A stretch of DNA of 39,775 nucleotides from Thermoplasmata archaeon (GTDB lineage Archaea; Thermoplasmatota; Thermoplasmata; Lutacidiplasmatales; UBA184). The position numbers and the translations under genes are program-made. This document shows, piece by piece, positions 1 to 39,775 of this stretch. How positions within the stretch are numbered: the first letter of the stretch is position 1; the number at the start of each line of letters is the position of its first letter. Where the stretch lies: the NCBI GenBank assembly GCA_030040775.1, contig JASHTB010000067.1, positions 1 to 39,775 of the forward strand. Reading direction: 5' to 3'. The notes under the pieces are model-generated. The model was not told where the DNA came from and did not search any database. It worked only from the letters and a program-made list of their open reading frames with translations.

Positions 1-31
1 CTTTTTCCTCCTCGGAGAGCGTTGGGTCCAT
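1..31 (-). CDS. 5' end of a gene running off the left edge (MDPTLSEEEK...), possibly nadA or nadC given its position after nadB
   Basis: ATG at 31 (minus strand) with an open frame to the edge. AT-rich GTTATG box about 24 nt upstream. Identity is inferred from context only. Confidence 0.4.
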   Translation of the reverse strand, partial: MDPTLSEEEK

Positions 32-62
32 GCGAAGCCGGACGACCACCGAGGCATAACGG

Positions 63-1643
63 TTATCGGCGGCGCGCCCCGCGACTCGACGGTCGGCTCG
101 CCCGGAGGAGGCCGATGTGCCGACGCCACTCCGGCCGCGAGCGCGGGAAGTCTGCCCGGTAGTGGGCGCCGCGGCTCTCGGTCCGGGTGAGCGCCGCGCG
201 AGCGATGAGCGACGCGGTGAGGCAGGCGTTCGCGGCCGCCCCGGGCAGCTCGTCCTCTCCTCCGGGCTCGACGGTTCGGGCGATCCGCTCGAGCTCCTCG
301 ATCGCCGATCGGAGTCCGACTGCGGTCCGAACGATCCCCACGTCGTTCCAGAGGAGGTCGCGCACGTCCTCTTGGAGGGACGGTTCCGCCCGCCGTCCCG
401 AACCTCCGGCCCACGGGATCTCGATAAGACGCTCGGGAGGGTTCGGGGCCCGGGCGACCGGGTGGACGAGCTCGCGCGCCACCCGTTCCCCGAAGACGAC
501 TCCCTCGAGCAGCGAGTTGCTCGCGAGCCGGTTCGCCCCATGGACCCCGGTCGACGCAACCTCGCCCGCGGCGTAGAGGCCCCGAAGGTTCGTCCTGCCG
601 TCCAGGTCGGTCGTGACGCCACCCATCATGAAGTGAGCGGCCGGAGTCACCGGGATCCGGTCCCGGGACGGGTCGAGCCCGTAGGTGGCGAGGAACCGAC
701 AGATCGTTGGGAAGCGAATGAACAGGCGGTCGCGTGGGATGGCCGTAGCATCGAGGTAGACGCACGGCGACCCGGTCCGATGCATCTCCCGGTCGATCGC
801 GCGGGCGACGACGTCGCGCGGCGCCATTTCCGCGTCCCGGTGCACTCCGACCATGAACCGCTCTCCCGCTGCGTTGACCAGCACCGCCCCTTCGCCGCGG
901 AACGCTTCGGTGATCAGGAATCGAGGGGCCCCTTCCCTCCAGAAGACCGTCGGATGGAACTGGATGAACTCCATGTCGGTCAGGAGCGCTCCCGCTCGGA
1001 ACGCGACCGCGACGCCCTCGCCCGTGGCGATCGAAGGATTCGAGCTCTGACGGTAGAGGCTGCCGGCGCCGCCGGTCGCGAGCACAACCGGGCGAGGCTC
1101 CAGGACCTCGAGAGAACCCCCTTCGGCGTCGGTCAGATGGGCCTTCGGACCTTCCCGGTCCCTCGGCTCGAGGCGTCGCAGTACCGTCCGCTCCCGGACG
1201 TCGATGCCGGCGTCTAGGACGCGCCGTTTCAGCGCCTCTTCGATCGAAAGGCCGGTCGCGTCCCCGCCGGCGTGGAGGATTCGGGCGCGGGAGTGCGCGG
1301 CCTCGCGGCCGAGGGAGATCTGGCCCTCGACCGTATCGAACGGAACGCCGTACCGGACGAGGTCGGCGATTCGGGCCGGCGCGTCGGAAGTGAGGACCCT
1401 GGCCGCCTCGTGATGGACGAGGCCGTCCCCGGCACGGATCGTGTCCGCGAGGTGAAGCGCCGGAGAGTCGTCGGGTCCAATCGCCGCGGCGATACCCCCC
1501 TGGGCGTAGCGGGTGTTCGACTCCTCGATCCGTGATTTCGTCACGATCGTGGGCTTGAGGCCGAGCTCGCGGCAGCGGAGCGAGACGTAGAGGCCGGCGA
1601 TGCCGCTCCCGATCACGAGCGGCCGACGGGCGCCGTCCGTCAC
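63..1643 (-). CDS. nadB: L-aspartate oxidase
   Basis: FAD motif VIGSGIAG, plus SNTRYAQGGIAA, EAAHSRARILHAGGDATG, EFIQFHPT, LITEAFRGEG and GVHGANRLASNSLLE. Start moved to GTG 1643, which has GAGG upstream and TATA at 1667-1670; the ORF-track extension to 1958 is spurious. Confidence 0.95.
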   Translation of the reverse strand: MTDGARRPLVIGSGIAGLYVSLRCRELGLKPTIVTKSRIEESNTRYAQGGIAAAIGPDDSPALHLADTIRAGDGLVHHEAARVLTSDAPARIADLVRYGVPFDTVEGQISLGREAAHSRARILHAGGDATGLSIEEALKRRVLDAGIDVRERTVLRRLEPRDREGPKAHLTDAEGGSLEVLEPRPVVLATGGAGSLYRQSSNPSIATGEGVAVAFRAGALLTDMEFIQFHPTVFWREGAPRFLITEAFRGEGAVLVNAAGERFMVGVHRDAEMAPRDVVARAIDREMHRTGSPCVYLDATAIPRDRLFIRFPTICRFLATYGLDPSRDRIPVTPAAHFMMGGVTTDLDGRTNLRGLYAAGEVASTGVHGANRLASNSLLEGVVFGERVARELVHPVARAPNPPERLIEIPWAGGSGRRAEPSLQEDVRDLLWNDVGIVRTAVGLRSAIEELERIARTVEPGGEDELPGAAANACLTASLIARAALTRTESRGAHYRADFPRSRPEWRRHIGLLRASRPSSRGARRR

Positions 1644-1730
1644 GCGCCTCGGACCGGATCGGTCGGTATAGCAACTTCTCCTGCTGGGTTCGCGCTCTAT
1701 ATGTTGCGAGCGGAATGCGCGACGGAGGCG

Positions 1731-3101
1731 GTGGAGTCGGTGAACTCGGAGCCGGACTGGCGGTCGGCCGTACGCGTCCGGGAGGACTCCGCCCTTGCTT
1801 CGGAGCTTACCGAGCGGCTGGCTCGGGCGAGCCCGCAACCGGCCGTGGGCGTCACCGACTTGGTCGCGCTCCGGCGGGCGTTCTGGCGGCGTTCCGGTCC
1901 TCCGGTTCCGATCCCTCCCGAGCGTGAGGCGCGCATCGAGGCCGGTCGCCGGTTGCATCGACAGCTGGAACGAGTCGTCGCGCCGGACGGCGCGCTCGAG
2001 GTTCGAGTGCGCCGGGACGGCCTCGTCGGCCGTGTGGACGCGCTCACCGACCGTCCGATCGAGCTGAAGACGTCCTCCCGCGTCGTGGAGCCGGAGTCCC
2101 TCGTCGCCGACCGGCCGGACCAGGTCGAGCAGCTCGGGATGTACTGTGCCCTCCTCGACCGTCCGGTCGGCCGCCTCGTCGCTCTGGCCACGCCCTCCGG
2201 TTCGGTCGAGGGAGTCCGAACCTGCGACATCGCGTACCGAGACCTTCCGGCGATCCGCGGCGAGATGGTGCGGCGGGCGGACCGGCTGCGAGAAAGCCTC
2301 GGCCTAGGCCGGGCCGCCGGACTTCCCCGATGCCGATGGTTCGCTCTGGGCTGCGAGTACCGAATCGAGGGGACCTGCGACTGCACGGGAAACGAACCGG
2401 AGACCTCCTCGTTCGTCCTCGAGCAGGTCGAGAAGATCGAGCCGCGGCCCGACGTGGATGCCGATCTCGAACCACGGCTCCGCGCCGTTCCTCGAGGGGC
2501 GCCGGGCCCTGTCGTCCGTCGTTTCCGGGACATGATCTATCCCCGCCGAGCGTACTATGACGAGACCCGGCCGATTCCCCCGGTCCACGAGGCGGCCAGC
2601 CCCGAACGAGCCGCGGGACGGGAATCGTACCGACGGCTCCTCGAGGCGTTCGAGGGTGGTCCGGTCGGAGAGGTCACCCGTCTTCCTTCCCTCGCAGATG
2701 AACCCGAAGAGGAGGTCGGGGGGTTCCGGGGTGAGCCGTTCCTCCTCCGGGCCTCCCGGGCCAAGGCGCCGCGAAGCGCCGAGGAGCTGCTCGACCGGTC
2801 GCCTCAGTATGCCCTCGAGCTCGGGTTCCGGTGCGTGGCCACCGGTCACTCGTCGGGCCGAGCGATCGTCGGCTTCGAGTCGGTCGCCGGCCGCGCGGGA
2901 GAGGTCCGCGTGGTCGAGTTCGCCTTCTCGCCGATCAGCACGTTCTCTCGGCTGTGGCGCGAGAGGAGCCACCGGTGGGAGGAGGCAGTCCGCGCGCGGA
3001 CCCCCCTCGCGCTCACTCCGTGTCCGGCGTGGATGTTCGCCGCCTGCCCTTACCGAGCCGAGTGCGCGTGCGACTCGGCCGGTGGGCGTTCCCAGCGGTA
3101 G
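1731..3101 (+). CDS. Tandem Cas4-like / PD-(D/E)XK nuclease-family protein with two Cys-rich modules
   Basis: Domain 1: VTDL..RRAFW, GRRLH, GRVDAL...IELKT, EQLGMY, CRWFALGCEYRIEGTCDC. Domain 2: RDMIYPRRAYY...CPAWMFAACPYRAECAC. Likely start is GTG 1731 after GGAGG (alternative 1701). Confidence 0.75.
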   Translation: MESVNSEPDWRSAVRVREDSALASELTERLARASPQPAVGVTDLVALRRAFWRRSGPPVPIPPEREARIEAGRRLHRQLERVVAPDGALEVRVRRDGLVGRVDALTDRPIELKTSSRVVEPESLVADRPDQVEQLGMYCALLDRPVGRLVALATPSGSVEGVRTCDIAYRDLPAIRGEMVRRADRLRESLGLGRAAGLPRCRWFALGCEYRIEGTCDCTGNEPETSSFVLEQVEKIEPRPDVDADLEPRLRAVPRGAPGPVVRRFRDMIYPRRAYYDETRPIPPVHEAASPERAAGRESYRRLLEAFEGGPVGEVTRLPSLADEPEEEVGGFRGEPFLLRASRAKAPRSAEELLDRSPQYALELGFRCVATGHSSGRAIVGFESVAGRAGEVRVVEFAFSPISTFSRLWRERSHRWEEAVRARTPLALTPCPAWMFAACPYRAECACDSAGGRSQR

Positions 3102-4015
3102 ATCGTCGCGCTCGCGATGGTCCGGAAGCCGTTCGCGTCGTAGAGCCGGCGGGCCTGCTCGTTCGACCGGGTTACCCAGAGATGGACGCTCGAGTAGCCG
3201 AGCGCCCAGAGCGCTCGCATTCCCCAGCGGAGGAGACGCTCGCCCAGTCCCCGACCTCGGTGGGCCGGGTCGACCATGAAGTCGAGGAAGATTCCACGGC
3301 GAGCCGACTGCTCGGCCGACAGGATCGCGCCCACGAGACGGGAGGGTTCGGTCGTGACGAGGGCGGCCGACGCCTCGGGGAGGAACCGCCCGAGCCTTCC
3401 GTCCATGAGGGCGCGGAGAATCCGGGCGTAGTCCTCGGAGGAGCGTCCGATGAGGAGCTCGTCGGTCGTCCCCGCGAACGCGCGATGGTCGAGGTCGGCG
3501 AGGGCCTCGAGGGTCACGTCGGAAAGGGGGACCTGCCGAAGGCCCGGGGGAAGGGGTCTTCCCTCGGTAGCGTCGGACGGTCCGAGGGTCCGTTCCATCG
3601 CGTCCCGCTCGATCACGGTCGACCCCGGTCGGGTCGCGAGCCGTTCGAGGACGCGTCGCTCCTCCTGGGGGGGTAGGCCGGTGAAGCCGAGGTCGACCGA
3701 GGTCAGGTCGGACGCGGTCTTCTCGAGAAGGACGGTCGCGAGCCGGAACGCCCGGTCCTCTGCGCCAGCAGCTCCCGCGACGTGCACATGGCCGAAGCCC
3801 TCGGCCCCTCGGACCGTGTAGAACGCCAGGCCGCCGCCTTCCGACGTAGGGTAGAACCAACCGGTCTTACGGCCGGCGGTGAGGTCGGCGGCGACCTCCT
3901 CCACCCACGCGCCGGTCGGTGACTCCTCCCGGTTCGCGAGCGCACGCCGAAGGAGCTGCGCGAGCTCGAGCAGCTCCTCCGACGGAGCGCCGAGCGTCGA
4001 CCGCGGAGCGTCCAC
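3050..4015 (-). CDS. GNAT family N-acetyltransferase, probably with two GNAT-like halves
   Basis: C-terminal acetyl-CoA motif MVDPAHRGRGLG and LWVTRSNEQARRLYDANGF. The 321 aa length suggests an additional N-terminal domain. Confidence 0.85.
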   Translation of the reverse strand: MDAPRSTLGAPSEELLELAQLLRRALANREESPTGAWVEEVAADLTAGRKTGWFYPTSEGGGLAFYTVRGAEGFGHVHVAGAAGAEDRAFRLATVLLEKTASDLTSVDLGFTGLPPQEERRVLERLATRPGSTVIERDAMERTLGPSDATEGRPLPPGLRQVPLSDVTLEALADLDHRAFAGTTDELLIGRSSEDYARILRALMDGRLGRFLPEASAALVTTEPSRLVGAILSAEQSARRGIFLDFMVDPAHRGRGLGERLLRWGMRALWALGYSSVHLWVTRSNEQARRLYDANGFRTIASATIYRWERPPAESHAHSAR

Positions 4016-4030
4016 GTTCGCCTCCCCCGC

Positions 4031-4906
4031 TCACGAGGGAGACTCGCGCTGCAGGATCTGCGCGATATCGGGAGCCACGGAGGCTTTCTCGGCCGGGTTG
4101 CCTAAGGTGTCGGTCGAGTAGACCTCGTCCGTCACCGCTTTGATCCGCTCGAACGCGTCGCGAAGAAACAGCCCGTGCGTGCACGCAGCGCTGACTGCCC
4201 CGACTCCCTGCTTCTTGAGGAGCTTGGCCGCCTCGACGATCGTGCCGCCCGTGGTGATGACGTCGTCGATGATCACGGCGTGTTTGCCCTGGATGGGCAC
4301 GGATAGGTTCGCCGGCATCGACAGCTCGACCCGCTCGCTGTCGATCCGCTTCTTCTCTAGGGCGAACCACGGTTTCTCCAACAGCTGCGCCATCCGGCGG
4401 ACCCGGTCGATCCCTCCCTTGTCCGGAGAGACGAGGACATCGGTGGGTCGTTCCCGAAGCAATCGGGCGATGGCGGGGATGCCGCTCGCCTCGAACGCCG
4501 GCTTCGTGAAGTGGGCGAGGGTCTGGGCAGAATGGAGGTCGACGGTGACGACGAGGTCCGCATCGAGCTCCACGTGCCGGCAAAGCGCCCGAGCGCTTAC
4601 GGGTTCTCCGGGAAAGAACCGGCGGTCCTGCCGTGCGTAACCGAAGTAGGGGACCACCACCAGGGTCCGCCGAGCTCCCGCCTCTCGCACCGCGTCCTCG
4701 AGCAACAGAAGTTCGAGCAGGTCCTGGTCGGTGCGGGTCGACTGGACGACGACGACGTCGTCGCCCTCGAGTCGTCCTCCGACCCGGAGGTACAGTTCTC
4801 CGTCCGGGAAGCGCTTCGTGAACGGGATACCGAAGGGGGCGTTACCGAGCTCCCGCGAGATCCGCTCGGCGAGAGCAGTCGAGGCGGTCCCCCCGATGAC
4901 GTGCAT
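4031..4906 (-). CDS. prs: Ribose-phosphate pyrophosphokinase
   Basis: RFPDGELY, PYFGYARQDR, VDLHS, SPDKGG, IIDDVITTGGT, CTHGLF. Confidence 0.97.
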   Translation of the reverse strand: MHVIGGTASTALAERISRELGNAPFGIPFTKRFPDGELYLRVGGRLEGDDVVVVQSTRTDQDLLELLLLEDAVREAGARRTLVVVPYFGYARQDRRFFPGEPVSARALCRHVELDADLVVTVDLHSAQTLAHFTKPAFEASGIPAIARLLRERPTDVLVSPDKGGIDRVRRMAQLLEKPWFALEKKRIDSERVELSMPANLSVPIQGKHAVIIDDVITTGGTIVEAAKLLKKQGVGAVSAACTHGLFLRDAFERIKAVTDEVYSTDTLGNPAEKASVAPDIAQILQRESPS

Positions 4907-4998
4907 TCGACGGCGCTCCTGTCGAGCGGACGGGGTCTCGAACTAAAAGTTTGCTCTGTTGCGAAGGACCGGAGCGGCAGCGGAAGGCGGTCTTCGCC

Positions 4999-6360
4999 TC
5001 ACAGCTCGTCGTCGCTGGCCTTCGGGGCGGACTTCTTTGACCGGCGGACTCGGGGGCGGGGTCGCCCGCGGTGGGCCCCCCGGTCCGGTTCCTTCGGCGG
5101 GACCCGGCGATGCGAACGTCGAGGAGGCCCCTCCTCTTCGTCCTCGTCCTCGGGTTCCCGACGCCACGGACGCAGCGACCCCCAACCCTGGCGCGCTCGG
5201 CCACGGCCTTCCGACGACCCTTCTTTCGCACCTTCGGCCTCGTCCTCTTCCTCCTTTCTGAGCGGCGTCTCGATCCCTTCTACGCGAAGGGCATAGTGGA
5301 CCCCGAAGGCGAGCAGGATGGCGCCCGTGATCGTCAAGCCCATGAACTCCCACGATTGGGAAGGCACCTCGGCGGTGTTCCCCTCGAAGAGGAGCTTGAG
5401 GGAACCGAACCACGGGATCATTCCACGCGCGACCCCGATCACCCACGACGGCTCAACGAGCTCGCTGATCGCGGGCCCCCCCGGGGTCGTTCCGGCCTCC
5501 TGGTCGGGTTCGCCCGTACAGCCGCGTCCCGGGGTGCATACCACGTTGTTGTCTCCCATCGTCACGAATCCCGAGTGGTCTCCGAGCGCCGGGGACGATA
5601 GGTCCAGCGCGACGTTCGCGGACTCCCATCCGATGTGGTAGAGGTCGAGCGTGCCGGTAAGGTTCGTCGTGCCGCAGTCGTTCAGGGTCCCGGGCGTCGC
5701 GTAGACCGCGTTGGAGGCCGAGCCGCACGGAAGTCCGTTCAGTTCGCTCGCATCGTAGCTCGAGGAGCTCGGGTTCCAGGAGAGGTAAACGATCGCACGA
5801 TGGATCACGGGCGTCCCCCCTCCGCCGTTGGGATGGTAGAGAACGACATCGCCGTACTCGCCGTACGTGGAGTAACTGGTCTGGAGTCCCACCACGTAAG
5901 GCACAATGGTGCTCGCGTCGACCTTCTCGGCGAGGACGAGGTCTCCCGTGTTGATCAGACCAAGAATGTCGTTCGGTCCGTGCTGCATGCTGTCCGATTC
6001 GACGACATAGACCGGCGGCCAGTTCTGGGTGTAGGCGTAGAGACCGGAGAGGAGGACCACGATGACCGCGAGCGCGACCAGAGGCTCGAAGTAGAGCGAG
6101 TCACGGGCCCGCCAGAACACCGGGTGGCGTTCCCGGGATAGCCAGTGAGGCCTCGCCCCGGCCCGCGGCGTTTCGGAATCCACTTCCTCGTCCTCGTCGT
6201 CCTCGGGTCCCCTCCACCGTCGAACAGGAGGAGGACGTGAGGAGGGGTTCCGGCGGGGTCGGCGCCGTCGCGCCCGCCGGTAGCTCTCCTCCTCTTCCTC
6301 CTCGTCCTCGTCGTCAAGATCTTCGTCGTCCGACCGGGACGGCCGGTGAGGCAGAACCAT
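4999..6360 (-). CDS. Archaeal signal peptidase I (S26, Sec11-type) with charged disordered termini
   Basis: TM segment, then VVESDSMQH (catalytic Ser), INTGDLV, PVIHRA (His) and TMGDNN, then a C-terminal TM. Start ATG 6360 chosen because a TTATG box lies about 25 nt upstream. Confidence 0.88.
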   Translation of the reverse strand: MVLPHRPSRSDDEDLDDEDEEEEEESYRRARRRRPRRNPSSRPPPVRRWRGPEDDEDEEVDSETPRAGARPHWLSRERHPVFWRARDSLYFEPLVALAVIVVLLSGLYAYTQNWPPVYVVESDSMQHGPNDILGLINTGDLVLAEKVDASTIVPYVVGLQTSYSTYGEYGDVVLYHPNGGGGTPVIHRAIVYLSWNPSSSSYDASELNGLPCGSASNAVYATPGTLNDCGTTNLTGTLDLYHIGWESANVALDLSSPALGDHSGFVTMGDNNVVCTPGRGCTGEPDQEAGTTPGGPAISELVEPSWVIGVARGMIPWFGSLKLLFEGNTAEVPSQSWEFMGLTITGAILLAFGVHYALRVEGIETPLRKEEEDEAEGAKEGSSEGRGRARQGWGSLRPWRREPEDEDEEEGPPRRSHRRVPPKEPDRGAHRGRPRPRVRRSKKSAPKASDDEL

Positions 6361-6509
6361 CCTCGATGCCTGCCCGAAGGGTCGCATAACCCTTCGGCTC
6401 GACGGGCACGAGCGCGGATCGTGCCCTGGGAGTCGAGGGAGAGCGACACGCGAACTCTTAAGGTCCGGTGTCGCCCCCGGACGAGGGAGAGCTCGCCCCG
6501 GAGGACCCC

Positions 6510-7139
6510 ATGCACCGTTTCGACGTTTCGATGCCGCTCTTTCCGGGCATGCCTGCGTTTCCAGGAGACCCTGCGTTCGACGCCCGGTCCGTCCGGTCGG
6601 TCGACCACGGCGATGCGTACAGCGTCTCGGCGCTCACGATGAGCTCTCACGCCGGCACCCACGTCGACCCGCCGAGCCACTTCGTCGCCGGAGGAGAGAC
6701 CGTGGACCGGCTCGACCTCTCCCGGTTGAACGGTCCGTGTCGCGTGGTCGAGATCCCGGGCGCGGCTCCTTCGGTCGGCCCGGAGGAGGCGACCCAAGTA
6801 CCGTCGGCGACGACTCGGGTGCTCTTCCGGACCCGCAACTCTCTTCGCTGGAAGGAGAAGCTCGCGTTCTTTCCTGACTACGTCGCCCTGAACGAGGCCG
6901 GAGCGCGCGTCCTCCTCGACCGAGGGGTTCGGCTCGTCGGCATCGATTCGCTGTCGGTCGAGTCGGACCCGACCGGCCGGTTCCCCGTGCACCACCTTCT
7001 CCTTGGAAACGGGGCGCTGATCCTCGAGGGGCTCCTCCTCGCCGAGGTGCCTCCCGGAGAGTACGAGCTCGATTGCCTACCGATTCGGGTTCGCGGTGGC
7101 GACGGTGGCCCGGCGCGGGTCGTCCTGCGCAGGCCCTGA
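6510..7139 (+). CDS. Cyclase-family metal hydrolase (kynurenine formamidase KynB-like)
   Basis: HAGTHVDPPSH metal motif, VGIDSLSV, ILEGL, DGGPARV. GGAGG precedes ATG 6510 (alternative GTG 6468). Confidence 0.9.
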   Translation: MHRFDVSMPLFPGMPAFPGDPAFDARSVRSVDHGDAYSVSALTMSSHAGTHVDPPSHFVAGGETVDRLDLSRLNGPCRVVEIPGAAPSVGPEEATQVPSATTRVLFRTRNSLRWKEKLAFFPDYVALNEAGARVLLDRGVRLVGIDSLSVESDPTGRFPVHHLLLGNGALILEGLLLAEVPPGEYELDCLPIRVRGGDGGPARVVLRRP

Positions 7140-7148
7140 CGGACGGCC

Positions 7149-7580
7149 ATGCCGCCCGCACCACCGGGCGCGGGGTCGGCCCCGCTCTCGCTCGCGACGC
7201 CGGCGTTCTACCTCTTGGTCGCCGTGCTCGGACTGTTCGTCGTGATGCTTCTCGTCCTGCGTAGCTACTACCCGAACCGCAAGCGGGGCTTCGAGGGGTA
7301 CCTCGATGCCGCCGGGGTGAGCCTCGCCTTTCTCGTCTTCGGCGTGGCGCTGGTCGTGTTTCTCGTCCTTCGCGACCCTGACGGGAACGCGACCTCGTGG
7401 GCCCTCTACGAGACTATCCTCAGCGGCTATTGGCTCGCCTTCGCAATCCCGGTGGTGACGGTCGGTAGCTCCGTGGAGGCTCGCAGCCGCGGGACGATCC
7501 GCTGGATGGTCCCTTCGGTCTTCGTGGCGGCGCTGATGTTCCTCGGTATCTTCGCCTACTATTACTCCCGCCTCCGCTGA
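7149..7580 (+). CDS. Hypothetical membrane protein with about 4 TM helices
   Basis: Four hydrophobic stretches; 9 nt downstream of the cyclase gene on the same strand. Confidence 0.75.
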   Translation: MPPAPPGAGSAPLSLATPAFYLLVAVLGLFVVMLLVLRSYYPNRKRGFEGYLDAAGVSLAFLVFGVALVVFLVLRDPDGNATSWALYETILSGYWLAFAIPVVTVGSSVEARSRGTIRWMVPSVFVAALMFLGIFAYYYSRLR

Positions 7581-7611
7581 GACGGCCCAAGTCCGAGCGG
7601 GACGCCGGGGC

Positions 7612-7794
7612 CTAGTCGCGCTCGTCGGGGGGCAGGAGGTCCGGGATCCCGTCCTCGATCGGGTAGTCGACCCGGCATTTCGGGCAGCTGAGGGTTCCCT
7701 CGACGATCTCCTCGCCCTCGCGCCGACGCTCGGCGAGCGTCAGCTCGCCCCGGCAGACCGGGCAGCGCAGGATCTCGAGAAGGTCCGGCTTCAT
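7612..7794 (-). CDS. Trm112-family methyltransferase activator (Zn finger)
   Basis: LLEILRCPVCRG...LSCPKCRVDYPIEDGIPDLL; ATGA-coupled to eIF2gamma. Confidence 0.92.
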   Translation of the reverse strand: MKPDLLEILRCPVCRGELTLAERRREGEEIVEGTLSCPKCRVDYPIEDGIPDLLPPDERD

Positions 7795-9029
7795 CCCTTG
7801 GCTCCGGCCTCGATGATTCCGAACCCGATCAGGCGCCAGGCGTTGAGCCGACGCGAGATCGCGACGCGGCTTCCGGGAAAGACGGTGACCGAACGGTTGA
7901 GCGCTAGCTCGACCTCATCGCCGCGGGCGCTCGTGACCTTCCCGCTCGCCACCGTCGTGCCGACCGTCACGGCGAGGAGCTCGCTTGTACGGATCTTCTC
8001 GACCTTGATCTCCCGCTGAGCCCCCAGCACGCGGTCCAAGAGCGTCGCTTTCAAACGGATCTTCTGGCTCACGGCCGGCAGCGTCCCCGGAGTCCCGATC
8101 AGCCGACCGGTGAGACCGTCTCCCTTGGCGAGCGCGGGGTCGAGCCCGGTGCCGAGCGCGGCGAGGCCCCCCGGGTGCAGCTCGTCCCACTCTTGCCCGC
8201 CGGAAACGATGGACGTGACGGCGGTCGTCAGCGACTCGCCAGCGCTTCCCGTCGCCCCGGAGCGTCCCGGCCGGATCTCGATCTCCTCTCCTTTGCGGAT
8301 TCGACCCTGGAGGAGAGAGCCTCCCAGCACTCCCCCCCGCAGGCCCCCGGGACGAGTGCCCGGACGGTTCACATCGAACGACCGGGCGACGTACATCAGC
8401 GGGGGTTTTGCCGCGTCGCGAACGGGGGTCGGTATCGTCTGCTCGATCGCGCCGATCAGCGCGTCGATCCCGACCTTATGGTTCGCGCTGACGGGGATTA
8501 CCGGCGCGGCGGAGATCGGCGAACCTTTGAGGAACTCCACGATCTCCCGATAGTTCGCCTCCGCATCCTCCGCCGAAAGAAGGTCGATCTTGTTCTGGAC
8601 GACCACGACCTTGTGGACCCCGATGATGTCGAGCGCATAGAGGTGTTCTCGGGTCTGGGGCTGAGGGACATGCTCGTTTGCCGCCACCAAAAGGAGTGCC
8701 CCGTCCATGATGGCGGCGCCCGAGAGCATCGTCTCCATCAGGGTCTCGTGGCCCGGCGCGTCCACGAACGAGACGGCCCTCAGGAACTTCGCCTCCCCGC
8801 CGCAGGCCGGACACACGGGCTCGGTCGAGTAGCCGGACGGCTCGGGACAGTTCGGGCAGCGGTAGAACGCCGCGTCCGCGTAGCCGAGCTTGATCGAGAT
8901 CCCCCGCTTGAGCTCCTCGGAGTGCCGGTCCGTCCATTCGCCCGTGAGCGCCTGGGTAAGCGTGGTCTTGCCGTGGTCGACGTGCCCGACCAGGCCGATA
9001 TTGACCTCGGGCTGACGGGGGACCTTCAT
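7791..9029 (-). CDS. eif2g: Translation initiation factor aIF2 gamma subunit
   Basis: GHVDHGKT, RGISIKLGYA, Zn ribbon CPNC..CPAC, DAPGHE, PQPQTREH, NKID, WRLIGFG. Confidence 0.98.
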   Translation of the reverse strand: MKVPRQPEVNIGLVGHVDHGKTTLTQALTGEWTDRHSEELKRGISIKLGYADAAFYRCPNCPEPSGYSTEPVCPACGGEAKFLRAVSFVDAPGHETLMETMLSGAAIMDGALLLVAANEHVPQPQTREHLYALDIIGVHKVVVVQNKIDLLSAEDAEANYREIVEFLKGSPISAAPVIPVSANHKVGIDALIGAIEQTIPTPVRDAAKPPLMYVARSFDVNRPGTRPGGLRGGVLGGSLLQGRIRKGEEIEIRPGRSGATGSAGESLTTAVTSIVSGGQEWDELHPGGLAALGTGLDPALAKGDGLTGRLIGTPGTLPAVSQKIRLKATLLDRVLGAQREIKVEKIRTSELLAVTVGTTVASGKVTSARGDEVELALNRSVTVFPGSRVAISRRLNAWRLIGFGIIEAGAKG

Positions 9030-9403
9030 GACGCGCCGAAGAGCTCGGCGAGCGACTTCGGACCCTTGTGTTCCACCACGAGGTTGATCTGGACGGTGTC
9101 CTCGCTGATCGTTCCGCCGCGAAAGGTTCGCCGTCGTCGCATCCCGTCGCGCGGGGCCTCAAAGCCGAACCCTCGGCCGACGAAGAGCCGGGTCTGACGG
9201 GCGCCCGGGACGTCCGGCCGAAGGGGGAAGCCGCTCTTGTCGGTACCTCCGGTGATGCGGAAGGTGTATCCGCTCGCTCCGATGAGCTCCCCTCCGATCG
9301 ATTCGCCGATCCGCTTACCGAGGAAGCCGGCGGCCTGAGGGTCGCCGACCGTCCGGGCGAGCGACTTCGCGGCCTCGGAGATCACGAGCTTGTACTCGAC
9401 CAT
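9026..9403 (-). CDS. rps6e: 30S ribosomal protein S6e
   Basis: GYTFRITGGTDKSGFP, GMRRRRTFRG; conserved rps6e-eif2g linkage. Confidence 0.96.
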   Translation of the reverse strand: MVEYKLVISEAAKSLARTVGDPQAAGFLGKRIGESIGGELIGASGYTFRITGGTDKSGFPLRPDVPGARQTRLFVGRGFGFEAPRDGMRRRRTFRGGTISEDTVQINLVVEHKGPKSLAELFGAS

Positions 9404-9559
9404 CCTTCTATCCTGAAGCGGCCGCCGAGGGGAGGGTCGTTTAAAAAGCTTCTCGGGCGCGGCCGTGTCGAGGCGCCTCCTTCGGCTCTACGCACCGCGG
9501 TGCGCACACGGACTTATGAGGGCGGTTCGCCGTCGCAAGGGAAGAAGGCGGGAAGCGGC

Positions 9560-10480
9560 GTGGTCGGTCTCGAGAACGAGCTCCTCTACGTCGGGGTCGG
9601 TCTGCTCCTGGGTGGCTTCGGCTTCGCTGCGGTCGCCGACCTTAGAGACCGCGAAGTGACCGACCTCCTCTGGCAGGTCCTCGGAGTCCTGGGCCTCGTC
9701 GTGGGGGCGCTCGCGGTAGCGCCCGGGGGCGAACTTCCTCTCGCACTTTGGATCGTAGTCGGAGCCCTGGTCCTGGAGCACATGTTCGCCTGGGACGAAC
9801 GTCTCGGAGGCTGGGTGGAGCACCACGCCAATCTTCTCGAGCTCGTCGCGTACGTCGCGGTCGTCGCAATCGTGGCCGGCGCCGCAGTGCGCGTCGGGGT
9901 CAGCTCGTCGGGCGTCCCTCTCACGATCGTGGCCGTGCTGGCTACGGTGCTGTTCGCGCGCGCGCTGTTCGAGGCGGGGGCGCTCTACGGTGGGGCGGAC
10001 GCGAAGGCGCTGATGATCGCCGGAATTCTGGTCCCTCTGTTCCCGTCACCCTGGCTCTGGTCGCCGTCCGCGCTCGTTCCCGTCACGTCGGTCGTTCCCT
10101 TTGCGGTCGACCTGTTGATGAACGCAGCCCTGATCTCGGTCGTGATTCCACTCGCTCTCGCGGTCCGCAACCTCGCGCGCGGGGAGTTCCGGTCAGTCCG
10201 CGGCTTCACCGGCTATTCGATGCCGGTTTCAGAACTCCCCCAACGGTTCGTCTGGGTGCGCGACCCGGCCGTGCCTCCGCTCTCTGAGGACGACGAACCG
10301 GCAGAGACGAGCGAAGAGGACCGTCAGCGGCGCATCGCGATCGCGAACGAGCTCACGGCCCGAGGGGTCTCTCGGGTCTGGGTCACCCCGCAGGTTCCGT
10401 TCCTCGTGTTGATGGCGCTGGGAGCGCTCACCGCGCTCCTGGTGGGAAACCTCGTGGTCGACCTCATCGCACTCGTGTGA
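9560..10480 (+). CDS. A24 prepilin/prearchaellin peptidase (FlaK/PibD-like)
   Basis: ADLRDREV and GGADAK aspartate motifs, multiple TMs, C-terminal VWVTPQVPFLV. Start GTG 9560 lies inside ORF 9068..10480. Confidence 0.9.
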   Translation: MVGLENELLYVGVGLLLGGFGFAAVADLRDREVTDLLWQVLGVLGLVVGALAVAPGGELPLALWIVVGALVLEHMFAWDERLGGWVEHHANLLELVAYVAVVAIVAGAAVRVGVSSSGVPLTIVAVLATVLFARALFEAGALYGGADAKALMIAGILVPLFPSPWLWSPSALVPVTSVVPFAVDLLMNAALISVVIPLALAVRNLARGEFRSVRGFTGYSMPVSELPQRFVWVRDPAVPPLSEDDEPAETSEEDRQRRIAIANELTARGVSRVWVTPQVPFLVLMALGALTALLVGNLVVDLIALV

Positions 10481-10597
10481 GCGCAAGCACCTAAAGCGTA
10501 GCAGTCCACCGGAACGAGAGAGGACGCGTTCGAAGGCCCCTCAACCGGGGGAACAGGTACCGAAAGCTTTTCTCCGCGGCGCTCGTCGGCGCACTCT

Positions 10598-11023
10598 ATG
10601 CCCTCGGCTTCCCGGGCGCGACGGACCCATCCGATCCGCGTGCTCATCGCAAAGCCCGGTCTAGACGGTCACGACCGAGGGGCGAAGGTCGTAGCCCGGG
10701 CGCTCAGGGACGCGGGGATGGAGGTGATCTACGCCGGACTACGCCAGACTCCGGAGGAGATCGTGCGGGCGGCGCTCGAAGAGGACGTCGACCTGATCGG
10801 TCTCTCAATCCTCTCGGGAGCGCACATGACGCTGTTTCCTCGCGTGCTCGCGCTCCTCAAGCGGAACAAGGCTGGGAACGTGCCGGTCTTCGCCGGCGGC
10901 ATCATCCCGGACGAGGACGCGCGCCGGCTGCGTCGGGCGGGGATCCGGGCGATCTTTGGTCCGGGAAGCTCGCTCGAGGAGATCGTCCGAACGGCTCAGA
11001 AGCTCGCCCGCGCCCGTTCATGA
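10598..11023 (+). CDS. Methylmalonyl-CoA mutase family cobalamin-binding (small) subunit
   Basis: [12 protein letters not shown] (DxHxxG), [19 protein letters not shown]. Confidence 0.95.
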
Positions 11024-11985
11024 CGGGGGCCGGCCGCCTGTCCACGGCCGCACGGGCGATCGTGGCGGGGGACCGTCGGGCCCTTGCACGGGCAATCACC
11101 GCGATCGAGAACGGGGACTCGGCCGCCGAGCCGGTCCTGAGGTCGCTCTACCCTCGCACCCGGGGGATCCCGGTCGTGGGATTCACCGGGCCTCTCGGCG
11201 TCGGCAAGTCGAGCCTGATCAATGCCCTCGTAGGGCTGTTGCGAGACCGTGGGCGGACGGTCGGTATCGTCGCCGTGGACCCCTCGAGCCCGTTCTCGGG
11301 AGGCTCCGTGCTCGGGGACCGCATCCGTCTCGACCGTCCGGCGGACGATACGGGGATCTACTTCCGTTCGATGGCGAGCCGCGGCGCCGCGGGCGGGGTC
11401 GCCGCGGCCACGCTCGAGATCGCGCGCCTCTTGGACGCCGCGGGCTTCGACTTCGTTCTGGTCGAAACGGTCGGGAGCGGGCAGGTCGACGTGGCGATAC
11501 GGGAGATCGCGAGCACGAGCATCGTCGTCCTCGTCCCGCACCTGGGCGACGAGGTCCAGACGCTGAAGGCCGGCATGTTCGAGATCGCGGACGTCTTCTG
11601 CGTGAACAAATCGGACCTCCCCGGGGCCGACCTCGCTCGGAAGGACCTCGCCGACCTCGTGTCGCTCGGGAGGGCCGAGGGCCGCTGGGCCCCGGCGATC
11701 GTTCTGACGTCGACGGTCGAGCCGATGGGGATCGACGGGCTCTGGCGCGCGGTCGAGGCCCACGAGAAGTTCCTGGACGACTCTGGCGAGCGACGCGCGG
11801 GAGAGCGACGCCGGCTCGCGAACGAGATCGTCGGCCTTGTCCGCGACCGCGTCGGCCGGGACCTCACCGCGCGCCTGGAGGCCGACCCGAAGCTTCGGTC
11901 GCTCCTCGACCGGGTCGTGGCCCGTTCGCTCGACCCTCGAGCGGCGGCCGAGCAGCTGCTCATCCGCGGCCGCCGAGCCCGGTGA
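11020..11985 (+). CDS. meaB: MeaB/ArgK GTPase chaperone of B12-dependent mutases
   Basis: [44 protein letters not shown]; ATGA overlap with the B12 subunit. Confidence 0.93.
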
Positions 11986-11991
11986 GCCCCG

Positions 11992-12567
11992 ATGGTCGCG
12001 TTCGCCGTCGCGCTCGCCCTCGTCCTGTTCGCCGTCGGGATCGGAGCCGCCTACTTCGTCTTCGCCTCCTTCCTGTTCGGCGCCGGCTACGAGCCGACGC
12101 CCCGCCGCGCGGTGGAGCGGATGCTCCGTTACGCGGAGGTCGGACCCAGCGACACCGTCTTCGACCTCGGAGCCGGGACGGGGGCGATCGTGTTCCGGGC
12201 TGCCCGAATCTACCGGGCCCGGGTCGTGGGCGTCGAGGTGGAGCCGCTCCGCGTGGCGATCCTCCGCTTGCGCCGACGTCTCGGACCGTTCTCGGACCGA
12301 ATCACCATTCGTTGGGGGAACCTCTTTCGCCTCGACTTCCGCGACGCGAGCGTGGTCACCGCCTTTCTGTGGCCGGGGGCGATGACACGCCTCCGACCGA
12401 AGCTCGAGGCCGAGCTTGCCCCCGGAGCTCGGCTCGTAAGCCACTGTCACCCGGTCCCCGGCTGGGTCGCGGACGAGTACGACCCTGAGACGGACGTCTA
12501 CCTGTACCGCTGGCCGGCCGCGCGAGAGTCGGGGGCCGCCCCCGCAGGCCCTACGGGTGGTACCTGA
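11992..12567 (+). CDS. Class I SAM-dependent methyltransferase with N-terminal TM (FAM173/aKMT-like lysine methyltransferase)
   Basis: N-terminal hydrophobic helix, GAGYEPTP pre-motif, FDLGAGTG, VGVEVEP, VVTAFL, LVSH. Confidence 0.85.
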   Translation: MVAFAVALALVLFAVGIGAAYFVFASFLFGAGYEPTPRRAVERMLRYAEVGPSDTVFDLGAGTGAIVFRAARIYRARVVGVEVEPLRVAILRLRRRLGPFSDRITIRWGNLFRLDFRDASVVTAFLWPGAMTRLRPKLEAELAPGARLVSHCHPVPGWVADEYDPETDVYLYRWPAARESGAAPAGPTGGT

Positions 12568-12679
12568 ACCAGAAGAACGCCATCACGGCGAAGACGGCGA
12601 GGACGATGACTCCGGCCGCAGCCCATCCGACGTAATCCGTCCGGTCGACCTCGCGCGCAGCGGTCGCTGCTTCGGGCAC
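12551..12679 (-). CDS. Small single-TM protein, 42 aa (MPEAATAAREVDRTDYVGWAAAGVIVLAVFAVMAFFWFRYHP)
   Basis: Translated by hand; below the ORF-track cutoff. One clear TM helix, TTAAA box about 23 nt upstream of the GTG. Confidence 0.6.
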   Translation of the reverse strand: MPEAATAAREVDRTDYVGWAAAGVIVLAVFAVMAFFWFRYHP

Positions 12680-12735
12680 GGGAAGCCGGACCGCCCTCAC
12701 GGTTTAAGTCAGTTCGATACGAACCGGACCTCGAC

Positions 12736-12867
12736 CTAAGGGATTCCGGCGCCGATCTGACCCGTGACCCCGAGGTAGATAATGGCGGCTCCGACCGCGA
12801 TCGCTACCGCGAAGGTGCCGATCAGAAAGGAGAGCGGCACTCGGGTATCGGGAGGGGCGGGCTCCAC
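12736..12867 (-). CDS. Small single-TM protein, 43 aa (MEPAPPDTRVPLSFLIGTFAVAIAVGAAIIYLGVTGQIGAGIP)
   Basis: Translated by hand. One TM helix, GAGG just before the GTG, TTGAA box about 24 nt upstream. Fills an otherwise empty gap. Confidence 0.6.
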   Translation of the reverse strand: MEPAPPDTRVPLSFLIGTFAVAIAVGAAIIYLGVTGQIGAGIP

Positions 12868-12935
12868 GGACCTCGGAAGGAACTCAGGGGTTCAAGTGCC
12901 CGTCGTTCGTGCAAAACGCCGACCGGGCGGACCGG

Positions 12936-13850
12936 TCAGCCGTCTTTCGTTTCCTTGGCCGACGGTCCCGAGCTCTTCGTCGACTTCCCGGAGGGTTTGG
13001 CCGCCTCCTTCTCTGTCTCAGCCTTGGATGCGAGCGCTTCGGGTTTCTCGGAGGGCTTCTTCTCCGGCGGGGCGGCCGCTTCCTTCCCCGCCGCTTCCTT
13101 CTTCTCGGGGACGGGGGTAACGTACTCCTCGACGACCCGGATCACCTTCGGGTGCAGCTGGCTTCGGAGACGGTCGACCACCCGTGGCTTAGCCGCCATC
13201 CAAGCGAGGTCGAACTTCGACCGCTCGGGAACCTTCAGCGTGACCGTCTGGTCGTGGTGCTCGACCCCGAACTCTGCGGACCGGCCGTACTGGAGCTCGA
13301 GGATCGCGCGGACCTGCGCCGTGGGCTCGACGATCTGTTCCGTGACCTTGAACTTCCCTCGGATCTTCCGACCGGCGAACGGCGGGTTGAAGTCGACCCG
13401 CACCCGCGCCGCGGTCAGGGAGACGACGCGACCCCGCCGTCCCTCGATCGTGAGCACGGTCCCGACGTCGAGGTGCGCGTTCTCTCGTCGCATCTCGGGC
13501 AGGCGCTCGACCTCGTGCATCGAGAACAGTTCGATGAGATTCGGGTCGCGTTCCCCGAAGGCCTCAGCCGGGGTGAACTCGCGTTCGGCCTCTTCCCCGA
13601 CCTTGAGCCCCACCAGGGCGTTTTCGATACTGGCCGGGAACCGGTCCCCGCCGATCTGGTGAGGTCTCGGACCGAACGTGAACCCCTCGGGCTTCGGGAC
13701 GTTCGCCTTTCCTAAGACGTCCTCGTGGGTCGTGTCGAGCAGCTCGGTCTTACCGCCCATCTCCGCCCAGAGGTCGTACTCGATCCGCACGAGGTCGCCC
13801 GATTTCGTGAGCTCCCCGGACGTATGGGTGGGATGCGATTCGGGCGGCAT
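12936..13850 (-). CDS. Long-type archaeal FKBP peptidyl-prolyl isomerase (SlyD-like)
   Basis: GDLVRIEY, LLDTT, FTPAEAFGERD, VRVDFNPPFAG; C-terminal domain plus an E/K/A/P-rich tail. Confidence 0.92.
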   Translation of the reverse strand: MPPESHPTHTSGELTKSGDLVRIEYDLWAEMGGKTELLDTTHEDVLGKANVPKPEGFTFGPRPHQIGGDRFPASIENALVGLKVGEEAEREFTPAEAFGERDPNLIELFSMHEVERLPEMRRENAHLDVGTVLTIEGRRGRVVSLTAARVRVDFNPPFAGRKIRGKFKVTEQIVEPTAQVRAILELQYGRSAEFGVEHHDQTVTLKVPERSKFDLAWMAAKPRVVDRLRSQLHPKVIRVVEEYVTPVPEKKEAAGKEAAAPPEKKPSEKPEALASKAETEKEAAKPSGKSTKSSGPSAKETKDG

Positions 13851-13899
13851 GGCCCCGCCGAACCGGGGGCTCGCTTAACGTTTTCTCGAGGAGCCGGTG

Positions 13900-14727
13900 T
13901 CATCGACCGGGGGGCGAGCCCGAGAGCCGTCGCCAACGGACCAACGCCTGGAGGAGCGCGAACGGCTTGATCAACGCCTCGACGTACGCCAGGGGATGGG
14001 GGACCCGGTTCCGCCGCTCTTGGAGCCGTCCTTTCAGCGCGTCGTTCTTGAGGAGGGACATCGCCATCGCGACCAGGTAACGATATCGCTTCCGGGCCCA
14101 CCGGACGTAGCTCGTCTCCGAGACCTTGTCGTGGTACACCCACGCCTCGGGAACGTAGACCCCGCGCATTCCGAGGGCTGTCGCCCGGGTTTCGAGGTCG
14201 TGGTCCTCGGCGAACGGTATCCTCGGGTCGAACCCAAGCTGGCGGAGCACCTCCGTTCTCCACGCGGTGTTCTGGAGTGGGAGGTAGGCCGGGCTCGAGG
14301 GCACGAGATTCTCGTAGATGGATCGTTCGAGCAGAGCGTAGTAACGCTCAATCGGGTGCGCCGGAGGGCGGATCGGCCGGGTGGGGCCGCCGGTGAACGC
14401 CGCGGCTCCCGCCTCGATGGGCCGAACGAGGACGTCGAGCCACTCAGGAGGAGCCACCTCATCCGAGTCGAGGAACGCGGTCACCTCACCTTGCAGGTGG
14501 GAAAGCGTCGCGGCACGCGCGGCGACGACCCCCCCGGGGTGGCGGACCACTTCGACCGGGATCGATGGGGCCCGACCGATCGCCTCGGTAAGGAGGGACT
14601 GGGGGGTCGTGGTCGCCGCGACGATGAGCAGGCGGTCCGGCCGTCGACGCTGCTGCTCGAGGGAAGCGACCGCGGCCGGGAGCCGGGGGTCATTCCCAAC
14701 TGCGACCTCGACCTCCACCGTCGCCAT
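13900..14727 (-). CDS. Glycosyltransferase family 2
   Basis: AFLDSDE (DxD), WLDVL, GFDPRIPFAEDHDL, AWVYH. ATG 14727 preferred as start. Confidence 0.88.
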   Translation of the reverse strand: MATVEVEVAVGNDPRLPAAVASLEQQRRRPDRLLIVAATTTPQSLLTEAIGRAPSIPVEVVRHPGGVVAARAATLSHLQGEVTAFLDSDEVAPPEWLDVLVRPIEAGAAAFTGGPTRPIRPPAHPIERYYALLERSIYENLVPSSPAYLPLQNTAWRTEVLRQLGFDPRIPFAEDHDLETRATALGMRGVYVPEAWVYHDKVSETSYVRWARKRYRYLVAMAMSLLKNDALKGRLQERRNRVPHPLAYVEALIKPFALLQALVRWRRLSGSPPGR

Positions 14728-14820
14728 GCCGAGCACCCGGACAGCGGCCGAGAGCCTCCGGCCGACGTCCGACCCCCTCAACGCGCCAAGTCCTTAATCT
14801 GAGAGGCCGCTAGGGCGCTC

Positions 14821-15882
14821 GTGCGAGTTCTCCTCCTCGGAGGGGGCGTCCAGCCGATCCCTCCGACGGGGTACGGAGCGGTCGAGCAGATCCTCGCCGA
14901 CCTGAAGGTCTCTCTCGAGGCCGCCGGGCAGGAGGTCGCTGTCGTCAATCGGGTGCGTCATCGCCGCATGCGCGACGAGTACCCCTTCGCGTGGGAGCTT
15001 CCCCGCCTGATCGAGCGGGAGCGATACGACGTGCTCCATGCGAACACTCCGGTCGTCGCGAACCGCCTCGCGTGGAACGGCTATCCGTATGTCTATACCT
15101 CGCATTCCCGTCACTGGTTCTACCGCGAGCGGCTGTCCCATCGCTGGGGTTACTGGCTCGAGCGGCGAGCCGTCCGTCATGCCCGAGCCGTGATCGCGCT
15201 CACCGAGCCCCTCGCCGCGACGATGCGCTCGACGGTTCGACCGCCGCTACCCCCGGTCACGGTGGTCCCGTTCGGAGTCGACGACCGACGCTTCGCGCCG
15301 GCGTGGGAACGCCGCACGGGTCGGAGGGCGCTCGGGGTCGGGGTGGTGGCCCCGTTCAAGCGATGGCACGTCGCGGCGGCCGCGCTGAAGAGCTCGGGCC
15401 TCTCCCTTCGCATCGCTGGGCCGATCGTCTCTACGGCGTACGCCGCCGTGGTCCGTCAGAGCGGTTCCGAGGTCGAGCTCCTCGGCGAAGTCGGTCCCGA
15501 GGAGCTCGAACGACTGTTCGCGGAGAGCGACTTCCTTGTCCACCCGAGCGCCGTCGAGGTCCTCTCGGCCACGGTGCTCGAAGCCCTCGCGGCAGGGCTC
15601 CCCGTCATCGGAGGGGAGGCGGTCCGCGGGGTGGTCGACGAGGGCCTCACCGGCTGGGTCGTCCCCGAGGGGCCCCGGATGCCCCTCGAGGAGTTCCGCC
15701 GTCACGCGGTCGACCTCGCCCGCGACGATGCCCTCCGGCGTCGCATGGGCGACGCCGGCCGACGGGTCGCACAGGACCGTTTCTCCTGGCCCCGGATTGC
15801 CGCGCAGCACATCGCGATCTATCGGTCCGTAGCCGAGCCGTCCGGCTCGCCTCCGGACCGTGCCCCGCAGCGCCCAAGCTAG
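14821..15882 (+). CDS. Glycosyltransferase family 4
   Basis: MRVLLL..PIPPTGYGAVE, VPFGVD, PFKR, PSAVEVLSATVLEALAAGLPVI, RFSW. Confidence 0.93.
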   Translation: MRVLLLGGGVQPIPPTGYGAVEQILADLKVSLEAAGQEVAVVNRVRHRRMRDEYPFAWELPRLIERERYDVLHANTPVVANRLAWNGYPYVYTSHSRHWFYRERLSHRWGYWLERRAVRHARAVIALTEPLAATMRSTVRPPLPPVTVVPFGVDDRRFAPAWERRTGRRALGVGVVAPFKRWHVAAAALKSSGLSLRIAGPIVSTAYAAVVRQSGSEVELLGEVGPEELERLFAESDFLVHPSAVEVLSATVLEALAAGLPVIGGEAVRGVVDEGLTGWVVPEGPRMPLEEFRRHAVDLARDDALRRRMGDAGRRVAQDRFSWPRIAAQHIAIYRSVAEPSGSPPDRAPQRPS

Positions 15883-16844
15883 CGAGATAGACCCCGCTCA
15901 CGGGCCATCTCCTCGATGGTCCGGTCGACTGCGGCGGCGCTGGAGTAGCGCGGACGCCAGCCGAGCTTCGAGATCTTCTCGATGGAGAGGAGCTGCTGCG
16001 GGATGTCCCCGGTCCAGCCTCGCTCTCCGCCGGTGTACTCGATGCGTGCCCGGCCCCCATGGGCCGCGGCGACCTTTTCCGCGATCTCGCGGGTCGAGAT
16101 CCGGTCGGTCGTTCCGAGGTTGAAGAGGTTGACCGTGTCGGCCGCCCGGTCCAGGGCGGTGAGCATCCCGTCGACGCAGTCCTCGGTTCGAAGGTAGCTC
16201 TTGGACTGTCGGCCGTCCCCGAGCACCTCGAGCCGGCTCGGGTCGCGGCGCAGCTTCTCGAAGAAGTCGTAGAGGACCCCGTGGGTCATTACGGGACCGA
16301 TGATGTTCGCGAACCGGAAGAGGTAGGTCCGAATTCCGTAGTTGTGCGCGAACGCCGAGGCCATCCCTTCGGCGGCGAGCTTCCCGGCCCCGTAGAGCGA
16401 TTCGGGCAGGAGCGGGCCGTAGCTCTCGGGCGTGGGCAGGACGCTGGGAAGGCCATAGACGACGCTGGACGAGGCGAAGAGGAACCGGCCGACGTCGTGT
16501 TTCCGAGCCGCCTCCAGGACCTCGAACGTCGCGACCGTTCCCAGGTCGAAGTCGAGGCGCGGGTCCGCCGAGCCGCGGCGGATGTCCGAATTGGCCGCGA
16601 GGTGCCACACCGCCGAGGCCTGTCGGAAGAGGTCCGCGTACCGCGCCGGCTCGCGCAGGTCCGCGACCGTGAGCGAGATCCGCTGGCTTCCGGATGCGGA
16701 CGGAAGGTGCTCGCGTCGGCCGCTCGATAGATTGTCGATGACCCGGACTTCCTGACCTCGGGCGAGGAGCGAGCGGACGAGCACCGAGCCGATGGCCCCC
16801 GCGCCGCCGGTCACCACCGCCGGTCCGTCGGCCTGAGCAGGCAT
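15879..16844 (-). CDS. NAD-dependent epimerase/dehydratase (UDP-glucose 4-epimerase-like SDR)
   Basis: VTGGAGAIGS, IDNLSSG, HLAAN, SSSVVYG, YGAGK, LGDGRQSKSYL, GWTGD. Confidence 0.94.
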   Translation of the reverse strand: MPAQADGPAVVTGGAGAIGSVLVRSLLARGQEVRVIDNLSSGRREHLPSASGSQRISLTVADLREPARYADLFRQASAVWHLAANSDIRRGSADPRLDFDLGTVATFEVLEAARKHDVGRFLFASSSVVYGLPSVLPTPESYGPLLPESLYGAGKLAAEGMASAFAHNYGIRTYLFRFANIIGPVMTHGVLYDFFEKLRRDPSRLEVLGDGRQSKSYLRTEDCVDGMLTALDRAADTVNLFNLGTTDRISTREIAEKVAAAHGGRARIEYTGGERGWTGDIPQQLLSIEKISKLGWRPRYSSAAAVDRTIEEMARERGLSR

Positions 16845-16867
16845 CGACGGCGGCGAGTCGGGGAAGC

Positions 16868-16876
16868 ATATATAAA
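16868..16876. promoter_or_regulatory. TATA box (ATATATAAA) in the divergent intergenic region between the epimerase and the 16924 gene
   Basis: Conspicuous AT run in GC-rich DNA, about 23 nt upstream of the epimerase ATG. Confidence 0.65.
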
Positions 16877-16923
16877 CCGACGGTCGTGTAAACTTCGCGT
16901 CGGCGGTTACGGTCGAGAGGACG

Positions 16924-17148
16924 ATGCGTACCTACGTCCGGATGACGTTTCACTCCGAGGGCGCGAATCCGCTCAAGGTCCTCGAGGCGATGCGGACCCT
17001 GGGATTCGAGGAATCAATGGGAATGCACGACTTCGTTTACAAATGGAAGGAGAAAGCAACCCTCGACGATGTCCTCCGTCTCATGACCGACATGCACGAA
17101 CGGCTGAAGGGTCTCGACGTGAGCTACGAAATCACGACGATTTCCTGA
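16924..17148 (+). CDS. Small hypothetical protein, 74 aa, with a ferredoxin-like beta/alpha pattern
   Basis: GAGG before ATG, protein-like composition, alternating strand/helix pattern. Confidence 0.75.
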   Translation: MRTYVRMTFHSEGANPLKVLEAMRTLGFEESMGMHDFVYKWKEKATLDDVLRLMTDMHERLKGLDVSYEITTIS

Positions 17149-17167
17149 ACCCACGACGGAGGGGACC

Positions 17168-17557
17168 ATGCCCCGCGAGAACCTGGACCGACTCGAACGG
17201 ATGTTGCTCCAGCATCTCCTCGACCACCGCGGCCAGCAGATCCGGTTCGAAGCCTCGCAGTGGACGACCGAGTTCGGCATCTTCCGCAAGTTCGCGAAGG
17301 AGGACACGGGGGACTTGAAGCAGGCGTTGCACGATCTCGAAATGTCCCGGATGATTTACCGCCGGACTCAGTATGTCGTCGGATACTCCGAGCCGAAACA
17401 CGTCTTCTCCCTCACCGGGAGCGGATACCGCAAAGCGCTCGAGGTTCGTCGAGAAGAGGCCGGCTCCCTAGAACCCGAGGGCGAAACGCGGAGGTCCGCA
17501 GCGACGGAAAACGACGCGGCGGGCCTGAGCTCTGGCCGTCCTGCTCGCGGGCCGTAG
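17168..17557 (+). CDS. Hypothetical winged-helix-like protein
   Basis: GGAGG RBS; LKQALHDLEMSRMIYRR...VFSLTGSG resembles a wHTH wing signature (xLTxxG). Confidence 0.65.
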   Translation: MPRENLDRLERMLLQHLLDHRGQQIRFEASQWTTEFGIFRKFAKEDTGDLKQALHDLEMSRMIYRRTQYVVGYSEPKHVFSLTGSGYRKALEVRREEAGSLEPEGETRRSAATENDAAGLSSGRPARGP

Positions 17558-17563
17558 GCCGCC

Positions 17564-18115
17564 ATGCCGGTCCTGAAGGGGCCGTCCGTCCTTCTGAGGC
17601 CCCTCGAGCACCGGGACTATTCTCGCGTCTTCCCGTGGTACAACGCTCCGGACATCGTTGCGCCGTTCGACCGGTTCTCGGTCGACTCGTTCGATGGGTT
17701 CGTGCACGAGGTCGAGTCGGCGGCGTCTGACCCGACGTCACTCGCGCCTCGGTTTGTGGTGGAGCGAAGGAAGGAAGGGGACGTCGTGGGCGTCCTGGGG
17801 TACTATCGCGCGCATCCGGTGCTCGAGTTCTTGGATATTTGGTACGTCCTCGGGGACCCCGAGGCCCGGGGCCACGGCCTCGGCCGGGAAGCCGTCGGTC
17901 TCCTCGTGGACCACCTGTTCGGTTCGACCGAGGTCGAACGCATCGGCGCGACGTGTGACGTCCAGAACGAGGCCTCGTACCGCCTGCTGGAGCGACTAGG
18001 CTTCCGTTGGGAGGGAACGATGCGCTCGGCTCTGTTCCACCACGGGGGCTGGCACGATGTCCGGTTCTACGGGGTCACGCGGGCGGAGTGGGCGGCGCGG
18101 GCCCCTCCAATCTGA
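17564..18115 (+). CDS. GNAT acetyltransferase, RimJ/RimL family
   Basis: VLLRPLE, PEARGHGLGREAV, NEASYRLLERLGFRWEG, WHDVRFYG. Confidence 0.92.
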   Translation: MPVLKGPSVLLRPLEHRDYSRVFPWYNAPDIVAPFDRFSVDSFDGFVHEVESAASDPTSLAPRFVVERRKEGDVVGVLGYYRAHPVLEFLDIWYVLGDPEARGHGLGREAVGLLVDHLFGSTEVERIGATCDVQNEASYRLLERLGFRWEGTMRSALFHHGGWHDVRFYGVTRAEWAARAPPI

Positions 18116-18833
18116 AGACGAGCCTCGAGCTTCCGTCGGGCCGCTCGATGGGCGGGAGGAGATGAATCGGTCCGATCTCGCCGGTCGACCGAACGTGGGT
18201 CCCTCCGCAAGGACAAAGGTCGCTCCCCTCAATCTCCACTATGCGCACCGGGTCGACCTGCGCCGGGAGCGGCACGAGCCCGGACCGTTCCGACGTGGGA
18301 TTCCGGTCCCATTCTGCCCGGGGAACCATTCGAATCGACACCGTGCGCGGACGCTCCTCGGCCTCAACCAGGTCGTCCGAGAGCCGGTCCACTTCTCCCT
18401 GCGGGAGCGGGCCCTCGAGGTCGATGGTGGCTGCGTTCCCGGCGAGGTTTGCCGCCCTCGTCCGTAGGCGCGTGCGAACGAAAATGCGGGCGCTCAGGAA
18501 GTGCTGCGCGGTATGGAGCCGCATGTGACGGTGGCGCCGTTCCCAATCGAGAGTGCCTTCGACGTCGCTCCCTACGGTCACGGAGCGGACCACTCCGGGC
18601 GAACCCCGCACCCGATGGAGCACCGCGAGCCCGGCCTTGCGCACTTCGACGACGGCGAGGGTCTCGCCCGGGGCGAGCGTGAGCGTTCCGAAGTCGCTGG
18701 GCTGGCCGCCGCCGGCCGGATAGAAGTAGGTGCGGTCCAGCACCACCGACCCGGGGGGAAGCGCGGTCACCCGGGCGCGGAACGAACGGACGTACGCCGA
18801 GGGCATGTCCGCCAGGTACGCCAGCTCGGTCAC
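18075..18833 (-). CDS. alaX: AlaX-type alanyl-tRNA editing protein
   Basis: LDRTYFYPAGGGQPSDFG, HMRLHTAQH, CPCGGTHVRSTGEIG. Start GTG 18833 lies inside ORF 18075..19571. Confidence 0.92.
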   Translation of the reverse strand: MTELAYLADMPSAYVRSFRARVTALPPGSVVLDRTYFYPAGGGQPSDFGTLTLAPGETLAVVEVRKAGLAVLHRVRGSPGVVRSVTVGSDVEGTLDWERRHRHMRLHTAQHFLSARIFVRTRLRTRAANLAGNAATIDLEGPLPQGEVDRLSDDLVEAEERPRTVSIRMVPRAEWDRNPTSERSGLVPLPAQVDPVRIVEIEGSDLCPCGGTHVRSTGEIGPIHLLPPIERPDGSSRLVFRLEGPAPPTPPA

Positions 18834-18935
18834 AGCGCCCAAACCACCACGACGAAAGAGAAGTCGCTTGCGAACCGTCCGGCATCGGAGGAACCTTTTT
18901 AGAGGGGGCCGATGTGTCGCGCCGAGGCGCTCCCA

Positions 18936-19667
18936 GTGTTCAAACTTCGCATCAAGATGGAGAATCTCCGTGAGCTCGTGGAGGTCGTCTCCACTCTCGT
19001 CAGCGAGGTCAAACTGAGCATTTCGAAAGACGGCGTCGAGGCGCGCGCGGTCGACCCGTCCCATGTAGCGATGCTGGTGATGAACCTCCAGAAGGGGGTT
19101 TTCGAGGAGTTCACCGGGGAACCGACCGAGATCGGCGTCGACGTGGAGAAGCTGAAGGAGGTCCTGCGACTCTCGAAACCCGGCGATGTCCTCGACCTTC
19201 AGTTCGACGGGAAGAACCGCCTGATCGCGTCGGTCGGCCGCCTCACACGTCAGATGGCGGTGGTCGACCCGGCCGGAATCACCGACCCGAAGGTTCCGAA
19301 CGTGAACCCTCCGGCGAGCGTGACCGTGAAGACCGACGACATCCGACAAGGGATTCGGGGCAGCGAAAGCTTCACCGACCACATCACCCTCACGCTGGAA
19401 CCGGACGCGTTCACGATGCACTCCGAGGGCGACACGGATCGCCTCGACCTTCGAATCCCCAAGGAGAGCCTGAGCCGCCTCGACGTGAAGGAGCCGGTGA
19501 AGAGCATGTACCCTCTCGATTTCTTCTCCGCGATGGTGAAGTCGATCGCGGCCGAAGAGGCGACGCTTCACGTCGGGAACGAGTACCCGCTCAAGGTCGA
19601 GTTCGCGATGGGCGGCGGACGAGGCGAGGGCCGATACCTCCTGGCGCCGCGGGTCGAAGAGGAGTAG
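18936..19667 (+). CDS. pcn: DNA polymerase sliding clamp PCNA
   Basis: RAVDPSHVAM, IGVDVEKL, YPLKVEF, YLLAPRVE. Start GTG 18936 (alternative 18912). Confidence 0.97.
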   Translation: MFKLRIKMENLRELVEVVSTLVSEVKLSISKDGVEARAVDPSHVAMLVMNLQKGVFEEFTGEPTEIGVDVEKLKEVLRLSKPGDVLDLQFDGKNRLIASVGRLTRQMAVVDPAGITDPKVPNVNPPASVTVKTDDIRQGIRGSESFTDHITLTLEPDAFTMHSEGDTDRLDLRIPKESLSRLDVKEPVKSMYPLDFFSAMVKSIAAEEATLHVGNEYPLKVEFAMGGGRGEGRYLLAPRVEEE

Positions 19668-19752
19668 GGCCCGACTCGAGCCGCCGTAGCGCGGTCCCGC
19701 AAAGCGAGCGCCCGCTCCGTCAGCTTCTTAATCCGGGCCCGGTCGCTCGAGC

Positions 19753-20958
19753 ATGACGACGAACTCTTCGCCGACGGTCGCGATCCTCTCCGCGGTCCGA
19801 ACTCCGATCGGCCGGTACGGAGGCGCTCTGAAGGCCGTGCCGGCGACCGCGCTCGGGATCCACGCGGCGCGCGCCGCGATTGCACGGTCGGGCCTCGCCC
19901 CCGACGCGATCGAGGAGGTCCTGCTCGGCCAGGCGATCGAGGCCGGTGCGGGGCAGAACCCGGCCCGGCAGGTCCTACGGGGCGCGGGCATACCCGACGC
20001 CGTCGGCGCGGCGACGATCAACATGGTCTGTGGCTCCGGCATGAAAGCGCTCCACTTCGGCTTCAGTGCGATCCGGGCGGGCGATTTCGACCGCGTGCTC
20101 GTGGGCGCGATGGAGAGCATGTCGAACGCTCCGTATCTCCTTCCCGCCGGACTCCGCTGGGGAAGCCTCCCCGGCTCGCATACGATGGACGACGCCATGC
20201 AGCGGGACGCGCTCCTTGATGCCTACGGAGAGCACGAGATCATGGGGCTCACCGGCGAGCGGATCGCGAAGAAGCTCGGTCTCACTCGGGCGGAGGTCGA
20301 TGCGTACGGCCTCCGAAGCCACCTGAGAGCCTCGAGGGCGGTCGCGGACGGTACGTTCTCGAGCGAGCTTGTCCCGATCCCCGCCGAGATGACGCCGGGG
20401 GGCGCCGGTCTCGACCACGACGAGGCGCCTCGGGCCGACACGACGCTCGAGAAGCTCGCGCGCCTGAAGCCAGTGTTCGCCCCGGACGGGGTCCTGACGG
20501 CGGGCAACTCCTCCAAGCTCTCCGACGGGGCGGCCGTGCTCGTGCTCGCGAGCGAACGCGAGGTGCGTCGGACGGGGGCCCAACCGCTTGCTTGGGTCCA
20601 CTCGATCGGCGAGAGTGGGGTCCACCCGCGGGACGTGATGGAGTCTCCGATCCCCACCGTTCGGCGCCATCTAGAAAAGACCGGTCTCTCCCCCCGCGAC
20701 TTCGACCGGGTCGAGCACAACGAGGCCTACGCGTCGGCCTCGATCGCGGTGCAGCGCACGTTCGGGTTCTCCGAGGAGCAGTTCAACGTGAACGGCGGCG
20801 CGGTCGCCCTGGGTCACCCGATCGGAGCGAGCGGTGCCCGGATCGTCGTCACCCTCGTCCACGAGCTCGTGCGCTCGGGCGGGCGTCGGGGCCTTGCAAC
20901 GCTCTGCATGGGCGGGGGCAACGGTCTCAGCACTATCGTCGAGCGACCTTCGGGCTAG
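19753..20958 (+). CDS. Acetyl-CoA C-acyltransferase (thiolase)
   Basis: RTPIG, GQNPARQ, INMVCGSG, ESMSNAP, TAGNSS, EHNEAY, GGAVALGHPIGASG, LCMGGG. Confidence 0.96.
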   Translation: MTTNSSPTVAILSAVRTPIGRYGGALKAVPATALGIHAARAAIARSGLAPDAIEEVLLGQAIEAGAGQNPARQVLRGAGIPDAVGAATINMVCGSGMKALHFGFSAIRAGDFDRVLVGAMESMSNAPYLLPAGLRWGSLPGSHTMDDAMQRDALLDAYGEHEIMGLTGERIAKKLGLTRAEVDAYGLRSHLRASRAVADGTFSSELVPIPAEMTPGGAGLDHDEAPRADTTLEKLARLKPVFAPDGVLTAGNSSKLSDGAAVLVLASEREVRRTGAQPLAWVHSIGESGVHPRDVMESPIPTVRRHLEKTGLSPRDFDRVEHNEAYASASIAVQRTFGFSEEQFNVNGGAVALGHPIGASGARIVVTLVHELVRSGGRRGLATLCMGGGNGLSTIVERPSG

Positions 20959-22172
20959 TGGATCGGGATCCCGAGTCGCCCCTCGACTTCCGCGAGGGCC
21001 TTCCTCGCCGCCGGACCTTCCCCTCGAGGTACCCCGGGGGCTGCGGCTGCGTCCAGAAGGCGCCCGAACTCGAGGACGCGAGCGGTCGCGCGGTCGGTCG
21101 CGAGGTTGTCGAGGAGGTCCATCCGAACGCCTCGGGCCAGCGCGAGCGCATCCGCGCTTCCCACCGTGCCTCCTGCTCCGCCCAGGAGCCATCGCCGGAT
21201 CGAGCGGATGACGCGTTCGTAGTCGTCCTTCGCTTCCGCGTATCCGATGGGAGACCAGGGGAGCCGTTCGGAGTAGCGAGGGCGCAGGAGGTACCAGCGC
21301 AACCCCGCCGCCGAACCGTCCGCGATCGCATCCCCGATCGTGACGAGGTTGCCTGTCGATTTCGACATCTTCGCTCCGTTCTGGAGGACGAACGCCGTGT
21401 GTAGGAAGTGACGGGAGAACGGACGGCCGTCCAGGGCGAAGGCGATCTCGTTCTCGGCGTGGTGATGCGGATAGACGAGGTCGAGACCGCCTCCGTGGAG
21501 GTCGACGGGGATTCCGATGTACCGGTTCGCCATGGCGTAGCACTCGAGGTGCCAACCCGGCATCCCCCGTCCCCACGGTCCCCTCCACGACGGAAGGGGC
21601 GGCTCCTGGCGTTGCCAGACCATGAACTCGCCCGCCGTCGCCTCGCTCTTCGGGAACGGGTGCCCCGGCTCGAACACCGCATGGCGGGAAAGCTCCGCGC
21701 TCACCGGGAAGTTCTGCTCCTGCGGACGCTCCGGCGGCCGATAGTACCAGGAATCTCCCGCGCGGTGGACCCGCCCGGTCTTCGCGAGAGCGGCGGCGAC
21801 CCGCACCATCCGAGGAATGAAGTCGCTCGCCCGAGGTCGCCGTGTGGGCCGAAGGATCCCGAGCTTGTCAAGGTCCCGAACGAAGCGGGCCTCCTCGCGC
21901 CGCGCAAGCGTTCGCCAGGAGATCCCGAGGGCGTCGGCCCGGTGGTCGATCTTCTCCTCAAAGTCGGTGATGTTCATCACGTGGCGGACCGGTATCCCCT
22001 CTGCGTTGAGCGTTCGACGCACGACGTCGAAGTAGAGGTACGTGCGCGCGTGGCCGACGTGCGCCGGTGCATAGACCGTAGGGCCGCAGACGTACATGCC
22101 GAGCGAACGGTCGGGCCGGCGACGAAGCGGGGAGATTCGGCCCGTGAGCGTGTCGTTGAGCCGGAGGGTCAT
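20955..22172 (-). CDS. Cysteine-tRNA ligase-like protein, C-terminally truncated (405 aa)
   Basis: MYVCGPTVY, HVGH, NITD, GRGMPGWHLEC, DLHGGGLDLVYPHH, KMSKS. Ends about 135 aa after KMSKS with no recognisable anticodon domain. Confidence 0.85.
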   Translation of the reverse strand: MTLRLNDTLTGRISPLRRRPDRSLGMYVCGPTVYAPAHVGHARTYLYFDVVRRTLNAEGIPVRHVMNITDFEEKIDHRADALGISWRTLARREEARFVRDLDKLGILRPTRRPRASDFIPRMVRVAAALAKTGRVHRAGDSWYYRPPERPQEQNFPVSAELSRHAVFEPGHPFPKSEATAGEFMVWQRQEPPLPSWRGPWGRGMPGWHLECYAMANRYIGIPVDLHGGGLDLVYPHHHAENEIAFALDGRPFSRHFLHTAFVLQNGAKMSKSTGNLVTIGDAIADGSAAGLRWYLLRPRYSERLPWSPIGYAEAKDDYERVIRSIRRWLLGGAGGTVGSADALALARGVRMDLLDNLATDRATARVLEFGRLLDAAAAPGVPRGEGPAARKALAEVEGRLGIPIH

Positions 22173-22342
22173 CCGGCGGTTGCGGCGCGTCGCCGCCCTT
22201 AACGGCTTCGTGGGTGGTTACCCCACCGCCGCCCGAGGGCGCGGCCCGCCAGGCCAGGAGCCCGTCCGGCGGTCCAGTCCCCCTCGGGGGGGGTGTCAGC
22301 TAGATTGAATAGACCGCTCGGCCGTGGCGAAGGAGGCATCGG

Positions 22343-22579
22343 ATGGAAACCCTCTACCTCCTGGTCGAGACCGAGATTGGCCGGCTCGACGAGGTCCTGA
22401 AGCGTGTGAAAGCCGTGCCCAGCGTGACCGAGGTCCAGGCGGTCACGGGCCCGTTCGACCTCATCGTGAAGGTCGAAGCGCCTCACATCAATGCCGCCCT
22501 GGACACCGTGGTGCACAAGATCCGGAAGATTCCGGGCATCAAGTCGACCGAGACGCTCGTCACGGTCGCCACCGGCTGA
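22343..22579 (+). CDS. Stand-alone Lrp/AsnC ligand-binding (RAM) domain protein
   Basis: AVTGPFDLIVKV, IRKIPGIKSTETL; no HTH; GGAGG RBS. Confidence 0.9.
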   Translation: METLYLLVETEIGRLDEVLKRVKAVPSVTEVQAVTGPFDLIVKVEAPHINAALDTVVHKIRKIPGIKSTETLVTVATG

Positions 22580-22637
22580 CCGGTCCCGCTCGACCCCTCG
22601 TCGGCCGTCAAATAGGGGCGAGGGGCTCCCCGACTCG

Positions 22638-23078
22638 ATGGTCGCGGTGGGAGAGTTGGCGCCCGACTTCGAGGCGCCGAACCAAGATGGGAGCCCCTTC
22701 CGATTGTCGTCGTTGCGGGGGGCGCCGGTGATCCTGTACTTCTATCCGAAAGCGGACACGCCGGGATGCACGATCGAGGCGAAGGGGTTCCGCGACCGGT
22801 ATCAGGAGTTTCAAGGGAAGAAGGTCCGCGTCGTGGGCGTGAGCACGGACGACTGCCCCGAGCAGAAGGCCTTCCAGCAGAAGTACGGCCTTCCGTTCCC
22901 CCTCATCGCCGACCGGACGAAGGCGGTCGCGACGAAGTTCGGCGTCCTCGGTCCCCGCGGGAACGCCCGAAGGGTCTCGTTCTTCTTGGACGAGCAGGGA
23001 AAGGTCGTGGAGGTCGTCGACACCTCGTCCCCCGACCCTCACCTCGAGCGCGCGCGCGCCCGCTACCTGACGCACTAG
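22638..23078 (+). CDS. bcp: Peroxiredoxin, Bcp/PrxQ family
   Basis: APDF, LYFYPKADTPGCTIEA, GVSTD, LPFPLIAD, RVSFFLD; start ATG 22638. Confidence 0.93.
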   Translation: MVAVGELAPDFEAPNQDGSPFRLSSLRGAPVILYFYPKADTPGCTIEAKGFRDRYQEFQGKKVRVVGVSTDDCPEQKAFQQKYGLPFPLIADRTKAVATKFGVLGPRGNARRVSFFLDEQGKVVEVVDTSSPDPHLERARARYLTH

Positions 23079-26000
23079 TCGGGCCGGTCGGCCGACCGAG
23101 GGGGACCGGGGGGGCCCCCGCCGACGCCGGCCGGCGGTCCGCGGGAAATCGGCGGAGCAGCTCTCCGCCGCCCTCCGAGCAGCGTCCAGACCCGGTCGCC
23201 GAGGAGCTTGAGCGAAGCGGGTACGAGGTAGGTCCTCACCACCATCGAGTCGAGGATCACCGCGACCGCGACCGAGAAGCCGATCGCCCGGATGAGCGTG
23301 AACGACCCGACCAGGAGAGCGCCGAAGGCGCTCGCGAGGATGACGGCCGCCGCGGTGATGATCCCGCCGGTGCGCGAGACCGCCTCGACCGCGGCCTCTC
23401 CGCTCGGCCGACCGTACCCTCGCTCTTCCCGGACGCGGGTCAACAGGAAGATGTTGTAATCGATCCCGAGGCCGAGGACGAGCATGATCAGCAGGGTCTG
23501 AACGTAGAAGAAGAGCGGGAACCCGAGGAGCTCATCGAACACGAGGTAGGTGACCGCCCAGGCCCAGGAGATGGACAGACCGATCGTCGCGACGGCCATG
23601 AGCGCGATGATCCAGGAGCGCAGGACGGCGAGGAGCACGACGACGAGGCCGACGCTGACCGCCACGACCAGGATCTCGGTCGCCCGGCTCGTCTGGTCGG
23701 CGAGGTCGCGGATGGTCGGAGCGCCCCCGCCGAACGCGACCGCCGTCACCTCGGGATGGGTCGACGCGTATCCGGCGAACGAGGCGGAGACGGAGGAGAC
23801 CGCGCTGACCGCGCCGACCGAGAGGCCGGCGTCGCTGGGGACCAGGTCGAGGAGAACGGTGCGTCCGTCCGTCCCGACGAACCCCGAGAGCGTGCCGACG
23901 AGGTTCGACCGGGTCGCGAGAGGGAGGGTCGACAGGTTGAGCCATTGCGAGAGCGGGGCTCCGTACGGTCCGACCGGCGAGCGGACGGCGGTGATTCCCG
24001 AGGTCGTGCTGGCGCGGTCGGTCAGCGTGGCGAGGTCGCTGAACTCGGTCGCGTTGGTGGAGTTCGACACGACGAGGGGAGAGGCGAACGTGACGAGAGC
24101 GTACGACGGGACCGCGAACCCAGGACCGAAATGGCTTGAGAGCTCGCTTAGGCCGTTGGTCGCCGGTTGCCCCGAGGGCAGCTGGGCATAGAAATCATAC
24201 GAGACAGGCGTGGTGAGGGCGACCGCCACGAGCGGAATCGAGATCAGGGCGACGACCAGGACGACGGCGACAGGTCGCCGGGCGGTCAGGCGGCCCGCGC
24301 GGTAGAAGTAGGTGTCCTCGGCCTTGAGGCGCGAGCGGAGGCGGGTCGCGTACCGGCTGAATCGGTCCCCGCTGAGGGGCCAGAAGATCCGCGGCCCGAT
24401 CAGCTTGAGGAGCGCCGGGATCATCGTCAGCGAAAGGAGGACCGTCGCGAGGACCGCGAGGGAGAGGACCGAGCCCCACTGGCTCAGGAGGGCAACTCCG
24501 CTGAACGCGAGCGCGACCATCGCGATGATCGCCGTGGAGCCGCTGGTCGCCACCGATTGGCCGGCCCAGGTCACGGCCCCGACGACGGCGTCGTCCGAGG
24601 TCTTGCCCTGGACGAGCTCCTCCCGGTAGCGCGCGGCGAGGAAGATCGAGTAGTCGGTGCCGACGCCGAGGACGAACACTTCTTCCAGCGTGATGGACGT
24701 CGTGTCGACGTGGCCGACCAGGGTCCCGATGAGAACCGTTCCTCCCAGGCCGAGCGCGAGGGCGATACCGAGCGCCGCGAACGTCACGAGCGGGGTGAGC
24801 GGGGAGCGGAAGTATGCCATCGCGATGACGAGAAGAAGCCCGACCGTCAGCGGGAGCACGAGCGCGATGGACGAGCTGGTCGACGTCTGCGTTAGGAGGT
24901 CGAGGGGGGCCGTCCCCGTCTGCACGAATCGGATCGTGAGCGTCGAGTCGTGCGCCCGCACGACCCCGGGGACGAGGGAATCGATCCGGTTCAGGTCGGC
25001 ATACACCGGGTCGGCCCCGCTCGCATTGGTCGCGTCGTCGCTCACCGAAAACCCGACCGAGACGATCGAAGCGGTTCCCGCTCCGTTCACGAACTCGGAG
25101 GAGATGGCGAGCGGCACCGGGAGCGGCTCACGGGCGAGGGTCGTCGCCAGGACGGTCGCGTTCGCCCAGGTCGAAGCGGCGCCGGCCGCCACGACGGCAG
25201 TCGGGAACGCGGTCCAGACCGTCAAGAGGAACGGAGGCGGGATTCCCTCGGACGGGCCGACGACCCCTACGACGACCGCCTGCACGGCCGGCCACGCAGT
25301 GAAGTTCTCGACTCCCAGTCCGAGGAGGGTGGCGTTCGCAACGGCCTGGGCCGGGGGCGGCAGGAGAACCGACACGAGCGGGGCCTCGGCCGTCCGGGCG
25401 GCCGCATCCGCACAGGCGACGACCGTCGCGGGATTCGCCGCGCAGGCGGCCGAGCCGTTGAACAGCGCGTAGAACGCGGAGAGCACGCGCGAAGCGGTCG
25501 CGTTCGCGAGCGTCGTGTTCGCTTGAACGAAGGCGGGGTAGTTCGCGCTCGAGGGGGCTGTGCCGTTCTTCACCAGCGCCTGCCAGTCCTCCACGAAGAG
25601 CGCCGGCGGCTGCCAGAAGAGGCTCGCCGACGCGTTGACGGCCGAGGGGAGCGCCCCGGGCCCCGAGATGACCGCGTGGAGGACTCCCCCGGAGAGCTCG
25701 GCCTCGGCGGCGAGGTACGCCGCGTACTCGGTGTAGACGCTCGAGACGGAAGCGACGTCGCTGAGCGAACGGTCGCTATCAAGCGCGGCCGTCACGTTCT
25801 GGACGACGGCCTGGCCGTTCGCGTCGGTGAGGTTCGGTCCGTAGAAGAGCAGGATCGAGGAGGAAGGGTTTTCCTCGTGCGGGAAGAGGGAGGCCAGTTC
25901 GGCGTCCGCCGCGGCGCTCGGGGAGTTCGACGGAAGCGATGTCGCCGAGTTGGTGGTGACCGAGCCGAGGAGAGGAAGGAACGGGACGGTCACGACGAGG

Positions 26001-26110
26001 AGCGCTACCCAGAACGCGACCGGGTACCACGGATGACGTACGATGAAGCGGCCGAGTAGAGCGAACCACCGGGCCCCTCCGGACCGTTCGCTCGCCCGAG
26101 GATGTTTCAC
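23075..26110 (-). CDS. MMPL/RND-family membrane transporter (1011 aa)
   Basis: Two TM bundles with GVGTDYSIFL..RYREE and GLGIDYNIFL..RVREE, VRTYLVPA, and large extracytoplasmic loops. Confidence 0.93.
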   Translation of the reverse strand: MKHPRASERSGGARWFALLGRFIVRHPWYPVAFWVALLVVTVPFLPLLGSVTTNSATSLPSNSPSAAADAELASLFPHEENPSSSILLFYGPNLTDANGQAVVQNVTAALDSDRSLSDVASVSSVYTEYAAYLAAEAELSGGVLHAVISGPGALPSAVNASASLFWQPPALFVEDWQALVKNGTAPSSANYPAFVQANTTLANATASRVLSAFYALFNGSAACAANPATVVACADAAARTAEAPLVSVLLPPPAQAVANATLLGLGVENFTAWPAVQAVVVGVVGPSEGIPPPFLLTVWTAFPTAVVAAGAASTWANATVLATTLAREPLPVPLAISSEFVNGAGTASIVSVGFSVSDDATNASGADPVYADLNRIDSLVPGVVRAHDSTLTIRFVQTGTAPLDLLTQTSTSSSIALVLPLTVGLLLVIAMAYFRSPLTPLVTFAALGIALALGLGGTVLIGTLVGHVDTTSITLEEVFVLGVGTDYSIFLAARYREELVQGKTSDDAVVGAVTWAGQSVATSGSTAIIAMVALAFSGVALLSQWGSVLSLAVLATVLLSLTMIPALLKLIGPRIFWPLSGDRFSRYATRLRSRLKAEDTYFYRAGRLTARRPVAVVLVVALISIPLVAVALTTPVSYDFYAQLPSGQPATNGLSELSSHFGPGFAVPSYALVTFASPLVVSNSTNATEFSDLATLTDRASTTSGITAVRSPVGPYGAPLSQWLNLSTLPLATRSNLVGTLSGFVGTDGRTVLLDLVPSDAGLSVGAVSAVSSVSASFAGYASTHPEVTAVAFGGGAPTIRDLADQTSRATEILVVAVSVGLVVVLLAVLRSWIIALMAVATIGLSISWAWAVTYLVFDELLGFPLFFYVQTLLIMLVLGLGIDYNIFLLTRVREERGYGRPSGEAAVEAVSRTGGIITAAAVILASAFGALLVGSFTLIRAIGFSVAVAVILDSMVVRTYLVPASLKLLGDRVWTLLGGRRRAAPPISRGPPAGVGGGPPGPPRSADRPD

Positions 26111-26140
26111 GGTAAAATCGAACAGGCCGGTGAGATAACC

Positions 26141-27097
26141 CTAGCGTCCGGCAGCGGAATCCGGCTCGGCCGCGCGGACCACGGAGTGGCCCCAGAGCGG
26201 GGGAAACGCGGCCGGGTCCACAAAGACCCGAGTCTCTCCGACGACCCAGCCGCGGCGCACCGAGGTGAGGTCGCGCGCGTCGTACCGGGCCACCCCGGTA
26301 GCGATCAGCGTGCCGGTCCGGTGGAGGAGGACGACGTGGGCCCCGCGGGCGAACGGTCGACGGACCGACAGGACCCCGCCTCTCGCGAGCCCGGCCCCGT
26401 GGGCGAGGGCGCTCGCGGCGCCGTCTCGCACGACGATCTGGGGAAACTCCGCCCAGACCTCCTCGATCGGGTGAAGGAGCGCGAGGAGCGGCTTCGGGTC
26501 GCCCGAGGCCCGGGCCGCGACAGCGTCCGCGAGCACGGTCAGGGGGACCGCGCTCCGCTCCTCGAACGGACCGGTCGCGATGCGCCTCAGTTCGTCGAGA
26601 TGGGCCCCGACGCCGAGAGCCTCGCCGAGGTCGACCGCGAGCGTGCGGACGTACGTCCCGGAGTCGGCGACGATGTCGAGCAGCAACCGGGGCGCTGCGC
26701 TCTCCACCAGGGTGAGGCGATGGACGGTGCGAACGCGCCGCTCCCGCCGGACCGCCGAGCGCACGGGAGGAGTCTGGTAGATCGGGCCGGTGAACTCCGC
26801 GAGAGCGCGGGAGAGCTCCCGGTGGGGTACCTCTCCATGGAGGACGACCGACGCGACGTACCGTTTCGGGAATTCGAGCACGAGGGGGATCAGCTTGAGC
26901 GCGGGACCGACGCCGACCCAAAGGAGGCCGGATACGTTCGGGTCGAGGGTCCCCGCGTGGCCCGCGACGTCGACGCCGAGGAGGTCCCGTGCCCAGGCGG
27001 TCGCCTGGTGCGAGGACGGGCCCCGCGGTTTGTCGAGCAGAAGGAACGCGCCCGCCCGGATCCGGGAGGCGACCGGGTCCGCCGGCTCGGCGCTCAT
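26141..27097 (-). CDS. cbf5: Cbf5/TruB pseudouridine synthase with PUA domain
   Basis: LDKPRGPSSHQ, GHAGTLDP, IYQTPPVRSAV, SGTYVRTL, LRR. ATG 27097 overlaps the cmk stop. Confidence 0.95.
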   Translation of the reverse strand: MSAEPADPVASRIRAGAFLLLDKPRGPSSHQATAWARDLLGVDVAGHAGTLDPNVSGLLWVGVGPALKLIPLVLEFPKRYVASVVLHGEVPHRELSRALAEFTGPIYQTPPVRSAVRRERRVRTVHRLTLVESAAPRLLLDIVADSGTYVRTLAVDLGEALGVGAHLDELRRIATGPFEERSAVPLTVLADAVAARASGDPKPLLALLHPIEEVWAEFPQIVVRDGAASALAHGAGLARGGVLSVRRPFARGAHVVLLHRTGTLIATGVARYDARDLTSVRRGWVVGETRVFVDPAAFPPLWGHSVVRAAEPDSAAGR

Positions 27098-27642
27098 GCG
27101 GCTTCGGCCTTCTCGCGCGTTTCGAGGTAGGTGACGATCGCGTCCGTGACCGCCTCGGGTCCCCGCGAGGTCGAGTCGACCGTAAAGTCGCCCTTCTCTC
27201 GCTCGAGGTCGATCCCGTAGTCGCGCCGGTAGCGCCGGCGCTCGCTCTCCTCCCGTTCCCGAAGGAGCGCCCGGGCCTCGGCGACCGACTGGCCGTCCCG
27301 GAAGGCGAGCCGCCGGGCCCGTTCCCCCTCCGAGGCCGTCACGACGACGGCGTGGACCGGGATCCCGTTCCGCTGGCAGAGCACGCCCTGGATCCGTCCG
27401 TCCAGGAGGCGACCGGGCGTCGCAAGCGCCTGCATCGCCCGGTCGAGCTCCTGGTCGACCTCGGGATGGGACTCGGCGTAGCGATTGAACTCCTCGACCG
27501 TCATCCCCTGACGGGTGCCCTCGGCCCGGAAGATCTCCCCGGCCGACCGGTACTCGAGGGAGAGCCGGTCGGCGACCCGGCGTCCGGCCGTTGATTTCCC
27601 ACTGCCGGGAGGCCCGCCGACGGTGACGACGCGCCGGATCAC
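27094..27642 (-). CDS. cmk: Cytidylate kinase (archaeal type)
   Basis: TVGGPPGSGKST, SAGEIFR, LDGR, REESERRRY..YGID. GTG 27642 forms a GTGA overlap with the upstream stop. Confidence 0.92.
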   Translation of the reverse strand: MIRRVVTVGGPPGSGKSTAGRRVADRLSLEYRSAGEIFRAEGTRQGMTVEEFNRYAESHPEVDQELDRAMQALATPGRLLDGRIQGVLCQRNGIPVHAVVVTASEGERARRLAFRDGQSVAEARALLREREESERRRYRRDYGIDLEREKGDFTVDSTSRGPEAVTDAIVTYLETREKAEAA

Positions 27643-28526
27643 GCCGTGCTCCCGGGCGTTCCCGAGACGGGCGGGGCCGGCGCAAGGTCGTGGGTCCGCG
27701 CGTAGCGGCGCAGCCACAGGTGCTTCAAGACCCGGCGGAAGAGCATCGAGGTCGGCACCGTGTACAGGCTGAAGATGACGAACCACCACGGGATCAGGTT
27801 CCCGATCTTGGAGTTCAGGTCGATCAGGGTCCCCCCGAGGTTGACCGTCTGCTGGGCGGTGGTCGCCGCGGCGATGACGAGCCCGACCCACGTGTAGAAC
27901 AGGATCAGGAGGAAGTAGGTGATCGCCATTCCTTTGAACTGCGCGATCGAGATCTCGCCCGAGAGGCGGGTCAGACGTTCCTGGTGCGGCTTGAGCGCCG
28001 CGATCCGGTCCTTCTTGCCCGAGCGGATCGCCTCCATCTGGACCTTGCGGAACGCCGAGCTCCACTTCTGGACCCGCGCCTGCTTCACCCAGTCGGTCGT
28101 GAAGTTGTACGCGGCGGTCGTGATCGCCATCTCGATCGCCCCGACCAGGGCCATCGTCAGGAGCAGGTAGTTCGACCCGAACCCGAGGAGAAGGTAGAGG
28201 GGACCCCCCGTATAGCTGCAGTTCCCGTTCGGCGGAGGGATGGACGACGGATAGGTCCCGAGCGAGCAGGCGATCGCGTTCCGCGCCGCCGTGTCGATGA
28301 GCATCCAGAGACCGACCAGGCCGAGGAAGACATAGAGGAACGTCGAGACCTTGAACGTCGGCCGCGGGACCGGGGACGGCGCCGGCTTTCCGGCCGGGAG
28401 CGCCGTCGCTTCCTCGGGCGTCTCCTCTTCGACCGGCTCGCCGCCCTTCGCCTCGGCCTCCCAGGCCTGCGCCTCCTCCTCGCTCGCGCCCGAGGAGGGG
28501 AGCGGCGTCCCGCCGGGGTCGCTCAC
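27639..28526 (-). CDS. DUF106 / EMC3-TMCO1 (Oxa1 superfamily) membrane insertase-like protein
   Basis: TM, coiled-coil (TDWVKQARVQK...), QFKGMAIT TM and WFVIFSLY TM. Conserved position downstream of secY. GTG 28526 abuts the secY stop. Confidence 0.85.
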   Translation of the reverse strand: MSDPGGTPLPSSGASEEEAQAWEAEAKGGEPVEEETPEEATALPAGKPAPSPVPRPTFKVSTFLYVFLGLVGLWMLIDTAARNAIACSLGTYPSSIPPPNGNCSYTGGPLYLLLGFGSNYLLLTMALVGAIEMAITTAAYNFTTDWVKQARVQKWSSAFRKVQMEAIRSGKKDRIAALKPHQERLTRLSGEISIAQFKGMAITYFLLILFYTWVGLVIAAATTAQQTVNLGGTLIDLNSKIGNLIPWWFVIFSLYTVPTSMLFRRVLKHLWLRRYARTHDLAPAPPVSGTPGSTA

Positions 28527-30292
28527 TACGTCTCGCCTCCGAGGAACCGACGGAGGAGCGGGTTCATCTCCATCAGCTGCTCGCGACCCATCGCCTCGTA
28601 GAGGTTGATGATGATCCCGACCGTCAGGAGCACGCCGGTGCCGCTCGCGTTCCCGAGCGTCCCGATGAGGTCGGCCCCGGCGGCGAGGGCCCCGACCGCC
28701 GCGCCCGAGATGACCGTGATGACGGGGATGTACCGTTCGAGGACCCGGCGGAGGACCCGGGGCTCTCGACGGAACCCAGGAATCTGCATACCGGACGCCT
28801 CGATCTGCCGCGCCACCGCCTCGGGACCCATGTTGGTCGTCTGGATCCAGAACTTCGCGAACAGGATCGAACCCCCGACCATCGCTCCGAAGTAGACCGC
28901 GACGTGAACGAGACCCTGCCACCACGTGTGCCCGACCAGGAACGAGCCGTACTGACCGTAGTTCAGGATCGGAAGGAGCCACGACTCGAGCCCGTTCACC
29001 TGGGAAAGATAGTAGGCGCCCCCGGTCAACGGCGTCGTCTGACTGATGCCGCTCGCGGTCGCTTGCGCGGCCGACGGGTACGACCCGACCCACCACTGAT
29101 GGCCGAGGAGCGGGAAGTGGATGAGCGTCGGGTTCGTCCACAAAAGGATCGTGACCATCGAGACGTTGGCGAGAAGGGCCGACATCAGGATCACGGGGAT
29201 GTTCGAGGCGTAGATCAGGCGGAGCGGATAGCGCCCGCGCGCGCCCCGTGCCTCCGCGTGGGAGAGCGGGAGCTCGATCCGGGTCGACTCCGTCCACGCG
29301 ACCAGGAAGAAGATCACGGCGGTGCCGACCAGCGCGACGATCGGGTTCGGAGCGTGCAGAAGGACCTGCTCCCAGCCCCCGCCGGCCATCTGGGACGCGG
29401 TGTAGTGTGTCAGGAAGTAGATCGTCTTCGGGATCGTCCCGCTCGGCGGGTTCGAATACGAGACCGCGGAACCGGGGGTCTCGGGCACCCAGTTGAGCGT
29501 TCCCTGGATGATCTGCTGGGAGACGCCGGCGGCGATGAAGAGCGAGATCCCGCTGCCGATCCCCCATTTCGAGACGACCTCGTCCATGAGGAAGACGAGG
29601 TAGCTGCCGAAGACGAGCTGGGCGATGATGATCGTGTCCGCGAGGAAGGGGCCGTTCCCGGGCGAGACGAGGCCGAGCGAGGAGATGAGCGACGCCGACG
29701 GGGAGATGTAGCCGAAGACCTGGGGGATCGCCTCGATGAAGATCATCGCGATGACGACGACCTTCTGGGTCCCCTGGTACGTCGCCTTGTCCTCGTCGTC
29801 CGTCAGGTCAAGGTTGATGATCTTCGCGCCGGTGAACAGCTGCATGATGATCGACCCCGTGACGATGGGGCCGATCCCTAGGTCCATGAGCGTGCCCTGC
29901 GCGCCCGCGAGGATCGCGCGATAGCTCGCGAACAGGTCGATGACGGTCGACTGGTCGACGCCGAAGAGGTAGATGTTCGTGAGCAGGAAGTACATGAGGA
30001 GGATCCCGATCGTCCAGGCGAGCTTCGTCCGGAAATGGACGTGGCCCTTCGGCTGAGCGATCGCGGGCATCCGCGTCGTGAGCGGTTTCAACCCGTACAG
30101 CCTCGAGCGCGAGCCGTTGTAGGAGAGCCCGAGGTAGAGAAGACCGAGGATCGCCGCGACCGCGGCCGTGATGGCGCCGAAGGCGATCCAAGTCGGCGAG
30201 GTCCAGAACCAGACGACCGTGAGGACGATCACGCCCAGGACGATGAGCGGGACGACCCAGCGGCGGTCCCGCGGGATCTCCTCTTCGGCCAT
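28526..30292 (-). CDS. secY: Preprotein translocase SecY (long, 588 aa)
   Basis: LMDLGIGPIVT, DEVVSKWGIGSGISLFIAAG, YPLRLIYASNIPVIL, IPGFRR, GTGVLLTV. Confidence 0.98.
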   Translation of the reverse strand: MAEEEIPRDRRWVVPLIVLGVIVLTVVWFWTSPTWIAFGAITAAVAAILGLLYLGLSYNGSRSRLYGLKPLTTRMPAIAQPKGHVHFRTKLAWTIGILLMYFLLTNIYLFGVDQSTVIDLFASYRAILAGAQGTLMDLGIGPIVTGSIIMQLFTGAKIINLDLTDDEDKATYQGTQKVVVIAMIFIEAIPQVFGYISPSASLISSLGLVSPGNGPFLADTIIIAQLVFGSYLVFLMDEVVSKWGIGSGISLFIAAGVSQQIIQGTLNWVPETPGSAVSYSNPPSGTIPKTIYFLTHYTASQMAGGGWEQVLLHAPNPIVALVGTAVIFFLVAWTESTRIELPLSHAEARGARGRYPLRLIYASNIPVILMSALLANVSMVTILLWTNPTLIHFPLLGHQWWVGSYPSAAQATASGISQTTPLTGGAYYLSQVNGLESWLLPILNYGQYGSFLVGHTWWQGLVHVAVYFGAMVGGSILFAKFWIQTTNMGPEAVARQIEASGMQIPGFRREPRVLRRVLERYIPVITVISGAAVGALAAGADLIGTLGNASGTGVLLTVGIIINLYEAMGREQLMEMNPLLRRFLGGET

Positions 30293-30317
30293 GAACCGGT
30301 CGAGGAGCCGACGGCCG

Positions 30318-30326
30318 ATTTATATA
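30318..30326 (-). promoter_or_regulatory. Internal TATA box (TATATAAAT) for secY, overlapping the rpl15 stop codon
   Basis: Strong AT run about 25 nt upstream of the secY ATG. Confidence 0.6.
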
Positions 30327-30784
30327 GTCTGCGGGCGGCCGGCCGACGGAGGAGCCGGCGCGGCGGTCTCCCGGGTCTCGGCGAGGACCGTGACCTTCTC
30401 CCGGGCGTGCTTGGAGGCGTGCGCGACGCGCACCTTCCAGGCCCGGCTCGCCTCGCCTCCCCCGAGCAATCGGTCGACCCCGAGCTTCGTGAGGTCCGCG
30501 ACGTAGGCGTCGCCCTCGTGCGCGAGCGCTCCGGCGGCTTCGAGGAGCGGGACGAGCGACTCGAGTCCTCCGACGTTCACGGTGGTCGGGCGTTCCACGA
30601 CCTCGGACGGGCGCTTGAAACCGTGGCGACCGAAGTGGTCCGGCGCGTAGAGGAGCATCGACTTGAACTTGTACTTGTGGAGCCCGGCGTTCCCTCGGCC
30701 CCCTTGCTTTCCCGCGCCGCGTCCGGCCTTGATGCCTCGACCGTGGGTGCGCAGGCCCCGGAACTTCCGTGTGCGACTGGGCAT
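30320..30784 (-). CDS. rpl15: 50S ribosomal protein uL15
   Basis: RTRKFRGLRTHGRG..GRGAGKQGGRGNAG, FGRHGF; true start ATG 30784. Confidence 0.95.
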   Translation of the reverse strand: MPSRTRKFRGLRTHGRGIKAGRGAGKQGGRGNAGLHKYKFKSMLLYAPDHFGRHGFKRPSEVVERPTTVNVGGLESLVPLLEAAGALAHEGDAYVADLTKLGVDRLLGGGEASRAWKVRVAHASKHAREKVTVLAETRETAAPAPPSAGRPQTI

Positions 30785-30792
30785 CGACCCTC

Positions 30793-31251
30793 CTACACCA
30801 TCCGACGGACGAGGTCGTTGATCGACCGGCCGCGGTATCCGAGGGCACCGCCCAGGGCGAACGGGCGCTTGGTCGACCGCCACCCTCCCTTCGGGGCCTT
30901 GAGGCGGAAAAGCGGCTTCAGCCCGGCCACCCGCGTCAGTCCCTGCTCGCTCACCGTTCGCGCCACGTCGGGAAGGTCCTTCGCCCGAAGGGTCTCTCCA
31001 ATCGTCTCGGGAGTGAGGCGGCTCCCGCTCACCGTCTCGCCCCGCTCGCGGAGCATCAGTCCGACCGTCTCGGGGTCGGCCTCGCCCCACGTCACGTAGC
31101 CTTGCACCCGGTGGAGCATCCCCGCGAACGACTTCGCTTCGGGCACGACCGTCGCATGGTTCGCTCTCGTCAGGTGAAGGTAGCGGAGGGTCTCGACCAC
31201 GTCGTGCCGAGCATGGATCGTTCCCCGCACGCGAACCACCAGCCACGCCAT
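30793..31251 (-). CDS. rpl30: 50S ribosomal protein uL30
   Basis: VVRVRG, YVTWGE, FRLKAPKGG, LGYRG. Confidence 0.96.
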   Translation of the reverse strand: MAWLVVRVRGTIHARHDVVETLRYLHLTRANHATVVPEAKSFAGMLHRVQGYVTWGEADPETVGLMLRERGETVSGSRLTPETIGETLRAKDLPDVARTVSEQGLTRVAGLKPLFRLKAPKGGWRSTKRPFALGGALGYRGRSINDLVRRMV

Positions 31252-31257
31252 CCCTCG

Positions 31258-32130
31258 TTACCTCCGCGCCCCGCCCGAGCTCGAGCGGGGTCCTCCGCTC
31301 GACCGGGGACCGCCCGGGCCGCCGCGACCCGGGCCGCGCCCGGGGGGACCCCTTCCCCGACCGCGACCCCGTCCGCCCCGGACCGGACGGGCGCCGCCCT
31401 CCTCCTTCGGAGGGAGGATCGACACTCCGACCGGCCCCCGCACGATCTTGAGGCGTCGGGCGTCCTCTGCCGGCACCTTGACCCCGGCGAGCTCGACTAG
31501 GGCGCGGTAGGCGGCCTGTGCGTAGTTGACCGTCGTCTTCGTGTGGCCTTCGGTGAATCCCCACGCGTCCGTGATCCCGGCGAATCGGAGGATCGGTTTG
31601 GCCACGTCGCCGACCGCGAGCCCTACGCCCTGAGGGGCCGGCTTGAACGCGACCACCACGGAGCCGGAGCGCCCGCGCGCGAGGAACGGGAGCGTGTGGG
31701 GCCGACCGCACCCGCACTCCCAGCTCCCGCAGCCGCGGAGCACCTCGACGACTTCGAGCTTCGCCCGGTCGATCGCGCGCCGGATCGTCGGGCCGACCTC
31801 GCGGCCCTTCGCCCGCCCCAGGCCGACGAACCCGTCTCCGTTCCCCACCACTACGGTGACCGCGAACTTGAACCGGCGTCCCGAGTCGGTCATCCGCTGG
31901 ACCATGTTCACGTCCAGGACCTCGTCGTGCAGGTTCGGCAGGAGCTTGTCGACGATTCCGGGCTCCCGCAGCGGAAGTCCGCTCGCGAGCGCCTCGCTCA
32001 TGGTCGTGATCTCGGAGGCGGCGACCCGTCGACCGAGCTCGGTCTTCGGGACCCACGGCGCCGGCGCCGGAGCCCCCGGAGCCGCCGCGACCCGGCCCGG
32101 CGGGGCCGGCCCCTGGACCGCCGCGCTCAT
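31258..32130 (-). CDS. rps5: 30S ribosomal protein uS5 with Gly/Arg-rich C-terminal tail
   Basis: WVPKTELG, VQRMTDSGRR, RGCGSWECGC, PAPQGVGL. Confidence 0.97.
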   Translation of the reverse strand: MSAAVQGPAPPGRVAAAPGAPAPAPWVPKTELGRRVAASEITTMSEALASGLPLREPGIVDKLLPNLHDEVLDVNMVQRMTDSGRRFKFAVTVVVGNGDGFVGLGRAKGREVGPTIRRAIDRAKLEVVEVLRGCGSWECGCGRPHTLPFLARGRSGSVVVAFKPAPQGVGLAVGDVAKPILRFAGITDAWGFTEGHTKTTVNYAQAAYRALVELAGVKVPAEDARRLKIVRGPVGVSILPPKEEGGARPVRGGRGRGRGRGPPGRGPGRGGPGGPRSSGGPRSSSGGARR

Positions 32131-32654
32131 CGCGCGGCCTCCGGCCTCGCGACGAGCCCCGGAAGCTTCGTCTTGTAGACCTCGAGAGGCTGGGGGAGTG
32201 GCTTCGGAAGGTGCGTTCCGTTGAGCCGGTCGGTCGTCGGGAACCCTCTTTCGCCGTGGGGGACCTCGATGCCCGCGTCGAGCAACCCTTTCAACGCCGC
32301 CGCGAGGCGCCCGCCGACCGTCGGACGGCGCAGCCCTGCGTCCAGCACCGCTCCCGAGGTGCCCGCCGACTTCGCCCGAAGACCGGCGAGGTAGGCGGTG
32401 AGGTAGGCCGCAGGGGTCGAGGCGAGGCTCGTCCGGGGGAACGCGACCCCGCCGAGCTCGCCGGAGTCGGCCGAGGCGACGACCCGGTCGCCGACCGGGT
32501 CGAACGAGACGATGGCGACGCGGACGCGTCGCTCCGAGAGCCGTACGACCGCCCGGGGCACCCCGGACTTCAGCAGAGCGAGCCGGACCCGGTAGTCCGT
32601 CTTCCCCTCGCGCCGACGGCGGAAGTGGACCCGATAACGCGGACCGGTGCTCAT
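32127..32654 (-). CDS. rpl18: 50S ribosomal protein uL18
   Basis: GPRYRVHFRRRREGKTDY, PAAYLT, LKGLLDAGIEVPH; true start ATG 32654. Confidence 0.96.
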   Translation of the reverse strand: MSTGPRYRVHFRRRREGKTDYRVRLALLKSGVPRAVVRLSERRVRVAIVSFDPVGDRVVASADSGELGGVAFPRTSLASTPAAYLTAYLAGLRAKSAGTSGAVLDAGLRRPTVGGRLAAALKGLLDAGIEVPHGERGFPTTDRLNGTHLPKPLPQPLEVYKTKLPGLVARPEAAR

Positions 32655-33112
32655 CGCTTCTCCTCGGGAAGGTGGCCTCCGAGCCTTAAGTTCGCGAGCA
32701 GGTGAGCCCGGCTGCGGAACATCCCCCCCTTTGCCCGTCGGTAGAACTCCCGGTACACCGCCGGGGTGATCTTCTTCGCCTCGCGCAGCTCCCTCAAGAG
32801 CGCGCGCTGGGGGCGGATCCGCCGCATCCAGCGTTCCTTGTGCGGCACGCGAGCGCTCGGCGTCCCGCGGCGGGAGCCCGGTCCCGAGTGGCGCCCCCGC
32901 GCCACCTCGGAGGCATGGCGGCGAGCCCGCGCACGAGAGGTCCCGCGGACGGGAAGGCGCCGGATGACACCGGCCTTGATCGCGCTGCGAACGTCGGAAC
33001 GGGTGACGGCGTCCGCAAGCTCCTCCTGGCTGGCGGGGTCGATCCAGACCCGTCCTTCTCCGCACTTCAGGATCGCTGCGGCGAGCCGGCGCTGGTTCGA
33101 GAGGTCGGGCAT
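32651..33112 (-). CDS. rpl19e: 50S ribosomal protein eL19
   Basis: QRRLAAAILKCGEGRVWID, GPGSRRG, WMRRIR, KGGMF. Confidence 0.97.
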   Translation of the reverse strand: MPDLSNQRRLAAAILKCGEGRVWIDPASQEELADAVTRSDVRSAIKAGVIRRLPVRGTSRARARRHASEVARGRHSGPGSRRGTPSARVPHKERWMRRIRPQRALLRELREAKKITPAVYREFYRRAKGGMFRSRAHLLANLRLGGHLPEEKR

Positions 33113-33116
33113 CGTT

Positions 33117-33734
33117 CTACGTCTCCGCCTCCGACTTCACGATCGGGTTCAGGACCCGGATGCCGCGCTCGCGGGCGGCCTCCTCGAGGGCGAGACGCCG
33201 GCGGGTGCCGACCGTCCGGGCGATGACCGCCGCTTCCCGCGTCGGTTGGACCCGCTCCAGGTCCGAGGTGGTCCGGACGAGGACCGGCTTGAAGCCGCTC
33301 GGCACGAGTCCGCGGACCGCGGCGGGAGACCGGTAGCCGACCCGGACGACCCGGGCTCGGTAGCCGTAGTGCCGACGCTGCTTGGACTGGAGGCCCCGCG
33401 GACGGCGCCAGGAGCCGTCCCGGCCGACCCGCTCGTAGCGGTTCTCGGCCTGGCGGCCGAACACGGGCCGGCGCCCGTCGAGGGCGCGGCGGGCCACGAG
33501 GAGCCGGCGGTCCCGTTCGGAAAGGGTCGCTTGCTTCGGGACCCGAGGGCCCGCCTCGGCCGGCTTCTCCATCGGCTTTTCCGCGGACTTCTTGGAGGAG
33601 GGCGGCGCCGCGGACTCGGGGGCGGATGCCTTTGCCGTTGACTCGGAGGCGCGGCGCCGAGGGGGTCGCTTCGTCTCGGACGGCGGGGCGGCCTCGGGCT
33701 CGGGAGCTGCTGACGCGCTGGGTTCGTCCGGCAC
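33117..33734 (-). CDS. rpl32e: 50S ribosomal protein eL32 with long N-terminal extension
   Basis: RPVFGRQ, WRRPRGLQSKQRR, GYRSP..VRGLVPSG, GIRVLN. Confidence 0.95.
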   Translation of the reverse strand: MPDEPSASAAPEPEAAPPSETKRPPRRRASESTAKASAPESAAPPSSKKSAEKPMEKPAEAGPRVPKQATLSERDRRLLVARRALDGRRPVFGRQAENRYERVGRDGSWRRPRGLQSKQRRHYGYRARVVRVGYRSPAAVRGLVPSGFKPVLVRTTSDLERVQPTREAAVIARTVGTRRRLALEEAARERGIRVLNPIVKSEAET

Positions 33735-34297
33735 TAGCTCGCCTCCTTGAGGTGCGCTCGCTCGATGAGGTAGATGCCGTCCTGGAAGACGCGGGGGTCG
33801 TAGTCGCGGATCCGCGTCGCGCGCTCGATGTTCGCGGCGCTCTGGCCGACCTGCTCGACGTCGTGGCCGGAGAGCGTGACGATGTCCCCCTCGACCACCG
33901 CCTTCGTGCCGGGGACGAGGCGGCTCGAGCGGGGGTACTTCTCTCCCAGGAAGTTCTCGATGACGAGTTCTTCGCCTCGGACCTGAACCTTCATGGGGAA
34001 GTGCGCCGCCACGACCTTCATCCGCGCCTCGACCCCTCGCGTGAGACCCCCCGAGAGGTTGCGGAGGTGGGCGGCCCAGGTCTTGAGGAGCGCCCGGGAG
34101 CGCTTGCGGTGAGAACTGACCTTGAGCTCGAGAGTCACCGACCCCTCGGTGACGGTGAGCGCGAGGGCGTCGGACGGGAACGGACGGACGACCGTGCCGA
34201 GAGGTCCGGAGGCGGAGAGGACCCGCCCGGCGAGGGAGAGACGGACCCCCTTCGGGAGCTCCACCACCTCCCGGCCCCTCTCCTCGTCAGTAGACAT
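33734..34297 (-). CDS. rpl6: 50S ribosomal protein uL6
   Basis: AHFPM, IENFLGEK, QSAANIE, DPRVFQDGIY. Confidence 0.97.
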   Translation of the reverse strand: MSTDEERGREVVELPKGVRLSLAGRVLSASGPLGTVVRPFPSDALALTVTEGSVTLELKVSSHRKRSRALLKTWAAHLRNLSGGLTRGVEARMKVVAAHFPMKVQVRGEELVIENFLGEKYPRSSRLVPGTKAVVEGDIVTLSGHDVEQVGQSAANIERATRIRDYDPRVFQDGIYLIERAHLKEAS

Positions 34298-34676
34298 AGG
34301 CGAGCAGCCGACCTCCGATCTTGAGCTCGCGCGCCTTTTGGTGGGAGACGACGCCGAGATTGGTGGAAAGGACGAGGATGCCGAAATCCTGCGCGGGAAG
34401 GAACCGTGACTCGAACCGCTCGAGGTTCTCGTAGGAAACGGCCAGGCGGGGCTTGATGACGCCGCAGGAGTTGATCCGGCGGGAGAGCTTCACGTCGTAC
34501 TTCCCGCCCTTCCCCGTCGGGACGAACGTGAACTCGTCGATGTAGTGGTGCTCCCGGAAGATCCGAAGCACCTCGGCGATCAGCTTCGAGGTCGGGGCGA
34601 TCTCCACCGACGGCTTTCCGTCCAGGTCCGCGTGCCGGAGCGAGACGAGCGCGTCGTTGAGCAGGTCCTGTTGCAT
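34287..34676 (-). CDS. rps8: 30S ribosomal protein uS8
   Basis: DLLNDAL, PTSKL, INSCGVIKPR, FLPAQDFG, GGRLLAYVY. Confidence 0.97.
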   Translation of the reverse strand: MQQDLLNDALVSLRHADLDGKPSVEIAPTSKLIAEVLRIFREHHYIDEFTFVPTGKGGKYDVKLSRRINSCGVIKPRLAVSYENLERFESRFLPAQDFGILVLSTNLGVVSHQKARELKIGGRLLAYVY

Positions 34677-34688
34677 CGTTCGTTCTCC

Positions 34689-34835
34689 TCACTGGTACTT
34701 GCGGAAGCCGAGGTCCATCGCGACCTCCCGGAAGCACTGACGGCAGAGGTGGAGGCCGTAGCGGCGGACGATTCCGCGCTTGCGGTCGCACCGCAGGCAA
34801 CCGTCCTTCCGCCCAAAATGCTTCTTCGGCTTCAT
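34689..34835 (-). CDS. rps14: 30S ribosomal protein uS14 (Zn type, 48 aa; missed by the ORF track)
   Basis: Translated by hand: [48 protein letters not shown]; expected operon position. Confidence 0.97.
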
Positions 34836-34839
34836 CGTC

Positions 34840-35400
34840 TCACTCGAGGACCGTCACCCCGAACGACCGGACGAGCAGCTCGCGCGTCTCTTCTCGCGTC
34901 GAGCGCAGCGATCTCGGAATCGGTCGGTACTGGACCCGACGCTGCCGCACTCGGAAGCCGGTGCGGCCGACCTCGACCGCCACGTCCATTCCGTGAATCC
35001 CGATGGCGGGGTCGTACTTCATCCCCGAGAAGTCGGTGTAGTCGGCAATCCCGAACGAGAAGTTCCCGTTCCGGTCGATCGAGTCGACATCGAGCTGCTT
35101 GTTCCTCGCCTCCAACGCCCGCGACAGGAAGTCGACCGCGACCTCGCCGCGGAGCGTCACCTTTGCGCCGATCTCCTGGCCCTTGCGGATCCCGAAGTCG
35201 CGGTTCGTCGAATGAGAGCGGGTGGAGACGGGCTTCTGGTGGGTCACCATCTCGAGGACCTTCGCGGCCTTCGTCCTCGGGTCGCCCGATTCCCCGACGC
35301 CGATGTTGACGACGACCTTGATCACGCGGACGGTCCGTAGCGGGTTCCCCGGCCGAGGGGCCGGAGCGGCAGAGGGGGCCGCGGACGGAGGGGCGCTCAT
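34840..35400 (-). CDS. rpl5: 50S ribosomal protein uL5
   Basis: [41 protein letters not shown]. Confidence 0.97.
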
Positions 35401-36113
35401 CGGTCGACCCCCTCCGCGACGGTGACGGTCGGCGCGTTCTGGCCGACGACGAAGACGTACTCCTTGATCGTGGAGAACCCCTCCTTGAAGTGGACAAGGT
35501 TCGGGGCCGAGGAGTTTCGGACCTCAACCCGGTCGACGCGGGCGAGTTCCCCGACATGCGAGCCGCCCGAGACGTAGGCAAGGGCGCCGGGGGCGAGGGG
35601 GAGATGCTCGACGACCTTCTGGTCCGGTACGGCGATCTTCACCGAGTCCCCGACTCGGAAGGGGCTGTTCGCCGGGACCAGGAGGTTCCGGCCGTCATGC
35701 AGCGTCACTTCGACCCGGCCGCCCTTGGCCGCGTGCTTGAACCGGACGCGGCCAAGCTTCACCGAGGCCTCGGTCGACGGGATCGGGATGAGCGCGAGCT
35801 TTCCTCGCCGGTTCTTCATGACGCGATAGTGCGCGTCCAGCGGGGCCGCGAACGAAAGAGTGTCCATGAGCCCGAGACCGCGGTCAAGCCTCTTCGCTAC
35901 CGAACCGTCAACGCGCACGGAACCCGAGCGAACGAGGATCCGCGCCTCCCGGGCCGACTGGACGACCCGCCGAAGGTCGCGGAGGACGAGGAGGAGAGGG
36001 ATCGACTGGTCCTGGGCGTGCGGGCCGGGACCCGGTCGCTTCAACCACTTCGTTCCCTTCCGAGGGATCGTCCAGCTGCGGGGCGCCGCCCGGCGCTTCA
36101 GCCGGAACGTCAT
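35397..36113 (-). CDS. rps4e: 30S ribosomal protein eS4
   Basis: LKRRAAPRSWTI, PGPH, GLMD, LHDGRN, GGSHVG. Confidence 0.97.
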   Translation of the reverse strand: MTFRLKRRAAPRSWTIPRKGTKWLKRPGPGPHAQDQSIPLLLVLRDLRRVVQSAREARILVRSGSVRVDGSVAKRLDRGLGLMDTLSFAAPLDAHYRVMKNRRGKLALIPIPSTEASVKLGRVRFKHAAKGGRVEVTLHDGRNLLVPANSPFRVGDSVKIAVPDQKVVEHLPLAPGALAYVSGGSHVGELARVDRVEVRNSSAPNLVHFKEGFSTIKEYVFVVGQNAPTVTVAEGVDR

Positions 36114-36736
36114 GGCTCCTCCGCGTCCTCGGTCGGCTGGTCGGTCGGGGGGCGGGCGCGGCGACGCCGTCGAGCTGGCTTCTCGTCAGGCTCGGGCGAC
36201 GGGGGGGGCGCGCTCGTCTCGGGCTCCGCGGCCTCGGGCTCTGGCTCGGGGCTCGGCGGCTCCCCCTCGGCAGGAGCCGGCGCGCCGGCCGGCAGGGCCG
36301 GGGTCGGTTCGCTCGGCGCGACGGGTGCTTCTTCCGCCTCGGGCGCCTCGCCCCGTTCCTCTGGGGTGACCTGCTCCTCGGAGACCTTCAGCGCCCGGCG
36401 GCGCCATGGGTCGGAGAGGTTGAGCCGCGTGAGGACGAGGTGGCTCGGCCTCAGCTCGAGCGGTTTCAGCTTCTCGTCGGCGGTCTTCAGCGTCACGTTG
36501 TCGAGCGTCACGGCGTAGTCCCGGCGATTCACCCGGGCCACCCGTTCCTCCCGACCGACGAAGCTGCCCGAAAGCACGCGCACCGTGTCGCCCTTGCGGA
36601 TCGGCAGCGCGCGCCGGTGGAACCGCGCCCGGAGCTCCCGAGAAAGGGGCACCGTCATGCGGCGTCGTCGCTCGAAGGTGTCCGCCGAGTAGAGCGCCTT
36701 GCGCTGGCGCCGCGGGGACCGGGGAGAGCGACGCAT
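36110..36736 (-). CDS. rpl24: 50S ribosomal protein uL24 with long Pro/Glu-rich C-terminal tail
   Basis: PRRQRKALY, PLSRELR, PIRKGDTVRV, PSHLVLTRL; true start ATG 36736. Confidence 0.95.
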   Translation of the reverse strand: MRRSPRSPRRQRKALYSADTFERRRRMTVPLSRELRARFHRRALPIRKGDTVRVLSGSFVGREERVARVNRRDYAVTLDNVTLKTADEKLKPLELRPSHLVLTRLNLSDPWRRRALKVSEEQVTPEERGEAPEAEEAPVAPSEPTPALPAGAPAPAEGEPPSPEPEPEAAEPETSAPPPSPEPDEKPARRRRRARPPTDQPTEDAEEP

Positions 36737-36747
36737 CGAGTTCCCTC

Positions 36748-37146
36748 CTACAGGATGATCGACGAGGCGGCCGCGATCCGCGGCCAGCGCTCGGCGGCCT
36801 CCTTCGCCACCGGCCCCTTGATCTGCGAGCCCTTGATCTCGCCGGTCTCGGTTGTGATGACCGCGGCGTTGTCCTCGAACTGGAGGCGCGTGCCGTCCGG
36901 GCGACGGATCGGAGAGCGCGCGCGGACGATGACCGCGTGCAGGACCTGACGGCGCATCTCGGGGGTCCCCTTCTTCACCGAGACGATGACGAGGTCGGCG
37001 ATCCCGGCGCGGGGGTAGCGGCGGTGCGTCCCATGCCAGTTGCGGACGCTGATGATCTCGACGACCTTCGCTCCGGTGTTGTCGACGCACTCGAGACGGG
37101 CTCCCTTCGGGAGGCCGCGACCGCGGCGGCCGGGAAGTCCCTTCAC
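36748..37146 (-). CDS. rpl14: 50S ribosomal protein uL14
   Basis: [37 protein letters not shown]. Confidence 0.98.
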
Positions 37147-37568
37147 GGCGCCTCCTCGGGCGGGGCCGCCGCAACCGCCGGCACCGCCTCCTCACCGCGG
37201 ACCCGGTGGGTCGCCTCTCCGAGGTCCTCCACGATGCAGAACGAGACGAGCTTCGAGAGCGGGCGGGTCTCCGCGATGCGGACCCGGTGGCCGACCGGGA
37301 CGTTCAGGCACGGCGGCGCGTGGGCGAGATAGCGACGCCGGCGCTTCTCGTACCGTTCGAACTTCGGGACGTAATGAAGAAGGGTCCGCTCGACGACGGC
37401 GGTCCGTTGCATCGCGGTCGAGACGACCGTGCCCTCCAGGACCTGACCGCGGAGGGGAAGGCGTCCGTGGAACGGACAGTGCCGGTCCTCGCACGTCGCC
37501 TTCGGCGCGCGGACGTCGAGGCCGACGTCCCGGCCCCGGCGAGCACGCGGCGTACGGACGGGAGTCAT
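37143..37568 (-). CDS. rps17: 30S ribosomal protein uS17
   Basis: [29 protein letters not shown]. Confidence 0.97.
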
Positions 37569-37891
37569 CGGAACCTCTTCGGGCCGCCCGCGAGCAGACG
37601 CTTGGTGCGGTCCTCGGGCCGCACGCGAAGGGTGTCGCCTCTTAACGGTAACTCTCGCGCGGCGAGGACGATCGTCCCCGTGAGGCCGGCCTTCGGCACA
37701 CGCACCGTGCGCCGACGACCCTCGAGACGGACGAGGAAGGTGGAGAGGGTCTCGTCGACGAGGGTGCCCCGGACCGGCGCCGCGAGCGCCCGGGAAGCCT
37801 CGAGGGCAACCGATGCCCCCAGAATCTCCCCCGCGAGCGCCTCGCGCTCGACGCGCGGGAGCGGTCTCGAGGCACCGGATCCCTTCGGCAT
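37565..37891 (-). CDS. rnp1: Ribonuclease P protein component 1 (Rpp29/POP4)
   Basis: EILG, GTLVDET, VPK, RPEDR; canonical position between rpl29 and rps17. Confidence 0.88.
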   Translation of the reverse strand: MPKGSGASRPLPRVEREALAGEILGASVALEASRALAAPVRGTLVDETLSTFLVRLEGRRRTVRVPKAGLTGTIVLAARELPLRGDTLRVRPEDRTKRLLAGGPKRFR

Positions 37892-37910
37892 CGGCTCACC
37901 TCGTCGCCCC

Positions 37911-38135
37911 CTACGGACGGCGGCTCCCCCGGGTCCCGGCGGATCGCTCGCTCAGCACCGTCAGGGCCCGCGCCACGTTCGTGCGCAGGGCGCGCATACG
38001 CCCCGGGCTCGGAGGGGCCCCTCCCATCGCCGCGACGCCGCGCTCCCGTAAGAGGTCGTTCTCGACCTCCGCGATCCGGCGACGCAGCTCGTCGTCCGAG
38101 AGCGAGCGGAGTTCCTTCATGCGGAGAAGCGTCAC
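37911..38135 (-). CDS. rpl29: 50S ribosomal protein uL29
   Basis: LRMKELRSLS, GGAPPSPGRMRALRTNVARALT. Confidence 0.96.
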   Translation of the reverse strand: MTLLRMKELRSLSDDELRRRIAEVENDLLRERGVAAMGGAPPSPGRMRALRTNVARALTVLSERSAGTRGSRRP

Positions 38136-38818
38136 GAAACCTCCGGGCTCGGACCCTCGGCCTCGGGCACCGTCGCCTCCTCGACCGAGGGGACCTCGGC
38201 CGCGACCGGCTTCGGCCGCTCCTCGACGCCCTTCACGACGATCTCGTCCGGAAGCTTCGCCGTCGGGCGCATGATCCAGACGTTGACCCCGATGACGCCG
38301 GGCTTCAAACGGGCTTGGTAGAACCCTTTGTCGATCCAGAGGTGGACCGCCTCGCCGCAGTACTTGATCGTCCCGGCTTTGAACCGCTCGGTCCGGTGTC
38401 GCTCGCCGGTGAGCTTTCCCGAGAGGATCACCTGGCAGCCGCGGGCCCCGGCCTCCATGATCCGCCGCACGGTCGAGTGACCGGCGCGCCGGAAGTGCCA
38501 GCCGCGCTCGAGCGTCGAGGCGAGCTTCTCGCTCATCAGCTGGGCGTTCAGGCTCGGCTGGCGTTCCTCCTGCACCTCGATCTGGGGGTTGTCGAGCTGG
38601 AAGCGCGCTTGGATGTCGTCGGTGAGCCTCTTGATGAGCTCGCCCCGGTGGCCGATCAGGATTCCGGGCCGCTCGCAGATGAGCGTGACCCGCGTACCCA
38701 TCGGTGTCCGGGTGATCTCGAGCCCGCCGAAGCCGGCGCGCGCGCTCTCCTGGACGAGGTAGTCCTTCAGCAGGACCCGGCGCATCTGCTCCTGAATGAC
38801 CTTGCGCTCGGCGCTCAC
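38132..38818 (-). CDS. rps3: 30S ribosomal protein uS3
   Basis: RTPMGTRV, RPGILIG, LERGWHFRRAG, GCQVILSGKL, KPGVIGV. Confidence 0.98.
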   Translation of the reverse strand: MSAERKVIQEQMRRVLLKDYLVQESARAGFGGLEITRTPMGTRVTLICERPGILIGHRGELIKRLTDDIQARFQLDNPQIEVQEERQPSLNAQLMSEKLASTLERGWHFRRAGHSTVRRIMEAGARGCQVILSGKLTGERHRTERFKAGTIKYCGEAVHLWIDKGFYQARLKPGVIGVNVWIMRPTAKLPDEIVVKGVEERPKPVAAEVPSVEEATVPEAEGPSPEVS

Positions 38819-39273
38819 GCCTCCTCCTTGCGCTCGGCGAGGACGATCTCGATGTTCGTCGTCTGTTCGTTCCAGTTGGTCGCCCGTCCGTGGGCGCGCG
38901 GCATGGTCGCCTTGAGGATCCGACCGCGCCCGCTCGCGGCGACCTTCACGTAGAGGCGCTCGGCGTCCAGGCCATCGTACTCGGCGTTCTCCTCGGCGTT
39001 CGACAGGACCTTCAGCACGTTCCGCGCCACCTTCACGGGGAAGCGGCCGGGTCCGACGCCGCGGTGGTGGGCGGTCTCCTGGTTGTAGCGTCGGAACGGC
39101 ACGGCGCGCTTGAGCGCGACGGCGTCCTCGAGGATCGTGCGCGCCTCCTCGACCGAGCGACCCCGGATCGCGTTCAGGACCTCGTAGGTCTTCTTCGGAG
39201 AGATCGGGACCTCGATGCCCCGGGCCCGCGCGACGTTCACGCCCCGTTCGTCGCGATAGGTGTACCCGCGCAT
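38815..39273 (-). CDS. rpl22: 50S ribosomal protein uL22
   Basis: ISPKK, VPFRRYN, GRFPVK, NAEENAE, PRAHGRAT. Confidence 0.97.
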   Translation of the reverse strand: MRGYTYRDERGVNVARARGIEVPISPKKTYEVLNAIRGRSVEEARTILEDAVALKRAVPFRRYNQETAHHRGVGPGRFPVKVARNVLKVLSNAEENAEYDGLDAERLYVKVAASGRGRILKATMPRAHGRATNWNEQTTNIEIVLAERKEEA

Positions 39274-39289
39274 CGTCGCCGTCCCCCCC

Positions 39290-39715
39290 TCACTTCAGCG
39301 GCATGAATTTCGACGAGCGCGTCGCGCCGACGCCCGGGCCCGAGTGCTTCTCGAACCGCCGGGTGAGAGAGAACTCCCCGTAGTAGTGCCCGATCATTTC
39401 CGGCCGGATCTCTACTTCGGTGAACGTCTTGCCGTTGTGGACGGCGACCCGTCGTCCGACGTGGTCGGGCAGGACGAGCGCGTCCCGGCAGTGCGTGCGG
39501 ACCACCTTCTCCTTCGGCGTCGACCTGAGGCGCTCGAAGAACTCGCTCGTCTCCGTATTGAACCCGCGCCGGATCGAGCGCCGGGCGCGCGCGGTCAGGA
39601 TCGAAGCGAGCTGTTCCAGGCTCATCGCCTGGAGCTCGGGGAGCGTGTGGCCGCGATAGGTGAACTCCCGCTTTCGCCGGGCCTCGACCTTCTTCGCGCG
39701 ACGGGCCCTCGGCAT
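39290..39715 (-). CDS. rps19: 30S ribosomal protein uS19
   Basis: FTYRG, RTHCRD, HNGKTF, PEMIGHYYGEF, PGVGATRSSKFMPLK. Confidence 0.98.
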   Translation of the reverse strand: MPRARRAKKVEARRKREFTYRGHTLPELQAMSLEQLASILTARARRSIRRGFNTETSEFFERLRSTPKEKVVRTHCRDALVLPDHVGRRVAVHNGKTFTEVEIRPEMIGHYYGEFSLTRRFEKHSGPGVGATRSSKFMPLK

Positions 39716-39718
39716 CGC

Positions 39719-39775
39719 CTAGACCCCTCCCTCTCGCTCGAGTCGACGCTTCTTGCGGATCGAGCGGGAGAACCG
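39719..39775 (-). CDS. 3' end of the upstream gene, probably uL2 (…RFSRSIRKKRRLEREGGV*)
   Basis: Open frame from the window edge to TAG 39719; basic tail; canonical position upstream of rps19. Confidence 0.65.
   Translation of the reverse strand, partial: RFSRSIRKKRRLEREGGV

Follow-up and report, generated by a model that had tools for sequence, protein, structure and literature searches.

A Tandem Cas4/RecB-Like Protein With One Predicted Active and One Degenerate Nuclease Module in a Thermoplasmata Archaeon

The Tandem Gene and Its Neighborhood

The window, namely the whole stretch of DNA analyzed here (39,775 nucleotides from a Thermoplasmata archaeon), carries the tandem gene at positions 1701..3101 of the forward strand, and this ORF encodes a Cas4-like protein of 466 amino acid residues (P0001). 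All features described below are on the forward strand unless indicated otherwise. Apart from the ORF and its translation, the gene was recognized by its codon-position GC (0.76/0.56/0.82); the same pattern was found in the adjoining genes, which supports the ORF being real. Three start candidates are present: ATG at 1701, GTG at 1731 and GTG at 1740. The true start is probably one of the two GTG codons, and a database protein of 453 residues, identical to the tandem protein, implies the start at 1740. Judged from the sequence letters, a candidate TATA-like element (CTATAT, 1697..1702) overlaps the ATG at 1701, so a start at GTG 1731 or 1740 would be leaderless or have a short leader. The gene is present as a single copy in its own genome.

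The 3′ ends of the tandem gene and of a convergent gene for a GNAT acetyltransferase (3050..4015, reverse strand; identified from the ORF and its GNAT domain) overlap by 52 bases (3050..3101). The survey of homologs and neighborhoods proposed in the preliminary description covered 80 related loci with shared synteny, at protein identities of 36–61%. The flanks contained nadB in 77, the GNAT gene in 79 and prs in 76 of these loci, and the GNAT gene overlapped the tandem gene in 78 of its 79 loci, with an identical offset in 52. The genes for aIF2-gamma and Trm112 were located within 6 kb of the tandem gene in the window. The tandem gene sits among housekeeping genes. No DNA-repair gene was found as a conserved neighbor, and no conserved partner recurred in distant lineages; the neighbors of distant members differ, with exosome Rrp4/Rrp41 in one locus (L083) and the termination factor FttA in another (L084). 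Two candidate helicase partners, a DEAD-box helicase, divergent in L084, and an Lhr-type helicase two genes away in L085, were rejected, as neither recurs.

Neither a CRISPR-like array nor cas genes were found in the window, in agreement with the preliminary description, and Cas1 and Cas2 were also not found in the genome of origin (82% complete). When two separately drawn samples of genomes of the window's family were searched, Cas1 was present in 14 of 60 and the tandem gene in 49 of 59. One genome of 100% completeness (G010) carried the tandem gene without Cas1. As had been suggested before, the tandem protein appears to work outside CRISPR. A role in defense, which had also been considered, was not favored by the surroundings of the gene: no defense genes were found beside it in the window, and PADLOC returned only weak, sub-threshold Cas4 matches.

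Two Homologous Modules in a Single Chain

The preliminary description had proposed that the protein is an internal duplication. Profiles of its N- and C-terminal halves, built from 104 homologs, were compared with hhalign and matched with a probability of 99.9% (E = 3e-33) over 206 columns at 20% identity; by this profile comparison, the internal duplication is far beyond chance. The AlphaFold2 model of the whole chain (pLDDT 93.2, pTM 0.91) agreed, given that DSSP assigned to it one order of strands and helices occurring twice along the chain. Full-length matches containing both modules persisted down to about 20% identity.

Residues 20–45 (1758..1835) form a strand-helix element in front of module 1 (strand 24–28, helix 30–42 by DSSP), and this element recurs before module 2 in the hhalign alignment. 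Module 1 (residues 46–231; 1836..2393) is a Cas4/RecB-like PD-(D/E)XK core that is predicted to be active. When its model (range 46..231) was compared by VIA-align with chain A of SSO0001 Cas4 from Sulfolobus solfataricus (PDB 4ic1), 164 residues were aligned with a Z of 15.1, an rmsd of 2.8 and 25% identity, and the tandem-family profile matched the same protein among the PDB sequences at E = 1.1e-6. A linker and the second strand-helix element follow (residues 232–268; 2394..2504; helix 238–241, strand 243–248 and helix 250–261 by DSSP). This region is the least conserved part of the protein, with a mean entropy of 3.12 versus 2.33 and 2.70 in the two cores.

Module 2 (residues 269–460; 2505..3080) was predicted to have a Cas4-like fold without catalytic residues, also when the C-terminal half was modeled by itself (pLDDT 91.5). 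Searched alone against 48,161 chains with VIA-align, it matched 4ic1_A first (Z 12.0, rmsd 3.5, 168 residues aligned), and the top 22 rows were all of the Cas4/RecB/lambda-exonuclease type, RecC (1w36_C; Z 6.8) being among them. Thus both halves, which the preliminary description had proposed to compare with known folds and to examine in an AlphaFold model, match SSO0001 and are predicted to fold like Cas4. According to the profiles and the models, the chain contains two homologous modules, each with the Cas4 fold, and the earlier view of a single-chain tandem of Cas4/RecB-like PD-(D/E)XK folds, of which only one has a complete active site, was borne out. A two-copy homodimer prediction gave a score of 0.00 against a mark of 0.42, which is evidence neither way.

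The Active Site of Module 1 and Its Loss in Module 2

The motifs quoted in the preliminary description were all found, namely VTDLVALRR (residues 51–59), GRRLH, RVD, IELK, QLGMY, RDMIYPRRAYY (residues 276–286) and both Cys groups. In module 1, D113 (RVD) and E121-L-K123 (IELK) form the D…ExK motif (2037..2069), and Q144-x3-Y148 (QLGMY; 2130..2144) corresponds to the RecB-family QhxxY and is followed by C149. Each of D113, E121, K123, Q144 and Y148 was present in 104/104 diverse homologs, H86 in 95/104 and C149 in 67/104. H86 (GRRLH; 1956..1958) aligns with the His of 'GDILHL' in SSO0001 (4ic1), and D and ExK align with their SSO0001 counterparts as well. This His is presumed to be metal ligand His62 (the alignment itself carries no such number); the Mn of SSO0001 is coordinated by His62, Asp99, Glu113 and the Ile114 carbonyl (PMC12501428). 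In the alignment, module 1 keeps every catalytic-metal-binding residue of SSO0001 (H, D, E-x-K) and, in addition, QxxxY. The invariance of D, ExK and QxxxY in homologs down to about 20% identity argues for an active site that is in use.

In module 2, all six positions are substituted according to the hhalign mapping (H86 to Y310, D113 to G340, E121 to L348, K123 to R350, Q144 to E373 and Y148 to R377), which agrees with the earlier claim that its catalytic residues were lost. The degenerate D…ExK motif reads G340…L348-L-R350 (2718..2750); position 350 is R in 55/104 and K in 40/104 homologs, and P346 was found in 102/104. The degenerate QxxxY motif reads E373-LGF-R377 (2817..2831) and is followed by C378, which is present in 82/104. 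Among 40 close homologs, the pairwise identity of module 2 was 51.8% versus 51.6% for module 1, and among the 104 diverse homologs it was 25.8% versus 33.2%. By these comparisons, module 2 is without catalytic residues, yet it is conserved as much as module 1 among close relatives.

Local Cysteine Groups and a Shift of Metal Ligands

In ordinary Cas4 proteins an N-terminal helix motif bears the 'CPR' Cys. The corresponding motif of module 1 is VTDLVALRR (1851..1877), in which the Cys is deleted, and its module 2 counterpart is YPRR (residues 280–283; 2538..2549), with P281 in 100/104 and R282 in 98/104 homologs. When the tandem-family profile was aligned to SSO0001, the 'CPRR' Cys came out as an insertion with no counterpart in the tandem family. 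The alignments to SSO0001 and to single-module relatives therefore confirmed that the N-terminal Cys is missing in both modules, as the preliminary description had stated.

That each module has a Cys group of its own was likewise supported, and both groups are conserved among the 104 homologs. Group 1 (C211-x6-C218-x7-C226-x-C228; 2331..2384) is interpreted as a metal site with four local ligands: C218, C226 and C228 were found in 104/104 and C211 in 103/104, the spacing Cx6Cx7CxC was kept in 89/104, and at least four local Cys were present in 104/104. For group 2 (C441-x7-C449-x5-C455-x-C457; 3021..3071), C441 and C449 were found in 104/104, C455 in 103/104 and C457 in 55/104. By raw spacing, at least four local Cys were present in 95/104, and three Cys followed by G-[D/E]/G in 9/104.

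The single-module relatives (n = 19) indicated how these groups may have arisen. The Cys of an 'LPxC' motif was present in 10/10 proteins without the N-terminal Cys and absent in 8/9 proteins with it, and the old and new Cys coexist in one single-module protein, P0293. On the evidence of these alignments, the 'LPxC' Cys that opens each group (C211/C441) takes the place of the lost N-terminal Cys, and the terminal CxC Cys (C228/C457) stands in for the leading Cys of the ancestral Cx2C. The preliminary description had instead regarded the terminal CxC as the substitute for the N-terminal Cys, and in this respect it has to be revised. The second swap, to the terminal CxC, was found in most, not all, tandem proteins. 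Four local Cys are kept in both modules, as far as the homologous sequences indicate, though the positions of two ligands moved in evolution.

A contiguous four-Cys segment of 17–18 residues could be equally fit for Zn. Endonuclease III and MutY bind a [4Fe-4S] cluster with four Cys of a short contiguous C-terminal segment, spaced as Cx6Cx2Cx5C. These DNA-repair enzymes show that a four-Cys Fe-S site can be local, although their helix-hairpin-helix glycosylase fold is unrelated to the tandem protein.

Origin and Relatives of the Tandem Family

The phylogenetic tree placed the N modules in one clade, with an SH-aLRT of 93 in the group table and 78 on the printed N stem, and the C modules in another (98); the two clades were sisters (93), and the rewired single-module proteins branched below them. 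This topology fits one duplication that took place after the Cys rewiring. The single-module 'LPxC-x4-C-x2-C-x5-C' proteins (P0233, P0245, P0285–P0288 and others), which are uncharacterized and come from Nanoarchaeota and other archaeal MAGs, share with the tandem family the strand-helix element and the active site and, like it, have lost the N-terminal Cys and gained 'LPxC'. They differ in having one module of 218–267 residues and in retaining the ancestral Cx2C, whereas the tandem proteins have two modules in which the Cx2C Cys is mostly replaced by the terminal CxC.

The tandem family comprised about 233 clusters in a few Thermoplasmata lineages, and a homolog was found in the cultured Oxyplasma meridianum. 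The sequencing runs listed as carriers of the tandem sequence were eight peat-metagenome DNA runs from two studies, with no RNA run among them. The ESM Atlas neighbors of the protein included viral Cas4-like clusters (score 0.96–0.97).

Discussion

The tandem protein scored below every curated family threshold, and Pfam gave nothing for it. The Cas4 model TIGR00372 reached 17.7 bits (cut-off 65), over residues 51–156 only, and PF01930 (DUF83) matched neither the query nor any of the 104 homologs at E ≤ 0.01. PDDEXK_1 (PF12705) left the query unmatched as well; it matched 36/104 homologs (best E = 5e-8) and the single-module relatives P0233 (4e-7) and P0245 (2e-9), which would make the tandem family a divergent member of this superfamily. 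As for the features that define Cas4, module 1 but not module 2 has the H, D, ExK and QxxxY residues of a RecB-type site, and the predicted models of both modules have the fold. The 'CPR' Cys with Cx2Cx5C is lacking, four Cys being kept elsewhere (Cx6Cx7CxC and Cx7Cx5CxC), and cas1/cas2 were found neither in the window nor in the 82%-complete genome. A conserved single chain of two nuclease folds was recovered by profile comparison (E = 3e-33), by matches to about 20% identity and in the model (pTM 0.91). No account of a Cas4 in tandem or pseudo-dimeric form was found in the openly accessible literature, including PMC5704561 and PMC3424549. By this search, a tandem Cas4-type protein with a predicted live and a dead module is previously undescribed; its kind, the Cas4/RecB nuclease, is known.

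The best sequence and structure match of both modules is SSO0001, a [4Fe-4S] protein forming a toroidal decamer. It shares with module 1 the layout H/D/ExK/QxxxY, and its Cys-rich C-terminal segment lies within the aligned range. However, SSO0001 is a single module of about 200 residues that assembles as a decamer (PMC12501428), whereas the tandem protein consists of two fused modules, the second predicted to be dead; moreover, the SSO0001 cluster is bound by one N-terminal and three C-terminal Cys, and the putative ligands of the tandem protein are all local. The pairs RecB/RecC (of RecBCD) and AddA/AddB are also comparable. RecC is described as a catalytically dead homolog working beside the active RecB nuclease (PMC3424549), and AddB as having an Fe-S staple (PMC12501428). 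These are large helicase-nuclease machines made of separate chains, unlike the tandem protein, which has no helicase domain and combines its live and dead domains in one 50-kDa chain. The Solo-Cas4 of Methanosarcina mazei is another archaeal, non-CRISPR protein of the Cas4 family. According to PMC12501428, it contains a [4Fe-4S] cluster, cleaves DNA in a metal-dependent manner with a preference for supercoiled dsDNA over ssDNA, assembles into a high oligomer (about 318 kDa), reportedly has no RecB motif and conserves the four-Cys iron-staple motif; as described there, it is set apart from the tandem protein as a single module in a high oligomer. Known Cas4/RecB-type Fe-S nucleases are oligomerizing single domains or parts of large helicase-nuclease machines, and a natural live/dead pair would be a simple system for asking what a second nuclease subunit does. 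The family also appears to record a stepwise shift of cluster ligands with four-fold coordination kept, illustrated by P0293 with its old and new Cys, which would be useful for studies of Fe-S evolution and design.

On balance, it is probable that the tandem protein is a chromosomal, non-CRISPR Fe-S DNA nuclease of the Cas4/RecB type with the dead half as its built-in partner. A solo Cas4-like protein of about 230 residues would have undergone a single tandem duplication, turning a homo-oligomer interface into an asymmetric pair within one chain. Each module may hold an Fe-S cluster, most likely [4Fe-4S], at the position of the Cas4 'iron staple', tied by the contiguous C-terminal segment and not by 1+3 Cys. 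By analogy with other Cas4 proteins, module 1 would cleave DNA with Mg/Mn, most likely at single-stranded 5′ ends or flaps; given the preference of the M. mazei protein for supercoiled dsDNA, the usual ssDNA preference is not simply transferable. Module 2 would be a non-catalytic partner that holds the DNA or shapes the channel, comparable to the dead domain of RecC beside RecB. The cellular role would be in genome maintenance, where DNA ends are processed during repair, recombination or replication, and not in CRISPR adaptation. The protein is a conserved, unannotated candidate for genome maintenance in soil and peat Thermoplasmata, and its homolog in O. meridianum opens a route to bench study.

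Some PD-(D/E)XK enzymes cut RNA, such as Rai1/Dxo1 and the tRNA-splicing endonuclease, and module 1 could serve RNA processing or decay by cutting RNA, not DNA. The exosome subunits and FttA near distant members, aIF2-gamma and Trm112 in the window and weak matches of the C-terminal half to Rai1/Dxo1 (Z 4.3–4.6) would be consistent with such a role. We consider it unlikely, given that these neighbors are not common to different lineages, that the Rai1/Dxo1 matches are below the level where chance arrangements are common, and that the best relatives are all DNA nucleases (Cas4, AdnA, Exo5, RecE, lambda exonuclease and MGME1; Z 8–15). It is distinctly improbable that the protein binds DNA in a structural or regulatory role, with a disused nuclease site and Zn-binding Cys knuckles in place of Fe-S. 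Zn would fit its local four-Cys segment, and inactivated Cas4 derivatives exist, e.g., the TTV1 nucleocapsid protein (PMC5704561), but the D, ExK and QxxxY residues would hardly be expected to stay invariant (104/104) at such divergence in a disused site.

The surroundings and distribution of the gene bear on two further explanations. A solo Cas4 might degrade invading DNA, either by itself or together with a partner encoded at another locus; the Argonaute-associated Cas4 ACE1 is a precedent (PMC12094033). Cas4 proteins that stand alone or belong to mobile elements are common (PMC5704561), and the viral clusters among the ESM Atlas neighbors point in the same direction. Such a defense or anti-mobile-element function is quite unlikely for a single-copy gene with housekeeping synteny in up to 79/80 loci at 36–61% protein identity, no adjoining defense genes, sub-threshold PADLOC hits only and a tree that fits vertical inheritance within a few lineages. 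The protein might also act in trans in CRISPR adaptation, trimming prespacers for Cas1–Cas2 encoded elsewhere, as the similarity of module 1 to SSO0001 Cas4 and the presence of Cas1 in a minority of the family genomes could suggest. This is very improbable and was largely refuted by the distribution (tandem gene 49/59, Cas1 14/60), together with the lack of an array in the window, of detectable Cas1 and Cas2 in the 82%-complete genome and of Cas1 in the complete G010.

A more specific form of the genome-maintenance reading, which is tentative and rather unlikely, is a helicase-free end-processing machine. The dead module would grip a strand or 5′ end, the live module would degrade, and the two Fe-S clusters would tie the structure; the protein would replace NurA, so that 5′–3′ resection, the job of NurA in other archaea, would have been taken over in the window's family. 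A HerA-like ATPase was present in 61/61 genomes of a separately drawn sample of this family. A link to herA was rejected: the HerA-like ATPase of the genome of origin adjoins DUF7121 and unrelated genes, with no tie to the tandem gene. NurA was found in 1/59 sampled genomes of the family (0/43 in the genus), a count to be read with the fact that many NurA matches elsewhere were near the threshold and that a divergent NurA could have been missed. NurA and the tandem gene co-occur elsewhere, in f20 (NurA in 37/43 and the tandem gene in 13/43 genomes) and f30 (2/2 each).

Gene structure and homologue searches

The tandem Cas4-like gene is contained in an open frame of 466 codons (1701..3101, + strand), with candidate starts at ATG 1701, GTG 1731 (chosen in the preliminary description) and GTG 1740 (implied by an identical database protein of 453 aa). 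All of the motifs quoted in that description were found at their positions in the translated frame. The codon-position GC of the gene (0.76/0.56/0.82) matched that of the neighbouring genes (0.74/0.55/0.85), and this pattern was not seen in the long opposite-strand ORFs. Since a CTATAT element at 1697-1702 overlaps the first ATG, translation could plausibly begin without a leader at 1731 or 1740; taken with these GTG codons, the element points to a transcript with a short leader or none. Such a transcript would share some 90 bases of divergent promoter region with nadB, the likely start of which lies near 1643 on the - strand. Downstream, the GNAT acetyltransferase gene (3050..4015, - strand) converges on the tandem gene and overlaps its 3'-end by 52 bases (3050-3101), which places the C455 and C457 codons across from the final codons of the GNAT gene. 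Of 79 related loci, 78 have this overlap, 52 of them at an identical offset, and it may constrain the C-termini of both proteins, including a conserved ...GRSQR tail.

A word-index search with 8000 candidates scored returned 274 proteins at E<=1e-3. Among the matches listed (120), identity was 46-63%, except for the identical P0002 (100%), and lengths were mostly 415-485 aa (378 aa in P0027); those that carry a name, from Thermoplasmata MAGs, were called 'PD-(D/E)XK nuclease family protein' or simply 'hypothetical protein'. When 50%-identity representatives were searched exhaustively, 233 clusters were obtained at E<=1e-3, of which 76 passed E<=1e-30, with full-length two-module matches down to ∼20% identity. 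The Pfam search of the window's protein gave no match, and the Cas4 model TIGR00372 remained sub-threshold (17.7 bits, cut-off 65; residues 51-156 only). PDDEXK_1 was matched by 36 of 104 diverse homologues. PADLOC returned no more than weak Cas4 matches, and the ESM Atlas neighbours were Thermoplasmatota proteins auto-named 'PD-(D/E)XK endonuclease-like domain-containing protein'.

Two Cas4 folds in one chain

From the alignment of the 104 diverse homologues, residues 20-235 (N-half) and 236-466 (C-half) were made into separate profiles, and these were compared by hhalign. They aligned over 206 columns with a probability of 99.9% (E=3e-33, 20% identity). In the full-chain AlphaFold2 model built on the same alignment (pLDDT 93.2, pTM 0.91), one order of elements occurs twice: strand, helix, two short helices, long helix, three strands, two helices, two strands, long helix and Cys-rich end. 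The internal duplication claimed in the preliminary description was thus confirmed by both the profiles and the model. Module 1 (model range 46..231) matched Sulfolobus solfataricus Cas4, SSO0001 (4ic1_A), with Z 15.1, rmsd 2.8 A and 25% identity over 164 aligned residues, followed at Z 9-11 by Cas4-Cas1, AdnA, Exo5, RecE and lambda exonuclease. The structural matches of the full model all fell on module 1, and residues 236-466 were therefore folded alone (pLDDT 91.5, pTM 0.83). No Foldseek prefilter was applied when this C-half model was compared against 48,161 representative chains. The top match was again SSO0001 (Z 12.0, rmsd 3.5 A, 168/202 residues aligned, 12% identity), and each of the 21 rows at ranks 2-22 was a nuclease with this fold, among them the catalytically dead domain of RecC (Z 6.8). 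Foldseek agreed (MGME1, 1.9e-4; 4ic1, 3.1e-4), so that the PD-(D/E)XK fold, on which the earlier reading depended, is present in the C-terminal half. The protein is a tandem of two Cas4 folds, one predicted live and one dead.

In module 1, D113, E121, K123, Q144 and Y148 were found in 104/104 homologues and H86 in 95/104. According to the accessible text of PMC12501428, SSO0001 binds Mn via His62, Asp99, Glu113 and the Ile114 carbonyl; in the profile alignment to 4ic1, H86, D113 and E121-x-K123 fall on its H, D and ExK. When equivalent residues were taken from the hhalign comparison of the half-profiles, H86 corresponded to Y310, D113 to G340, E121 to L348, K123 to R350 (R in 55/104, K in 40/104), Q144 to E373 and Y148 to R377, and the proposed loss of catalytic residues from module 2 was thereby borne out. 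No conserved acidic residue was found in module 2 across the 104 sequences, and P281, R282, P346, R/K350 and W/F/Y444 were near-invariant there. Mean pairwise identity was 51.8% for module 2 and 51.6% for module 1 among 40 close homologues, and 25.8 and 33.2%, respectively, among the 104 diverse ones. Module 2 is dead at the active site but not decaying.

Distribution, gene neighbourhood and CRISPR context

The window's own genome (1.46 Mb, 124 contigs, 82% complete) carries one copy of the tandem gene. In the class sample of 401 genomes, this one included, 69 had a match at E<=1e-5. With the own genome left out, the gene occurred in 13/43 genomes of family f20, in 2/2 of f30 and in 49/59 of the window's family f1. 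Counted in these figures are three unpublished f1 genomes (G302, G098 and G212), all matching, without which the f1 tally is 46/56. Single genomes of f3, f6, f11 and f27 also carried it, and none was found at this threshold in, for example, f8 (0/48) or f17 (0/44). A phylum sample of 301 genomes gave two matches outside the class, one partial at a contig end and one a 227-aa frame. Among species-representative genomes, 95 relatives were found and the best 80 of the 95 loci were kept, all of them MAG records; by title, 75 of these 80 were Thermoplasmata archaeon, with one each of Thermoplasmatales archaeon, Candidatus Lutacidiplasmatales, Methanobacteriota archaeon and 'bacterium'. A homologue named hypothetical protein (P0276) is present in the cultured Oxyplasma meridianum. 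Two full-length matches were observed in one f11 genome (G097), and a stop codon lay within the matched stretch in four genomes (G133 and G330, 1 TAG; G114 and G184, 1 TAA). In G114 the ORF is intact at locus L084 (473 aa), and the stop is therefore probably upstream of the start.

Gene order was conserved across the best 80 of the 95 related loci at 36-61% protein identity: nadB lies upstream and divergent in 77/80, the GNAT gene downstream and convergent in 79/80, prs in the neighbourhood in 76/80, a 462-aa protein without a Pfam family (4999-6387, - strand) beside prs in 70/80, and aIF2-gamma in 58/80. The termini of the 462-aa protein are very acidic/basic and of low complexity. None of these neighbours was found around the distant members L082-L086, where other housekeeping genes occur.

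No CRISPR-like array was found within the window, and neither Cas1 nor Cas2 in the own genome (82% complete). Cas1 was found in 14/60 genomes of the window's family, against 49/59 for the tandem gene, and a 100% complete genome (G010) has the tandem gene with no Cas1 found. The earlier suggestion that the protein acts outside CRISPR agrees with these results: the gene is inherited with housekeeping genes, independently of CRISPR. Two other Cas4-family genes, both with the canonical Cx2Cx5C, are present in the own genome. The smaller (L087, contig C29, 1264-1845; 193 aa, PF01930 E=7e-7, Cx2Cx5C C-terminal) encodes a hydrophobic stretch where an N-terminal helix is usual, possibly for membrane anchoring. 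The other (L088, contig C62, 1-1038, at the contig edge) encodes a PDDEXK_1 nuclease domain (E=8e-26) that probably forms the C-terminal end of a longer helicase-nuclease truncated in the assembly.

Cysteine groups and order of events

As proposed, each module has its own Cys cluster, conserved across the 104 homologues. In group 1, C211, C218, C226 and C228 were each found in 103-104/104, with the spacing Cx6Cx7CxC in 89/104 and at least four local Cys in 104/104. In group 2, C441, C449 and C455 were found in 103-104/104 and C457 in only 55/104 by column. By raw spacing, which varied, at least four local Cys were present in 95/104; seven group 2s read Cx4Cx2Cx5C, and in nine there are just three Cys, after which comes G-[D/E] (G-G in one of the nine). 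The canonical N-terminal Cys, reported missing earlier, is indeed absent from the family; relative to the family profile, it is an insertion in SSO0001.

Single-module proteins (226-267 aa) ending right after the Cys group were found among the 50%-identity representatives, and a further search gave 16 at E<=1e-5 (query included; 208-255 aa), the named ones being labelled Nanoarchaeota and Jordarchaeaceae MAGs. Nineteen singles were aligned with 36 N and 36 C modules. Of the 19, nine carry the canonical Cys in 'DLxxC(L/I)R', and eight of the nine are without the 'LPxC' Cys (the position of C211/C441); in ten, the N-terminal Cys is gone by a one-residue deletion and 'LPxC' is present in all ten. 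W-x-C-x2-C-x5-C is kept in all 19, with an insertion in the x2 gap in three (P0238, P0297 and P0299). In the tandem modules the N-terminal Cys is missing and 'LPxC' present without exception (72/72); in most of them a terminal CxC has been acquired and the first Cys of Cx2C is gone, and a minority of C modules retain the ancestral Cx2C Cys with no CxC. The terminal CxC therefore does not stand in for the N-terminal Cys, as had been supposed: 'LPxC' tracks that loss in the singles, and CxC was instead gained in tandem modules where the first Cys of Cx2C was lost. Judged from these alignments, two ligands have moved while the Cys count per module stayed at four, which argues that each module requires one four-coordinate metal centre. 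Homology to the Cas4 cluster site makes Fe-S the probable metal, although each module may hold Zn instead. One single, P0293, was the sole protein seen with both the canonical N-terminal and the 'LPxC' Cys (five candidate ligands), and may represent an intermediate stage of the move.

A maximum likelihood tree of the modules (IQ-TREE, quick search, LG+G4, no bootstraps; all 91 rows kept, 222 columns) was rooted on the nine canonical singles. The N modules grouped in a single clade (SH-aLRT 93 by the group table, 78 at the stem), as did the C modules (98); the two clades were sisters (93), and the rewired singles branched below them. Long branches were observed for the C modules of P0226 and P0244. 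The topology fits the order canonical solo Cas4-like protein, ligand move, one tandem duplication and loss of the C-module active site.

Neither a tandem nor a pseudo-dimeric Cas4 was found described in the freely accessible literature searched. The terms 'tandem' and 'duplicat' are absent from the accessible text of a Cas4 phylogenomics paper, in which all Cas4 are said to have four conserved Cys (PMC5704561), and term look-up in that of a PD-(D/E)XK survey gave no such protein (PMC3424549). The fold, the chemistry and the live/dead pairing each have precedents. The protein is a good bench target, since its ligand migration is cleanly recorded and a cultured organism carries a homologue.

Possible function

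The tandem protein probably serves genome maintenance, and would do so as an Fe-S DNA nuclease that depends on Mg/Mn and works on ends or flaps. By analogy with the live/dead partnership of RecB beside RecC, here in one chain, module 2 would be a built-in DNA-holding partner of live module 1. Weak points of this reading are that no repair gene is among the conserved neighbours, that some distant members adjoin RNA-processing genes and that the characterised archaeal solo Cas4 of M. mazei prefers supercoiled dsDNA, according to the accessible text of PMC12501428. A bolder reading, that the protein replaces NurA in the window's family, is improbable. NurA was found in only 1/59 genomes of the family and a HerA-like ATPase in 61/61 of a separate family sample including the own genome, but in f20 and f30 NurA is present alongside the tandem gene, and many of the NurA matches were near threshold. 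In the own genome, no NurA was found at the HerA-like locus (L089, contig C42, 5598-8505; 486 aa, DUF87 E=4e-31). The ATPase gene there lies beside a divergent DUF7121 gene, the product of which might be its partner nuclease.
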